Assembly: GCA_963774265.1 (NCBI GenBank)
Contig: CAVZDU010000001.1
Span: 1-64,000, forward strand
DNA: 64,000 nt
Origin: an uncultured Chloroflexia bacterium
Lineage (GTDB): Bacteria; Chloroflexota; Anaerolineae; CG2-30-64-16
Direction: 5' to 3'
Positions 1 to 64,000 of the stretch are shown here, piece after piece. The position numbers and the translations under genes were made by a program. The notes under the pieces were generated by a model. It was not told the origin of the DNA. It saw nothing but the letters and a program-made list of their open reading frames with translations, and did not search any database. Numbering within the stretch: the stretch's first letter is position 1; every line of letters starts with the position of its first letter.

Positions 1-189
1 GGTTCGTCGCTCGACGCCGCACCGTTGCAGCCCGTGCTGCCGCAGGCGCCGACCGTGGCCGTGGCGCCTTCGCCGCGCGGCGAGGCCTTGCGTTCGAGCC
101 TGCTGAAAAAGCCGTTGGAACCCAACGCGCTCGGCGCCCCGCAGCCCGCCAAACTGCCGTTCCCGCCGCCACCGCCGCGGTTTCGCTAA
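1..189 (+). CDS. 3' end of a gene with a Pro-rich C-terminus (partial)
   Basis: Frame 1 is open from the window edge (GSSLDAAPLQPVLPQAP...PPPPPRFR) to TAA at 187-189, abutting the yggS stop. Confidence 0.5.
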   Translation, partial: GSSLDAAPLQPVLPQAPTVAVAPSPRGEALRSSLLKKPLEPNALGAPQPAKLPFPPPPPRFR

Positions 190-857
190 GCCCGCTCGCC
201 GAAAATCGCGCTGCCGACCCGTACATGGGTGGCGCCGAGCGCAATGGCGGTGGCGAAATCCGCGCTCATGCCCATCGACAGCAGCTTGAGGCCGTTGCGC
301 CGCGCGATCTTGGCGGTGAGCGCGAAATGCGGACCGGGCGCCTCGTCGAGCGGCGGAATGCACATCAGACCGGAAATCGTCAAGCCGTAGTTATCGCGGG
401 CAGCGGCAAGAAACGCGTCGGCGTCCTGCGGCAGCACGCCGGCCTTCTGCGGCTCGGCGCCGGTGTTGATCTCGGCGAACAGCAGCGGCGCGCGGCCCTG
501 CTTGGCGATCTCCTTGCCCAGCGCCTCGCACAGGCTGGGCCTGTCGACAGAATGAATGGCGTCGAACAGCGCCACCGCCTCCTTCGCCTTGTTCGATTGC
601 AGCGGGCCGATCAGATGCAGCGCGAGGCCGGCATGCTTGGCCATGAGCGGCGGCCATTTGGCCTTAGCTTCCTGCACGCGGTTCTCGCCGAACACGCGCT
701 GGCCGGCGGCAATCACCGGTTCGACGGCTTCGGGCGGAAACGTCTTCGACACCGCCACCAGCGTCACCTCGGCCGGATCACGCCAGGCATCCTTGCAGGC
801 GCGGGCGATTTCGGCGCGGACGGCGGCGAGGCCGAATGTGGTGGCTGTGGTGTTCAT
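186..857 (-). CDS. yggS: PLP homeostasis protein YggS
   Basis: LVAVSKT, FGENRVQE, HLIGPLQSNK, GLMCIPP, LSMGMSAD and VRVGSAIFG motifs; alphaproteobacterial-type sequence. Confidence 0.95.
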   Translation of the reverse strand: MNTTATTFGLAAVRAEIARACKDAWRDPAEVTLVAVSKTFPPEAVEPVIAAGQRVFGENRVQEAKAKWPPLMAKHAGLALHLIGPLQSNKAKEAVALFDAIHSVDRPSLCEALGKEIAKQGRAPLLFAEINTGAEPQKAGVLPQDADAFLAAARDNYGLTISGLMCIPPLDEAPGPHFALTAKIARRNGLKLLSMGMSADFATAIALGATHVRVGSAIFGERA

Positions 858-877
858 TCCACGCCCAATACCAGTTT

Positions 878-903
878 GTCATCGCCCGCGAAAGCGGGCG
901 ATC
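878..903. repeat. Palindromic intergenic repeat of Rhizobiales style
   Basis: GTCATCGCCCGC-GAAA-GCGGGCGATC; 9-bp perfect stem ATCGCCCGC/GCGGGCGAT with a GAAA loop. Confidence 0.6.
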
Positions 904-920
904 GAGAGTCTGCCACTTCG

Positions 921-2132
921 TCAACCGCGCGGCTCGACGCGAACGCCATCATGCACGCGGTCGCTCGGGTGCAGGATCACCTGCTCGCCCGGCTTGAGCC
1001 CGTCGAGGACCCGCGCGGCGTGCAGATTGCGTTCGCCGATTTTGACCAGGCGGCGCTGCGCGCGGCCGTCGGCGACCACGAATACCGCCCAATTGTCGCC
1101 CTGCGCGGAACAAGGCGCCCAGCGGAACCTGCAGGGCAGTCGTCGCTGTGCCACACCACGACGCGGGCGATGATCCGATAGCCGTGGCCGAGCTGTCGCC
1201 AGGCGTCGGCGGGTCCGGTGAAATCCAGGATCACCTTGACGCGCTGCTCCTCGATGCCGAGCGCGGAGACCTTGGTAAAGCCGGTCGGCTCGATCCGCTT
1301 GACGCGGGCGTGGAGCGTCGTGTCGCCGCCCCAGCTTTCGATGCGCGCCGGCGCGCCCGGCTTGATGCGCACGGCGTCGCGCGACAGGAAATCGACGACG
1401 ATTTCGAGATCGCGGGGATCGCCGAGTTCGACCAGCGGCGCGCCCGGCTGCACGACCTGTTCGCTTTCCGCGATGATCTTGAGGACTCGGCCGTCGATCG
1501 GCGAACGCACTTCGATGCAGCAGTTGGCCGAGCGCGCCGTTGGCTCGCCCGGCTGGATCATGTGCGCACGCGCGCTTTCCAGTTCGCGGCGGCGCACCTC
1601 CAGCGTGGCCACCGCGCTGGCGACGGCGGCTTCCGCCGAGGTGACGTCGAGCTTCGCCTTCTCCAGCGCGCGCGCGGAAATCGTACTGGCTGGCCGCCAG
1701 TTCCTCGGCGCGCCGCAGATCGCTTTGCGCGAATTCCAGTTGCGACTTCGCCTGCTTGATCTGGGCCTCCGCCAGGTCCACCGCCGCCTGCGCGGCCTGC
1801 ACCGCCGCCTCATTGACGCGCTGGGTACGGACATCGAGAAACGTCGGATCGGTCGGCTCGATTGATGGCGACCACCGTTTTTTGCGCCGTCACGTCGTCG
1901 CCGACCTCGCGCGGCGCGCGCAGCATCTTGCCGCCGATCGGCGCCGACACGGTATAGACCTCGCGGATGCGGGTGATGCCCTCGTCCTCGACCGTGACTT
2001 CGAGCGGACCGGTCGCGATCGCGGCGATGTCGACCGGCACCGGCTTCGGCCACAAGGCCCAGCCGATCAGGGCGACGATCCGCCAATCCGATCAGAGCTG
2101 CGACGATGCGCCGTCGCGGCCTTGCCGAACAC
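921..2132 (-). CDS. HlyD/efflux periplasmic adaptor subunit (frameshifted in this read)
   Basis: Pieces in three frames: GPLEVTVEDEGITRIREVYTVSAP, a coiled coil, VRSPIDGRVLKI...IEPTGFTKVSALGIEEQRV, WAVFVVADGRA...VILHPSDRV; GTG at 2132. Confidence 0.85.
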
Positions 2133-2136
2133 GATT

Positions 2137-4190
2137 CTACTCCCGCGTCTTGAGAACTTCGATGAGGTCGAGGCGATCGATGCGCCGGCGCACGATCAGC
2201 GCCGACACCAGCGCCGCCGACGAAGCACGATCACCGTCGCCCAGCCGTAGACCGAGCGCTCGACCACCAGCGGCACACGATAAAGTTCGCTTTCGAAGCC
2301 CTGCACCATGGCATAGGCGAAGCCGTAGCCGATCGCCCAGCCGAGCGGCTGCGCCAGCAGCGTCAGCACGGCCAGTTCGCTCAGCAGGATCGCCGAGACC
2401 TCGCCCTTGTGGAATCCGAGCACGCGCAGGCTCGCCAGTTCGCGGCCCTGCTCCGACAGCGAAATCCGCGCGAAATTATAGACGACGCCGAACGCGATGA
2501 TGATGCCGAGCGTACATAGATCGTGACCATGAAGAGAAGATTTTCCGCCAGGGTCTCGCGGAATTTCTTCAGCGACACACGTTGCAGCGCGATGAAATTC
2601 GCCACCGGCGTCGCCTTCAGCCGGCGGAACAGTTCATCCTGCCGGTCGGTGTCGTAAAGCAGATGCACGCCGCTGATCGAGCTGGCCTTCGCGCAGCAGC
2701 CGGTTGACCGCCGGCAGCGACATATAGGCCATCAGCCCGAGATAGCCTTGGATGATTCCGGTCACCGGCAGCCGCACCAGTGCGCCGGTCGCGTTCGAGC
2801 AGTTCGACCTCCACCAGGTCGCCGGCCTTGGCATTCAGGATGCGCGCCAGCGCGTCGCTCAGCGCGATGCCGCTTTCCGGCAGCAGCACCGGCGCGAAGC
2901 CTTCGCCGAGCACGCGGCTCAGATCGGCGGCCGGCGGCTTGCCGGTGATGGCGATGCGGCGCTCGACATGGCCGTGACGAATGTCGACCGGCACCGACCG
3001 GTAGGGCTCGGCCGCCATCACGCCCGGCAAGGCGGTGACATCGAACAGCGCCGACAGCGGCCGCTCGCGCACAAAGCTGATGGTGGCTTGCTGTCGGTCG
3101 GCGCGATTGATAGGTCACGTCGATCATGAATTCGGTGGCGCCGAACACCCACAAGGAGCCGACCAGAACCGACGACCGCCAGCGCGATGCCGATCATGCT
3201 GCTCACCGAACGCAGCGGCCAGCGCATCAGATGGCGCGCCACCATCACCAGCGACTGCGGAATTTTGAGGACGCATAGAGCGCCTCCGGCAGCAGGCGGC
3301 GGTAGATCGCCGGCGCCGGCGGCGACATCGCCACCGCCGGCGGCAGCGTCACGACGTCGCGCACCGCCTTCAGCGCGCCGACCGCCGCGGCCGCCAGCGT
3401 GACACCGGCCGCGATCACATAGACCGCGGTATCGATACGGAATACCAGGAACGGAAAGCGGTAGAACTCGGCATAAAGCCGCGTCAGGCCGAAGCCGAGC
3501 CAGGTGCCGGCCGCCAGTCCGATCACGGTGCCGACGCAGCCGATCGCCAGCGCGAATTGCAGATAATGCAGCCCGACCGCCGCGTTGCTGTAGCCAAGCG
3601 CCTTCAGCAGACCGATCTGTTCGCGCTCAAGCATGATCAGCCGCGACAGCGTCATGTTCACCAGGAACGCCGCCACCAGCAGAAATACCGGCGGAAGGAT
3701 GCGGCTGATCGCCTGCAACTGCTTGAGCTCGGCATCGAGAAACGCGTGCGAGGTCTGGTCGCGCCGCCCATAAGCGCCGAGCCCGCCGTAGCGCGTCAGC
3801 AGCGCATCGAGCCGTTCGATGACTGCGGCTTCGGAAGCCTCGCGCGTCAGCTTGAGATGCACGCTGGAGAAGGCGCCGGTGAGATCGTAGGCGGCGGCGA
3901 GCGCCTTCTCGCGCATCCACACGATGCCGAAGCGGCGGTCGTCTGGCATCAGGTCATAGGGTCCGAGCGTATAGATGAATTCCGGCGACAGGGCCGTGCC
4001 GACGATGCGCAACGTGCGCTTGCGGCCGTTGAGAATGGCGTCGAATTGCGCGCCGATGCCGAAGCCTGTGCGCCTGGGCGAACGGCTCGCTGACGACGAC
4101 CTCCTGCTCGTCGCGCGAGCAGCGGCAGCCGGCCGCTGCGCAGATGCAGGAGATTGAGCGTCTGCTCGCCGAAATCGGGAATCGATACTT
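2137..4190 (-). CDS. FtsX-like ABC transporter permease, 5'-truncated at the junction and frameshifted
   Basis: GRLP, IVGTALSPEFIY, EREQIGLLKALGYS, RELASLRVLGF and C-terminal VLKTRE*; the N-terminal part is missing. Confidence 0.85.
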
Positions 4191-4233
4191 GGATGGGGGC
4201 AGGAGGCGCCACTGGTAATGTGGGAGCGTTCAT
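4186..4233 (-). other. First ~15 codons of the gene following metV (probably metF), cut by the junction
   Basis: AAGGAGG RBS, then ATG at 4233 overlapping the metV stop (ATGA); MNAPTLPVAPPAPIQ then switches to permease sequence. Confidence 0.5.
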
Positions 4234-4799
4234 TGGGCCTCCTTTTTCGCGCCAGATTCGCCCGCCTGTTGTAGAGACGTTGCATGCAACGTCTCTACAG
4301 TCGTTGGCCGAAGAGCTTCGGTCGCATAGCGAATCTCGGTATCGACACCGGTCGTAATTTTATCGCGGCCCAACGAGTACGTGACCCACGACGCCTGGCC
4401 CTTGAGCCGGATATCGACCGGCGGGTTCAGACGGTAGATTTCGTTCCCGTACGGCGTCTTCTTGGATCGCTCGACCGCCTTCACCCACACGCAATCCATC
4501 TCGGGCTTAACCTCGCACTTGCCGTTCAGGCGGACGCCGCCGCATGGCCCGTTGCGCAAGGTCTTGGGGCAGTTCATCGGGCAGGTCATGCCCGAATAGT
4601 GCAGCACGCACTGCGCGCAATCCTGGCAGTTGAAGAGCGCGCCCTTGATGAGCTCCTCGGGCACCTTGACGATCTTGGACGAGGTCTCCATGCCAAGCTT
4701 GGCGAAGACCGGTCGCATCAGGCGCAGAACGAAGGCGCTGGCTTCCCACGACCACACCAGGGGCGCAGGATGGTCTTGGATAAATGAACGTAAAGACAT
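4230..4799 (-). CDS. metV: Methylene-THF reductase accessory subunit MetV (MTHFR C-terminal-like Cys-rich domain)
   Basis: CQDCAQCVL...TCPMNCPKTLRNGPCGGV..GKCEV..DCVW motif; lies in the Wood-Ljungdahl cluster. Confidence 0.85.
   Translation of the reverse strand: MSLRSFIQDHPAPLVWSWEASAFVLRLMRPVFAKLGMETSSKIVKVPEELIKGALFNCQDCAQCVLHYSGMTCPMNCPKTLRNGPCGGVRLNGKCEVKPEMDCVWVKAVERSKKTPYGNEIYRLNPPVDIRLKGQASWVTYSLGRDKITTGVDTEIRYATEALRPTTVETLHATSLQQAGESGAKKEAQ
4270..4299. repeat. GTAG-type REP-like perfect palindrome inside the metV 3' end
   Basis: TGTAGAGACGTTGCATGCAACGTCTCTACA is a 30-bp perfect palindrome. Confidence 0.8.
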
Positions 4800-4803
4800 T
4801 CTC

Positions 4804-5688
4804 TTACTCCATCCCGTGCTGCAGCTTGAATGCGCGCACTGTATTCGTCAGGAGCATCGCGACCGTCATGAGTCCCACCCCTCCAGGCACAGGCGTGATC
4901 CAGCCGGCGACTTCGACTGCCTCAGCGAAGTTGACGTCGCCCACCAGGCGGAATCCGCTCTTCTTGGTCGCGTCAGGGATACGGTTGATGCCCACATCAA
5001 TCACCGCCGCGCCGGGCTTGAGCCAGTCTCCCCGCACATACTCCGGCCGCCCGATGGCCGCCACGACGATATCAGCGCGGCGCACTTTGCCGGGGAGATC
5101 CTTGGTCTTGCTGTGACAGGTCGTCACCGTGGCATCGGCATTCTGCAACAGGGCCGCCACCGGGACGCCGACGATGTTGCTCCGGCCGACGACCACCGCG
5201 TCCTTCCCGGCGATCTCAATGCCAGAGCGGACCAACATCTCAATACAGCCTGCGGGGGTGCAGGGGATGAACTGCGGTTTGCGGCCCTTCATCACGAGTT
5301 GGCCGATGTTCATCGGGTGGAAGCCGTCGACGTCCTTATTCAAGCTGATGAGGTTGAGCACCGCCTCCTCGTCTAGCCCCTTGGGCAGCGGCAACTGCAC
5401 CAGGATGCCGTTCACCGCGGGATCGGCATTGAGGCTGCGCACCAGGTCTTCGACCTCAGCTTGCGTGGCGGTGGCCGGCAGGCGATGGGTGATCGAATCC
5501 ATGCCGGCCTCTTCGCACGCTTTACCCTTGGATGCAACATAGCTCTGCGAAGCCGGGTTGTCGCCGACTAACACGACCACCAGGGTGGGGCACTGGCCGG
5601 TCTGCGCCTTCAGCTTCGCCGTCTCCTCCGCCGCCTCTCGGCGCACCGCTTCAGCGACGACCTTACCGTCGATTAGTTGGGCTGACAT
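4804..5688 (-). CDS. folD: Bifunctional methylene-THF dehydrogenase/cyclohydrolase
   Basis: IDGK, YVASK, GILVQLPLP, KDVDGFHP, PCTPAG, VGRSNIVG and TPVPGGVG; GGAGG RBS before ATG 5688. Confidence 0.96.
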   Translation of the reverse strand: MSAQLIDGKVVAEAVRREAAEETAKLKAQTGQCPTLVVVLVGDNPASQSYVASKGKACEEAGMDSITHRLPATATQAEVEDLVRSLNADPAVNGILVQLPLPKGLDEEAVLNLISLNKDVDGFHPMNIGQLVMKGRKPQFIPCTPAGCIEMLVRSGIEIAGKDAVVVGRSNIVGVPVAALLQNADATVTTCHSKTKDLPGKVRRADIVVAAIGRPEYVRGDWLKPGAAVIDVGINRIPDATKKSGFRLVGDVNFAEAVEVAGWITPVPGGVGLMTVAMLLTNTVRAFKLQHGME

Positions 5689-5758
5689 GCGTCCTCCGTG
5701 TAAAATGCTGCGTGATGCGTCCCGCCGGGATGCTTCGCGCTCGTGTATGTCTTCAAGC

Positions 5759-6670
5759 TCAGCAATTCTCACACTTCAATAAGTATTCGTAGGCCGCGAG
5801 CGCGGCCTTCGCGCCTTCGCCGATGGCGATCACGACCTGCTCCGCGGGCAACTGGGTCACGTCGCCGGCCGCATACAGGCCGGGCACGCCGGTCTCCGCA
5901 CCGCAAGAGACCAGCACGTGGCCCGCCTCATCGATATCGGCCAGCCCCCGGACCAGCTCGCTGTGCGGTTTCAAGCCCAGCTCGACGAAGATGACATCCA
6001 CATCGAGCGTGCGCTCCTCACCGAGGGGGGAGCGGACGATCAGCCGGCGGGCGAAGGTATCGCCTTCAACTGCAACCGGCGCCCAGTTCTCCAACAGCTC
6101 CACATGCGCCGCACTGGCAACCCGGCGCCCTACGGGTGAATCGAGCTCACCGTGGCTGGCCGCAATCAGGTAGAGCTTCTTCACGATCTGCGCCAGTTCG
6201 GCCGCTCCGCGCAGGGCCATCGGCCCCGAGCCGATCAACGCGACCGTCTTATCGATGTACAGCGGCGCATAGCTCACCGTCGAATAGGACACGCCCTTCA
6301 AGAAGTAGTGGTCCGCCCCCGGCACAGTGAGCCGCACCGCGTCCGCACCGGTTGCCAGGATGACCGCGCGCGCCTCCAGGCATTGACCGTCGGCCAGCGT
6401 CACCGCAAACGAGTCGCCCCTCTTCTCCAGGTTCGTCACCTTCTGAAGGATGCGCGCAAAATCCAGGTACTCGATCTCATTGCGGAAACGGCGCACCAGA
6501 TCCGCGCCGTTAATCACGTTGAACGTGTCAATCCCCTCAATTTGCATCCGGGCATTGGCTTTGCCACCCAGGTCCGGGCTGATGAGGAGGCAGTTGAGCC
6601 GTTTGCGGATCGCATAGACGGCTGCGGTCAGGCCCGCCGGGCCACCGCCAATGATGATCAGGTCGATCAT
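5759..6670 (-). CDS. Thioredoxin-reductase-like FAD-dependent oxidoreductase lacking the canonical CxxC
   Basis: IIGGGPAGLTAA, ILATGA and GLYAAGDVT...QVVIAIGEG; GVSYSTVSY where TrxB has GVSYCATCD. Confidence 0.85.
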   Translation of the reverse strand: MIDLIIIGGGPAGLTAAVYAIRKRLNCLLISPDLGGKANARMQIEGIDTFNVINGADLVRRFRNEIEYLDFARILQKVTNLEKRGDSFAVTLADGQCLEARAVILATGADAVRLTVPGADHYFLKGVSYSTVSYAPLYIDKTVALIGSGPMALRGAAELAQIVKKLYLIAASHGELDSPVGRRVASAAHVELLENWAPVAVEGDTFARRLIVRSPLGEERTLDVDVIFVELGLKPHSELVRGLADIDEAGHVLVSCGAETGVPGLYAAGDVTQLPAEQVVIAIGEGAKAALAAYEYLLKCENC

Positions 6671-6680
6671 GTGATCCTCC

Positions 6681-8060
6681 TTAACCTTCAGGCGGCTCGG
6701 GGATCAACCCCGTTTCCATCATCACCTCGGTAATCCTCCGCGAGCGCAGGATCATCTCGGCCGCGTGCTTGAAAAGATCATCCTCCGCTACGGTCAGCCG
6801 CGCGATGCCCTGCTCCTGGGCCTTCATGCCGACCGCGACGGCCTCCTTGGCGTACACTTCCCATTCGACCATAGTTGGCAGGATGCAGTCTGGATCCATG
6901 CCGCCGTCAGGAGCGGCGTCAGCCAGCGCATAGGCGGCGGCCAGGCACATCTCATCGGTGATCGTTTTCGCGCGCACATCCAGCGCGCCGCGGAAGATGC
7001 CCGGAAAACCCAGCGAGTTGTTCACCTGGTTCGGAAAGTCTGACCGGCCGGTGGCCACAATCCTGGCCCCCGCGGCCTGAGCCTCCCAGGGCCAGATTTC
7101 CGGCACAGGGTTGGCGCACGCCATCAGGATCGCATCCTCAGCCATCGTGCTCACCCATTCGGGCAGGATCGTACCCGGGCCGGGCTTGCTCAACGCAATA
7201 CAGACATCCGCGCCAACCAACGCTTCGGGGATGTTTCCGGTCCGTCCCTCCGCGTTCGTGATCCCGCACAGCCGCCACTTGTCAACGTACTCGGCGCGGC
7301 GCATGAAGATGTCCTGCCGCTTATCATGCAGGATGCCCTGGCTGTCAACCACCCGGCACTTCGCGGGGTCGACGCCCGCCTTGAAGCAGATGCGGGTGAT
7401 CGCGACGTTCGCTGCCCCGGAGCCGAGAAAGACGATCTTCGCCTCGTTAATCGGCTTGCCGACGATCTTGAGCGCATTGACCAGGCCCGCGACGGTGACG
7501 CACGCGGTGCCCTGCTGGTCGTCATGCCAGATGGGGATCTCGGCCTTCTCGCGCAAGGTGTCGAGGATGCGGAAGCACTTAGGTTGCGACAGGTCCTCAA
7601 GGTTAACGCCGCCAAACGCAGGTTGAAGCAGTTGGACGGTGTGGATGATCTCGTCGGGGTCCTTGGTGTCCAGCATGATCGGGACTGCGTCGACGCCGCC
7701 CAGCCACTTGAAGAGCAGCGCCTTGCCCTCCATGACCGGAAGGCCTGCCTTCGGGCCGATGTCGCCCAGCCCGAGCACGCGCGTGCCATCGGAAATAACG
7801 GCCACCGTATTCCACTTGTTGGTGTACTCGTAGACCAGCTCGGGGTCTTTTTCGATGGCCCGGCAAGGGGCCGCGACCCCGGGCGTGTACCAGATGGCGA
7901 AATCGTTAATCGATCGAATGCAGCCTTTGGGGACGCTCTCGATCTTGCCGCGATAATAGCGGTGCAGGCGCATGGCGTCTGCCGAGGGCTTCTGGGCCCT
8001 CGCCAGGAGTGCTTGAATGTCCGGAGGTTCGTGCGGCCGGGCTTCCTTGACCTTCGTCAT
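6681..8060 (-). CDS. NAD(P)-dependent malic enzyme
   Basis: YTPGVA, SDGTRVLGLGDIG, PVMEGKALLFK, NLED, HDDQQGTA, ANPVPEI and ATGRSDFPNQVNN. Confidence 0.93.
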   Translation of the reverse strand: MTKVKEARPHEPPDIQALLARAQKPSADAMRLHRYYRGKIESVPKGCIRSINDFAIWYTPGVAAPCRAIEKDPELVYEYTNKWNTVAVISDGTRVLGLGDIGPKAGLPVMEGKALLFKWLGGVDAVPIMLDTKDPDEIIHTVQLLQPAFGGVNLEDLSQPKCFRILDTLREKAEIPIWHDDQQGTACVTVAGLVNALKIVGKPINEAKIVFLGSGAANVAITRICFKAGVDPAKCRVVDSQGILHDKRQDIFMRRAEYVDKWRLCGITNAEGRTGNIPEALVGADVCIALSKPGPGTILPEWVSTMAEDAILMACANPVPEIWPWEAQAAGARIVATGRSDFPNQVNNSLGFPGIFRGALDVRAKTITDEMCLAAAYALADAAPDGGMDPDCILPTMVEWEVYAKEAVAVGMKAQEQGIARLTVAEDDLFKHAAEMILRSRRITEVMMETGLIPEPPEG

Positions 8061-8086
8061 GGCGCGCCTCCTTGCGCTACGTCACG

Positions 8087-8120
8087 CGCGTAGGGGCGAC
8101 CGGTCGGTCGCCCCTACGCG
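8087..8120. repeat. GTAG-type REP-like palindrome
   Basis: CGCGTAGGGGCGACCG-GT-CGGTCGCCCCTACGCG with 16-bp perfect arms, between acsE and the malic enzyme gene. Confidence 0.8.
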
Positions 8121-8129
8121 ACGCACATC

Positions 8130-9042
8130 CTACACCCGTAGATACGAATCCGCGTAAATGACCTTGTTGAGCAAGATGCTGGACAGTCTTCCAGATGGCC
8201 ACCTGCTGCGGATCGGAGAAGTCAACCGCATCTGCGGAGAGCTCCTCGCTGGCGGCCACCGCATCATAGAGGGCAAGCAACAGCCGACCTTGTGCGGTGC
8301 TGTCATCCCGTTGTTCGACGATGCGGATGAACTCGTTCTGCTTCTGATCCAGCGGATCCGCGATCATCGTGTTCAGGCCTGCGCCCATCAGCATGACGCA
8401 GTAAACGCGGTTGATCAACGGCCGCATCTCGTTGGGCACCGCGTTCGAGACGTTGCTGAGACCCACCTGCACCCCCGCACCGGTCACCTGCAGGGTGCGC
8501 ACTGCTTCGATGCATTCGGGCACGTACTGTTGGCAGCCGCTGACGGTCAACACCAACGGATCAATGATGAGATCCTCCAGGGGCAGGCCGACCTCTTCAC
8601 AGCGCGGGATCAGTTGCTCGAGCGCAATGTTGACACGCTCGTCCGCACTGACCGGGATACCTTCCGACCGCATCGTCAGTGCGATCAGCTTGGTCTTGTG
8701 CTTCGCAGCCACCAACGGCACCATCGCCAGGCGCTCCGGCTCGGCCGAGGTGGAGTTGATGATGGGCTGCCGCCTGATAACCTCGCAAGCCGCCTCGATC
8801 GCGGCCAGGTTGGTCGTGTCCAGGCAGAGCGGCACGTCCACGACCTCCTGCACGGCGTTCACCATCCAGGGCAGGATCTCGTGGCCAAGTTTCTTCTGCG
8901 GGCCGACGTTCAAATCCACAGCCCATGCACCCGCCTCAACCTGGCGCAATGCGGCTTCCTGGAAGAATTGCTTGTCCCGAGCGGCAAGGGCTTCCTTGAC
9001 CTTGGGGGACATGATATGGATATTCTCGCCGATAATACGCAT
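8130..9042 (-). CDS. acsE: Methyl-THF:corrinoid Fe-S protein methyltransferase (pterin-binding TIM barrel); frameshift near the 3' end
   Basis: MRIIGENIHIM, DLNVGP, PLCLDTTN, IINST, IDPLVL and GLSNVSN; the natural end ILLNKVIYADSYLRV* is in another frame. Confidence 0.88.
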
Positions 9043-9067
9043 CGAACTTCCTCCTCTGGTGTTGCCA

Positions 9068-9088
9068 TCCCCGGCGGTTCGCCGGGGA
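9068..9088. repeat. Intergenic GC-rich hairpin
   Basis: TCCCCGGCG-GTT-CGCCGGGGA, with no U-tract. Confidence 0.5.
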
Positions 9089-9109
9089 CAGATGGGTAAC
9101 TGTTTCGGA

Positions 9110-9892
9110 CTAGATGTACTGCATCGCTTCACGGGCCTCTTTGCGGACCACGTAAGCACGATCCCATTCGTAGTGTTCGTCCTCGCCCAGGACGCGCTTC
9201 AGGATCAACGCGAGTTGCTGGCGCTGTTCGGCCGTCAGGTGATCGTAGCGGATCAACTTGCCGAGGCTGCGCACGGCTTTGGCGCGGATTGCGGGGCTGC
9301 CATCGGCCAGATTGGCGCGCAGCCGCTCGAAAACGGCGTCCAAGTCCTCCGCGTCGAACCGGCCTGCCGGAATCGATTCGGCAAACTTGCCGAGAGCGCG
9401 GGTGGCGCTGTCACGCAGCTCCTGATCGTCCGAAGCAGCAGCCTCGAGCGCGGTCGGCAACGCGTCGATGATCTTCGGCGATTTGACCTTGCCCAGGGCA
9501 TACAACACGAAGGCGCGGCACCCGGGTTCGGGGCAAGTGTGGTGGTACTGTTCCAGCAGAGCAGGAATTACCTCCGCGCCCATGTGCCCCAGCGCCTGGC
9601 CGATGGCCATCTGGGACTTCACATCGCCGCCTTCGAGCTGCTGGATCAGGACCGGGATGGCGGGCTTACCGACACTTGCGACCAACGAGATGGCATCTTC
9701 CACGATCGTCAGATACTCAGGATGATCGAGGGTATCGATGTAAAAGAGCGCGGAAATCATCTCCACGTAGCGGCGCTTCTCATCGTCGGAGGCGCGCGGC
9801 ACACGCGCACGCACCTTATCCAGGCCGATGGACACCTCTTCAGGGTTCGTGCTTGAAAGGAGCTTGGTTACCGCACGAGTCAAATCTTCCAT
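9110..9892 (-). CDS. HEAT-repeat protein
   Basis: Repeated ALGxxG/LRDSATRALG/IRAKAVRSLG helical units. Confidence 0.8.
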   Translation of the reverse strand: MEDLTRAVTKLLSSTNPEEVSIGLDKVRARVPRASDDEKRRYVEMISALFYIDTLDHPEYLTIVEDAISLVASVGKPAIPVLIQQLEGGDVKSQMAIGQALGHMGAEVIPALLEQYHHTCPEPGCRAFVLYALGKVKSPKIIDALPTALEAAASDDQELRDSATRALGKFAESIPAGRFDAEDLDAVFERLRANLADGSPAIRAKAVRSLGKLIRYDHLTAEQRQQLALILKRVLGEDEHYEWDRAYVVRKEAREAMQYI

Positions 9893-9912
9893 TGGGTCTT
9901 GGCCTCCTCTGA

Positions 9913-10941
9913 TTAGGCGACGCCCAGCACTTTTGCGCCACGGATTCTGCGCGCCTTCAACTCGGCCAGCGCGCGATTCGCCTCTTCGAGTGGATACACC
10001 TGCACCTCGGGCAAGATAGGAATCTCGGCCGCGAGCGCCAGGAACTCACGCACATCCTGCCGCGTCACATTGGCGACGCTCTTGATTTCTTTCTCCAGCC
10101 ACAGGTGCGATGGGTAGTCCAACCGCAGCAATTCTTCCTGATCGCGACCCTCTTTGCGGATCGCGTTGATCACCAACCGGCCACCAGGCGACAGGTTGCC
10201 CAATGCATGGACAATAGGGCCCCAGGCCGGCGTCGTGTCGATAATCGCATCGAGCTTGATAGGAGAGGCATCCTCCGTATTGCCGGCCCACACGGCGCCA
10301 AGCTCTCGGGCAAACGCTTGCTCCTCCTTCGTGCGAGAGAACACAACTACCGGCGTGGTTGGAAAACGACGCTTCACCATCTTGAGCACCAGGTGCGCGG
10401 ATGCTCCGAACCCGGTCAGACCGAGCGAGTCACCGTCCCGAAGACCGGATAGTTGCAGCGAACGGTAGCCGATCGCGCCGGCACAGAGCAGCGGCGCGGC
10501 CTGCACGTCGGTGAAGACACCCGGAATGTGGTAGACAAACGCTTCCGGCGCCACCATATACTCGGCATACCCGCCGTGCGCATCGCGTCCCGTCGCCCGG
10601 AACTGAGGGCACAGGTTCTCCTGCCCCGTCCGGCACCACTGGCATTCACCGCATGCTGAGTAAATCCAGGCCACGCCGATCCGTTCGCCGATCTGAAACG
10701 CCCCGGCCCCCGGCCCTCGCGCCGCCAAATTTCCCACCACCTGGTGCCCGAGCACAAGGGGCAACTGCGGCGGCGGGGTGCGGCCCTCGATCTCATCCAA
10801 CTCCGTATGACACACGCCGCACGCCGACACCCGCACCAGGACCTCGCCGGGCCCGGGTACCGGTACGGGGAGGTCGACCAGGCGCAACGGTTGGACTTCG
10901 TCTGCGAGCCGGACGATGGCCGGCAGGATCATGGCGCGCAT
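9913..10941 (-). CDS. Zn-dependent alcohol dehydrogenase (AdhP-like)
   Basis: CGVCHTE, GHQVVG, structural Zn motif CGECQWC...NLC, APLLCAG and GFGASA. Confidence 0.9.
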   Translation of the reverse strand: MRAMILPAIVRLADEVQPLRLVDLPVPVPGPGEVLVRVSACGVCHTELDEIEGRTPPPQLPLVLGHQVVGNLAARGPGAGAFQIGERIGVAWIYSACGECQWCRTGQENLCPQFRATGRDAHGGYAEYMVAPEAFVYHIPGVFTDVQAAPLLCAGAIGYRSLQLSGLRDGDSLGLTGFGASAHLVLKMVKRRFPTTPVVVFSRTKEEQAFARELGAVWAGNTEDASPIKLDAIIDTTPAWGPIVHALGNLSPGGRLVINAIRKEGRDQEELLRLDYPSHLWLEKEIKSVANVTRQDVREFLALAAEIPILPEVQVYPLEEANRALAELKARRIRGAKVLGVA

Positions 10942-11688
10942 TTATCCGGCCAATTTGGATGCAACCTCAGCCACTGCGCGGCTCAGCAGCGCGTCTTCGG
11001 GCAAGTCGATCAGCGCCCGGCCCTGGCTGTCGAACTGGGCCACAAGCGGGTCGTAGGGCAGAGCGGCGAGCAACGGGATACCCATGCCATCAGCCTTGGC
11101 GCGCAGCTCAGGTGTCAGATCGCCCTGGACACGATTCACGATCAAGTAGGTGTTGCGGACGTTGATCTCCAACTCCTTGCTCAGGCTGACCATCGCCTCA
11201 GCCGCCACCATACCGCGCATGCTGGCGTCGCTAATGAGCAGCAGGTGATCGACATCCCTGGTGGTGCGCCGGCTCAAATGCTCCATGCCGGCCTCGTTGT
11301 CCATGATGACCCAGTCGTAGCCCCGGTTGATGCCGTCGATGATGTTGCGCAGCATGTGGTTCGCCGCGCAGTAACACCCCTGTCCTTCCGGCCGGCCCAT
11401 CGCGAGCAGGTCGAAGTCATCGCCCTCTTCCACCGCCATGCGCACCGCGTAGCTCAGAAAGTCCTGCCGGGTGGTGCCCGGCGTCACGCCATCGCGCGCT
11501 TCCTCGCGGATGTCGCCCACGGTCTGGCTCAGCTTCAGGTCCAGCACCAGGTGCAGGTTGCTCGACGGGTCGGCATCAATGGCCAGGATCTTGCCGCCCT
11601 TGTTTGCGACGAGATAACGGACCAGCAGGCCAGAAAGCGTTGTCTTACCGGTGCCGCCCTTGCCGGCAACCGCGATCGTAACCGTCAT
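10942..11688 (-). CDS. cooC: CODH/ACS nickel-insertion ATPase CooC/AcsF
   Basis: GKGGTGKTT, IDADP, GRPEGQGCYC and DNEAGMEHLSRR. Confidence 0.92.
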   Translation of the reverse strand: MTVTIAVAGKGGTGKTTLSGLLVRYLVANKGGKILAIDADPSSNLHLVLDLKLSQTVGDIREEARDGVTPGTTRQDFLSYAVRMAVEEGDDFDLLAMGRPEGQGCYCAANHMLRNIIDGINRGYDWVIMDNEAGMEHLSRRTTRDVDHLLLISDASMRGMVAAEAMVSLSKELEINVRNTYLIVNRVQGDLTPELRAKADGMGIPLLAALPYDPLVAQFDSQGRALIDLPEDALLSRAVAEVASKLAG

Positions 11689-12269
11689 TTAGAATGTTTC
11701 TCCAGGTCTTTAAGGTAGTTTACCAGAACAACCATATCGAGCGTCTCACCTTCAGGGGTCATAAACAGATCCTTCCAGGCGAACTGGCGCTCGAAGCCCA
11801 GGCGCTCGAAAGCATGGATCACCTGCGGCCGGGTTTCGACGACCTCCGCATGCACCTGGTGTAGGCCGAGCTTGCGCGCGATCTCGAGCTGCGATCGGAT
11901 GATCGCCGACCCGATGCCGCGCCGGCGGAACTCGCGCGCCAGAAAGATACGAATCTCGGCCGTGTGACGCGTGTAGCCGTGGCCCAGGTGAAGCGTGCAG
12001 TTGCCGACAATACGGTCCGACACGACTGCCACCAGCGGGAAGACCCGGCTGTAATCCGGGTTTTCTGCCCAACCCGCCACCAGGCCCGGCTCGGTGACCT
12101 TGCTGCGGAAGGATTGCGTCTCTTCTTTGGGCAGGTTGACGAACAGGCCCACCAGCGCGTCGCGATCCTTCGGGACCAGAGGCCGGATCAACACGCGCAA
12201 CCCGTCCGGCAGGGTGACCAGGTGCCGATAGTTGGAAAGCTGATCAGCGGATTCGACGACGGTGACCAT
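11685..12269 (-). CDS. GNAT acetyltransferase
   Basis: VLIRPL, FRRRGIGS acetyl-CoA motif and FERLGF; stop overlaps the cooC start. Confidence 0.85.
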   Translation of the reverse strand: MVTVVESADQLSNYRHLVTLPDGLRVLIRPLVPKDRDALVGLFVNLPKEETQSFRSKVTEPGLVAGWAENPDYSRVFPLVAVVSDRIVGNCTLHLGHGYTRHTAEIRIFLAREFRRRGIGSAIIRSQLEIARKLGLHQVHAEVVETRPQVIHAFERLGFERQFAWKDLFMTPEGETLDMVVLVNYLKDLEKHSK

Positions 12270-12300
12270 ACGATTCCTCCTCCGCTTCCCTGCGGTGCAC

Positions 12301-14301
12301 CTAAACTCGTTCGGCCAGTGCCATTTCTACGGTCGGAAACTGCGTCATATCGGTGTGTGGCAGGAAGAGCGCCGATGTAAATGCGTCATAAAAGCTGTTG
12401 TCAGCCGAAAGCTCCAGGTAGGTCATCATACCGGCCACCTGGATCAACTGTGCGCGTACATCGCGACGCAACAGCGCCATGTATGCGCCACGGATCGATG
12501 TGTTGCCAAGGAACCGGAAGCGATCCCACGGCGAAGCCGCGCCCTCGGGCGCGGGCAGGTCGGGCAGCAGTCCTATCTGCACGGCCTTTTCGACGTTGAT
12601 GTACTGGCCGAACGAGCCGCCGATCAACATCTCGGAGACATCGCTCAAGTCAACGCCCACGCTTTGAGCCATCACCGAGAAACCGGCGTAAATCGCAGCC
12701 TTTGCGCGCATCAGGTTATCGATGTCGACTTTGGTGATAACGATATCTCGCCCGTGGGCGGTCTCGCTGCCCCACGCCACGACGTATTCAGGGCCGTGCT
12801 CACCGTCTCGAATGCGGGGGATGCTGCCCATGTCATTCTGACGCAGATTGGCTGCCTTGTCTACCACGCCCGTCACGAACATCTCGGCGAGCAGCGAAAG
12901 CAGGCCCGAACCGCAAATGCCCCTGGGCTTCTCGTCTCCGCGGCCGATGACGCGGTAGGAGGGCTCCAGCGTATCGGTGTTAATCCAGACCTCTTCGATC
13001 GCGCCGGTGGTGGCTCGCATACCGTGTTCAACACCCGCGCCTTCGAAAGCCGGGCCGGCTGAGCAGGCGCAGGTGACCAGCCAGTCTGCGTTGCCCAGGA
13101 CGGTCTCGCCGTTGGTGCCGATGTCGATGAAGAGGGTCAGCTCGGGCCGCTCGTGCATATGCGTATGGAGCACACCCGCGCTGATATCCGCGCCCACGTA
13201 GCTGGCGACGCCCGGCAGACAGTCGACAATGGCCTGTGGGTGCGTGGCCAGGCCCAGTTCCGTTGCGTTGATCGGCGGGGTGTGGTTGACCGCGGGAATA
13301 AACGGCGCGAGCCGGATCTGCTCCGGCGGAATAGCCAGCAGGAGGTGCATCATGGTCGGATTGGCCGCCACGGTCACCTTAAAGATCTCTGAGGGCTGGG
13401 CGTGGACCTGCTTGCAGGCCGCATCGAGAAGGCGGTTGATCGTGCCTACCACCAACTCCTGGAGTTCTTCGAGCTGGCCCGGCTTCTTGGCATAAACGAT
13501 GCGCGAGATGACGTCTTCGCCGCGCGAGATCTGGCCATTGTAGTCGCCGGTTTGCGCGACGACTTCACCACTCTCCAAATCGACCAGCCACACCGAGACC
13601 GTGGTCGTGCCGATGTCGATTGCCGCACCAAAGTTACGATCGGTCTGATCGCCCGGCAGCAGGGCCAACACCTCGGCGGGACCGTTGGGCTGATCCCACC
13701 GATCCAGCGCGACAACGGCGGTGACCTCCCACGGCTCCCACGCGGTGTCACCCTCGGCTACGCTTACCCCATCAGGCGCCTCGCCGCGCAACACCGCACC
13801 CATTTGGCGGAGCATCGGGAGGCTTGTGCGCACGTCCTTCAGACCTCGCCGCGCCAGCTCGCGCGCCACGCGCGACCAGTCGTCCGTCTGATCGGAATAG
13901 TCTGGCGGGTCGAGGCGCAAGAAGTAGCGGCGGATTGACTGGTGCCGGTCCGGGTCGTAGCTGAACGGCACCTCGACGCGCGCGGCCGCCTTCTGGGTGA
14001 CCAGGCGACGCTCGATCGCCTCTTGAGGTGGGATCGCGACCCAACAGTCGCCTTCGATGACCGTCTGGCACGCCAGCGCGTAACCCGCGTTCACATCCTC
14101 GGAGGAGAGACGGATGGTGGACCGGCGCCGGACCGCAGAGCGCGCGTTGTCGACGACCACCGCGCAGCGGCCACAACGTCCCTGGCCGCCACACGGCTGA
14201 TTCAGATCGAACCCGGCTTGGCGCGCGGCCTCTCCCAGGGTCGTCCCGCTGGGCGCCTCAACTGCGACGTTGCCGGGCTCGAAATGAATCGTATAGTTCA
14301 T
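12301..14301 (-). CDS. acsV: Corrinoid reductive activator (ASKHA ATPase with N-terminal 2Fe-2S), AcsV/RACo
   Basis: CGGQGRCGRC...LACQ, AIDIGTTT, YVGADI, IDIGTNGE, ACSAGPAFEG and GICGSG. Confidence 0.92.
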   Translation of the reverse strand: MNYTIHFEPGNVAVEAPSGTTLGEAARQAGFDLNQPCGGQGRCGRCAVVVDNARSAVRRRSTIRLSSEDVNAGYALACQTVIEGDCWVAIPPQEAIERRLVTQKAAARVEVPFSYDPDRHQSIRRYFLRLDPPDYSDQTDDWSRVARELARRGLKDVRTSLPMLRQMGAVLRGEAPDGVSVAEGDTAWEPWEVTAVVALDRWDQPNGPAEVLALLPGDQTDRNFGAAIDIGTTTVSVWLVDLESGEVVAQTGDYNGQISRGEDVISRIVYAKKPGQLEELQELVVGTINRLLDAACKQVHAQPSEIFKVTVAANPTMMHLLLAIPPEQIRLAPFIPAVNHTPPINATELGLATHPQAIVDCLPGVASYVGADISAGVLHTHMHERPELTLFIDIGTNGETVLGNADWLVTCACSAGPAFEGAGVEHGMRATTGAIEEVWINTDTLEPSYRVIGRGDEKPRGICGSGLLSLLAEMFVTGVVDKAANLRQNDMGSIPRIRDGEHGPEYVVAWGSETAHGRDIVITKVDIDNLMRAKAAIYAGFSVMAQSVGVDLSDVSEMLIGGSFGQYINVEKAVQIGLLPDLPAPEGAASPWDRFRFLGNTSIRGAYMALLRRDVRAQLIQVAGMMTYLELSADNSFYDAFTSALFLPHTDMTQFPTVEMALAERV

Positions 14302-14308
14302 GTCGACA

Positions 14309-15790
14309 TCAACCCACGTCGTAGGCGGGATCGACCAGGAATTTCTGCATATCTGCAGCCGCGCGTTTGCCCGCACCCATCGCGCTGATAACCGTGGCCG
14401 CGCCAGTGACCACGTCGCCGCCGGCCCACACGCCCGCTAGCTTCGTCCTTCCCGTTTCGGGGTCGGCAATGACCGTGCCGTGCCGGCTCCGCTCCAATCC
14501 ACGTGCGTCGGTGAAGACGATTGGGTTGGGGCTGGTGCCCAGGGCGAAGATGACCGTGTCGACGGCCATCTCGAACTCCGAGCCTTCGATGGGGACCGGC
14601 GAGCGGCGGCCCGAAGCATCCGGCTCACCCAGCTCCATGCGAATGCAGCGCATGCCGGTCACGTTGCCCTTCTCGTCACCGAGGATTGCCACTGGGTTGG
14701 TGAGGAAATCAAAGATCACACCCTCTTCGCCAGCGTGGTGGAACTCCTCCTCGCGGGCGGGCACTTCAGTTCGGGAGCGCCGGTAGACGATATGCACGTC
14801 TCCTGCGGAGAGGCCGTCGCCATATCCCGAGCCGTTATCATCGACAGGACCATAGAGCATCTGCAGGCGCTTGGCGCTGCGTGCCGAATCCATGGCCACG
14901 TTGCCCGCGCCGATCACGGCCACATGGCGGCCCGTCTTGACCGGGGTGTCATAATCCGGGAACTTGTAACCCTTCATCAGGTTGACGCGGGTCAGGAACT
15001 CGTTGGCAGACATCACGCCGTTCAGATTGATGCCAGGAATGCGCATGAAGGAAGGCAACCCGGCGCCTGTGCCCAGGAAGATCGCGTCGTATTCCTGCAG
15101 TAGTTCGTCCAATGTGTATGTATTTCCGATGACGTGGTTGGTCAGCAGCTCAATGCCCAGATAGTCGACCGCGGTCTTGATTTCCGAGTTGATGATGCTT
15201 TTGGGCAGACGGAACTCGGGGATACCGTAGATCAACACGCCGCCGGGTAGGTGCAGCGACTCGAAGATCGTGACCTTGTGGCCCAGCTTGGCCAGGTCCA
15301 CCGCACAGGTGAGCCCTGCGGGGCCGGAGCCCACCACTGCAACCTTGCGGCCGGTGGGCGGGGCAGCCACGGGCGGGCACGCATTCTCCCGGATCGCATA
15401 GTCGCCCACGAAGCGTTCGAGGCGGCCGATTGCGACGGGCTGGCCCTTCTTTCCCAGAATGCAGACTGACTCGCACTGCGACTCCTGCGGGCAGACGCGA
15501 CCGCAGATGGCTGGAAGGTTATTCTTGGCCTTCATCGCCTCGACCGAGCCGATGAAATCGCCCTCGCGGAGCGCCTTGATGAATTGCGGGATCTGAACGC
15601 CCACGGGGCAGCCGCCGACGCAAAGGGGCTTAACGCATTGAAGACAACGCTGCGCCTCGATCTGCGCCAGCTCCCAGGTAAAACCCAGCGCAACCTCATC
15701 GAAGTTGGCGCTGCGGACATCCGCGTCTTGCGTCGGCATATCCTGCCGCTTGATCTGCATACGTTCTTTGTTGGTAAGCTCAGCCATCAT
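14309..15790 (-). CDS. nfnB: Electron-bifurcating transhydrogenase large subunit NfnB (GltD/SudA-like)
   Basis: RCLQC..PLCVGGCPV, CGRVCPQESQCE, GSGPAG and GAGNVAMD; paired with nfnA, no gltB nearby. Confidence 0.85.
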   Translation of the reverse strand: MMAELTNKERMQIKRQDMPTQDADVRSANFDEVALGFTWELAQIEAQRCLQCVKPLCVGGCPVGVQIPQFIKALREGDFIGSVEAMKAKNNLPAICGRVCPQESQCESVCILGKKGQPVAIGRLERFVGDYAIRENACPPVAAPPTGRKVAVVGSGPAGLTCAVDLAKLGHKVTIFESLHLPGGVLIYGIPEFRLPKSIINSEIKTAVDYLGIELLTNHVIGNTYTLDELLQEYDAIFLGTGAGLPSFMRIPGINLNGVMSANEFLTRVNLMKGYKFPDYDTPVKTGRHVAVIGAGNVAMDSARSAKRLQMLYGPVDDNGSGYGDGLSAGDVHIVYRRSRTEVPAREEEFHHAGEEGVIFDFLTNPVAILGDEKGNVTGMRCIRMELGEPDASGRRSPVPIEGSEFEMAVDTVIFALGTSPNPIVFTDARGLERSRHGTVIADPETGRTKLAGVWAGGDVVTGAATVISAMGAGKRAAADMQKFLVDPAYDVG

Positions 15791-16683
15791 TCACCCCCGG
15801 CGACCGCAACTTCATCAAGCTCGCGCGCGGCCTTGTCGAGATTACACTCGTGGTCGCGCGTGTGGCGCTGCCAGTGGTCGATCGCCGTCTTCTCCTCATC
15901 GCGGTAGAACTGAACGCGAGAGAGCAGGTTGTTCCAATCCACCAGGTGCCCATCGAACTCAGGGCCATCGACGCAGACGAACTTCGCGCCCTCAGTCATA
16001 GCCACCCGGCAGCCGCCGCACATGCCCGTGCCGTCGATCATGATCGTGTTCAGGCTGACGATGGTCGGCACGTTGAACGGCTGGGTCGTCAGGGAGACGA
16101 ACTTCATCATGATGGTGGGGCCGATAGCCCAAACCTTCGCCACCGGTGCACCAGCTTCCAGCAGCTCCTTCAGCGGCTGCGTCACCAACGCCTTGCGGCC
16201 GTACGTGCCGTCATCCGTGCAAACAATCAACTCATCCGACACCTCGGCCATCTTCTCTTCCCAAAAAAGAAGTTCCTTGGTGCGCGCACCGATGATGGAA
16301 ACAACATGATTGCCGGCGGCCTTCAGGTCGCGCGCGATGGGATACATGGGCGCGATGCCCACGCCACCCGCGACACAGACCACCGTGCCGAAGTTCTCGA
16401 TCTCGGTGGGATGGCCCAACGGGCCCGCGACGGAGTAAAACCCATCGCCCACCTCGAATTGGCCCATTTCCATCGTGGACTTGCCAACTTCCTGGAAAAT
16501 CAGGGTGATTGTTCCAGCAGCCGCGTCGCTGTCGGCGATCGTAAGGGGAATGCGTTCGCCATGCTCCGTCGCAATGACAATCACAAATTGACCGGCCTTC
16601 GCTTTGCGCGCTACGTGGGGCGCGGCCACCACAACCAGCTTGGTGACGTCGCTAAGGACCTGTTTCTCAAGAATTTTGTACAT
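15787..16683 (-). CDS. nfnA: NfnA (SudB-like FAD/2Fe-2S subunit)
   Basis: GQFVI, ERIPLTI, GPLG, GGVGIAP and DGTGMCGGCRV...CVDGPEFD. Confidence 0.88.
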   Translation of the reverse strand: MYKILEKQVLSDVTKLVVVAAPHVARKAKAGQFVIVIATEHGERIPLTIADSDAAAGTITLIFQEVGKSTMEMGQFEVGDGFYSVAGPLGHPTEIENFGTVVCVAGGVGIAPMYPIARDLKAAGNHVVSIIGARTKELLFWEEKMAEVSDELIVCTDDGTYGRKALVTQPLKELLEAGAPVAKVWAIGPTIMMKFVSLTTQPFNVPTIVSLNTIMIDGTGMCGGCRVAMTEGAKFVCVDGPEFDGHLVDWNNLLSRVQFYRDEEKTAIDHWQRHTRDHECNLDKAARELDEVAVAGGE

Positions 16684-16807
16684 CTTGGCTTCTTTCTTTC
16701 ACGATCAGGACTGTTGCTACGGTCTCGGCAGAAGGTCCGGCGCCGCAAAGCCAGCTTACCACGAAGCGCGCGCAAATGGAATGATAAAAATCAGCCCTTT
16801 GTCCGGG

Positions 16808-16842
16808 CGCTGGGAGTGAGAAGCCAGCCTTCACTCCCAGCG
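16808..16842. other. 12-bp-stem hairpin downstream of acsC (terminator, processing site or repeat)
   Basis: CGCTGGGAGTGA-N11-TCACTCCCAGCG; no adjacent U-tract. Confidence 0.45.
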
Positions 16843-16855
16843 TTCCAAGTCATGG

Positions 16856-18229
16856 TCACCAGGCGGTCTTCAGGTACCGCGGCAGGTCCACGGCCTCGCG
16901 CGGACCTACCTTGATCTGCCAGCCGGGGAGTTCTTCTTCTAGCTCACCCATGAGCACGGCGACATGGCCAGGGATAACCACCTTACGATGGCTGATCTTC
17001 TCCGCAACACCGGTATTCTTGACCGACTTCGCGATCTTTTCGGCATCGAACTTGCCGGCCGCCCACGCGGTGAGCACGCTCATGCCCTCCGCATCGGCCA
17101 CCAGCAGCCACGCAGGCATGCCGCTCGATTCCATCTCGTTCGCCACCGCGAAGTAGGTGATCGAGAAGTTCGTAGTCACCAGCAGCGGCGCATCCGCGGT
17201 CGGCTTGTTGATCTCGTAGATGCCCGGCTCGACCTGGATCGGCTTCTGCGGGTCGGTGAACAGGTTGGCGCGCAGGACGAGCAGCGGATAGACCTCCGCT
17301 GGCTCGAAGCGGCTCAAAACGACAAAACCCGCGTACTTGGCAATCTGCTGGCCGGCCAGGAGCATCTCCATGCCCGGCTCAACCGTGCCCAAGTAGGGGA
17401 ACGCGATGATCGGGTAGCCGAGCAGTCGGAAATTCTTCTTCAACGCCAGGCGGCGCAGTTGCGTCATTCCGGACAGCGACGCGCCGAATCCGCGCGCTGT
17501 GGGATCGAGCACCAGATCCTCAACCCCGGCCGCGACCAGCTTCTCGGCCAGCTCAGCCAGGCCTGGCAGGGTTTCCGCCCGAACCACCAGTGGCGCCTTG
17601 GCGGCCTTGGCCAATACAGCCATGGCTTCCAAATTGGCCGCAGTCGCCGCACAGAGCAGCGGAGTGACTCCGCCCACCTTAGTCAAACCGGCCTCGATGA
17701 CCGCGGGATTCTCGCTGACGAGGATCACCGGAATGGTCGTCGCCGCGCGCACGGCCGCCACGGCTGATGCGAAGGTCGCCGCGTCACCTGACACACAGTC
17801 CACCGCCAGGCCGTCCACCCGCAGCACCATACCTACGTAGTCGACCTTGTAGTCGGCCACGGATTTCGCCAGGCTGGCGATCTCAGCCGCAGTCATGTTG
17901 TCCGCGACGCGCACAAACACACCCGCCGGATTGAAGAACGTCTTCTCATGGCGGAAGAGCACCGTCTCGTTCCCGGCCTTCACCTCGCGGCCGTCCGCGG
18001 ACAGTGTAATGAGCCGAATGGGAGGCGCGGCGGCAGCGGACAGCTTGGCTTTCGCCTCTGCATTCACATAGGGACACAACGCCAGTTCCGCCTGCTTGGC
18101 AGCCAGCTTCATGGCGAAGGCCAGGCATGTGGGATAACCGCATTCCTTGCAGTTGGCGTGCGCTTTCTCTGCCGGATCCTTGCTACTGCCGGGCAGCAAT
18201 TTGTAGATTTCAAGACCAGTCAGGGCCAT
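16856..18229 (-). CDS. acsC: Corrinoid Fe-S protein large subunit
   Basis: MALTGLEIYKLLP...NCKECGYPTCLAFAMKLA...CPY, ETVLFRHEK, TDPQKP, TTNFSITYF and SVLTAWAAGKF. Confidence 0.96.
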   Translation of the reverse strand: MALTGLEIYKLLPGSSKDPAEKAHANCKECGYPTCLAFAMKLAAKQAELALCPYVNAEAKAKLSAAAAPPIRLITLSADGREVKAGNETVLFRHEKTFFNPAGVFVRVADNMTAAEIASLAKSVADYKVDYVGMVLRVDGLAVDCVSGDAATFASAVAAVRAATTIPVILVSENPAVIEAGLTKVGGVTPLLCAATAANLEAMAVLAKAAKAPLVVRAETLPGLAELAEKLVAAGVEDLVLDPTARGFGASLSGMTQLRRLALKKNFRLLGYPIIAFPYLGTVEPGMEMLLAGQQIAKYAGFVVLSRFEPAEVYPLLVLRANLFTDPQKPIQVEPGIYEINKPTADAPLLVTTNFSITYFAVANEMESSGMPAWLLVADAEGMSVLTAWAAGKFDAEKIAKSVKNTGVAEKISHRKVVIPGHVAVLMGELEEELPGWQIKVGPREAVDLPRYLKTAW

Positions 18230-18242
18230 GATTCATCTCCTC

Positions 18243-19217
18243 CTACTGCGAAACGGCCAGCGCGCCGATCATCAGTTTGATCCGCCGCACCGTCTCAGGA
18301 TGCCGCAGCACCACAATATCTGCACCCGACTCCACCAGCGCACCCGCGGTCATGGTCTCCCAGTTGACCGCGCGGCTCGCCCAGTCGCCCCACGCAGCGG
18401 GCACCCCCTCAGCCGCGCGCGCTTCTTTGGTGCGCCACGCCTCTTCGCCTGGGGTCACCAGCATGGGCTGCTGGGTCATTCCGTCGCCCTGAAGGCCTGC
18501 CAGGCGCAAACGTTCCATGACGCTATAGCCATACTCGATGCCATAGCCCAATCCGCCTGTAGTCGGATCGGTGATGATGCGCTCCATCGGCATACCCATG
18601 TCGTGGATCAAAATGTTGAGCTGCTTTGACAGATTCACATCCATGGGCGTCTTGGCAGTAACCAGGTGGCCGTTGGCCATAGCCGCTGCGACGATGGTCC
18701 GGTAGTTCTTGTCTTCGCACGCACCAAGCACGAGTTTTTCACCCGCGCCTTCCTCGGCGCAGGCCACGAGCACATCATTGTCCAACTCGGCCTGACCCGG
18801 GCCAAGGACGATGAGCGGAACCGTGGTGGCATTGAGAACGCGGCGCAAGGTCGCGCGCGCGGAGGCGCCAGTGATGCGCGCGCCGTCGGCGTCGGCAGTG
18901 AAGAACCGCAGACAGATAAGGTCCGCACCCGCAGCCTCGGCCTGTTGGGCCCAAAGGCCCGGATCATTCAGCGCATCGCCCCACGCACCTGTGAGTGCGG
19001 CCGACCATTCGTCACCAGGATTGCGGTTCCAGACTTCGACCGCCACCAGCGGCGGGTTCGGGGTCTGGCCTTCGAAACCGAGGAACGGCAACGTGCTCTG
19101 GCCGCCAACGACCGCGGCCTTCCCGCGCGTGCCGCCTTCGGCCGCGGTTGCGCCCACTGAGATGGGGCGAATGACGCCGGCCCATTTTTCAACGGGAGTT
19201 TCGACCGTTACGGGCAT
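18243..19217 (-). CDS. acsD: Corrinoid Fe-S protein small subunit
   Basis: GGTRG, LPFLGFEG, PMDVNLSKQLN, DPTTGGLGYGIEY and MERLRLAGL. Confidence 0.95.
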   Translation of the reverse strand: MPVTVETPVEKWAGVIRPISVGATAAEGGTRGKAAVVGGQSTLPFLGFEGQTPNPPLVAVEVWNRNPGDEWSAALTGAWGDALNDPGLWAQQAEAAGADLICLRFFTADADGARITGASARATLRRVLNATTVPLIVLGPGQAELDNDVLVACAEEGAGEKLVLGACEDKNYRTIVAAAMANGHLVTAKTPMDVNLSKQLNILIHDMGMPMERIITDPTTGGLGYGIEYGYSVMERLRLAGLQGDGMTQQPMLVTPGEEAWRTKEARAAEGVPAAWGDWASRAVNWETMTAGALVESGADIVVLRHPETVRRIKLMIGALAVSQ

Positions 19218-19261
19218 GAGAAAACCTCCTCTGAGAGTGGGTGAAACAAAGAAATGGAGCC

Positions 19262-20083
19262 TTACCAGTACCGCTCGACGTGGATCTGGCCGGGCTCCTT
19301 TTTGGTATGTTCCTTGTACCCTTCGTCTCTTAGCATCGAGACCGTATCATCAATCATCTGCGGGCTGCCGCAGAGAAAAAAGTGCGTGTTTTCAGGCGCA
19401 GGGCGGAAGCCCCAGGCCCTCTTGATCGCGTCCTTCTTCCACAGGTCCTGCACATAGCCCACCTGGCCAGGCCAGGGCGCCGGCTCACTTTGAGGCCGGC
19501 TGATCACCGGGTTATAACTCAGGTTCTTGCATAGGTGCTGCAAGGTCAACAGCTCAGAGCGATAGCCGAGATCCCACGAGTGTCGTGCACCGTGCAGCAC
19601 AGCAAACCGGCGGCTGCTCCCGCAAGTCAGGTGCGTGGATAACATACTCATGTATGGCGCCAACCCGGTGCCGGTGGCGATCATCACCACGTTTTGATCC
19701 TCCGGCACCTGGTCAAACGTGAACATGCCGGTGATCTTGGGCGAAAGCCAGATGCGGTCGCCCATTTTGAGTGCAAACAAGCGCGGAGTCAACGCACCTG
19801 AAGTGACCAGCGCCACGTAGAATTCCATGTACTCGCGCGTCAACGATGACGATGCGATGGAATAGGCCCGGCGGATCAATTTCCCGGAGGGGGGATCCGC
19901 AGGCGGCTCTTCCGGCTCGGACATGGCGTAACGCGGCGCGCTGTCGGGCAGACCCAACACACCAAACTGTCCAGGTGTGAATGAGGGCACCTGCCACCCA
20001 TCGGGCACGACGCGCAGGATAATCAGCCAGGGCGAGATTTCAGTACGCAGGGCTACTACGGCGTTGAGAGTCGGCTCAGGCAC
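19262..20083 (-). CDS. fpr: Ferredoxin-NADP+ reductase (Fpr type)
   Basis: GQFGVLGL, RRAYSIASS, GALTPRL, ATGTGLAPY, FLCGSPQM and C-terminal ERYW; GTG start at 20083 inferred. Confidence 0.88.
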   Translation of the reverse strand: MPEPTLNAVVALRTEISPWLIILRVVPDGWQVPSFTPGQFGVLGLPDSAPRYAMSEPEEPPADPPSGKLIRRAYSIASSSLTREYMEFYVALVTSGALTPRLFALKMGDRIWLSPKITGMFTFDQVPEDQNVVMIATGTGLAPYMSMLSTHLTCGSSRRFAVLHGARHSWDLGYRSELLTLQHLCKNLSYNPVISRPQSEPAPWPGQVGYVQDLWKKDAIKRAWGFRPAPENTHFFLCGSPQMIDDTVSMLRDEGYKEHTKKEPGQIHVERYW

Positions 20084-20145
20084 GAGAGGGCTCCTTGTCC
20101 CACAGGGGCGGTTCCCAGTGGGACGGCACATCAGGTTGATGACCT

Positions 20146-20174
20146 ATTATACCCGCGCCTGGCCTGGTTGTTAA
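20146..20174 (-). promoter_or_regulatory. Internal sigma70-type promoter upstream of fpr-acsD-acsC
   Basis: TTAACA-N17-TATAAT on the minus strand. Confidence 0.6.
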
Positions 20175-20186
20175 GACTCTATACTG

Positions 20187-20690
20187 TTACTTCTTGGGCA
20201 GCCCATAACGCTGCCGGAAAAGGTCCATCGGCGTGGGCCGAGCCGCGTGCATGCCCTGCATTTTGATGTATTCCGGCCCGGCCAATGCCTTCACCACATC
20301 GCGCAGATTTACCACCGAAGCCGGCCACGTCTTGCCACCGGCATTGTGCATGAAAAACAGGTGATCCACCCCCCTGTCGGCCATGAGTTGCACGGTGGCC
20401 GACAGGGGGATGTCGGCCATCGCCTCGGGCACATCCTCGTCCATGATGTCTTGGGCGGTCAAGACCTTCGAAGTTTCGGAAACCTCGAAAGTCTGCGCGA
20501 CGCGCACAAAGGCCACTGCCATCATGCGCTCGTTGATCCAGCCCCGCGCGTCGCCGTCGTCGTCCATTACGACAATGGCCGTCCACCCTTGTTCCACCAT
20601 CTGCTGGGCAAGGGGTATGATCGGGTCGTCCACCTTACAGGTGGGTACGCCGATGCGCATGACATCACGGACGAGAAGTGGTTCGCTCAT
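20187..20690 (-). CDS. CBS-domain protein
   Basis: LLVRDVM..GVPTC, AIVVMD...GWINERMM and LTAQDIM form a CBS pair. Confidence 0.8.
   Translation of the reverse strand: MSEPLLVRDVMRIGVPTCKVDDPIIPLAQQMVEQGWTAIVVMDDDGDARGWINERMMAVAFVRVAQTFEVSETSKVLTAQDIMDEDVPEAMADIPLSATVQLMADRGVDHLFFMHNAGGKTWPASVVNLRDVVKALAGPEYIKMQGMHAARPTPMDLFRQRYGLPKK
20462..20494. repeat. Imperfect palindromic repeat inside the CBS gene
   Basis: AGACCTTCGAAGTTTC-G-GAAACCTCGAAAGTCT (16-bp arms, 2 mismatches), AT-rich against its background; encodes QTFEVSETSKV. Confidence 0.7.
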
Positions 20691-20696
20691 GTTTGG

Positions 20697-20719
20697 TAGC
20701 CTGCCCGTTGACGGGCAGG
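20697..20719. repeat. Hairpin repeat between acsB and the CBS gene
   Basis: TAG-CCTGCCCGT-TG-ACGGGCAGG; its first 13 nt recur inverted at 48426-48438. Confidence 0.55.
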
Positions 20720-20731
20720 TGGCCGCTCATC

Positions 20732-23019
20732 CTAGAACATCGGATCCATCATCAACGCCGGATGGCCGGTCGACTCGAGATGAGCCAGCAGGCCGTCGAC
20801 GTCGGTGCAGATCGTTTCATCCGCGATCTTGCTGATCAGGTCGGGGTCGCCCTCGCGCTCGGCAACGGCCTGCAGCTCTGCGGCCATGGTCTGCTTGAGC
20901 ACGCTGGACATCCAGACGACGCGGCTGAACCCACCATCTGCCGAGATGAACTTCGGGCTGGTCAGGTAGTACTTACCGACGCCCATGACGCCTGGGGTTT
21001 GCAGGCCGCCACCGGCCATGCCGGCCAGCGTGGAGAAGGTCATGCCCGCCGGGGTCATGCTCGTGTCCTCGCGGGAGACGACCATCACGCCGTTGGCCTC
21101 AGGAACCAGCATCACGATGCACTCGAAGCAACCGCAGGCCGTCATCGGACTGTTCATGATCGAGTACATGGCCACTTCTTGCACGGTGCCGTTGGATTTC
21201 TGCTGCGCGATCTCGTTCAGACCCGCGTAGATACCCTGGTCTCGGTCGATGGCCATGCCCTTGCGGATCGGCTGGTTCGGGCCGGTCGGGTTGATCTGGA
21301 AGGATGCCGCGCAGTCCAGGTAGTTGTATGCGCCGCAGAGGCCCAAGCGCTGCGGGCTGACCAGGCAGAGGTGGGTGGGTGCGAACGACTGGCATAGCGT
21401 GCAGGTGTAGAACTCCTCAACAGCCTCGTCGGTCATGTCGGCCAGGCGGTTGTTGCGGTAGTCATAGGCCTCGCGCGCCTTCTGCAGCCACTCGGCGTGC
21501 AGCGCCGGATCGGTGATGATCTTGACCTGGACCTTGTCGACGATCGCGCCGAAGTCGGCCATGAAGCGGGCGTGCAGGATGTCGCCGAAGTGCTTGAGCT
21601 CGAAGCCCTTTTCGGCCGCGGCCTTGCTGATGCGGATCCAGGTGATGTCGCGCTGGCCGATGTGCTGGATGCCGCTGGCGCCGTTGCACGAAGTAGTGAA
21701 TCTGGCGCTCGAGCACCGGCTCGAAGTCCTTCTGCATCTTGCGGCCGGCCACCTCGACGAGGATGCCCATATCGATGGACGCCGCCCTCGGGCAGATCCT
21801 CGAAGCTCGGACCGATCACCTCGATCTTGCCGTCCTCGACCTGATCCATGTCGATCATGCGCAGGTACTCGAACGCGCGGCTGTACTTGCCGCCGAACTC
21901 AACGCGCATGTCCTTCTTGCGAACGACCTCGCCCTCGAACGCCGAGCCGTAGGGCACCGGGATCGGGACTTCAGTCAGCTTGATCTTGACGCCGCGGGTC
22001 TCGACGCACTTCTGCACCAGTTTCTCCGCGCGCTCCAGGTCATCCTTGCCCTCGATCTCGTTGAAGGGCATGGAGATGACGTGCTCGTACGTCGTCACGC
22101 CGGTGGGCAGAATCTGCGGGATGCGGGTGTCCGCGATGACGGGGAAGCCGTAGTTGATTGCGCCGGCTGCGGCCGCGTACTTCAGGTCATCGACCTCACC
22201 CAGCGCCAGCACAAACGCAAAAACGCGCTGCCGATTGTAGAGCAGGATGTCCTTGGCCTGGCCGCCCTTCATGCCGCCAAAGGTTAGCGCAGAGCGGGTG
22301 GCGAAGCCCAATGGGGTAGATGGCCGAGAGCGTGTCAAGGCCGAACGGCACGATGTACGTGTCGTAGCCCATCTCGACGCCCTCTTCCATTAACTGGTGG
22401 ATCATCGAGCGGCCGTTGACGTTGCCGCAGAGGAAGATCAGGATGTTGCGCTTTTGCAGCTCGCGCACGATCTTGACCGCAACCTCGTTGCTCTTGGCGC
22501 AGCCGACGATGGCCGCGAAGCCGGGCATGCGGCCATCGACCAGCTGGATGCCCCAGGCGCGGAGCTGCACGTCGTCGATCGGGCCGTTGAGCAACCGCGC
22601 CGTTGCCGTTGCTGCGGCCAACCGTCCGGGCTGGTGAAGCTGCCGCCGGCCATGTGAAAGCCAGCCTTGAGGCCAGGCTCTTCGCCGTAGACGAAGCGCA
22701 CCGCCTCGATGATCTCGGCGGACAGCAGCGTTGCCATGCCGGAGTCCAGCGTCTCGCCCAGGTAGGGCGTCCAGCACTGCGCGGTCGGCATCGGATGCAG
22801 CAGATCCTTGGCGTGCTCGAGCACCGGCGTCAGCTCGCCCAGCTTGGTGACCTCGCGGCCGGTCATGCCCAGGATCGTGGGCAGGTAGTAGGCAGTATTC
22901 GGAAAAGCCACCGGCGTTTCAGGCCCGCGTTCCTTGAGGGCCTTGTTGAGCAACGCCTCGGCTTCCTGGGTGATCAGGTTCGCGCCGCGGATGGCGCGGG
23001 TAGCGATGTATCGTGACAT
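20732..23019 (-). CDS. acsB: Acetyl-CoA synthase (several frameshifts in this read)
   Basis: MSRYIATRAIRG, FPNTAYYLP, LVDGRMPGFAAIVG, AFEGEVVRK, A-cluster CTLCQSFAPTHLC..LCGA and PMTACGCFEC. Confidence 0.95.
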
Positions 23020-23094
23020 GTATGCTCCTCCTCCGTTGCAGTCGGACGCAAGTTGAAGGACGACCTTCCATCCGTCCCTGACCTGCTCCATTCG

Positions 23095-25079
23095 TTACCC
23101 GTAAATCTCCGCCATCTGCTCTTCGACCGGCAGCTCGAGATACGCTTCCATCGCCGCGTCGCCGGATGCGCCAAAGCGGGTCGGGTCGTAGACGGGCAGC
23201 TTGAGCGCAGCGCGCTTCTTGTCGATGTGCTCCAGCGTCTTCCGGACGATCTCCGCGGGCTCGACCACGAACTCCAGCTTGCCGCCGAAGCGTTCCTCCC
23301 ATTCCTTCGAGAGGATCTCGGTCACGCCATCGGAGAAGTCCACCGGGTTGCGGACACCCATCATGACGTACGCGCCGGAGCCGGCGCAGTACGCGGCGAT
23401 GGCCAGCGCCTTCTCGCTCATCCACTCGGGCGCCAGGCCCACGGCCGGGATGTCGCTGATGTCGTCGCCCAGGCCACCTTCGGTCGCCATCTGGCGTCAG
23501 GACGGTGAGGATGCGGCTGTTGTCCACGCAGGAGCCCAGGTGCAGCACCGGCGGGATGCCGATCGTCTCGCAGATCTCGCGCAGGCCGGGGCCGACCTTA
23601 TCCAGGCCCGCCTCGCCGAGCAGGTAGCCGTACTTGCCCGCGGCGAGCGCGCCGCAGCCGGTGGCGACGACGAGGACATCGTTCTTCAGCAGCTCGGTGA
23701 TGACCTCCATGTGCGCCTTGTCCTGCGTCAGGCCGGGGTTGTTGCAGCCGACGTCGGCCGCCACACCGCGGAGACGGCCGGTGGCGATGGCTTCGTTCAG
23801 CGGCCGGAACGACTGCCGGTACATGCCGCCCAGCATGTAGTTCAGGTACTCATGGCTGAAGCCCGGCACCACCGCCTGTGCGCTCGACTTGGGGATGCGC
23901 GTCTCGCCGCGGTTGGCGTAGTTGTCGCAGGCGCGCTTCACGATGCTCTTGGCGATGTCCAGCGCGTGATGCTCGTCGAACTCGATGTGCGTCGCGCCGG
24001 TCATCTTCACCTTCGGGCTGGTGGTGATGATCTCGGTGTGGAAGTGGCTCCGCCACGCCGGTCAGCGACTGCATGATGCACTGCACGTCCACGACCATCG
24101 CCTCGATGGCGCCGGTCAGGATCGCCAGCTCCTGGTTCAGGAAGTTGCCGGCCGAGGGGATGCCCTGGCGCATCATCACCTCGTTGGAGGTGCAGCAGAT
24201 GCCGGCCAGGTTGATGCCGTCCGCGCCCTTGCTCTTGGCGTAGGCGATCAGCTCGGGGTCCTGGACCGCGGTCACGATCATCTCGGAGAGGGTCGGTTCG
24301 TGGCCGTGGACGATGATGTTGACCTGCTTCTCTTCCAGGCAGCCCAGGTTGACCTCACCGACCTTGGGGCTGGGGGTGCCGAAGAGGATGTCGGAGATGT
24401 CGGTGGCCCACATCGAGCCGCCCCAGCCGTCGGACAGCGCGGTGCGCACGGCGGCCAAGAGGATGTGGCTGGCGTCCTGGTCGTCGCCCATGTGCGTGCG
24501 GTGCAGGATTTCGACGACCTCACGGTCGATGCCGCGCGGGGCCACGCCCTGCTCCTTCCAGATCGCCTGGCGCTTGGCCGGCGCGGTCGAGAGGTAGCTC
24601 AACTGGCCGCGCTGCTGGCCGAACTCGCCGATCGCCTTGTTCGCCACGTCCAGGGTGATCTCCTTGATCGTGCGCCCCTTGGTCGCGATGCCGTGCTTCG
24701 CGGCGACTGCGTACAGCTTGGCCTCATCGCGGACTTCGTAACCCTGGGCCTCGCCCAACGCGACCGCCTGCAGGGTAAAGGCCAGATCGCGGCCGTGGTC
24801 GGAGTGCGCAGCCGATCCGGCGGCGATGGCGCGCGCCAGGTTGCGCGCGGCGATGGTATCCACCGTCGCACCGCAGATGCCCACCTGCCCATCCTTGGTG
24901 AGCCGGCACGGCCCCATGTAGCAGTTCTTGCAGCAGATGCCGGACTGGCCGTTGCCGATGGTGCAGGGTTTGAAATCTGCCGCGCGGCTGAAGGAGGTCG
25001 AGATGCCCGCCACGTTGGCCCAATCCAGGATGTCGCAGGCCGCCGGATCAATGCTCGGAACGATGTTGATCTTCGCCAT
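23095..25079 (-). CDS. cooS: Ni,Fe carbon-monoxide dehydrogenase catalytic subunit (frameshifted in this read)
   Basis: CCKNCYMGPC, AAHSDHGR, and C-cluster ligands in HGHEP, GICCTSNE, VDVQC, GCNNP, TGC and GSCVDNSR; APEWMSEKA. Confidence 0.95.
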
Positions 25080-25091
25080 GAGTGTTACTCC

Positions 25092-25715
25092 TTAACGTTT
25101 CGTCTTCAGATCCCGCTCGTCGGTCTTGTATTGGCGCATACCCAGACGATTCCACGCGGGATCGCGGTGGCCGTCCTGCATGGGCACCGGCTGAGTCATG
25201 ATGCCGGAGCCCTCTGTGGCGACCGGGTACCCAGCCTCCTCCAGGGTCGCCATGATGGCGCCCGGAGTTACAGCCGCCGGGTCGTAGGACACGGCGACCA
25301 TACGGAAGGCGGAGCTGGCAATAATGTCCGTGACGCCGTTCAACTGGCTCAGGGCATCTCGCACCTTCAGAATGTGATGGTCGGCCCACAGATCGGGCAC
25401 GTTGAATTGGACTTTCTCCATGATGGGCATGCCTCCTTGAGGTGTGTGCATTGGTTCCAGGGTGGGGGCGGGAGTCATCGCCGCCTCTCGTTGCGGTAGA
25501 CCGGCGATCTCACGCCGGTGTTCGATATAAATCTCACAAAAATCACAGGTGATGTGGAGCGGAGCGCAGCAGCACGGGCTGCCTGCACATTGCTCCCAGC
25601 AGGAGCAGCCGTCGAGTGGAACGGAGCACTCCGCGCACGAAATCAGCCAGCCCGCAGGCTTGCCGTTTCCGTGCGCTCCGACGAGCTCCTGTCTAATCTC
25701 CCAACACGTTCTCAC
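25092..25715 (-). CDS. Cys-rich (CW-type) N-terminal domain in frame with an HMA-like domain; HMA part may start separately at 25430
   Basis: CWE..CAEC..CSCW..C..CCC..CDFC..Y, then KVQFNVPDLWADHHILKVRDALSQLNGV...VSYDP...LEEAGYP; internal AAGGAGG RBS before ATG 25430. Confidence 0.7.
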   Translation of the reverse strand: MRTCWEIRQELVGAHGNGKPAGWLISCAECSVPLDGCSCWEQCAGSPCCCAPLHITCDFCEIYIEHRREIAGLPQREAAMTPAPTLEPMHTPQGGMPIMEKVQFNVPDLWADHHILKVRDALSQLNGVTDIIASSAFRMVAVSYDPAAVTPGAIMATLEEAGYPVATEGSGIMTQPVPMQDGHRDPAWNRLGMRQYKTDERDLKTKR

Positions 25716-25841
25716 GTTTCACTCTCGATGGCTGAAGTTGAAGGGCCGGCAGGGTCAGGCAGCGCCGGCACATCGTGCATCTTTGCACGGAGTCGCGTGT
25801 TTCGCTATGACGGCCATCATGAATGGCCATTATCTCTGGGG

Positions 25842-25884
25842 AAAAAAAAACGCCTGACCCGCGCGCAATAGCGGGTCAGGCGTT
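25842..25884 (-). terminator. Intrinsic terminator inside the leader of the CODH/ACS operon
   Basis: Minus strand AACGCCTGACCCGC-TATTGCGC-GCGGGTCAGGCG followed by T9; no same-strand gene upstream, so it is an attenuator. Confidence 0.85.
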
Positions 25885-25922
25885 CGTCACCTGGCAGATG
25901 GGGCAGGCCGTCATCAGCCTGC
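25877..25922 (-). promoter_or_regulatory. Candidate ANTAR-binding dual-hairpin antiterminator RNA
   Basis: P1 GCAGGCU-GAUGAC-GGCCUGC (25922-25903), 9-nt linker, P2 CAGGU-GACGAAC-GCCUG (25893-25877) overlapping the terminator 5' arm. Confidence 0.55.
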
Positions 25923-25961
25923 AAGATATACTCAATTAGAGTACAAGGTCGAAAGAGACAA

Positions 25962-25983
25962 ATACATGATCTTAATCATGTAT
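25962..25983. promoter_or_regulatory. Palindromic operator-like site in the divergent promoter region
   Basis: ATACATGAT-CTTA-ATCATGTAT with perfect 9-bp arms. Confidence 0.55.
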
Positions 25984-26070
25984 CAGGCTGGGTTTAATTT
26001 CACAACAATGATATACTCTGAAAGAATCCCTGAAGTCATTATGTCGCATAATGTGACAAGGAGGTCATCG

Positions 26071-27288
26071 ATGCCAAAGCCTGTCGTGCTCGTCGGCGCC
26101 CTGGATACCAAGGGCGAAGAGTTCCGCTTTGTCCGCGATCTGATCGCAGCGCGCGGGCTGGAAACGATCCTGGTGGACTTCGGCGTGGTGGGCGACCCGC
26201 CTGTGCAGCCGGATGTCACGGCCGATGAGGTCGCGCGTGCCGGCGGCAGCAGCATCGCCGAGCTGCGTGCCAGTCAATGACAAGACCGTTGCGATGGAGA
26301 CCATGGCCGCTGGTCTGGCGAAGGTCGTCAAGGGTCTGTATGATGCGGGCCGATTGGGCGGCATCCTGGGCATGGCTGGCAGCGGCGGCACCTCCATCGC
26401 CACGCGCGGCCATGCGCGGGCTGCCAATCGGCGTGCCCAAGGTGATGGCTTCCACGGTGGGCGGCGGCGACGTGTCGGCCTACGTCGGCACGACCGACAT
26501 CACCATGATGCCGACCGTGGTGGACGTGGCCGGCATCAACTCGATCAGCCGGCACATCTACGCCAACGCAGCGGGCGCGATCGCCGGCATGGTTAGCCAG
26601 GCGCTGCCCGAGGTCGCTGAGGCTAAGCCACTGATCACCGCCAGCATGTTCGGCAACACCACCGCAGTGCGTGAGCCGGGCGCAGAAGGCGCTGGAGGCT
26701 CAAGGCTACGAGGTGCTGGTCTTCCACGCCACCGGCACCGGCGGCAAGACCATGGAATCGCTGATCGCCAGCGGCTTCATCACCGCCAGCCTCGACATTA
26801 CCACCACCGAGCTGGCCGACTACGTCTGCGGCGGCGTGATGAGCGCCGGGCCCGAGCGCATGCTGGCCGCCGCGCGCGCCGGCATCCCCACCGTGCTTGC
26901 CCCCGGCTGCGTCGACATGTGCAACTTCTGGGGCATCGACACCGTGCCGCAGCAGTACCAGGGGCGCAACCTCTACCAGTGGAACCCGAACGTGACCCTG
27001 ATGCGCACCACGATCAGCGAGAACATCCGCATGGGCCAGATGATCGCCGCGGCAGCGAACGCCGCAACGGGACCGGTCGCAATCCTGTTGCCGCTCAAGG
27101 GCGTGTCACAGCTCGATAGCCCCGGCGGCCTCTACTGGGATCCTGAGGCCGACGCCGCCTGCTTCGACGCGATCAAGGCGAACCTCAAGCCCGGCATTCC
27201 GGTGATCGAGATGGATCACAATATCAACGACCCCGAGTTTGCGGACAAGGCGGTCGAGATGTTGTTGGGGATGTTGAAGACGAATTGA
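26071..27288 (+). CDS. Tm-1-like ATP-binding protein (UPF0261); frameshifted in this read
   Basis: [58 protein letters not shown] and VTLMRTT. Confidence 0.88.
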
Positions 27289-27297
27289 GATGTAAGA

Positions 27298-27367
27298 GTG
27301 AAGATTCAAGATTGGCGCCAGTGTGGAACAATCTTAACTGCAATCTTCAATCACTAATCGCTAATCG
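27298..27367. repeat. Degenerate heptamer repeats forming an imperfect hairpin
   Basis: GAAGATTCAAGATTG ... CAATCTT, CAATCTT, CAATCAC, TAATCGC, TAATC. Confidence 0.5.
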
Positions 27368-27377
27368 GAGGGACAGT

Positions 27378-28212
27378 ATGGCATTCATCACGCGCGAAGA
27401 AGCGCTGAAGCACCTGCAGGCCCAGGGCGCGGCAGGCAAGCCCATCGTCGGCTGCGGCGCGGGCACGGGCATCTCGGCCAAGTGCGCCGAGGCCGGCGGC
27501 GCCGACCTGATCATCATCTACAACTCGGGGCGCTACCGCATGGCGGGCCGCGGCTCGCTGGCCGGCCTGCTGTCCTACGGCGACGCCAACGGCATCGTGG
27601 TCGAAATGGCCGCGGAGGTGTTGCCGGTCGTCAAGAACACGCCGGTGCTGGCCGGCGTCAACGGCACCGATCCCTTCCGTCTGATGCCCGTCTTCCTCAA
27701 GCAGCTCAAGGAGATGGGTTTCACCGGCGTGCAGAACTTCCCCACCGTGGGCCTGATCGACGGCAACTTCCGCGCCAACCTGGAAGCCACTGGCATGGGC
27801 TACGACAAGGAGATCGAGGTCATCGCCGAGGCGCACAAGCTGGACCTGTTGACCACGCCCTACGTGTTCGACACCGACCAGGCCACGCGATGGCCAAGGC
27901 GGGCGCGGACATGCTGGTGGCGCACGTCGGCCTGACCACCGGCGGCTCCATCGGCGCCGGGGTCGCGATGACGCTGGACGAGGCGATCGACCGGGTCATG
28001 CAGATCGCCGCGGCGGGCCGCAAGGCTAAGCCCGACATCCTGATCGATCTGCCACGGCGGCCCGTTTGACGAGCCGGAGGCGGTGGCTCAGGCGCATGCT
28101 CCACATGCCGGGGATCGCCGGCTTCTTCGGCGCCACCAGCATCGAGCGCCTGCCCACCGAACGCGCGATCACGGGGCAGGTGAAGAATTTCAAGGGGATG
28201 AAGCTGGGCTAG
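27378..28212 (+). CDS. Phosphoenolpyruvate hydrolase family (TIM-barrel signal transduction) protein; frameshifted in this read
   Basis: [52 protein letters not shown] and [11 protein letters not shown]. Confidence 0.9.
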
Positions 28213-28338
28213 GCGCCTCCTCCGGGATCTCTGCGTTTCCTGCTTGCACAGCTGCTCCCTGGCGCCGCCGTGGGCGGCGCCAGGTCAGGTGCTGGAGAAA
28301 CGACTCAACCCTGTTTATGGCGCTCCTCGCAACTCACC

Positions 28339-29901
28339 TCACTTTTTCGACACCGAATCATCCGCCCGGGCAAGCTCGATGGCTTTCGCGGCCACTTGAT
28401 GACCGAGTTGCTCGCCTGCACTGATATCGCTGCGAAAATGGAGGCCGGCCCAGATGCGCGACTCTCCGGCTTCGTCGGCCAGTGCATTGAAGCTATCCGC
28501 CGAGTATGGGAACAGGTAACCCAGGATGTCGGCGGACGCAGTTGACAGACAGCTGTGCGCCGACGGGTAGCTTGGATGGTTCGGCGTGGCGAACAGCGTC
28601 TTGAATGCCGGATCGAGCTGGAACGGCCGGATAGCCCAGTAGGTGTACTTGGCGTCCCAGCAAGCAGCCACAGCATCATGATAGGCGATGTTCTGGAGGG
28701 CGTAGGCTCGCGCTGCCCGTGGCGGGTTGTTGCTGAGCCCGTACTCGAAGAGCTTGTTGCTGAGCTGCTGATTCCAGAACCAGTAGTTGCGGGCTCCTCC
28801 CGCGCCATATTCCCAGAAGAACGCCAGAGTATTGGTCCTCGGAGTTCGCTGGAAGTTGCGCAGCTCACCCATCTCGGCGGCCAACTGCTCCGAATTATAG
28901 GCAGGCGGGGGGCCGGGCCGGAACTCGCTGCTGGACGTAAGCGCCCACGTTTTCCAGTTTGCCGCCTGGGGCAGCGCTGGATTTTCGCCAGTCCACAGCC
29001 CTGGCCCGGTGGGGATGGTGCCTGCCCACGGAATATTCGAGCCGTCGTTCTTGCCTCGCTCGATGACCAGCGCCGCCACATCGCGGCCCAATGCCAATCC
29101 GGCGTCGACGTCGCTGGGATAGTTGACCCCTGCGCTCAGGAAGGCGTTGCTCGCTTCCAGGGCCTTCTCCCGGAAATAGTCGGCCTTGTTGGGGAAGAGG
29201 TAGGCGAGCACTTCAGAGGCGGCTCCCGCCGCGACCGTGTGTTCCGCGGGATACGAAGGGCTGGCCGGGACGGCAATTGCCGTGGACAGCGAGCGGTCGA
29301 ACCGGCTCGGCCGCAGGCGGTTGTACTGGTATTTCGCGTTCCATGCTGCGATGGTGGCATCAGAGACCGCGGCATGGACCAGCGCCAGTCCCCGTCCAGC
29401 CATCATACTGTTCAAGCCGCTTGCTGTCATCTCGGACACCGCCATCTCGTTCCATCGATAGACGGGGGCGCCGCTGTTCCAGAACGCAATGCGGTCCCGG
29501 ACCGCACTGTCTCGCTCCTTCGCCAGTTGCTTCAGCACCTGGATTTCGGCGCGGGTGGCCTGCCTGTTGGGCGGCGCGGCCGGAACAACCTGGCTGCCTG
29601 ACGTCAGCACCCAGGTGTGCCAATTGCCGGCCGCCGGTTCAACCCCGCGGCCGCTCCCGGACGCGATTCCCTCTGCACATGACAAAGCGTCCGGACATGT
29701 CCCCGGCTCTTCACTCTCAAAAACCGGGGACAGGTTCGGCCGCCCGAGCTCGACATCAGTCGCAGGCGCTGCCCCGACACTCGCGGCGGGCAGCACAAGC
29801 AGTAAAACGGCTGCCACGACCGTCAAGACAAACACAAACTTCTTCGCACCGACTGCTCGTTGCCTTGCAGGCACCCCAACCCACGTCCGTCTACTAGCCA
29901 T
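28339..29901 (-). CDS. Secreted vanadium-haloperoxidase/PAP2-family protein with two PAP2-like modules
   Basis: Hydrophobic signal/TM segment; AKYQYNRLRP..SYPAEH and AKYTYWAIRP..HPSYPSAH..SRIWAGLHFRSD. Confidence 0.85.
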   Translation of the reverse strand: MASRRTWVGVPARQRAVGAKKFVFVLTVVAAVLLLVLPAASVGAAPATDVELGRPNLSPVFESEEPGTCPDALSCAEGIASGSGRGVEPAAGNWHTWVLTSGSQVVPAAPPNRQATRAEIQVLKQLAKERDSAVRDRIAFWNSGAPVYRWNEMAVSEMTASGLNSMMAGRGLALVHAAVSDATIAAWNAKYQYNRLRPSRFDRSLSTAIAVPASPSYPAEHTVAAGAASEVLAYLFPNKADYFREKALEASNAFLSAGVNYPSDVDAGLALGRDVAALVIERGKNDGSNIPWAGTIPTGPGLWTGENPALPQAANWKTWALTSSSEFRPGPPPAYNSEQLAAEMGELRNFQRTPRTNTLAFFWEYGAGGARNYWFWNQQLSNKLFEYGLSNNPPRAARAYALQNIAYHDAVAACWDAKYTYWAIRPFQLDPAFKTLFATPNHPSYPSAHSCLSTASADILGYLFPYSADSFNALADEAGESRIWAGLHFRSDISAGEQLGHQVAAKAIELARADDSVSKK

Positions 29902-29965
29902 CTCGATCTCCCTCTTCTCACCTATGGCTACCTTCGGCGGCAGATCTCGAAGGCGCGGTCTCATC

Positions 29966-30030
29966 ATTCTAGAGGAAGTCCGGGCGCGCGACATCGCGGA
30001 AAACCGAAATCTTTCGGCGCGGAGACCGAA
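29966..30030 (-). promoter_or_regulatory. Promoter with tandem direct repeats (candidate LuxR-type activator sites)
   Basis: Plus-strand CGCGGAAAACCGAA (29995-30008) and CGCGGAGACCGAA (30018-30030), ~22 bp apart, upstream of a minus-strand TAGAAT (29966-29971). Confidence 0.45.
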
Positions 30031-30034
30031 GGTT

Positions 30035-32486
30035 TTATCGGCGCTTCGCGCGCCGGTGACGAGGAAGGCCAGGTGAAACACCGGCGGAACCGGCGGCGGC
30101 CTCGGTGGCAAGCCAGGCCGCGATCTGAGTCCGGGAGTTGAAACCCCGTTTGTTCAGAATGTGGGTCACGTGGGCTTCGACGGTTCGCAGCCCAATAAAC
30201 AGAGCTTCCGCAATTTCGGCATTGCTGTTGCCCTGCGCCACCAGCGCGGCCACTTCGCGCTCGCGGTGGGTCAGGGGCGTGAACTCGCCGAAGACAGATG
30301 ACGGGATTGACCTTTCGCGGGTCGGCGCTCGAGGGCCTGGGTCGCCTATCTCGGATTCGCCGAGGGCCACACGGAGGGCCCCATCCAGGTCGTTGGCTGC
30401 CTGCTTCGCTCCTCGGTCCATCGCGGCCTGAAAGGCCGGTTCCCCAAGCTGCAACCTGAGCTCCGCCGCGTTTCGGTCATGCTCCATCTGGTCGACTTTC
30501 CACAGGGGAACGCCAAACGCATCGAGATAGTGCTGGGTCGCGCCCAGCAGCCAGGCCGCGCGCTCGGGCTGCCCTTGATGCCGCACCAGCCTGGCCATTC
30601 CGGCGAGCGCCATCGCAATCCCCCAGGTGTCTCTCGTCTCGCGGCTGATGCACAGGGCATCGGCCATGCAACGTCTTGCCCGTTCGTCATCGCCCTCGGC
30701 ATGGCAGATTTGACCCAGGCGGACCTGCCGTCGCGCAAAGGCTGCCATAAAGCCGATGCCCCGGCAGATCGACAGGCTCTCTTCGATGCTTTTCCTGGCT
30801 CTGCCGTAATCAGGGCGCAGGTAAGCTATGTTCGCACGAGTGAACAAGGCGATAGATCGGTCCCAATCTTCGCCGGTTTGCTCGAATATCGCGAGAGCCT
30901 CATCGCACAGGCGATCAGCCCCGTCCAGATCCCCTTCATCCCAAAAAACCCAACTCAGAAGCGTGTACAACACCGCCGTCTGGTGTCGCTCTCCGAGAGC
31001 TTGCGCAAGCTCTATCCCTTGCTCCAGATACAGACGCGCCCGGATGAAGTCACGGTCATGAATCGCCAGAAACCCGGCCTCGCGGAGCGTGTCAACCTGC
31101 AAAGGAACGGGGATGTCTCCAAGGCCGGCCACCAGTTGTTCAAACCATGCCCTCCCTTCGCAAATGTAACCCCTGACCTGCCAGAACTGAGACAACCCAT
31201 TTGCCAGGCGGTGCCGCTCCACAGCGCAAGCCGGCTGGGTCAAACCCCACTCGAAGGCTGCGCGCAGATTTGGATGTTCGACCTCGAGTTGTTCGACACT
31301 GGTCTTTGCCGGGCCGCGAAACGTATCGGGGCCCGCTTTCTCCGCGAGAGTCACCGCCCAAGTCAAAAGCCGGTCCCGCGCACATGCCGCGTCCCCGGAC
31401 CCCTCCAGCTTCGCCAGCGCGTATGGGCGCACGGGCGCCAGAAACCGGTAACGCCGCTCCGGCTGAGCGTCTGCCTCGACCACCAGAAGTGATTTGTCTA
31501 CCAGCCCCGCGAGCAGATTTTAACACGGAAGCCGCAGGGCGATTCCCTGCCTCTCCTCCAGCACTTGGAGGAGCGCTTGCGGCTTCAGGGCACTCGTCGG
31601 GAGCACAAACTGCTTCGGCTGATTCCACGGAAAAGCTGCCAGCGAAAACGGACAGGCAGCGCAATAGCGATTGCTCGCGCTCGGAGAGCAGGCCATAACT
31701 CCAATCGAGAGTGGCCTCGAGTGTGCGATGTCGCAGAGGGACGGTGCGATCGCCGGTCGCGAGAAGACTAAGCGCATTGTCCAGCCGCGCGGCGATCTGT
31801 TCAGCCGAGAGCACCCGGGTGCGCGCTGCGGCTAGCTCGATCGCCAGCGGACTGCCGCCGAGCCGGCGGCAGATCTGGCTGATTGGGAGGGCATTTTGCT
31901 TGTTCAGAGCAAAACCCGGGGTGATGCGCCCTGAGCGCTCGACAAACAGCCGGATCGCCTCGATGCGGGCGAGTTCTTCGACCGGAGGGAGTGCTCCAGG
32001 CTCGGGGAGCGTCAGCGGGGGCACCGCCCAGGTCGTCTCGCCGGTCATGTGGAGCGGCTCGCGGCTGGTCGCCAGTACGCGCAGGCCGGGAGCAGCTGTC
32101 AAGAGAGCATATGCCAGCTGTGCACAGGCCGCAACCATGTGCTCGCAGTTGTCGAGAAGCAATAGGGTGCGTTTCGCTCTCAAGTGCGCTGCCAGGGTCT
32201 GGATGAGCGGCCGGCCCGGCGCCTCACGCAGGTTAAGCGCAGCAGCGACAGCCTGCGGCACCAAATCAGGCTCGGCGAGCGAGGCCAGGTCGACGAACCA
32301 GACGCCGTCCTGGTAGCGCCGGACGAGTTTACCGGCCACCGCCAGGGCCAGGCGGGTTTTGCCGGCGCCGCCGGAACCGGTCAGCGTCAACAGGCGCGTG
32401 CCGTGCAACAGGCGGGTGGCGGTCGCGATCTCCCGTTCCCGGCCAATAAAGGTGGACAATTGGTCCGGCAGATTGCTGCACGTCAT
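30035..32486 (-). CDS. Large ATPase-TPR-LuxR transcriptional regulator; frameshift ~31500
   Basis: NLP..LSTFIGRE, LTGSGGAGKTRLA, LLLDNCEH, PLAIELAAAR, TPR repeats and LTHREREVAALVAQG..TVEAHVTHILNK. Confidence 0.9.
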
Positions 32487-32645
32487 GTCGGGATTATAGC
32501 ACACCTGCATCCCTGGATGCAGGGCGACTGTACGATTGCCCTCATGTAGAAGGCGAGATGCTATACTATGCCGCGGCGGGATCTGGTGCGCAACGCCGCG
32601 CAACACGCGCAGCAGTCTGCAGACACGGTACACCACGAGGCGCCC

Positions 32646-33156
32646 ATGATCGATACGACACGCCAAACCGCCATCCGCCCGGCCACCGGGGCCGACTTCG
32701 AGCGGGATCTGGGAGATCTTCCACGCCGTGGTGCTGCCCGGCGACAGCTACGTCTTCCCGCCGGACGCCACGCGCGACGATGCACGCGCCTATTTTGTCT
32801 CGGCGGATTTCAAGACGTTCGTCGTCACTGTTGACGGGGTTGTGGCGGGCATGTACAAGCTGCGGCCCAACAACGTTGGCCTGGGCAGCCACGTGAGCAA
32901 TGCCTCGTTCATGGTCGATCCGGCATATCGCGGCCTGGGGCTGGGAGAACGGATGGGACGGCACTGCCTGGACGAGGCCCGGCGGATGGGCTACGTGGCC
33001 ATGCAATTCAACTTCGTGGTCAGCACGAACACGCCGGCGGTCGCGCTGTGGCGCAAGCTGGGGTTCGAGGTGGTCGGTGTGCTGCCGGTGGCATTCCGCC
33101 ACGCCGAGATGGGGCTGGTCGACGCGCTGGTCATGTATCGGTTCCTGGAGGAGTAG
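32646..33156 (+). CDS. GNAT acetyltransferase; frameshift ~32705
   Basis: IRPAT..IWEIFHAVV..GDSY, HVSNASFMV, YRGLGLG and AMQFNFVVSTN..LWRKLGF. Confidence 0.88.
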
Positions 33157-33168
33157 AGGGTCAGCCCC

Positions 33169-33747
33169 TCAAAACATCCGATCCGCCATCACGACGGCTT
33201 CCGCCACCTCCGAAAGCTTCCGATTGGTGTCCTGGCTTTGCTTCTGCAGCCGCTTGAAGGCCTCGTCCTCGGTCAAGTTCAGCCGCCGCATCAGGATGCC
33301 CTTGGCCTTTTCCACCACCTTGCGGGCTTCCAGTGCATCGCGCAGGTCAGCCACCTCGCGGCGCAACGACTCGAACTCCTTGAACCGGGTCAGAGCAAGA
33401 GTGATCGCAGGCAGCAGATCGTCTTCGGCGACTGGCTTCATCAAGTAGGCTGAGATGTTGGCCCGCGCAGCTCGCTCGACCAGTTGCGCCTCACTATATG
33501 CGGTCACCAGGATAATAGGGATGGGCCGCGCCTGGGTGATGAGCTCTGCCGCCTCGATGCCATCCATGACGGGCATCTTGATGTCGAGGATGGCCAAATC
33601 GGGCCGGTGCTCCGCGGCGAGTCGCACCGCCTCGTCCCCCTGGGCGGCCTCCGCCACGACCCGGTGGCCCAACGCTGTCAGTTGCGCTGCCAGGCTCAAC
33701 AGGCGGATGCTCTCATCGTCGGCGATTAGGACGCGCAAGGATTTCAT
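33169..33747 (-). CDS. Response regulator with ANTAR RNA-binding output domain (EutV/PdtaR-like)
   Basis: LIADDE, ILDIKMPVMDG, VTAY and YLMKP receiver; LEARKVVEKAKGILM...EDEAFKRLQKQS ANTAR domain. Confidence 0.93.
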   Translation of the reverse strand: MKSLRVLIADDESIRLLSLAAQLTALGHRVVAEAAQGDEAVRLAAEHRPDLAILDIKMPVMDGIEAAELITQARPIPIILVTAYSEAQLVERAARANISAYLMKPVAEDDLLPAITLALTRFKEFESLRREVADLRDALEARKVVEKAKGILMRRLNLTEDEAFKRLQKQSQDTNRKLSEVAEAVVMADRMF

Positions 33748-33758
33748 ATCGTCGCAGC

Positions 33759-34949
33759 CTACTTGTAGAAGGTGACCGTGGCTGTGGTGCCGCCCGCGCC
33801 CCGGCCATCCAAGCGGAGTGAGCCGGCCAGGTCCTTTTCGGCCAGCGTGCGTGCGATGCGCAGCCCCAATCCCCGACCCGTCGAGAGGTCGAAGCCAGAC
33901 GGCAGTCCGCGGCCGCTGTCTCTGATGGTCAGTGTGACCTCCGGCCCTTCCTGCGCCAGCTCGATCTGCAGATGGCATGGATGGTGACCGATGGGGAAGG
34001 CGTGTTCGAGCGCGTTGGAAACGAGCTCGTTAATGATGAGAGCAAGCGCGGTGGCTTGCTTGGAGGGCAAGTAGATCGGCGGACCGGTGATTTCCGCCAC
34101 GATCCGTCGATCGGGCCGCACGAAGTTCTTGAGCGAAATGTCGCACACCTGCCGTGCGAGTGCAGTGATGTCGGTTAGCCGGAGTTGTTCCAGAGACAGC
34201 AGCTCGTGCACTGCGGCGATGCTCTTGATGCGGCCTACGCTGTCGCGCAGGCTCTTGCGCGCCACGGGCGAGGGGCTGGCAGACATCTCCAGACTCAGCA
34301 GGTCGGCCACGGTCTGGAGATTATTCTTGATGCGGTGGTGCATCTCCTGCAGCAGCGCGGCCAACGCATCCGCGCGGCGCGCCTCATCCCGCAGCCTCAG
34401 GTTCTCCAGCGCGAAGCCGATCTGCATCCCCACCGAGCGCAAGAGGGCCATCTCCGGTTCGCCGAGCGCAGCGTGGCCATGACGGCTGCCCACATGGAGC
34501 ACGCCGAGTGTCCTGTCGCGTGCAAGCAGGGGAACCGCCGCGCATGCGCTAAGCTTGGTGCGACCATGACACCCCTCGCGCGTGACGGATGGATCAAGGG
34601 TAATGATCTCCCCACCTGCCGGCGACGGGGTGAAACTGACGAAGCCACACCGGCACTTGCCGGGCTCCATATTACTTTGGACAGGATCGAGGAGGTGGGG
34701 ATCACCCTCGGCCGCGGCAAGACTATACTCGCCGGTCGCCGCATCGAGAAGGTAGATGCGCCCGCTGTCGAGACCGAGCACCTGGAGCATCTGGCGCAGG
34801 GCTGCGTGTAACGCATCGGACTCGGTCAGCTCCTGGTTGATAGCCGCGGACACAGCGAAGAGCGCGGCTAACTCGCGCACGCGTTGCTGTTCCCCGTTAG
34901 TGCCGGCTGCGCTTTGGGGAACGGAAGGAAGAGAGGGGGGCGCAGTCAT
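33759..34949 (-). CDS. Cytoplasmic GAF sensor histidine kinase (HisKA_2, EutW/PdtaS-like)
   Basis: GAF domain; QEMHHRIKNNLQ H-box, NELVSNALEHAF, DSGRGLP and GLGLRI; no TM segments. Confidence 0.92.
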   Translation of the reverse strand: MTAPPSLPSVPQSAAGTNGEQQRVRELAALFAVSAAINQELTESDALHAALRQMLQVLGLDSGRIYLLDAATGEYSLAAAEGDPHLLDPVQSNMEPGKCRCGFVSFTPSPAGGEIITLDPSVTREGCHGRTKLSACAAVPLLARDRTLGVLHVGSRHGHAALGEPEMALLRSVGMQIGFALENLRLRDEARRADALAALLQEMHHRIKNNLQTVADLLSLEMSASPSPVARKSLRDSVGRIKSIAAVHELLSLEQLRLTDITALARQVCDISLKNFVRPDRRIVAEITGPPIYLPSKQATALALIINELVSNALEHAFPIGHHPCHLQIELAQEGPEVTLTIRDSGRGLPSGFDLSTGRGLGLRIARTLAEKDLAGSLRLDGRGAGGTTATVTFYK

Positions 34950-34974
34950 GGGTCAGGCGTCCTTGCCTTAAGCG

Positions 34975-35009
34975 ACACTTGCCCTGGCGCCGCCTGCCAG
35001 GGCAAGTGT
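34975..35009. other. 14-bp perfect hairpin between tatA and the kinase gene
   Basis: ACACTTGCCCTGGC-N7-GCCAGGGCAAGTGT; no U-tract. Confidence 0.5.
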
Positions 35010-35064
35010 GCGCAGTACGGCGAGCAGTTCGGTAGACAGCGGAAGGGATAAGGCTGCCGCTGGC

Positions 35065-35253
35065 TTAGGAGACCTGCTCATCCTTCGGCTGATCCGCCGG
35101 TTTCTCCACCTTGTTGTCATCCTTCGAGGCTTCGCGGAACTCGCGGATGCTCTTGCCGATCGCGCCGCCGATCTCCGGCAACCGGCCGACACCAAACACG
35201 ATAAGAACGATCACCAGTAGGATGACCCATTCCCAGCCACCGAGGTTAAACAT
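35065..35253 (-). CDS. tatA: Twin-arginine translocase TatA/E
   Basis: LGGWEWVILLVIVLIVFGVGRLPEIGGAIGKSIREFR. Confidence 0.93.
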   Translation of the reverse strand: MFNLGGWEWVILLVIVLIVFGVGRLPEIGGAIGKSIREFREASKDDNKVEKPADQPKDEQVS

Positions 35254-36720
35254 TGTCTTTCTCCTTGGATTGTTCTATCAGATCCTGGCGTCTCCGCCAT
35301 GCAGTCGTCAGGAAGGATCTTGCTTCAGATGACATCTCATCCAGATGATAAGCCACTGTAGCCGCTGTACGCGCGCTTTTGCCGTCACCCGCGGCCGCCA
35401 GCCAGCGGCTCATCGCGACAAATCGGCGACTGTATGTTGCCGCTGTTTCAGGGTCCAACTCTTCACCATCCAGCTCCCAGAACCATCCATAGAAAGCGGG
35501 ATGATCCAGGATCGAGTCAAGGTCGGCCTGCGCCAGGTCGGGATCCACCGGAGGCGTCAGGCTGCCTTCCTCCTCCGCCTCAGGGGTCAGCCAGATGAGC
35601 GGCGAGAACAGGCGGTAGCCTACCGGCGTCGCCATGCCGCTCGCCCAATTCAACGCCAGCGCCTCGCGCAAGGCCGTGAAACCAAGCTCGAGGGGCGCTT
35701 CCAGCAAGGTGATGGCGGGTGCAGCTCCGTCGCCATCGCCAACCACCAGGTGCAGCGCGCCGGTCCGCCGGCGCGGGAGTACGTGGTCGGCGCTGACCTC
35801 CAATGAGCCGGAAGCGTCGCGTAAGCCACCCGGATCCTGCACCAGGACAGTGAAGAACACGGCGTTCGATCCCGTATCCTCCTGCCCGATAAACAACAAG
35901 AACTGTCCGGCTGAGACGTCGACCGGCGACATGAGCAGTCGCCAATGCAGCGAAGGTGCATACCACGGCTCACGTTGCGGGTCATGGTCGGCCGAATCGG
36001 ATACGCCGCTGAAGCGCAACTTGCGCAGGCCGCGCTCGGCCAAAGACGCCAACTCCGGCGGCAGGTTGGGCGTGAGGCCTGCCAGTGCCCGCAGTGCGGC
36101 CGGGGTGCGCAACTTCACCAATTCCTCGATCGCGCGGCCCGCAAACCCACGCACACCGGCGTCTTCCTGGGCCAGCATCCGCAGCAGTGTTGCCAGGTGT
36201 GGGCTGGGCTCGACTGCGGGAAGTGCATCGAGGACCATGCCAATAACCTCAGGCGGCTGCGCCGCGAGCTGCTCCAGGTACTCGATGACGCTCAGCGGCT
36301 CCTCGTCCATCGCGACGATCAACTCATGGAGCGACTGTTGCGAGGCCGCTTCGGGATTCCGCAAGCTGGCGATGAGCGCATCGTCGATCGGCTCGCCCAG
36401 GAAGCGTTCGAGCACCGTGAGTGCAGCCAATCGGGCGTGATCGCTGCGATCGTGGCCACGCGCGAACTGCCGCGTAATGCAGGCACAACCTGTTCGCGCG
36501 GCAGATAACGCGCGACCTGGCCGAGGCCGCCGCGAAGTTGTGGATCGGGCGTGTCCAACAATGTCACGAGCTGCTGCAGCGCGGCCGCACCGTGTGTGGC
36601 AATGACCTGGGCCTGCTGTTGGACTACGGCAGGGTCGGTGATTTGGCCAAGCTCAGCGAATGCCTCTTCCAGTGCCCGGCGTTCGAGCAGGCCGGTCAGC
36701 ACCTTAGCTTCTCCGCTCAT
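35246..36720 (-). CDS. Hypothetical helical-repeat protein; frameshift ~36440
   Basis: MSGEAKVL...LDTPDPQLRGGLG continues into the 394-aa ORF; overlaps the tatA start. Confidence 0.65.
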
Positions 36721-36773
36721 GAGGCGATTATAACATAAGCCAACACTGCCAAGGCAAACATGGATGTCGGCGC

Positions 36774-37252
36774 TTACTTGCGCCGCCGCACGTACAGCAC
36801 CTTCTGCACGTGCGCCACCACCTGCCCGGCCTCGTCCAACACATCCACCTCGTACGCCGGCTCCACGATCTCCCCAGCATCTGCGCGCGCCCGAATCGCG
36901 TCCACTTCTTGGTGCGGGATGTGAAACGCGGCCTGCACGGTGCCCCGCCCAGGCCGGACAAACGTGATGCACGCGGATTTGTCCCACACGGTATAGCCCT
37001 TACCCAACGTTTTCAGCAGGATGAGCGCAAAAAACGCGTCGGCCATCGCATACAGTGACCCCCCGAAGTGCGTGCCGAACACATTGCGGTTGAACCAGCG
37101 CAGCGGCATGCGCACGCGGATCGTGTACGGGTCGGCTTCGGTGGTTCGAACGCGGATGCCCGCGCCGATGAAGGGGGGGTAGAAGCTCAGCAGGCAGTAT
37201 GGAAAAACCACAGGTCAATTCCAGTCCTCAAGATTTGCCAATCATGGCTCAT
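36774..37252 (-). CDS. Hotdog-fold thioesterase-like protein (DUF4442/YiiD-like); 5' end uncertain
   Basis: FYPPFIGAGIRV, NRNVFGTHFGGSLY and VWDKSA.I.F.RPG. Confidence 0.8.
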
Positions 37253-37267
37253 ATTGCTCGCTTCTCC

Positions 37268-38086
37268 TTATGATTCGGCCGTAGATTCTGTAAGATCACG
37301 ATGGGAGGTCTCAGCAATTGCGCGTGCTTGGGGATCCTCATGAACGATGCGGCGTCGCATGTGAAACCGAAAATACTCGGGGACAATGTAATTGCGTGAC
37401 CAGCTTAGGAGCGTTGCATCGGCGCCGTGAAAACCTTCATCGAGACGGAACAGCGCGGCGCCCTTGTTGACTCTGAGCAGCGCGGCGAGCGTCTCATCGG
37501 CGTGCGCTGCCCCGAGGACACTATCGCTCCAGGCGGCCACCGGCCGGCCATCACAGCCATCGAAATAATCCACCACTGAATCCTGGAACCCGGTCCGAAG
37601 CTCGTCCACGCTAAACATGGCCGGAAGCAGAAAATCCTCAAGCCTGGCAACGGGGGTGCCATCAAACTCCACGGCACGCGCGATGCGGATCACCGGACTG
37701 CCCAACGCGATCTGCATCGCCTCGGCAGTCTCCGTATCAGCCGGTGTCTCTTCGATCGACAGGTGCGAGATGCGCGAGGAAAGCCCGGCTCGAGCGGCCA
37801 GCCGAGGATGAAAGCTTTCGAGCGTATCGAGTTGCGCTTCCACCCTGAACCGTTGCTGTGCGACAAACGTCCCCGCACCATGAATGCGGCGGATGTAACC
37901 CAGTGTCTCCAGGCTGCCCAACGCACTCCGGATGGTGGTGCGGCTGACGCCCAGGCTGACCGCCAATTCATCCTCCGGGGGCAACTGCGCGCCAGAGGGA
38001 TAAGTTCCATCGGAAATGGACCTGATGATGGCAGTTTGTACCTGCTCGTAAAGTGGCCGCCGGTCCCCCCGAACTAAACCATCCAC
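37268..38086 (-). CDS. GntR-family regulator (HutC/UTRA)
   Basis: PLYEQV, QLPPEDELA..LGVSRTTIR.AL, GAGTFV and a UTRA-like C-terminus. Confidence 0.9.
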   Translation of the reverse strand: MDGLVRGDRRPLYEQVQTAIIRSISDGTYPSGAQLPPEDELAVSLGVSRTTIRSALGSLETLGYIRRIHGAGTFVAQQRFRVEAQLDTLESFHPRLAARAGLSSRISHLSIEETPADTETAEAMQIALGSPVIRIARAVEFDGTPVARLEDFLLPAMFSVDELRTGFQDSVVDYFDGCDGRPVAAWSDSVLGAAHADETLAALLRVNKGAALFRLDEGFHGADATLLSWSRNYIVPEYFRFHMRRRIVHEDPQARAIAETSHRDLTESTAES

Positions 38087-38126
38087 CTTACCGGACCCTC
38101 CCCACGTGGCCCATCCAGCATCGCAA

Positions 38127-39368
38127 CTAGTTCAACGCGGCTTTTCCGTAAGTAGTCTCGATCCGATTCTGCACCAGTATCTCCCCCCGCCGGATCACGT
38201 ATGGCCGCGCCGGATGGCGGGCGAGTGCGTCGGCCGCAGATTCGGCCGGAATCAACACCAGATTGGCTTCTGCACCCACCTGCACTCCATAATCGGGCAG
38301 ACGCAGCGTAAGCGCGGCGCGGCTGCGGGGCATATCGAAAGCTGCCTGCATGTGCGCAGAGGAGCTCAGGTGTGCAGCGTGCGCGACGAAGTTGGCTACC
38401 TCCAACATGTCCATCTTGCCGAAGGGGTAAAACATGTTCATCATGTCGTCTTGGCCGCAGGTGACATTCACGCCGGCATCTAGCAGCTCACGCACGCGGG
38501 GGATGCCGCGGCGCACGGGTTGGCGGTCACCGCGACCCTGCAACAACAGGTTGACCGGCGAGTTGGTGCACACGTTGATCCGAGCGTCGCGGACTTTCTC
38601 GATCACACGCGCGGCTAGAGCATCATCCCATCCCGCCATAGCACAGCAGTGGCCGGCGCTTACCCTGCCCTGATAACCGGTTTCGATCGTCTTGTCGGCC
38701 AGCAACTCAAGGGTGTGCCAATACGGATCGTCTGTCTCGTCGATGTGCATGTCGATATCAGCGTCGTGGGCACGCGCGATCTCGAAGGCGGTTTCGATGT
38801 GCCGCGCCGCGTCATCCATATCGCGCTCGCCGTGCGGCATGCCGCCAACAACCGTCGCCCCGCGATCCATCGCCTGCCACATCAGGTCGACGGCCTCAGG
38901 GTTACGGGCCAGACCAAGCTGTGGAAACGCGACGATCTGAATATCGATCACTCCTGTGAACTTCTCACGGACAGCGCAAATCGCGTCCAGCAATCTCAAC
39001 TGTGCAACCTGGTCGATGTCTACGTTATTCCGCATCCAGAGCGTGCCATGCGCAGCAGCCATGCGCAGCACTTGCATGGCACGGTCCACGATGTTCTCGC
39101 GGCTCATGTTGCGTTTGATATCAGCGTAGAGATTGATGGCCTCGCGCAGGGTGCCGGTTTGATTGGGGACCTGATGCAACAAAGCGTTTTCGAGGTGAAA
39201 GTGGGGGTCTACAAAGGCGGGAGAGAGCAAGGCGTGGTGGCCTTGAATAGCGAGCCTGCCAGGCGCCAGCTCATCCTCCTGAATAACGGCGATTCTGCCG
39301 TCATTGATCCCGACATCCACCAGTCGTTGCGCGTTCTCGAGGTGCACACGATGTATGGTCAAGTCCAT
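38127..39368 (-). CDS. Cytosine-deaminase-like amidohydrolase
   Basis: FVDPHFHL, QIVAFPQ, VGGMPH, DMHIDETDD, AGHC and GQDD..FYPFG. Confidence 0.85.
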   Translation of the reverse strand: MDLTIHRVHLENAQRLVDVGINDGRIAVIQEDELAPGRLAIQGHHALLSPAFVDPHFHLENALLHQVPNQTGTLREAINLYADIKRNMSRENIVDRAMQVLRMAAAHGTLWMRNNVDIDQVAQLRLLDAICAVREKFTGVIDIQIVAFPQLGLARNPEAVDLMWQAMDRGATVVGGMPHGERDMDDAARHIETAFEIARAHDADIDMHIDETDDPYWHTLELLADKTIETGYQGRVSAGHCCAMAGWDDALAARVIEKVRDARINVCTNSPVNLLLQGRGDRQPVRRGIPRVRELLDAGVNVTCGQDDMMNMFYPFGKMDMLEVANFVAHAAHLSSSAHMQAAFDMPRSRAALTLRLPDYGVQVGAEANLVLIPAESAADALARHPARPYVIRRGEILVQNRIETTYGKAALN

Positions 39369-39512
39369 GAGATCTATTCCTAACAGTCGTATGTGATACG
39401 TATGAGGTATTACCTTTGCTCAGGGTAACAGAAACGCTATTCGCTGTCAATGATGAGGAGTGGCGAGAGAACGCAGGGCACTCCGGCACAGTGGGGCGTA
39501 TGAAGATACCAG

Positions 39513-40562
39513 CTAGCACGAGATCGCCCGTTCCTCCACCGCATCCGCAAAAGCAAAGAGGCTCTCGCAGGATGCAAAGTCAATGTCGTACGCCGGACAG
39601 AGCAGTAGCCCAGCAGGCCCCAGGGCGCCGGCCCGTAGGCGCACCTCAGCCCGCACCTCCTCCGGCGTCGCCCACGTCCACAACGCGGCGGTCCCAACCG
39701 CGCCCCATATCGACAGTTTGTCGCCGAAAGCGCGCTTGATCGCGAGCGCATCCATGCAGTCCGGCTGCACCGGGTTGATCGTGTTGACGCCGATCTCCAC
39801 CAGGTCGGGGAGAATGGAGGAGAAGTCACCGTCGCTGTGATAAAAGACGATGAGCTCCGGCGCGACAGACCGGGCGGCGCGAATGATCTCCGCAAGGCGA
39901 GGCTTGAAGAATTCGCGCCAGGTCGCGGGACCGAGGATCATGCCGCTGGCCATGGCCACATCGTCGTCCAAAAGGAGGGCATCGACGCCGGCTCGCGCCA
40001 GGATGAGCGAGCTGTGCAGGACCAACGCGGCGAGTTGATCGAGCAAGTAGTGCGCCAGGTGGGGACGGAGGCGCAAATCCTCCAGGAACGTCTCGAATCC
40101 TCGCAGCCGATAGGCCGTCTCGAAAAGCTCGCCGCCGAGGTGTGGTGGCCCACCTGCGACTGCCAGGCCTCGGGCGTGAAAAGCCGCGACTCTCTGCGCC
40201 AGGCCGGCATGCCGCTCCGGCGCAATCAGGTTTGGCAGGATGAAGTCAGAAAAATCGCCAAGGGCTGTAGCGGTGGAAAGGGGGCCGCGGGATCCACGCT
40301 CCGGGTGATAGTCCCACTCGTGATAGGTGCGCAACTGATGCAGGTTGCCAACGTGCACGTCGGGGGGCAGCCGCCGCACGTAGGCCAGGAAATCATCCTG
40401 GGCCGTAAGTGGCTCGAAGTTGACGAAACGCACATCCAGCCGCAGCGTCTCTGATGTGTTCGGGATGCCGCTGACTTCCTCATCCCAGAATGCCAACGCC
40501 TTAGGCGGGCGATCAGGGCGCCGGCATGTCAACGCAGCGCGTACACGTTCGCGCGAGTTCAT
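39513..40562 (-). CDS. Uroporphyrinogen decarboxylase/MtaA-superfamily protein
   Basis: MNSRERVRAAL..PDRPP, LRGFETFLEDL, DDVA, FYHSDG, INPVQP and TPEEVRAEV. Confidence 0.85.
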   Translation of the reverse strand: MNSRERVRAALTCRRPDRPPKALAFWDEEVSGIPNTSETLRLDVRFVNFEPLTAQDDFLAYVRRLPPDVHVGNLHQLRTYHEWDYHPERGSRGPLSTATALGDFSDFILPNLIAPERHAGLAQRVAAFHARGLAVAGGPPHLGGELFETAYRLRGFETFLEDLRLRPHLAHYLLDQLAALVLHSSLILARAGVDALLLDDDVAMASGMILGPATWREFFKPRLAEIIRAARSVAPELIVFYHSDGDFSSILPDLVEIGVNTINPVQPDCMDALAIKRAFGDKLSIWGAVGTAALWTWATPEEVRAEVRLRAGALGPAGLLLCPAYDIDFASCESLFAFADAVEERAISC

Positions 40563-40591
40563 GCAGTTCTCCTTCCGCGAGAAGGTAGCAA

Positions 40592-41320
40592 TCAACCGTA
40601 ACTGCCGAACATCGGCAACTTCGCCCCGTTCACCGCCCCCGCTGCGTCCGAAAGCAAGTACTGCACCGCGGCCGACAGTTCCTCGGGCGTGCTCCACGAC
40701 GAATTCGCCGGCGTGGGCGCGGTCACCTTCTCGCGCGCCGCGTCGATCTGGCGCACCTGCAGCAGGTTTGCGGTGACACCGGTGCCTTTCAGCTCCTGGG
40801 AGAGAGCCAGCATCAGCGCCTCCTGTCCGGCCTTGCCGGCCGCGTACGCGCTGCCCTTGGCGCTGGGTCGGCTGGCCGCGGGCGTTGCGATCATCACGAT
40901 CCGCCCCCAGCCGTTCTTGATGAGGTACGGGACAAATGCCTGGAGGACGTTGAACGAGGTCCACACGTGCTGGTTGAGCATTGATTCGAGATCGGCGGCC
41001 GTTGTATCAACCAATGTTTTCCCGCCCGTCCACCCGCCCACGACGTGCAGCAGGATGTCAACCCGGCCAAATCGCTCGAGGACCGCATCTGCGGCGGTGC
41101 GCGCCGTGCCGGCGTCGAGGAGGTCGACCGCGTGCGTCAGGACACGCTCCGGGGATGTATCCAGATCCTCGACCAGGGAAGCCAACTTCGCAGGATTTCG
41201 CTCGAGCAGCGCCAGGTGCGCGCCCGCCGCGGCCAGGTCACGCGCCAGGGTCGAACCGAGCCCGCCCGATGCTCCGGTGATTACCGCGGTGCGGTTTGTC
41301 AGGGTCATAGTCACCTCCAT
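40592..41320 (-). CDS. Short-chain dehydrogenase/reductase
   Basis: TGASGGLG Rossmann motif and YAAGK catalytic motif. Confidence 0.9.
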   Translation of the reverse strand: MEVTMTLTNRTAVITGASGGLGSTLARDLAAAGAHLALLERNPAKLASLVEDLDTSPERVLTHAVDLLDAGTARTAADAVLERFGRVDILLHVVGGWTGGKTLVDTTAADLESMLNQHVWTSFNVLQAFVPYLIKNGWGRIVMIATPAASRPSAKGSAYAAGKAGQEALMLALSQELKGTGVTANLLQVRQIDAAREKVTAPTPANSSWSTPEELSAAVQYLLSDAAGAVNGAKLPMFGSYG

Positions 41321-41339
41321 CCCTTGGTCTGCAACCCTA

Positions 41340-42173
41340 TCAGTGGCTGCGCTCGATCTTCAGGGAGGTCATGGTCAGCGAACCCGCAACAGGCTGATCG
41401 TTGAAATAGGACAGTTGGTCCCGGTCATCCTGCAGGGCCAGGGCATACAACATGGGCAGGTAGTGTTCAGGGGTGGGCACGGCCAGGCTGACCGAGCGGC
41501 CCAAGGTGTGATAATCGATCAGAGGCTGATGGTTGCGGCGCGTGATCAGTTCCTTGAACAACGCACTGGCCTCCAGCGCCCAGTCCAGCCCAAACGGTGT
41601 ATTGAAGTCGTCCACGCTTCTATTCGGCAGCACTACCCGGCGCAGGTTGTGGACCATGTTGCCGCTGCCCAGGATGAGCACGCCTCTCTCACGTAAGGGC
41701 GCGAGTTCTTTGGCCAGGTCGTAATGATACTGCGCGGCCTCCGTGTAGTTCAGGCTGAGCTGGATGACAGGCACGTCTGCGGCAGGGTACATCCGCCGTA
41801 ACACGCTCCAACACCCATGGTCCAGGCCCCAATCGTTGTCCACACCCACTTCAACCCGCTTGACTGTAGACCGGGTTTCCGCCGCCAGCGCCGGGCTGCC
41901 GGGCGCGTCGTATCGCACATCGAAGAGCGCCTGCGGAAACCCACCGAAATCGTGTATCGTGGCGGGCTTGGGCATCGCGGTGACCAGCGTGCCGCGGGTT
42001 TCCCAGTGCGCCGAGATGCAGAGGACTGCATGGGGTCGCGGGAAGGTGGCTGCCACCTCACGCCACCCCCGTGAGAAATCGTTATCTTCGATGGCGTTCA
42101 TGGGGCTGCCGTGCCCGATGAAAAGGACAGGCATTGGGTCCGTATAGGGTAAGGTTTCGATCAATCCGTTCAT
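41340..42173 (-). CDS. ygiD: 4,5-DOPA extradiol dioxygenase (LigB family)
   Basis: LFIGHGSPMNA, ISAHW, TIHDFGGFP, WGLDHG, GSGNMVHNL and PTPEHYLP. Confidence 0.9.
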   Translation of the reverse strand: MNGLIETLPYTDPMPVLFIGHGSPMNAIEDNDFSRGWREVAATFPRPHAVLCISAHWETRGTLVTAMPKPATIHDFGGFPQALFDVRYDAPGSPALAAETRSTVKRVEVGVDNDWGLDHGCWSVLRRMYPAADVPVIQLSLNYTEAAQYHYDLAKELAPLRERGVLILGSGNMVHNLRRVVLPNRSVDDFNTPFGLDWALEASALFKELITRRNHQPLIDYHTLGRSVSLAVPTPEHYLPMLYALALQDDRDQLSYFNDQPVAGSLTMTSLKIERSH

Positions 42174-42382
42174 TATGGCTCCGAAAGAAGGCGTGATTTG
42201 GTCTGGCCAAAAGATTGTACCACGTTTCAGGTCAAGATTTGGTAGCATGCTATACTTCGCTGGATTGTGAATACCTCTACACTGCGTTTGACCGCCCTTT
42301 CGGCTCGAATGACTCGCGGCCCATCGCGGCTCACTTCGAGCACAGCGTGAGAGGTGGAAATCCGCTACTCACAGGAGCCGCC

Positions 42383-44392
42383 ATGCACGAGCTACCGCTG
42401 CTGATCAACATCGCCATGGCCTTGGTCGTCGCCTTCCTGGGCGGGTTGCTCGCCCGGCGCGTCGGCCTGCCCACCATTGTCGGCTATCTCCTGGCTGGCA
42501 TCATCATCGGCCCCTTCACGCCCGGCTTCGTCGGAGACGTCGACACCATCAGCCAGTTGGCCGAGCTGGGCGTCATATTCCTGATGTTCGGGGTGGGACT
42601 GCACTTCTCCTTCGGCGATCTCTGGCGCGTGCGCGATATTGCCATTCCGGGCGCGCTCGGGCAAACGCTGCTGGCCACCCTGCTCGGGATCGGGCTCAGC
42701 CAACTTTGGGGTTGGCCGCTGTCGTCGAGCATCGTCGTGGGCCTTGCTATTTCGGTCGCCAGCACCGTGGTCCTGCTGCGCGGCCTCATGGATAATTCGC
42801 TGCTGAATACGACGGCGGGGCAGGCGGCCGTGGGCTGGCTGGTCATGGAAGACATCCTGACAGTGCTCATCCTGGTTCTGATGCCCGCGCTCGCGCCGAC
42901 AAACGGCGGCTTCGACTTCGCCAGCTTGGCCATAACCCTGCTCAAGGCGGCCGCGTTTATTGCATTGGTCGCGTTTGTCGGCAGGTGGCTGATCCCCTGG
43001 CTGCTGCTGCGCATCGCAAACACGCGCTCGCGCGAGTTGTTCATCCTCGCGATCCTGGCCATCGCGCTCGGCACGGCTATCGGCGCGGCCGAGTTGTTCG
43101 GCGTATCCCTCGCGCTCGGTGCGTTCGTGGCGGGCGCGGTCGTCAGCGAGTCGCCGCTGAGCCACCAGGTCGGCGCGGATGTCTTGCCGTTTCGTGAGGC
43201 ATTCGCTGTGCTCTTCTTTGTCTCCGTCGGCATGCTCGTCAACCCGGTCTACCTGGCCCAGAACATCGGCCCGGTGCTGGCCATTACCGCCCTGATTATG
43301 ATCGGCAAACCGCTGATCGTGCTGCTGATGGGCCTCTTCTTCTCACGCTCCGCCTTCACGATGCTGGTGATCGCAGCCGGGTTGAGCCAGATCGGCGAGT
43401 TCTCGTTCATCCTGGGGCAGGCGGGGCTGTCGCTCGGCCTGCTGCAAGGGGATCACTACTCGCTGATTCTGGCCGGTGCGCTGGTGTCGATCACGCTCAA
43501 TCCGATGATGTTCCGGCTGATAAATCCGGTGCAACACGCTCTGGAGCGCTTCCCGCGGCTTTGGCGCCTGCTTGACCGGCATGGCCCGGCGCCGGCGCTG
43601 CCCGAAGAGGGCATGTCCGATCACCTGGTCATTGTCGGATATGGCCGCGTGGGCGAGCAAGTGGTGGCGGTCGCGCGGGCACTGAACATACAGCACCTCG
43701 TCATCGAGTCGGACGTCGAACGCGTCAACGAACTCAATAAGATGGGAACCAGCACACTCTACGGAGACGCGGCAAACTCGGAAGTGCTGCCCCACGCCGG
43801 CCTCGCGCGGGCGCGCGTCCTGGTGTCGACCGTGCCGGAGGATGCGACCGGAGAGCTGATCGTCGCGGCCGCCCGCGACCTGGCGCCCAACCTGCCGATC
43901 ATCGCGCGGGCGGCCACCGAAGAGGGTGTCCGAGAACTGGCAGACCTGGGGGCCAAGGTGGTGATTCATCCTGAGCTCGAGGGGGGCCTGGAGATGGTGC
44001 GCCACACGCTGCTGCAGTTAGGCTTCCCGCTGCGAGAGGTCCACGACTACACGGACGCGGTGCGCCACGATCACTATGACATCGCAGTCAACTCCGATGA
44101 AGAGCACCGGCTGCTGCACGGCCTGCTGGACGCGGCGAACAATATCGAAATTAGTTGGCAGCGGCTCGAGGCGGGCAGCCCTCTGATCGGCCGCAGCCTG
44201 GCCGAAGCGAACGTGAGAGCGCTCACCGGGGCCTCCGTTGTGGCGGTCATACGGGATGGGCACTTGCACGCCAACCCCAAATCTTCCACGCTCTTTCAGG
44301 TGGATGATCGGGTGGGCTTCGTGGGTGATCCACAGCAGATCACAGCCGCGATCGAAATGGTGAAGGTTAGGGTGGAAGAAGCAGCCGGGTAA
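42383..44392 (+). CDS. CPA2 cation:proton antiporter with TrkA-N/TrkA-C (YbaL/KefC-like)
   Basis: Multiple TM helices, LAELGVIFLMFGVGL, SQIGEFSF, IVGYGRVG and YGDA; CAGGAG RBS before ATG 42383. Confidence 0.92.
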   Translation: MHELPLLINIAMALVVAFLGGLLARRVGLPTIVGYLLAGIIIGPFTPGFVGDVDTISQLAELGVIFLMFGVGLHFSFGDLWRVRDIAIPGALGQTLLATLLGIGLSQLWGWPLSSSIVVGLAISVASTVVLLRGLMDNSLLNTTAGQAAVGWLVMEDILTVLILVLMPALAPTNGGFDFASLAITLLKAAAFIALVAFVGRWLIPWLLLRIANTRSRELFILAILAIALGTAIGAAELFGVSLALGAFVAGAVVSESPLSHQVGADVLPFREAFAVLFFVSVGMLVNPVYLAQNIGPVLAITALIMIGKPLIVLLMGLFFSRSAFTMLVIAAGLSQIGEFSFILGQAGLSLGLLQGDHYSLILAGALVSITLNPMMFRLINPVQHALERFPRLWRLLDRHGPAPALPEEGMSDHLVIVGYGRVGEQVVAVARALNIQHLVIESDVERVNELNKMGTSTLYGDAANSEVLPHAGLARARVLVSTVPEDATGELIVAAARDLAPNLPIIARAATEEGVRELADLGAKVVIHPELEGGLEMVRHTLLQLGFPLREVHDYTDAVRHDHYDIAVNSDEEHRLLHGLLDAANNIEISWQRLEAGSPLIGRSLAEANVRALTGASVVAVIRDGHLHANPKSSTLFQVDDRVGFVGDPQQITAAIEMVKVRVEEAAG

Positions 44393-44466
44393 CCCCGGTG
44401 TATCCTGTTCTCCTTGCGCGGCCCGGCGCGGCGCGGTAGAATGGACCATCTTCACGGAGGTAGGCC

Positions 44467-45033
44467 ATGAGCATCGAGACAACTTCACTTCCCGGCGTGT
44501 TGGTCTTCACGCCGCGCGTATTCAAGGACTCGCGCGGCTTCCTCTTCGAGAGTTACAAAGACGTAGCATGGCAGGCCGCGGGCATCGAGACGGTCTACGT
44601 CCAGGACAACCAGTCGCGGTCGGTGCGAGACACCGTGCGTGGGCTGCACTTCCAACTGCCGCCAGCCGAGCAAGTCAAGCTCGTGCGCGTCGTGGCTGGC
44701 GCGGTGTGGGATGTGGCGGTCGACATCCGCGCGGGTTCGCCTACATTCGGCAAGTGGGTCGGCGTGGAGTTGAGCGAGGACAATTTCAGGCAGCTCTACA
44801 TCCCCGTGGGCTTCGCCCACGGCTTCTGCGTGCTGAGCGATGAGGCCGATATGCTCTACAAGACGAGCCACATCTACAGCCCTGCGCACGAAGAGAGCAT
44901 CGCCTGGAACGACCCGGAGATCGGCATCCCCTGGCCGGCAGGCGAACCGCTGCTCTCGGATCGCGACCGCGGCGCGCAGTCGCTGAAGGAGTATCTCGCG
45001 AAGACGCCGTTCGTATATCACTCCGCTGCATGA
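44467..45033 (+). CDS. rfbC: dTDP-4-dehydrorhamnose 3,5-epimerase
   Basis: DSRGF, VQDNQS, RGLHFQ, DVAVDIR.GSPTFGKW and GFAHGF. Confidence 0.95.
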   Translation: MSIETTSLPGVLVFTPRVFKDSRGFLFESYKDVAWQAAGIETVYVQDNQSRSVRDTVRGLHFQLPPAEQVKLVRVVAGAVWDVAVDIRAGSPTFGKWVGVELSEDNFRQLYIPVGFAHGFCVLSDEADMLYKTSHIYSPAHEESIAWNDPEIGIPWPAGEPLLSDRDRGAQSLKEYLAKTPFVYHSAA

Positions 45034-45058
45034 GATCTGAAGGCCCGGGAGTTCATCA

Positions 45059-45581
45059 TTGGATACAACCTGGAGAACAAGCATCTGGCACCAGTTCGGG
45101 GCAGCAATCGACATGCTCGACAACGCCCTGGCTGCCTGTCCCGACGAGTTGTGGCGCGTGCGCCTGTGGAGCGACCCTTCACAGCGATCAGAGTTCTCCG
45201 AATTCTGGTATATCGCCTATCACACGCTCTTCTGGCTCGACCTGTACCTGTCCGGCTCGGTGGAAGGATTCGCTCCCCCTGCTCCATTCACACTTGACGA
45301 ACTGGACCCAGCGGGGCTGCTTCCCGAGAGGGTGTATACCAGAGACGAGTTACAGCTCTACCTTGAGCGCTGCCGCAGGAAGTGCCAGAGCGACGATTGA
45401 GGCCCTGACGGATGAGCAGGCTCGTCGGCGCTGTGCGTTCCCTTGGGGTGAGGTCAGCTTCGCCGAGTTGCTTCTGGACAACATGCGCCACGTCCAGGAG
45501 CACGTCGCACAATTGAACCTGATTCTCGGGCAGAAGATCGGTTGGAATCCCAGGTGGGTGGCCAGAGCGAAATCCATTTGA
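45059..45581 (+). CDS. DinB-family protein; frameshift ~45390
   Basis: QFGAAIDML..ACPDELW, FWYIAYHTLFWLDLY and NMRHVQEH. Confidence 0.85.
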
Positions 45582-45606
45582 CAAACCCCCCGCCGCCCAT
45601 TATGCT
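45578..45606 (+). promoter_or_regulatory. Sigma70-type promoter
   Basis: TTGACA-N17-TATGCT upstream of ATG 45639. Confidence 0.65.
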
Positions 45607-45638
45607 TCGCCCCAACAGACATCGCTGGGAGCGTATGC

Positions 45639-46149
45639 ATGGCCAATCCGATTATCGAGCTGGACCCCGTCACACACATCACCGCCGGCGCGTTAGGAAA
45701 GCCGGGGCAGCGTGTTTTTTTCCTCCAGGCTGAAAAGGGCCTGGAGCGAATCACCCTGGTCTGTGAGAAGGAACAGGTGCAGGCGCTGGCCGACGCCATC
45801 GATGAGATGGAACAGAACCTGGAGCAGGAGTTTGGGCTGGCGCGGCCCGAAGGCCTGAAGGCGAAAGAGGACGAGATGCGGGTCAAGGAGCCGGCCGAAC
45901 CTCTCTTTCGCGTCGGTGCGATGGGCTTGGGGTACGACGCGAACCGCGGACAAAATTCTACTGGTGGCGCAAGAGGCGCTGGACGAGGAGGAAGAGCACG
46001 ACCCGCGTGAGGTGCGCCTCTTCGCCACACGCGCTCAAATGCAGGTCGTCAGCACCTATGCCCGCGACATCATCGGCCGCGGCCGCTCGCCCGACCAGGT
46101 GGTGTTGCAGGCCGAGGTGCATTTCCGCCGCAACGGACACGGCGACTGA
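45639..46149 (+). CDS. DUF3090-family protein; frameshift ~45945
   Basis: ELDPVTHITAGALGKPGQRVFFLQA, CEKEQVQAL, PLFRVGAMGLGYD and C-terminal RNGH. Confidence 0.8.
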
Positions 46150-46172
46150 AAGACGCATCAACCCCCGATGAG

Positions 46173-46207
46173 AAAGGGCTTCCTGTAAGGGAAGCCCCTT
46201 TTATTTT
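46173..46207 (+). terminator. Intrinsic terminator
   Basis: GGGCTTCCT-GTAA-GGGAAGCCC followed by CTTTTATTTT. Confidence 0.8.
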
Positions 46208-46267
46208 GCCTGCCTGATGGTAGACTCGCAACGATATCTCTACGACCGTGTAGTGAAAGGACCCGTC

Positions 46268-48365
46268 ATGCCTGACCACCAGCACTCCGGCAAGCCGAAC
46301 CGGCTGATCCACGAGACCAGCCCCTATCTCCTGCAACATGCTTACAACCCGGTGGACTGGTACCCCTGGGGTCCCGAGGCGCTGAGCCGCGCGGCGGCCG
46401 AGGACAAACCGATCCTCCTTAGCGTCGGCTACTCGGCATGCCATTGGTGCCATGTCATGGCGCACGAGTCGTTTGAGGATCCTGAGATCGCCGGGCTGAT
46501 GAATGAGCTGTTCGTCAACGTCAAGGTCGACCGGGAGGAGCGGCCCGATATCGACGCCATCTACATGGAGGCCGTGCAAGCGCTGACCGGCGGTGGCGGG
46601 TGGCCGATGACCGTGTTCCTCACGCCGGAAGGCAAGCCTTTCTACGGCGGCACATATTTTCCTCCGGTCGCTCGCTACAACATGCCCGGTTTCCCACAGT
46701 TGCTGATGGCTATCTCGGAGGCGTGGCAGAACCGGCGCAAGGAGCTGCTCTCCGCAGGCGACCGCCTGGCCGACGCGCTCAACCGCACCGCGGCCCTGCA
46801 GCCCTCCGGTACACCCCTGGACCGCAACCTGCTGGACCAGCGCGACACAGCGCCTGCTCCGCTCGTTCGACAAGGTGGAAGGCGGTTTTGGCGGCGCGCC
46901 CAAATTCCCCCAACCGATGAACCTGGATTTCTTGCTCCAACGATATGTAGAAACGAAGGATGCTTCATTGCTCCACGCGGTCACATTCACCCTCACTAGA
47001 ATGGCGCGTGGCGGCATATATGACCAGCTCGGCGGCGGCTTCCACCGCTACAGCACCGATAACGAATGGCTGACGCCCCACTTCGAGAAGATGCTCTACG
47101 ACAACGCCCAGCTCGCGGCCACCTATCTGCACGCGTGGCAGGTGACCGGGGACCCACTCTTCCGGCAGATTGTTGAGGAGACGCTGGACTATGTGCTAGC
47201 TGAGATGACCTCGCCCGAGGGTGGTTTTTACAGCACCCAGGATGCGGACAGCGAGGGCAAAGAAGGCTTGTTCTTCCTGTGGACCCCGGCGGAGATCAAC
47301 GCGCTGCTTGGGCCGGAGGATGGCAGGCTCTTCTGCGACACCTTCGGCGTCACGCCGCGCGGCAACTTCCACGAGGCCGGCGGGGCGATGAGCATCCTGC
47401 ACGTGCGGCGGGAGCTGAATGAGGTCGCGGACGACCTGGGCGTCTCACCGGATCGACTTCAGGAAGTGATCCAGCGCGGGCGAAAGGTCCTCTTCGCGGC
47501 CCGCGAGCGCCGCATTCATCCCGGCCGCGACGACAAGGTGCTCGCCGAATGGAATGGGCTCATGCTTCGTACATTTGCTGAGGCGGGCGCGGTCCTGGGC
47601 CGGCCGGACTACGTGTCCGCCGCGCGGCGCAACGCCGAATTCCTGTTGGAGGCCATGCGTGCGGAAGGCGATGGGCTGCGCCTGTACCGCACCTACAAGG
47701 ATGGCCGCGCACACCTGAACGCCTATCTGGAGGACTACGCTGCGGTCGCCCTGGGCATGCTGGCGCTCTACGAGGTCACGTTCGAATTGCGATGGCTTCG
47801 CGCCAGCCTCGATCTGACACAGACCATTCTCGACCGCTTCCACGACACCGCCGGAGGCAGCTTTTTCCAGACCGCGGCCGATCACGAGAAGCTCGTCGCA
47901 CGGCGCAAGGACTTCGTCGACAGCGCGGTCCCGGCGGGCAACTCGCTGGCCGCGGATCTGCTGCTGCGTCTCGCCAGGCTGCTGAATCGCCCGGAGTTCG
48001 CGGAGCACGCCTCGGGTGTGCTGGGCCTGATGGCGGATGCCATTGGCGAGCAGCCCCTCGCGTTCGGCCGCTTGCTGGCCGCGCTTGATTTTTATGTAAA
48101 TCCAGGTTTCGAAATCGCCATTGTCGGGGATCCCGCGGAAGATGACACGGCCGCGCTGCTGGCGGAGATCTACCGTCGCTTCATGCCAAACACGGTGGTA
48201 GCCGCAGGCGCGCCAGCCGGTAAAGCCGCCACCCAGATCCCGCTGCTCGCGGGGCGAGACATGCGCGGGGGCCGGGCGACCGCTTATGTGTGCAGGAACT
48301 ATACATGCAATTTGCCGGTGACGGAGCCGGCGGCGCTGGGGAGGCAGTTGGACGGGCTGGAATAG
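46268..48365 (+). CDS. YyaL-like thioredoxin-domain/alpha-toroid protein; frameshift ~46845
   Basis: [48 protein letters not shown] and [11 protein letters not shown]. Confidence 0.92.
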
Positions 48366-48551
48366 CTGACGGAGCAGCTCGACACCTGAGACCGCCTGCC
48401 CGCCCCACAGAGAGGCTGCGCACTAAACGGGCAGGCTATGAAACGGAACCAGCTTACGGGGACTTGCCCGGGGTGGTGACGGTTAGCCCGGTTCACCGGG
48501 CATTGCTTGGGAGCTCGCCCGGTGACGGGCGGGCGGTTTCTCGATGCGCGG

Positions 48552-49400
48552 CTAAACGATCAACCCCCGCAGCACCCGCAGATTCTCCACGTCCTCGTGC
48601 ATATCCTCGCTCTTCTCGGTCTCCAGGATCTTCGGGACATCGACCAGGCGCGGGTCATTGAGGATGAAGCGGAACGCGTCCAACCCAAGTTGTCCCGTCC
48701 CGATGTGATCGTGGCGATCCACACGCGAGCCCAGTGGCTTCTTTGCATCGTTAAAATGGAGGCATTTCAGGCGGCCGATCCCGCAGAGCCGGTCGAACTC
48801 GTCCAGCGTCGCTTTGTATGCCTCTGCGGTGCGCAAATCGTAACCAGCCGCAAACAGGTGGCATGTGTCCAGGCAAAAGGCGAGCCGCTCCGGCGCCGAT
48901 GCGCCCGCGAGCATCCCCTGCAGGTGCTCGAACCGCCACCCCAGCGCAGTACCCTGGCCGGCAGTACCCTCGACCAGGGTCAGCGTCTTGTACCCCGGCG
49001 TCTGCGCGTGTGCACGGTTGATCCCCTCGACGATGCGCGCGATGCCGGCATCCTCGCCGGTCCCCATGTGCGCGCCGGGGTGAAACACCACGCCGAGCAG
49101 TTGGAGTTCCTCCGCGCGCGTCAATTCATCGACCAGCGCGTCAACCGATTTCTCCCATATCTCGTCATTGGGCGTGCCCAGGTTGAGCAGATACGCCGCA
49201 TGCGAAACCACCGGCGCGATGCCCGTCGCGGCCTGCTTCTCAGCCCATCGCGCAATCTCCTCGGGCGGCGTCGGCTTCTGCTGCCAGCGATTCTGGTTCT
49301 TCGTGAAGATCTGCATCGTGTTGACGCCCACCGCGACCCCGCGGTCGAAAGCCGTGCTCAATCCACCCGACGTGGACATGTGTGCGCCCAACAATGCCAT
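48552..49400 (-). CDS. nfo: Endonuclease IV
   Basis: LGAHMS, QIFTKN, HAAYLLNL, FHPG, EGTAGQG, CLDTCH, HFND, DRH and ILET. Confidence 0.95.
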   Translation of the reverse strand: MALLGAHMSTSGGLSTAFDRGVAVGVNTMQIFTKNQNRWQQKPTPPEEIARWAEKQAATGIAPVVSHAAYLLNLGTPNDEIWEKSVDALVDELTRAEELQLLGVVFHPGAHMGTGEDAGIARIVEGINRAHAQTPGYKTLTLVEGTAGQGTALGWRFEHLQGMLAGASAPERLAFCLDTCHLFAAGYDLRTAEAYKATLDEFDRLCGIGRLKCLHFNDAKKPLGSRVDRHDHIGTGQLGLDAFRFILNDPRLVDVPKILETEKSEDMHEDVENLRVLRGLIV

Positions 49401-49419
49401 ATCACCCTCCCCCTGGGGG

Positions 49420-49980
49420 TTAATCGTCCCCTGCGGCCAGCGTGAAGTGCTCCACGCCCGCGTGCTTATCCTCAAATCGTCCCATCGCAAACAGAAGCGA
49501 AGACAGACGGTTCAAGTATTTCAACGAGGTGTCGTCGCGCAGCTCACCCTCGTGACTCAGCCGCGCAACCAGCCGCTCAGCGCGGCGCACCACCGTCCTG
49601 GCAATCTCCAGGCACGCGCCAGGCCGGCTGTCGCCCGGCACGATGAACGCCTTGGGCATCTCCACCTGGCTGCCGAACTCATCGGTAGCCCTCTCCAGCC
49701 ATCCCAATCGTCCCTCGGCCAGCCACGGAGTGCGGGTCGCGGTCTCGGGTAAGGTTGCCAGGTCGGCCATCATCCTGTAGAGGTCGCGCTGCACGATCAG
49801 CAGCGTCCGGCGCACCTCGTCAGTTTGCGCCTGTGCGCGCGCCACGCCCAGGAAGGCGGAGGCCTCATCAACTGTACCGTATGCCTCGGGGCGCAGCGCG
49901 TATTCGGGGACGCGTTCGCGGCCCAGCACGCCGGTGAACCCGTCGTCGCCCGTGCCGGTGTACCACGGAAAAGAATCCAT
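49420..49980 (-). CDS. PduO-type cob(I)alamin adenosyltransferase
   Basis: YTGTGDDG.T, AYGTVDE, FIVPG, ARTVVRRAER and YLNRLSSLLF. Confidence 0.92.
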   Translation of the reverse strand: MDSFPWYTGTGDDGFTGVLGRERVPEYALRPEAYGTVDEASAFLGVARAQAQTDEVRRTLLIVQRDLYRMMADLATLPETATRTPWLAEGRLGWLERATDEFGSQVEMPKAFIVPGDSRPGACLEIARTVVRRAERLVARLSHEGELRDDTSLKYLNRLSSLLFAMGRFEDKHAGVEHFTLAAGDD

Positions 49981-50412
49981 CTACTTCACTCCAACGCCGT
50001 ACACGTAAACCAGCTTGCCACCCAGCCAACCTTCCAACAGGACGAGGAGGACAATCACGAGCAGCAAAGCCAGGTAGCCCCAGCGTGCCGAAGTAGTCCA
50101 CAGCTTCTTGTAGCGCAGCGGCCAGTACAATGCGAGTCCCGAGGCGATCAGCAGGGCGACGCCCGCCGTAATGTGCTGATTGATGACCGCGATCACCGCG
50201 GCCTCTTGCGGCGCGCCAGCCTGGTCGATCAGCCCGGTCGCCATTGCAGCCATAATCCCCAGCCAGCCCAGTAGCAGGCTCCACTGGCCATAGCCGGTGA
50301 AACGCTCTTGATGCCGGAGCAGCCCTAAGACAAGGAATAGCACACCCACGAGCGACAACGCGATGGGGAAGTGGACGAAACGCGGATGGAGGGGAGTGAT
50401 CGCTTCGAGCAT
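49981..50412 (-). CDS. DUF2231-like membrane protein
   Basis: PLHPRFVHFPIAL, four TM segments and GWLGGKLVY. Confidence 0.8.
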   Translation of the reverse strand: MLEAITPLHPRFVHFPIALSLVGVLFLVLGLLRHQERFTGYGQWSLLLGWLGIMAAMATGLIDQAGAPQEAAVIAVINQHITAGVALLIASGLALYWPLRYKKLWTTSARWGYLALLLVIVLLVLLEGWLGGKLVYVYGVGVK

Positions 50413-50421
50413 GGTCTCCGC

Positions 50422-51186
50422 TCAGTCGAGGCCGCCGTAAGATGCGGTCATCAGGCGCTCGGCAAAATGCTTTCCCCGCGGCATGCCACCGGTGCGCATC
50501 TCATGCGCGACGATCGCGTGGCGATACATTACCCGCCGGTGCTCGGCGCGCCACGCTCCGTCCTGGGCCGCGTTACCCTCCCATGTCAAAATCGCATATG
50601 CTGCGCGGTGATCGCCGTCCATCGGCAGCCCGACGCTGGCCACGTTGACCAAGAGACGGTCACGCCAGGAGCGCATGAACGGGGTGTGTATGTGGCCGAA
50701 GGCCAAGCCCTGCCATGACGGGGCCTGACCCGCATCCATCAGCAGCTCATCCAGGTCGGCGTTCGAGGCGCGAGGCATGATGGCCCGCTCCATGTCGCGC
50801 GGATTTGCGTGGACGATCAGCAAGTCATGGCCCGGCCTGGAAGAAGGCGCAATGCGATGGCTGAACGGCAGGCCGCGGAAATAAGCAACGCGTTCCTCAC
50901 CGAGCCGATCGCACATCCACATAAGCTGAGAGGCGAACCGGCTCGGCTCCTTGCCCTCGGGCACATCATCCGGCGTCACGCTGAAGAAGGCGTCGGTGTT
51001 GCCTTGAATCACAGCCGCGCCAAGCGAGGTCACCCTATCCACAACCTCGCGCGGTCGAGGGCCGGCCCACACCAGGTCACCCGCGACGACGATCTGATCG
51101 AACGGCGCCAGGCCGGCCAAATCGGCGAGGACCGCTTCAAGCGCCACAATGTTGCCGTGAATGTCCGAAAGAATGGCGATCCGCAT
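50422..51186 (-). CDS. Metallophosphoesterase
   Basis: SDIHGN, GDLV, GNTD and FGHIH. Confidence 0.9.
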   Translation of the reverse strand: MRIAILSDIHGNIVALEAVLADLAGLAPFDQIVVAGDLVWAGPRPREVVDRVTSLGAAVIQGNTDAFFSVTPDDVPEGKEPSRFASQLMWMCDRLGEERVAYFRGLPFSHRIAPSSRPGHDLLIVHANPRDMERAIMPRASNADLDELLMDAGQAPSWQGLAFGHIHTPFMRSWRDRLLVNVASVGLPMDGDHRAAYAILTWEGNAAQDGAWRAEHRRVMYRHAIVAHEMRTGGMPRGKHFAERLMTASYGGLD

Positions 51187-51196
51187 CGCGATGTCT

Positions 51197-52042
51197 TCAG
51201 GAACGAACGATGGCTGCGCCGAGCGCATTCGGCCCGGCGTGCGCAGCGAAGGCCGGCCCGACCTCCGCGAGGATCACTTCGGTCCGGTTGACGCCCGCGA
51301 GGCCCGCGATACGATCTGCCAGCTCAGTAGCAGCCACACAGCCACGCGTGTAGACTGCCGCTAGCTCTTGCACGGGCAGCCGCTCGCACACCTCATCCTC
51401 CAATCGCTGAAGAGCGCTGCGGGTCGAGCGAGCGATGGACACCAGGCGGAACTCGCCGTTACACATCTCGAGGACTGGCTTGACCTTCAGCGTGCGTGCC
51501 ACCTTGTCGACAAGCGGGATGATCCGGTCAAGCCGGCCCCCCCGACGCACCCATTCCAGCGTATCCAGCACGAAAAAGATTGAGGTGCGCTCGCGCAGGC
51601 TCTCAATCGTGCGCTGGATCAGTTCCGCGCTCCTCCCGGCCACCGCTTCCTTGGCCGCTACCAACACCTGCAGGCCCATGCCCAGGGAAAACGAGCCGGA
51701 GTCAACCACGCGCACCTTTTCGCCGAAGTCCTGTGCGGCCAGCCAGGCAGCGTTGTAGGTGCCGCTGTGCTTGCCGGGCAGCGTCAGACAAACCACCTCG
51801 TGACCCGCGTCCACCAACTTCTGGAACGCCCTGTAAAATGTTCCGGGTGGGGGCGAAGACGTGCCGGGTCCTTCAGGCATACGTTCGACACGCTGCCAAA
51901 AATCATCGTTGGTCAGTGCGTCGCTCGAAACCATCTCCTGTCCGAACCGTACATAAACGGGCACGATCGTGATGTCGTACTGATCAACCAGGGCAGGCGG
52001 CAGATCGCATCCGCTGTCAGCGACGATGCGCACATTGGGCAT
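51197..52042 (-). CDS. DegV-family fatty-acid-binding protein
   Basis: IVADSGCDLP, TSSPPPG, SGTYNAA, VVDS, RGGR and HAGP. Confidence 0.92.
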   Translation of the reverse strand: MPNVRIVADSGCDLPPALVDQYDITIVPVYVRFGQEMVSSDALTNDDFWQRVERMPEGPGTSSPPPGTFYRAFQKLVDAGHEVVCLTLPGKHSGTYNAAWLAAQDFGEKVRVVDSGSFSLGMGLQVLVAAKEAVAGRSAELIQRTIESLRERTSIFFVLDTLEWVRRGGRLDRIIPLVDKVARTLKVKPVLEMCNGEFRLVSIARSTRSALQRLEDEVCERLPVQELAAVYTRGCVAATELADRIAGLAGVNRTEVILAEVGPAFAAHAGPNALGAAIVRS

Positions 52043-52081
52043 AGCATCCTCCATTTGAGGTCCGCCGCGAACTATGCCCCA

Positions 52082-52109
52082 ATTATAGCACTGCGCGCAG
52101 TAAGCGCAA
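52082..52109 (-). promoter_or_regulatory. degV promoter
   Basis: TTGCGC-N16-TATAAT with an extended -10 TG. Confidence 0.55.
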
Positions 52110-52124
52110 TGACCGAACGCAAGC

Positions 52125-53566
52125 GGTAGTGTATCCCGATCGGTTGAAATTCGTCTGAGGGTGGAAACCTGGTAAGGTCAGGTTACAACACCAATACCAC
52201 GCCAGGAGACCACCCCGATGCGCAGCGTACTCCCGGAATGCCGGCATGTCAACGGGCATGCTTTGATCGAAGGAGCCATTGCGGAGGCTCATCACCACCT
52301 GCTCAACCAAATCGGGCACGGGATCGGCGAGCGTTTGTACGCCGCGGCCGAATACGTCTTGGGCCGGGCGCCCTACGTGCGGCGGGGCCACGTGGCCAAC
52401 AGTCTGGAACAGACCCGTGCGTGCCCCAAGTGCCACACCGTGCAGAGCCAGCGGTTCAGTCGCAACGGCAGCCGGCCGCGCCATTTGCTGACCCGCTGGG
52501 GCGAAGTGCCGCTGCGCTGGCCCCGCTTCGTCTGTGAGTGCGGCGGCAGCATCACCCTCGATCTGGATGATTGGCTGGCGCCCTACCAGCGCATTGGCAG
52601 CGATGTCGACGCTCAAATTCAACGCTGGGGCGCCCTGAGTATCAGCCTGCGCGAGATGCAGGGCGAACTGACGCATAGCTATATGGGCGTGTTGGGCCAA
52701 CGCACCCTGCTCCAGCGCTTACACCAACTCCAGCAGCTCACCCCGGGCGCCGATGAGCGGCCCACGCCGCCGATCGTGCAGTTCGACGCCATCTGGTTCA
52801 CGCAACTGTGTGCGACCGGGCAGTGGCGCACCGACCGTAAGGGTCGCAAGCGCGCCGTCAAGGGCCGCCGGAAGCGCTGCCTCCTGATTGCGTTAGGCGT
52901 CTGGCCGGAAACCGGCCGCCAGGAGAGTCCTGGCCTGGCGGCCGGCCGACAGCGAAGATGCCGAAAGCTGGCTCGCCTTTCTCAGTGAACTGGAAGCCCA
53001 AGGCTTGCGCGGCGAACTGGGCCTGGAATTGATCATTCATGATGGCGGCAGTGGTCTATGCGCCGCACTCACCACCATCCACTTTGACGCCATCGAGCAA
53101 CGCTGCCTCTTCCATAAGCTCCGCAACATCTGGCAAGCCATTCGCATCGCCGACGATTTGCCCGCAGCTGAACGGCGCCGCCAGCGCCGGGCGATCTACC
53201 GCGATTTCGTCGCCATCTTTCAGGCCAAACAGCGTGCCACCGTCTTGCGCCGCGCCCTCAAGGTGCTGCAGAAATATCGCAACACCCAACCCGATGCTGT
53301 GGCCACGCTCCGGCGCAACTTCCGCGCCACCGTGGCTTACTTCCTCCTGCAAGAACGCCATCCCACCTGGCGCCGCAGCTTTCTCCGCACAACCAGCCGG
53401 CTCGAACGCTTCAATCGCTGCCTGCGCCGCCGCATTCGGAGCGCCAACGCCTACCATTCCGATGCTGGCGTCTTGGCCATGATCGCACAGGAGGTGGATC
53501 GCAAGTTCATCCTACCTGCCATGCGCAAGTTCAACACACACTTCCAACCGAAAGCGATACACTAAC
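52125..53566 (+). mobile_element. IS256-family insertion sequence, 1442 bp
   Basis: Imperfect terminal IRs GGTAGTGTATCCCGATCGGTTG and (reverse complement) GTTAGTGTATCGCTTTCGGTTG; 8-bp target duplication ACGCAAGC at 52117-52124 and 53567-53574. Confidence 0.92.
52218..53565 (+). CDS. IS256/Mutator-type DDE transposase; frameshift ~52925
   Basis: VQFDAIW, IIHDGG.GL, QRCLFHKLRN and RTTSRLERFNRCLRRR. Confidence 0.88.
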
Positions 53567-53680
53567 ACGCAAGCCGACTCGCATCGAATACTAAGATCGC
53601 AACTATCCGCCGCTTGTTTGCGACTCTTGCCTTATGTTACAATCCCTTTAAATTGGCAGTGGAGCAGGCGGAGGCGCACC

Positions 53681-54043
53681 ATGAGGCCCAAAATCGAAGA
53701 CGCGTGGTTCGGGAGCATCACCGTTGATGGCGCCCGCTACGAGTACGACATCATCATCCGGCTGAGCGGCAAAGTGCGGCGGCGAAACAAGCAGCTTTCC
53801 AAGGCGATCTACGGCACGTCGCACACCCTCAGTCTGGCGGAGATTGTTGAGTTGCACCGCAAGCGCGCCGAGTGCATCATTATCGGCACAGGGTTCGAGG
53901 GACAGGTGCACCTTTCGCCCGAAGCCGCTGCCTACCTCGAAAAGAAGAACTGCCCCGCCGAGCTCTATCCAACACCCGAAGCCATCGAAAAGTGGAACAA
54001 AGCCGAAGGCCTCGTTATCGGTCTTTTCCACATAACCTGCTGA
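53681..54043 (+). CDS. Mth938-like (DUF498) protein
   Basis: FGSITVDG, YGTSH, IIGTG and GLFHITC. Confidence 0.85.
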   Translation: MRPKIEDAWFGSITVDGARYEYDIIIRLSGKVRRRNKQLSKAIYGTSHTLSLAEIVELHRKRAECIIIGTGFEGQVHLSPEAAAYLEKKNCPAELYPTPEAIEKWNKAEGLVIGLFHITC

Positions 54044-54056
54044 TTTGGGGGCGCCG

Positions 54057-54971
54057 ATGGCCGCTGCAATCATCGTTCATGGTGGGGCTTGGGATATCCC
54101 CCCGGACTTGCACGCGGACCATCTTTCGGGCTGCCGCGCCGCTGCAGAGGCGGGCTGGGACCTGCTCGAGCGCGGGGCAACGGCCGCGGATGCGGTCGAA
54201 GCGGCTGTGCGCATCCTCGAGGATCACCCCGTGTTCGATGCGGGCCGCGGTTCACACCTGAACGCAGACGGCATAGTCGAGCTGGACGCGGGCATGATGG
54301 ATGGCAAGTCGCTCATGGCGGGCGCGGTGGCTTCAGTCAAACGTATGGCAAATCCTATCAGCCTTGCGCGCCGTGTGCTGCACGACAGCCCCCACGTGTT
54401 TCTCGTGGGCGAGGGCGCCGAGCGTTTCGCGCAAGCGGCCGGGCTGCCCCTCTGCGACCCTGAATCGCTCATTGTACCCCGCGAGCGCGCGCTGTGGGAG
54501 CGCAGGCGCGCCGAAGTTGAGCCACATACGCCAGCCTCGGAATTCCAAAGTAAACCGGCCGACACGGTCGGCGCTGTGGCGCTGGACACTGCGGGCAACC
54601 TCGCCGTGGGCAATTCGACCGGAGGAACCTTCTACAAGCATCCCGGTCGCGTGGGCGATACGCCCATCATCGGCTGTGGCCTGTACGCCGACAACACCCT
54701 CGGCGCAGCCGCGTGCACCGGCTGGGGCGAGCAGATCATGAAGACCGTGCTGGCTAAGACCACCGTGGACCATATCGCCCTTCTCGGCAGCGCGCGCGAT
54801 GCCGCGCACGTCGCCATTGCCTACTTCAGGCACCGCGTCGGTGGCCTGGGCGGCGTCATCTGCATCTCCCCCGATGGCCAAATCGGTTTCGCCCACAGCA
54901 CCCCATACCTGGCCCACGCGTATCGGAGAGATGACATGACCGAGGTGGTCGCGTCACTGACGGCGGGATAG
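54057..54971 (+). CDS. Isoaspartyl peptidase/L-asparaginase (Ntn hydrolase)
   Basis: IIVHGGA, FDAGRGS, ELDAGMMDG, DTVGAVA, STGG and PGRVGDTP. Confidence 0.92.
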   Translation: MAAAIIVHGGAWDIPPDLHADHLSGCRAAAEAGWDLLERGATAADAVEAAVRILEDHPVFDAGRGSHLNADGIVELDAGMMDGKSLMAGAVASVKRMANPISLARRVLHDSPHVFLVGEGAERFAQAAGLPLCDPESLIVPRERALWERRRAEVEPHTPASEFQSKPADTVGAVALDTAGNLAVGNSTGGTFYKHPGRVGDTPIIGCGLYADNTLGAAACTGWGEQIMKTVLAKTTVDHIALLGSARDAAHVAIAYFRHRVGGLGGVICISPDGQIGFAHSTPYLAHAYRRDDMTEVVASLTAG

Positions 54972-54976
54972 TTCTC

Positions 54977-55813
54977 ATGCCACGTCGTTGGTCGGCCTTG
55001 CGGCCCATGCTCGCTACCCTTCTCACCATGGGCCTCGTAGACGCACCTCTGCGCTTGCTGGCCGAGCGAATCATTGCCGAGAAGAGCGCGAGCCTTTCCC
55101 TCAATCCCGCCCTCGGCCGCATCGCCGGGACGGTGGCCACGCGCTTCATCGAGGTGCCGGCCGTGCTCCTTGGGCTGGCCATCCTTTTCCGTTTCACCCG
55201 GTGCGGATCCTTTGCAGACCTGGGGCTGGGCCGTCGCGGGCTGAGATGGATGCCCGTTGGCTGCTTTGCGCCCATCATCGCGCTGCTACTCGCGGCCCTG
55301 GTTGCGTATGCAGCCGGCCTCCTGCCGGTCAATCGCTTGCTCTATCCCGGTCCCTGGCCTACACTGCTCGCCCTGGCCGCAGCCACCCACGCTGCGTGGA
55401 TCGAGGAGATCGGAGTCCGTGGGGTGCTCATGCAGGGCATTGAGCGTGTGTCGAACCGGACGGCTGCGATCCTTTTGAGTACTGCGGCGTTCACTGCGTT
55501 GCACCTGTTTGCGCCGTTCAAGCTCACGTGGGCGTGGTGGATCGTCGTTGCAGTTGCGGGTCTCGGTCTGGCATGGGGGTTCTATGCATCCGGGCGCAGC
55601 CTTTGGCTGACCATCGGCCTTCACTGGGGCTTTAATCTTGGCGCTTTCCTGCTGCTCGGCCTCCCCGGGGAAACGCGCGGCTGGCTCCACTGGCCGGAAA
55701 GCGGCCCCGTTCCTGCGTTGTCGCCCCAGGCCGGCTATGTGCTGTTGATCGGTGCGGCGCTTACCGCGCTCCTGTTGTTCCTGAAGCTACGAAAGTGTCA
55801 GGTGCACCCATGA
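54977..55813 (+). CDS. CPBP (CAAX/Abi) intramembrane metalloprotease
   Basis: EEIGVRG, FTALH and SLWLTIGLHWGFN; multiple TM segments. Confidence 0.85.
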   Translation: MPRRWSALRPMLATLLTMGLVDAPLRLLAERIIAEKSASLSLNPALGRIAGTVATRFIEVPAVLLGLAILFRFTRCGSFADLGLGRRGLRWMPVGCFAPIIALLLAALVAYAAGLLPVNRLLYPGPWPTLLALAAATHAAWIEEIGVRGVLMQGIERVSNRTAAILLSTAAFTALHLFAPFKLTWAWWIVVAVAGLGLAWGFYASGRSLWLTIGLHWGFNLGAFLLLGLPGETRGWLHWPESGPVPALSPQAGYVLLIGAALTALLLFLKLRKCQVHP

Positions 55814-56085
55814 CAGAGAAACGCATGCGTGTGATCGTGCGAGGCTATGTCCAGGGGGTGGGCTTCCGTGCGAGCTGTCAGCGCGCAGCCGACGCCGCGG
55901 GAGTCCGCGGCTGGGTGCGCAACCAGTGGGATGGCACGGTCGAGGCCCTGTTTGAAGGGCCGGAAGAAGGGGTCGACCATATGATCCGTTGGTGCCACCG
56001 CGGGCCGCGCATGGCCGATGTCGAGGAAGTGGAGATGCACTTCACGGACGAGCCGGCCCCTGCCCCCCCATTCCGGATGCGCTGA
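55810..56085 (+). CDS. acyP: Acylphosphatase
   Basis: GYVQGVGFR, GWVRN..DGTVEA and GP..A.V. Confidence 0.93.
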   Translation: MTEKRMRVIVRGYVQGVGFRASCQRAADAAGVRGWVRNQWDGTVEALFEGPEEGVDHMIRWCHRGPRMADVEEVEMHFTDEPAPAPPFRMR

Positions 56086-56125
56086 TGGCAGACCCCGTTT
56101 TCTGAGCTCGCTGCAATCTCCCTGG

Positions 56126-56473
56126 CTACTCAGCCGCCAGCACCTCATCCATCCGGGCGTATGCGCGACGCAGGTGGGGGATGACGATCGAACCACCGAC
56201 GATGAGCGCGACCGCAAACGTTTCCTCGAACTCAGCAATCGTCACACCCGCCTTGACACACTGAATCACATGGTACGTGATACAATCGTCGCAGCGCAAC
56301 ACCAGGGATGCGACAAGGCCGAGCAGTTCCTTTGTCTTTGCCGGCAGCGCGCCGTCTTCATACGCCTCACCGTCGAGGCGAAAAAACCGCTTGATGACGC
56401 GGTCATCGCCCGACAGGATGCGCTCATTGGCTTGCAAGCGTTCGGCCTGAAATTCGGCCAGCGTCTTGGTCAT
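56126..56473 (-). CDS. Carboxymuconolactone decarboxylase/AhpD-like protein
   Basis: GALPAKTKELLGL, LRCDDCITYH and VGGSIVIPHLRRA. Confidence 0.88.
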   Translation of the reverse strand: MTKTLAEFQAERLQANERILSGDDRVIKRFFRLDGEAYEDGALPAKTKELLGLVASLVLRCDDCITYHVIQCVKAGVTIAEFEETFAVALIVGGSIVIPHLRRAYARMDEVLAAE

Positions 56474-56508
56474 GGGCGTCTCCTCAAAATAGTGAGCACA
56501 AGTATATC

Positions 56509-57582
56509 ATGAGTCTTATTCTGGCTATCGAAACCTCCTGCGACGAGACTGCTGCGGCCGTCATTGAAGATGGGCACATCATCCAGTCCAACGTTGTTGC
56601 GTCGCAGATCGACATCCATCGCGCATATGGCGGCGTCTTCCCCGAGATCGCCTCCCGCCAACATGTATTCGATATCGTGCCCGTCATCCAGGCTGCCATT
56701 CATGAGGCCCAACGCTCGTGGGAGGACCTCGACGCGCTGGCCGTCACGCGCGGCCCGGGTCTCGCCGGCTCGCTGCTGGTCGGCGTCAACACCGCCAAGG
56801 CCATCGCCTGGGCGCGCGGCCTGCCGATCGTTGCGGTCAACCACCTCGAGGGACATCTCTACTCCAACTGGCTCGATAAGGGCGGCAAGATCGTTCCGTC
56901 AGCCATCACCCGCCCCAGCCCTGTGGAGCTGGACGCGGCGGGCGAAGCCTTTCCCTTGCTCGTCCTCATCGTTTCTGGCGGCCACACTGAGCTGATCGTC
57001 ATGACCGGACACGGGGAGTACCGGCGACTCGGCGCGACGCTCGACGACGCGGCCGGCGAGGCGTTCGACAAAGTTGCGCGGCTTATCGGGCTCGGCTACC
57101 CCGGCGGACCGGCTATCCAGGCCGCGGCCGAAGGCGGGAATCCCCGCGCGTTCGACTTTCCACGCGGGCTGACCAATTACGCGATCCAACCCGAGCACCG
57201 CTACAATTTCAGCTTCAGTGGACTCAAGACCGCGGTGCTGCGCCAGGTGCGCGAGCTGGGTGAGGGGCCTTTGCCCGTCCCCGATCTCGCGGCCAGCTTC
57301 CAGGCGGCCGTAGTCGATGTGCTCATCAACAAGACAGCGTACGCGGCTCAGTCGTTAGGTGTGAAGCGTGTTTGCGTGTGCGGTGGCGTGGCCGCGAACA
57401 AGGCCTTGCGCGACGCGGTGGCCGTGCGTCTGCCCGTGCCGGCGTCGATTCCGCCGCTCTTCCTCTGCACTGACAACGCGGCGATGATCGGTGCAGCCGC
57501 ACACTACCGTTTCCTGACCGAGGGATCCTCCGAGCTCGACTTTGACGTGGAGCCGGATCTGGCCCTCGAGGTGCGTGGCTAA
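56509..57582 (+). CDS. tsaD: tRNA threonylcarbamoyltransferase TsaD
   Basis: IETSCDET, NHLEGH, VSGGHT, DDAAGEAFDK, FSFSGLKT and CTDNAAMI. Confidence 0.96.
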   Translation: MSLILAIETSCDETAAAVIEDGHIIQSNVVASQIDIHRAYGGVFPEIASRQHVFDIVPVIQAAIHEAQRSWEDLDALAVTRGPGLAGSLLVGVNTAKAIAWARGLPIVAVNHLEGHLYSNWLDKGGKIVPSAITRPSPVELDAAGEAFPLLVLIVSGGHTELIVMTGHGEYRRLGATLDDAAGEAFDKVARLIGLGYPGGPAIQAAAEGGNPRAFDFPRGLTNYAIQPEHRYNFSFSGLKTAVLRQVRELGEGPLPVPDLAASFQAAVVDVLINKTAYAAQSLGVKRVCVCGGVAANKALRDAVAVRLPVPASIPPLFLCTDNAAMIGAAAHYRFLTEGSSELDFDVEPDLALEVRG

Positions 57583-57611
57583 CTCGAGAGCGCTGATGCA
57601 GGGGTGAAGGG

Positions 57612-58151
57612 ATGCCACACGCGTTGGATACGGAACGCCTGATCCTCCGGCCGTACACAGAAGAAGACATCGAACCTGCGGTCCGTCTTTTCGAGAACGA
57701 CCTGGCGGTCTACCGCTACGACCCGGGGTTCGCGCGCACGGTCGAACAGCGCGCCGCCATCATTCGCCGCTTGATTGCGGATAACCAGGAAGACGGCGAG
57801 GGCACGCTCGCCGTCACCTTAAAGGACACAGGTAAGCTCATCGGCCAGGTCGGGCTGCAGTTGTTCGTCCTCCCCTGGTCACCTTTCGCGACGCCCGAGA
57901 TCGAGCTCTACTACAAATTCGGCCAGGCCTACTGGTCCCAAGGATACGCCCAGGAAGCGTGCTGCGCGCTGATCCACTTCGCGTTTGAAGACATCCACCT
58001 GCTCCGCCTGGTCACGATCACGCACCCCGAAAACCGGCGGTCGGTCAAACTACTGGAGCGTCTCGGCTTTTACATTGGCCCCGCCCCTCCTGCATGGAAT
58101 CCTCACGTTCTCGGGATTCTGACCAACCCTGCCGTTGGCCGCTCAGCATAA
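57612..58151 (+). CDS. RimJ/RimL-type GNAT acetyltransferase
   Basis: TERLILRP, YWSQGYA.E and ENRRS..LLERLGF. Confidence 0.87.
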   Translation: MPHALDTERLILRPYTEEDIEPAVRLFENDLAVYRYDPGFARTVEQRAAIIRRLIADNQEDGEGTLAVTLKDTGKLIGQVGLQLFVLPWSPFATPEIELYYKFGQAYWSQGYAQEACCALIHFAFEDIHLLRLVTITHPENRRSVKLLERLGFYIGPAPPAWNPHVLGILTNPAVGRSA

Positions 58152-58156
58152 GCTTC

Positions 58157-59379
58157 TTATGATCGCCTGAGACCGTGGCGCCACGCGTCGACCCGCTTAC
58201 GCAACCGTCCGCGCCAGTTGTCTTTCCCCACGGGCCCCATCACCCAGTTGTAGGCATGGCGCTCGCTCCGAATCACCCAGGAGCGGAACCCCGCAGACAG
58301 GAATCCAAGCTGTGCCAACAGTCTGCCCAGCCAGGTCTTTGTGGTCGGCGGCGGCGGTGCGCCCCACTCCACTGCGGCTGCGGCCCAGGTCAAGCCCGCG
58401 CCAAAACCGACGAGGACGACCTTGTCTCCCGGATGCACTTTGCCCGCTGCAACCGCTTCGGTCAACGCGATGGGGATGGACGCTGCTGAGGTGTTGCCGT
58501 ATCGTTCGAGATTGACGAAGAACTTGTCCATCGGCAGATTGAGCCGTTTTGCGGCCGATTCGATGATGCGCGTGTTGGCCTGGTGCGGGATAAACAGCGA
58601 CACATCTTCCAACTCCCAGCCCGCCTTGCGAGTCACACTTTGTGCCGCCCTGGGTATGACCGTGGTGGCGAACCGATACACCTCACGGCCGTTCATCTTG
58701 ATGAAGTGGCCGCCGTTGCTAACGGTTTCCAGGCTGGCAGGCTGATGGCTGCCCCCGCGGGGAGGATCAGCAACTCACCACCCGAACCGTCGCTGCCCAG
58801 CTCTGTTGCAAGAACGCCGCAGCGCGCATCGCACACGCTCACCACAACCGCGCCTGCACCATCGCCGAAAAGGACGCACGTGTTGCGGTCGTTCCAGTCA
58901 ATGATGCGGGACAGTGTCTCCGCGCCGATGATCAAGACATGCTCGGCCGTGCCGCTGCGAATCGCGGCCATCCCCATCGTCAACGCGTAGATGAAACCAG
59001 AGCACCCTGCGCTCAAATCAAACGCACCGGCCGACCCGGCGCCAAGCGCATCCTGGACCAGGCTCGCCGTGGAAGGGAACACGTACTCAGGCGTGGCGGT
59101 CGCGACGATAATCAGGTCCAATTGCGAGGATCGCAGACCAGCCTTCAGAAGCGCGTCGCGCCCCGCGCGTGCAGCCAGGACCGCGGTCGTCTCTCGTTCA
59201 CTGTCCACCACATGTCGTTCTTTGATGCCCGTATGAGAGATGATCCACTCGTCGGTTGTGTCCACGACGCGGGCCAACGCTTCGTTTGTCAGCACCTTCT
59301 CGGGCACACAACTGGCCCAGCCGGTGATCTGTGCGTACCGCCCCGGATGATTTGCGCCGGACCCGTTCACGCCCGTCAT
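58157..59379 (-). CDS. fabH: 3-oxoacyl-ACP synthase III with C-terminal extension; frameshift ~58755
   Basis: [50 protein letters not shown] and GFGAGLTW. Confidence 0.93.
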
Positions 59380-60626
59380 GCGACCCGCCCGAAAACGACC
59401 GTGCCGTTGTGCCCGCCAAATCCAAAGGAATTCGACATAGCCACATTGACGGTCGCACGCCGCGCGATGTTCGGCACGTAGTCGAGGTCGCATACGGGGT
59501 CCGGTGTCTCGTAGTTGATGGTCGGTGGCAAGATATTGTCGCGCATGGTGAGGAGGCAGAAAGCCGCTTCGATGGCGCCTGCTGCGCCCATCAGGTGACC
59601 GGTCATGCTCTTCGTCGAGCTGATCGCCACCCGATACGCATCATCGCCGAACACGGCTTTGATCGCGCGCGTCTCACCGGCATCATTCAGGGGCGTACTC
59701 GTGCCGTGCGCGTTGATGTAGTCGACTTCTGATGGATGGATGCCGGCGTCCTCGAGCGCCATCCGCATACATTCCGCAGCGCCGACCCCATCATCCGCGG
59801 GTGCAGTGATGTGGTAAGCATCCGCAGTGATGCCGTAACCGATGAGTTCGCCGTAGATGTGTGCGCCGCGGGCCAGCGCGCGATCCAGTCGCTCCAGCAC
59901 AACGATCCCGGCCCCTTCAGCAACCACGAAACCGTCCCGGTCTTTGTCGAACGGCCGGCTCGCACGTTCGGGTTCATCGTTGCGGCTGCTGAGCGCTTGC
60001 ATGTTCTCGAACCCCGCTACCGCCATCTGCACGATCGCTGCCTCGGATCCACCTGCGATCATCAGATCCGCATGCCCCCGGCGAATCATCTCCGCGGCTT
60101 CACCTAAGGCATGGGTGCCTGTCGCACAGGCGGTGGACACCGCCAGGTTCGGCCCACGCGCGCCGATCATGATGCTGATATGCGCGGATGCACTGTTCAG
60201 CATCAGCGCTGGCACTGCGAAAGGACTAACGCGGCGTGGTCCACGCTCCACCATGAGCATCTGGTTCTCTAGCAGTGCGTGGACACCACCAATGCCTGAA
60301 CCCACCACCACGCCAACGCGTTGCGGACCCCACTCTTCCAAATTGAACCGCGCATCGGCGAGGGCTTGCTGGGTGGCCGCGACGGCGAAATGGAGAAAAC
60401 GATCCATGCGGCGCGCGGTTGGCTTGTCCATATATTGAGTCGGGTCGAAGTTCTTCACTTCGGCGGCGATGTGGGTTTTGAAAGCCGAGTGGTCGAACTG
60501 CGTCAACGGTCCAACGCCCGAGCGACCGGCCAGAAGTGCGGCCCAAGTGGTGGACACGTCGTTGCCGACAGGGGTCACAAGCCCGAGGCCGGTGGCGACC
60601 ACGCGCTGGGAGTCTGGTCGAATCAA
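59376..60626 (-). CDS. fabF: 3-oxoacyl-ACP synthase II
   Basis: TACATG, SRPFDKDRDGFV, AYHIT, YINAHGTST, STKSMTGH and NSFGFGGHN. Confidence 0.95.
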   Translation of the reverse strand: MIRPDSQRVVATGLGLVTPVGNDVSTTWAALLAGRSGVGPLTQFDHSAFKTHIAAEVKNFDPTQYMDKPTARRMDRFLHFAVAATQQALADARFNLEEWGPQRVGVVVGSGIGGVHALLENQMLMVERGPRRVSPFAVPALMLNSASAHISIMIGARGPNLAVSTACATGTHALGEAAEMIRRGHADLMIAGGSEAAIVQMAVAGFENMQALSSRNDEPERASRPFDKDRDGFVVAEGAGIVVLERLDRALARGAHIYGELIGYGITADAYHITAPADDGVGAAECMRMALEDAGIHPSEVDYINAHGTSTPLNDAGETRAIKAVFGDDAYRVAISSTKSMTGHLMGAAGAIEAAFCLLTMRDNILPPTINYETPDPVCDLDYVPNIARRATVNVAMSNSFGFGGHNGTVVFGRVA

Positions 60627-60794
60627 GAGAACCTCCTGAGAGATGGTTGCTCAATTTGGGGGACAGCCTGATGTTCCTCCAGACAACCACTGCTATTAAC
60701 ACGAAGGGCAGACAAAGGACGCGGCCGCTGCCATTTGCGCCATAGCCCGGTTTGCCGTACCATGGGTCGCGATGTTCCATCGTGAGGTCACCTG

Positions 60795-61655
60795 ATGAAG
60801 ATCGTCAAAGCCGTGATCACCGCAGCCGGTTCCCGGCAGCGCACCTTGCCCCTCCAGACGCTGGTCGATCGTGACGGCGTGCAGAAGTCGGTCCTGCGCA
60901 TCGTGCTCGAAGAGGCGCAGCGGGCTGGTGTGGAGGACATTTGCGTTGTCGTCAGCCCTGAGGATGAAGCGCCCTATGCCCGGGCCGCGGGCAACACCAC
61001 CGCACGCCTGACATTCGTGCCGCAGGTCGAGCCACGGGGGTACGGCGACGCCATCCTCTGTGCGCGGCCGTTCACGGGCGACGAGGCGTTTCTGCATCTC
61101 GTCGGCGATCATCTCTGGGTCAGCGCGGGACGCGAGGGATGTGCGCAGCAGCTTGTAGAGGTGGCACAGCAGGAGGACTGCGCCGTCAGCGCAGTGCAGG
61201 CGTCACGCGAGACGTTGTTGCCCTACTTCGGCACGGTCGGCGGCCGGCGACTGGCCGGGCGACACGACCTGTACTTGATCGAAGATGTGATGGAGAAGCC
61301 GACGCCAACCGAGGCGGAGCAGCGACTCCTCGTGCCAGGCCTGCGAACCGGCCACTACCTCTGCTTCTTTGGCCTGCACGTCCTCACGCCCGGGGTCATG
61401 GATATTCTGGCCGACCTGGTCGCGCAAGACCGGGGTGCAGTGACGTTATCACAGGCGCTGGCCTTGCTGGCAGCTCGTGAACGTTACCTCGCGCTGGAGC
61501 GACCCTGGTTCCGCTATGACGTGGGTGTGCAGTACGGGCTCCTCACTGCGCAATTGGCGTTGGCCCTCTCAGGCCGCGACCGCGACCTGGTGCTCACACA
61601 GCTTCTCGAACTGCTGGCGCACCGCGAGTTACGGGCGGGCCAGGAGGTATCGTGA
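60795..61655 (+). CDS. Sugar-phosphate nucleotidyltransferase (GalU-like)
   Basis: [27 protein letters not shown] and RYDVG. Confidence 0.82.
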
Positions 61656-64000
61656 CGGGGCGCCTCGTTTCGATCATCACATCTGCCGATCCCCGTGTGC
61701 GCGACCAGTCCGTCGATGCCTGGGCCCGTGCGGCTACGCTCGAAGACCTGGTGGCTGAGTGCGCGCATCTGGAAGCGTTCCGCAGGCAGAGTACTAACCT
61801 CTACGAGCGCGTCCGCGCCCTGTTCTTCCTGTACGATATTCATCGCTTCCATCTGCCTCAAAAAGCCGGCGTCGGACAACTTGGATTTGTGCCCTTCGAT
61901 GGCTACAGCTACCTGCTAAAGCGTCGCTTCGAGGAAGCCATTGAGGTCTTCCTCCGCGAACAGACCACCCAGGGCCCCAATCAGTCCGTTTCCAGCGCGC
62001 TGGCCGCAGCATATCATCGCCTGGGGTTTCAGACGCTTGCTGACCAGGTCCGCCATAGCGTGCGCTCGGTACGCGGAAATCAGTGGATGTTCCGTATCGG
62101 CCATCCAGCGGACCAGCCCCTGCGCATCCGGCCTGACCTCCTGGCGCGCGCCTCATCGGACGCACCCTATCCCATCCTGCGCGAAACGACACCAGTGCGC
62201 ATGGATCTCTCACACAGCGCGTGGAGCGACATTTTCTTCCTCGGCATGGACTTCCCGGAGGGTGCGCGCGTCCTCAATATCTCGATCGACCTGGGCGTAC
62301 GCGGCCGCGACGATGAACCGCGTCCCCCGGTGGAAGCCTATCTCCGCGTGATCGACGAGCCGGTTCTGCGTCTCGCCAGCGTCGATCTGGCCGCACGCGC
62401 GGATATCACCAGCCTCGCGGAGGTGTTCGATTTTGCGCGCGACTACCTCGGGCTGCTCAAGGCAGCATTGATCGCTTCGGGCCTCGTCCCCCCCGGGATG
62501 GAAGGCTCAGAGGAACGCCTGACCGAACTTCTCGCCCGATTGGTGGGACAGGGGCGCGGTATCGAACTGGTCAGCAATGTCAACGCCATCCCCAAGGGAT
62601 CTCGCCTGGCCGTTTCCACCAGCCTGCTCGCCTGCTTGATCGCGTGCTGCATGCGTGCCACCGGGCAGGCCTGTTCTCTCACCGGGCAATTGGCCGAGCA
62701 CGAGCGCCGGCTGGTGGCCGCTCGGGCCATCCTGGGCGAATGGCTCGCCGGATCGGGAGGTGGTTGGCAGGATTCGGGTGGGGTATGGCCGGGTATCAAG
62801 TTGATCACAGGCGTGCTGCCTGGCGCTGATGACCCTGAATATGGTATCAGCAGGGGCCGCCTGTTGCCCGGTCACCGGATTTTCGGCGTGGATGAGGTGT
62901 CGCAGGAGACGCGGCAGGCGCTGCAGGACAGCCTGGTTCTCGTGCATGGGGGAATGGCGCAGAACGTCGGTCCCATCCTGGAGATGGTGACTGAGAAGTA
63001 CCTGTTGCGGTCCGAAGTCGAGTGGCTGGGACGCCAGGAAGCGTGCCGCATCCTCGATCAGGTCGTCGAGGCATTACAGACGGGAGACGTCCGCCGGGTA
63101 GGGGCGGTCACCACGCGCAACTTCGCTGGACCGATCCAAATGATCATTCCCTGGGCCACGAACCTCTACACCGAACGCCTGATTGAGCGTGTACAAGCGG
63201 AATACGGCGAGCGCTTCTGGGGCTTCTGGATGCTGGGCGGTATGTCGGGTGGTGGAATGGGGTTCATCTTCGATCCCTCTGTGCGCCCAGCCGCCCAGGA
63301 ACGGATGCAGCACATCATGTCTCAGGCGAAGGCCGAGCTCGAATCGGCTCTGCCATTCGCCATGGAACCGGTTGTCTACGACTTTGCCATCAACGAGCAC
63401 GGCACGTGGGCCGACCTGTTGGATGGGAACGACCCTGCCGGGGTGGGCCCGGCGCCCACCCTGCCGTTGATGCCACCGGGCTACTATGCTATGGTTGTGC
63501 CCGACCTGGTGCGACTGGATCTCCGGCAGTTGCCCGCCTCTCAACGCGCGGAGCTGGGCCTCTTCGCTTCAGCGGCACGCACCTCACCGACACTGACCGG
63601 GATGGTGCATACGGTGTTCGATCGGCTTCTGCCTTCCTTAGCCAAATCGAGTGCCCAGGACAACGCTCGAACACTCAACGCCATGCTCGCCGAACATGGG
63701 TTTGACCCGGTGCAACACGAACAGATCCGCACTGACCTGCGCGCCGGCCGTCTTGGCCTGGCGCAAAACCGGCTGCCTGCCAACAGCGACATCGGCGATG
63801 TCGTGCGAGGCGATGTGTTCGATGCGAGCGAGAACCTGGAGAACCTATCGCAGCATCGCCGTGACGGTCTGGAAGCATTGCGATCCGGCACAGTTGCGGT
63901 GGTGAGCCTGGCCGGCGGTGTGGGAACCCGCTGGACGCAGGGCGCAGGTGTGGTTAAGGCGTTGCACCCGTTCTGCCGGCTAGGTGGGCAGCACCGTTCG
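61652..64000 (+). CDS. GHMP sugar kinase fused to a UDP-sugar pyrophosphorylase domain (partial, runs off the window; absent from the ORF track)
   Basis: AGGAGG RBS and GTG 61652; [31 protein letters not shown] and LGGMSGGG (GHMP), then [16 protein letters not shown] (nucleotidyltransferase). Confidence 0.85.

Follow-up and report, generated by a model that had tools for sequence, protein, structure and literature searches.

A candidate ANTAR-dependent antitermination leader of a CODH/ACS operon in uncultured Anaerolineae

Results

The window, that is, the whole 64,000-nt stretch of DNA analysed from an uncultured Chloroflexia bacterium, carries a CODH/ACS operon on its minus strand. The first gene (25092..25715) encodes a Cys-rich N-terminal region joined to an HMA-like domain (Pfam HMA, 25.1 bits), and the start of the protein, M-[RK]-x-C-W-E-I-R, is conserved. 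It is followed by cooS, the Ni-CODH gene (22919..25079; Pfam Prismane/CODH, E = 2e-91), which is frameshift-split in the assembly, and by acsB for acetyl-CoA synthase (20732..23091), which is present as four overlapping ORF pieces. A ferredoxin-NADP-reductase-like gene, acsD, acsC, and further genes complete the order; the genes from acsB on were named by eye from their translations. Frameshifts split several genes, and the assembly is error-prone. The intergenic region of the leader (25716-26070, minus strand) separates the Cys-rich/HMA-like gene, which starts with a GTG at 25715, from a divergent UPF0261 gene on the plus strand, which starts with an ATG at 26071.

A two-component system is encoded about 7 kb upstream of the leader. 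The gene of a GAF-HisKA_2-HATPase histidine kinase (33759..34949, minus strand) lies 11 nt upstream of the gene of a REC-ANTAR response regulator (33169..33747, minus strand), whose product starts with MKSLRV and carries the QSQD signature of the type designated paralog A below. The initial annotation had named this pair from the letters, and both proteins passed the Pfam cut-offs; the regulator reached 89.7 bits for PF00072 (Response_reg) and 84.1 bits for PF03861 (ANTAR), against cut-offs of 30.2 and 27.3. The GAF domain of the kinase has conserved Cys residues at positions 100, 102, and 137, which may point to redox, a metal, or a gas as the cue.

Within the leader, an 81-nt element at 25842-25922 (minus strand) is made up of two hairpins, the linker between them, and an intrinsic terminator, all of which had been pointed out before and were recovered from the sequence and by a terminator scan. 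P1 (25922-25903; GCAGGCU-GAUGAC-GGCCUGC) has a 6-bp stem, an invariant U·G closure, and a loop of the type GAYGNN. The 9-nt linker CCCAUCUGC (25902-25894) is 8–10 nt long in all 31 family loci fetched. P2, the putative antiterminator hairpin (25893-25877; CAGGU-GACGAAC-GCCUG), pairs CAGG with CCUG below its own invariant U·G and exposes a loop GNYGA followed by 2–3 nt. The terminator (25842-25885) has its stem at 25885-25848 and a run of nine U at 25850-25842. Its stem spans 12–15 bp; the scan counted 15 pairs, 10 of them G-C, and an 8-nt loop. The first five nucleotides of the terminator 5' arm, GCCUG, are the 3' arm of P2. This overlap was found in 14/14 sequences of alignment A1 and in the wider set, and P2 and the terminator are mutually exclusive. 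The GTG of the first gene stands 126 nt past the U-run. As the upstream UPF0261 gene is divergent, the leader terminator has no gene to terminate in the window's genome, as had been remarked at the outset.

Scanning of 25300-26300 with the Rfam covariance models (E ≤ 10) gave chance-level sRNA matches only and nothing relevant. The best match, naRNA4, scored 22.5 bits, where the gathering score is 59.5, and no Rfam riboswitch family matched the leader.

Energy calculations yielded a hierarchy of folds. The 216-nt leader folds with z = -5.07 relative to shuffled sequences. The nascent RNA folds as P1 (-13.3 kcal/mol) and P2 (-6.8 kcal/mol), and the terminator is worth -28.9 kcal/mol. For the full leader, the free energy was -47.5 kcal/mol versus -33.4 kcal/mol with P2 enforced, so that the terminator form is favoured by ~14 kcal/mol. 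These energies fit a default-off switch.

The 676-nt region was compared with 40 relatives by blastn; apart from the conserved 81-nt element and coding region, no part of it was shared across genera. R1, a covariance model built from the element, matched 32 of the 37 family genomes and 15 of the 17 genera, with one copy per genome except for two in G004 and a weak second match in G006. Conservation to this extent, while the flanks vary, is far beyond chance. In all 31 loci fetched, the Cys-rich/HMA gene lies downstream of the element; cooS follows in 30 of them, and the last locus is cut off too soon to judge. The U-run is separated from the start codon by only 13–22 nt in six loci (L036, L038, L039, L044, L047, and L048), which indicates that the element is a 5' leader rather than an independent gene with a downstream promoter of its own.

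Some genomes deviate. G019 (98% complete) keeps tatA, HMA, and cooS together, and has neither the kinase, paralog A, nor the element, nor the Cys-rich domain. G023 carries only the second ANTAR type, paralog B, along with a degenerate element (41.9 bits) that has lost the 5' arm of P2. In G018 (97% complete), where only paralog B was found, the element is present with a mismatch in P1, and its U-run is poor. In the fragmented assemblies G009 and G044 (92% and 75% complete), paralog A is present, and the element and the Cys-rich/HMA gene were not found. A blastn match in G009 (L020) was rejected as spurious, coding-like sequence.

Covariation was assessed on an alignment of 37 P1-P2 sequences: 31 family members, 5 sequences from other families, and a single one from a Caldilineae MAG. 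Standard pairs occupy 97.5% of the P1-P2 cells, and the P2 cells are 99.5% paired. Changes on both sides occur in 7 of 12 pairs (5/7 in P1 and 2/5 in P2). None of 500 shuffles matched the observed value on any covariation measure, and pairing fell to 31–46% when the partners were slid against each other. The terminator showed compensatory changes in 6 pairs. The hairpins, for which the initial annotation had called for a covariance model, are both conserved and covarying.

In the same alignment, each loop is enclosed by a U and a G that never vary (37/37). Inside this U·G, the P1 loop has 6 nt in 30 of the 31 family loci, and its G1, A2, and G4 are each present in 36/36 sequences. The P2 loop measures 7 nt in 27 of the 31 family loci and 8 nt in the other 4; G1 occurs in 37/37 sequences, G4 in 36/37, and A5 in 35/37. 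Its size across all relatives means that the 7-nt loop is real and not a read error, contrary to the initial suggestion of a hexaloop spoiled by an indel. The canonical A at the first loop position is thus replaced by G throughout, as had been noticed for the window. The tandem stem-loops with a short linker, the G4, and the overlap with the terminator all correspond to the established ANTAR-target RNA, and the linker of 8–10 nt lies inside the EutV working range of 5–12 nt. The P1 loop agrees with the hexaloop rule and the P2 loop does not. Judged from the alignment, G1, the U·G closure, and the 7–8-nt P2 loop set the RNA apart from the canonical ANTAR code.

Family genomes usually contain two ANTAR genes, and at least one was detected in 35/37. 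Comparing the R1 and ANTAR coordinates, we found that 22 of 32 genomes have an ANTAR gene upstream of the element, on the same strand of the same contig. The distance was ~90–140 nt in 11 genomes, 0.6–2.1 kb in 6, and 4.7–8.8 kb in 5, the latter all from g1, the window's genus. Among the 10 remaining genomes, several are explained by contig ends (e.g. G020, G042, G002, and G005). By tblastn, the direct order kinase, regulator, element, Cys-rich/HMA gene, cooS was seen in 14/31 loci; upstream of the kinase gene there is usually tatA. In most genera of the family, the kinase/REC-ANTAR pair lies immediately upstream of the leader. In genus g1, unrelated genes are inserted between the regulator and the element, and the ~7-kb gap is therefore genus-specific; here, the element stayed with the operon and not with the displaced regulator genes. 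The same gene order recurs in a 'Caldilineae bacterium' MAG (L069) behind a TTGACA-17-TATATT promoter. Its stems are entirely different (P1 CGGUGC/GCACCG, P2 GAGG/CCUU), and its loops are of the same UGAGG.../UGAUGA... type.

To characterize the regulator, 43 ANTAR proteins were aligned: 19 rows of type A, 21 rows of type B and outgroups, and 3 ambiguous rows. The element-linked type A shares the signature ...ILMRRLNLTEEEAFRRLQ[KR]QSQDTNRK... in its 19 rows, and the PdtaR-like type B is marked by ...ILMDKQGLSEAEAFRKIQKMSMDNRK.... By these signatures, the element-linked regulator is a distinct paralog; paralog B occurs in nearly all family genomes. The solved structure nearest to the regulator is 1s8n (E = 1e-46). 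An exact-peptide-word search with the regulator returned three close orthologs only. Residues were mapped by position counts on the HMMER alignment to chain 6wsh, which was taken as EutV on the grounds that its single Tyr and the Met eight residues later match Tyr164 and Met172. At the Met172 position, type A has Gln in 19/19 rows and the 21 type B and outgroup rows have Met. The Tyr164 position, which stacks on G4 in EutV, is Phe in type A, and the aromatic character is kept. RNA and protein would thus both leave the canonical pair at the loop interface, and the two departures may be linked.

Co-occurrence was examined in an even, class-wide sample of 151 genomes. Paralog A was defined by E ≤ 1e-62 to the window's protein, a cut-off chosen after the scores had been seen (known A-type matches ≤ 2.6e-73, B-type ≥ 1.7e-57). 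For the RNA, a P1-P2 covariance model (R2) was used, with strong matches at E ≤ 1e-6. Paralog A was present in 11/151 genomes and strong R2 matches in 9/151, and all nine of the latter carry paralog A. The remaining two paralog A genomes gave weaker matches (G075, R2 1.7e-4; G155, R1 8.2e-6). The proposed co-occurrence of motif and regulator was therefore borne out, with the reservation that related genomes are not independent, so that these counts overstate the support and are descriptive rather than a statistical test. The element of G075 has no obvious terminator.

Several other matches were discarded. Weak R2 matches in 10 class genomes without paralog A were treated as false positives, which by eye looked coding-like and had no stem with a U-run. 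R1 gave one match in the window's genome; an additional R2 match, at C5:147515, falls within a coding region without a terminator and was rejected as a second site. The hairpin AGGC-AAGGAC-GCCU at the ribosome binding site of the kinase gene (34955..34968, minus strand), which had been put forward together with its ACCC-AUG context, does exist. Its supposed link to the leader through a shared 11-mer did not hold, as 13 copies of this word in the 5.5-Mb genome make the sharing look like chance. The hairpin is absent upstream of 15 orthologous kinase genes and gave no R2 match at E ≤ 1; it was dismissed as a second ANTAR site and is probably not part of the system.

Outside the family, the elements precede other genes. 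In G029, which belongs to another family, paralog A is directly followed by an R1-like element and a CcmF-like gene. Elements in other families lie upstream of NiFe hydrogenase small-subunit genes (L056 and L059), a multihaem cytochrome c (L054), a 4Fe-4S dicluster protein (L067), a NuoE-like 2Fe-2S protein (L053), and a rhodanese-domain gene with a signal-peptide-like start (L064), a homologue of which, judged from its start only, is found at L066.

Upstream of the element, a palindrome ATGAY-N4-RTCAT with CRP/FNR-type half-sites (TGA-N6-TCA) is located at 25966..25979 and is proposed as the activator site of the leader promoter. It was found in 30 of the 31 family loci. A TAnnnT-like hexamer 30–35 nt from the palindrome centre corresponds to class II (-41.5) geometry; in the window, this -10-like hexamer is TACTCT (25938..25943, minus strand), and its position relative to the palindrome is conserved. 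Transcription is predicted to start near 25931, ~9 nt before P1, and in every family locus with the palindrome the predicted start falls a few nucleotides before P1. The palindrome has 45 copies in the genome versus ~6 expected from base composition. Six Crp/Fnr-type genes are present in the genome, none of them in the window.

The initial annotation held that a transcription start downstream of the terminator would speak against leader control, and a promoter-like site was indeed found there in a minority of loci. A second palindrome copy (25807..25820) lies downstream of the terminator in 14/31 family loci (genera g1, g4, and g15) and is absent from 17/31. At 30–35 nt from its centre, the window has an extended -10-like element TGc-AAAGAT (25779..25787, minus strand), and the block CCGTGCAAAAnTGCACGATGT is conserved in the loci that have the second palindrome. 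This element is a possible terminator-independent promoter, with a start near 25772. If it is active, the ANTAR gate would control only part of the operon transcription in the window's genus.

Public sequencing runs were searched for the window's organism, and the best share of sampled words was ≤ 0.13, so that none of the runs represents it well. The RNA contigs matched at 80% likeness fall for the most part on cooS of relatives; stretches left uncovered carry no information, and contigs do not reveal where an RNA begins or ends. The element and the coding region are bridged by one metatranscriptome contig, from a relative and with a depth of ~4, which gives a weak hint that the leader is co-transcribed with the operon.

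Discussion

We consider it probable that the 81-nt leader mediates phosphorylation-dependent antitermination, with the dedicated ANTAR paralog A as the candidate binder. ANTAR control of this operon had been suggested from the window alone; it is now supported by the synteny, the distinct paralog, the co-occurrence across the class, the arrangement in G029, and the covariation of P1 and P2. The element would be the 5' leader of the Cys-rich/HMA–cooS–acsB operon and act as a protein-dependent transcription attenuator. Transcription would start ~9 nt before P1 from a promoter with its CRP/FNR-type site at -41.5, and P1 and the weak P2 would form first. The emerging 3' arm of the terminator would then strip the 3' arm of P2 from its partner to build the far more stable terminator, and RNA polymerase would stop at the U-run. 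In the presence of its signal, the GAF-HisKA_2 kinase would phosphorylate the REC-ANTAR regulator, the dimer of which would grip the two similar U·G-closed loops (G-A/N-Y-G...) and hold P2 closed. With P2 held, the terminator could not form, and the polymerase would read through into the operon. Counting against this reading are the G1 loops, the 7–8-nt P2 loop, the lack of Met172 in paralog A, the absence of a matching Rfam family, the exceptions G018, G009, and G044, and the second promoter-like site.

Some of these points would suit a conditional terminator that obeys an effector other than paralog A, be it paralog B, another RNA-binding protein, or a riboswitch ligand, the synteny then reflecting co-regulated neighbours. 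The loops break the A1/hexaloop rule, paralog A lacks the Met plug, and paralog B, the only ANTAR protein found beside the element of G018, is widespread in the family. We nevertheless regard another effector as unlikely. The motif was not found in the 140 class genomes without paralog A, many of which presumably carry a B-type gene. Moreover, the element comes directly after paralog A in two families whose downstream genes differ, a pair of short, similarly looped hairpins is better suited to a dimeric protein than to a ligand pocket, and no riboswitch of Rfam matches the leader.

It is quite improbable that the element is a stand-alone small RNA, or the terminator of the kinase-regulator operon, with CODH/ACS transcribed from its own promoter downstream. 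A second palindrome with a TGn-extended -10 past the terminator, in the window and 13 further loci, could provide such a promoter, and where the regulator gene and the element are adjacent, there is no other terminator between them. However, 17 of the 31 loci do not have the second palindrome, and the six loci with 13–22 nt between U-run and start codon leave no room for a promoter. In genus g1, the element stayed with the CODH/ACS operon when the regulator genes were displaced, and a conserved, covarying P2 complementary to the terminator arm would have no role in a plain terminator. The bridging metatranscriptome contig, a weak hint at its depth of ~4, points in the same direction.

That paralog A binds the leader and acts otherwise, through a termination-promoting fold or control of translation or mRNA stability, is very improbable: actinobacterial ANTAR RNAs act mostly at the ribosome binding site (PMC8164766), the U-run abuts this site in six loci, and the related element of G075 lacks an obvious terminator, but the overlap of P2 with the terminator 5' arm and the U-run are kept in the family and fit the geometry of EutV, NasR, and AmiR.

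Beyond antitermination by paralog A at this operon, we tentatively propose a broader picture, which we hold with less than even confidence. Paralog A may represent an ANTAR subfamily in its own right, with a distinct RNA code (U·G-closed G-A/N-Y-G loops with 6 nt in P1 and 7–8 nt in P2, and Gln in place of the Met plug). It may serve as an Anaerolineae-wide switch of anaerobic energy and carbon metabolism, acting on CODH/ACS here and on NiFe hydrogenase, multihaem cytochromes, cytochrome c maturation, and rhodanese-type genes elsewhere, with the Cys-rich GAF kinase sensing the redox state, metal, or CO. The related elements before hydrogenase and cytochrome genes in sister families suggest such a class-wide anaerobic energy regulon.

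To our knowledge, little is known about the regulation of CODH/ACS (Wood-Ljungdahl) genes beyond a few model acetogens and methanogens, and we found no report on it in uncultured Chloroflexota. For these genes, a two-component system and an RNA switch can now be named as candidates, with the exact nucleotides to mutate. The ANTAR recognition code would be widened, in that G4 and the dual-hairpin geometry persist without A1, the strict hexaloop, or the Met plug. For this reason, the search models now in use probably overlook the whole subfamily; if the subfamily is real, searches built on A1/G4 hexaloops would miss such elements. A full-text literature search combining ANTAR with CODH/ACS, Wood-Ljungdahl, Chloroflexi/Anaerolineae, or hydrogenase found no description of such control, its sole match being an aerobic cox transcriptome; the supplementary target tables of PMC3369931 and PMC8164766 could list sites.

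Comparison with known ANTAR systems

The canonical ANTAR target comprises a pair of short hairpins that carry hexaloops, A1, and G4, the second of which overlaps the terminator (PMC3369931). The EutV linker works at 5–12 nt and fails at 3 or 14 nt (PMC3369931), and surveys give a range of 2–25 nt (PMC3369931, PMC8164766). In the crystal structure of EutV with RNA, G4 is stacked against Tyr164, the protein does not contact A1 specifically, and the loop is plugged by Met172, which is called obligatory for RNA binding (PMC8934654). A 2025 review treats AmiR, NasR, and EutV.

The closest parallel is EutW/EutV of Enterococcus faecalis with the eutP, eutG, eutS, and eutA leaders, where a histidine kinase is likewise paired with a REC-ANTAR regulator (PMC3369931, PMC8934654). 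The RNAs share tandem hairpins with similar loops, G4, a linker within 5–12 nt, and a P2 that overlaps an intrinsic terminator. Unlike the EutV leaders, the present element has G1 instead of A1, the invariant U·G closure, a P2 loop of 7–8 nt, and stems that are longer and conserved in sequence. On the protein side, Tyr164 and Met172 are replaced by Phe and Gln, respectively. CODH/ACS takes the place of ethanolamine use as the target, with one target per genome versus four.

NasR-nasF of Klebsiella oxytoca and AmiR-amiE of Pseudomonas aeruginosa resemble the present arrangement in having one leader terminator, one operon, and a regulator encoded near its target (PMC3369931, PMC12591593). There, the ANTAR protein relieves the terminator, as is proposed here. 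In contrast to paralog A, NasR (with its NIT sensor) and AmiR (sequestered by AmiC) are not phosphorylated response regulators; their loops follow A1/G4, and they serve nitrogen-source pathways.

PdtaR (Rv1626) of Mycobacterium tuberculosis, the nearest relative of solved structure (1s8n), is a REC-ANTAR protein from a high-GC host. Its partner PdtaS is a cytoplasmic, GAF-containing HisKA_2 kinase, as is the kinase here. The PdtaR-like protein of these genomes, however, is paralog B, in which the Met is kept. GnfK/GnfR of Geobacter sulfurreducens is reportedly another two-component ANTAR pair, whose regulator has been proposed to relieve termination upstream of nitrogen-fixation genes. This system also joins an ANTAR pair to an anaerobic metal-enzyme pathway, and differs in its nitrogen-fixation targets and its phylum. 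Actinobacterial ANTAR sites are looser and mostly overlap the site of ribosome binding or the start codon, with few terminators (PMC8164766), whereas the terminator here is clear. As the present element shares the geometry, G4, the terminator overlap, and the linked regulator with the known systems, and departs from them in A1 and the P2 hexaloop, it would be an ANTAR-antiterminator variant and not a plain member of the class.

Results and Discussion

Related elements were also found in other Anaerolineae families (loci L053, L054, L056, L059, L064, L066, L067, L193, and L227). These carried the same UGAYG loops followed by terminators, with at most three elements per genome. The genes downstream encoded a NiFe hydrogenase small subunit, a multihaem cytochrome c, and CcmF-like, rhodanese, 4Fe-4S, and NuoE-like proteins. 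These elements may form a regulon of the REC-ANTAR regulator, paralog A, that spans the whole class.

Two loci from relatives turned out to be atypical. At L052 (G013:C242:3280-3648), the paralog A reading frame adjoining the element contained two stop codons, and the P2 loop, GAUACAC, was the sole one to have its position-4 G replaced by A. These features reflect either joint decay or an assembly error. At L218 (G075:C91:34702-34751), both the P1 and P2 hairpins were good, and no U-run terminator was found at the element. Its P2 loop, UGACGAGCG, was a perfect complement to a stretch approximately 60 nt downstream. This complementarity, together with the missing terminator, suggests an output mechanism of another kind.

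In the window, cooS, acsB, the UPF0261 gene, and the PEP-hydrolase-like gene were each broken into overlapping ORFs (regions 20732-25079, 26071-27288, and 27285-28069), which fits indel errors of a long-read assembly. Any single-base argument in the window therefore needs the relatives.

In the protein encoded by the first operon gene (25092-25715, minus strand), a Cys-rich N-terminal region is joined to an HMA-like domain. The N-terminal region starts with M-[RK]-x-C-W-E-I-R and contains about 13 Cys residues; the HMA-like domain lacks CxxC. The product may be a metal (possibly Ni) chaperone for CODH/ACS. Only the HMA part of this gene was left in two genomes devoid of paralog A (G019 and G023). 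A conserved palindrome or hairpin, CGUGCA-AAAG-AUGCACG (25771-25792, minus strand), overlaps the putative second -10 element. Pairing was preserved in the L031 version (CAUGG...UCGUG). This sequence may fold as a hairpin in the RNA of read-through transcripts, or it may serve as an operator for a protein.

The GAF domain of the kinase (33759-34949, minus strand) has conserved cysteines at residues 100, 102, and 137. In the alignment, these (P-G-E-C-x-C-G ... C-A-A-V-P-L) were retained in 14-15 of the 19 kinases, suggesting a metal, Fe-S, or redox cofactor. The paralog A partners in families f39 and f6 lack the GAF cysteines and have different sensor modules. Between tatA and the kinase gene, a perfect 13-bp hairpin (CACUUGCCCUGGC-AGGCGGC-GCCAGGGCAAGUG; 34976-35008, minus strand) was observed, with no U-run after it.

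The CRP/FNR-like palindrome ATGAY-N4-RTCAT occurs in 45 copies genome-wide, against about 6 expected, and two copies lie in the window (25966-25979 and 25807-25820). Another copy (C10:209478) lies where a gene of the Crp/Fnr family begins, with the HTH of that gene encoded at C10:209970-210194. The gene is a candidate for the cognate, autoregulated factor of the palindrome.
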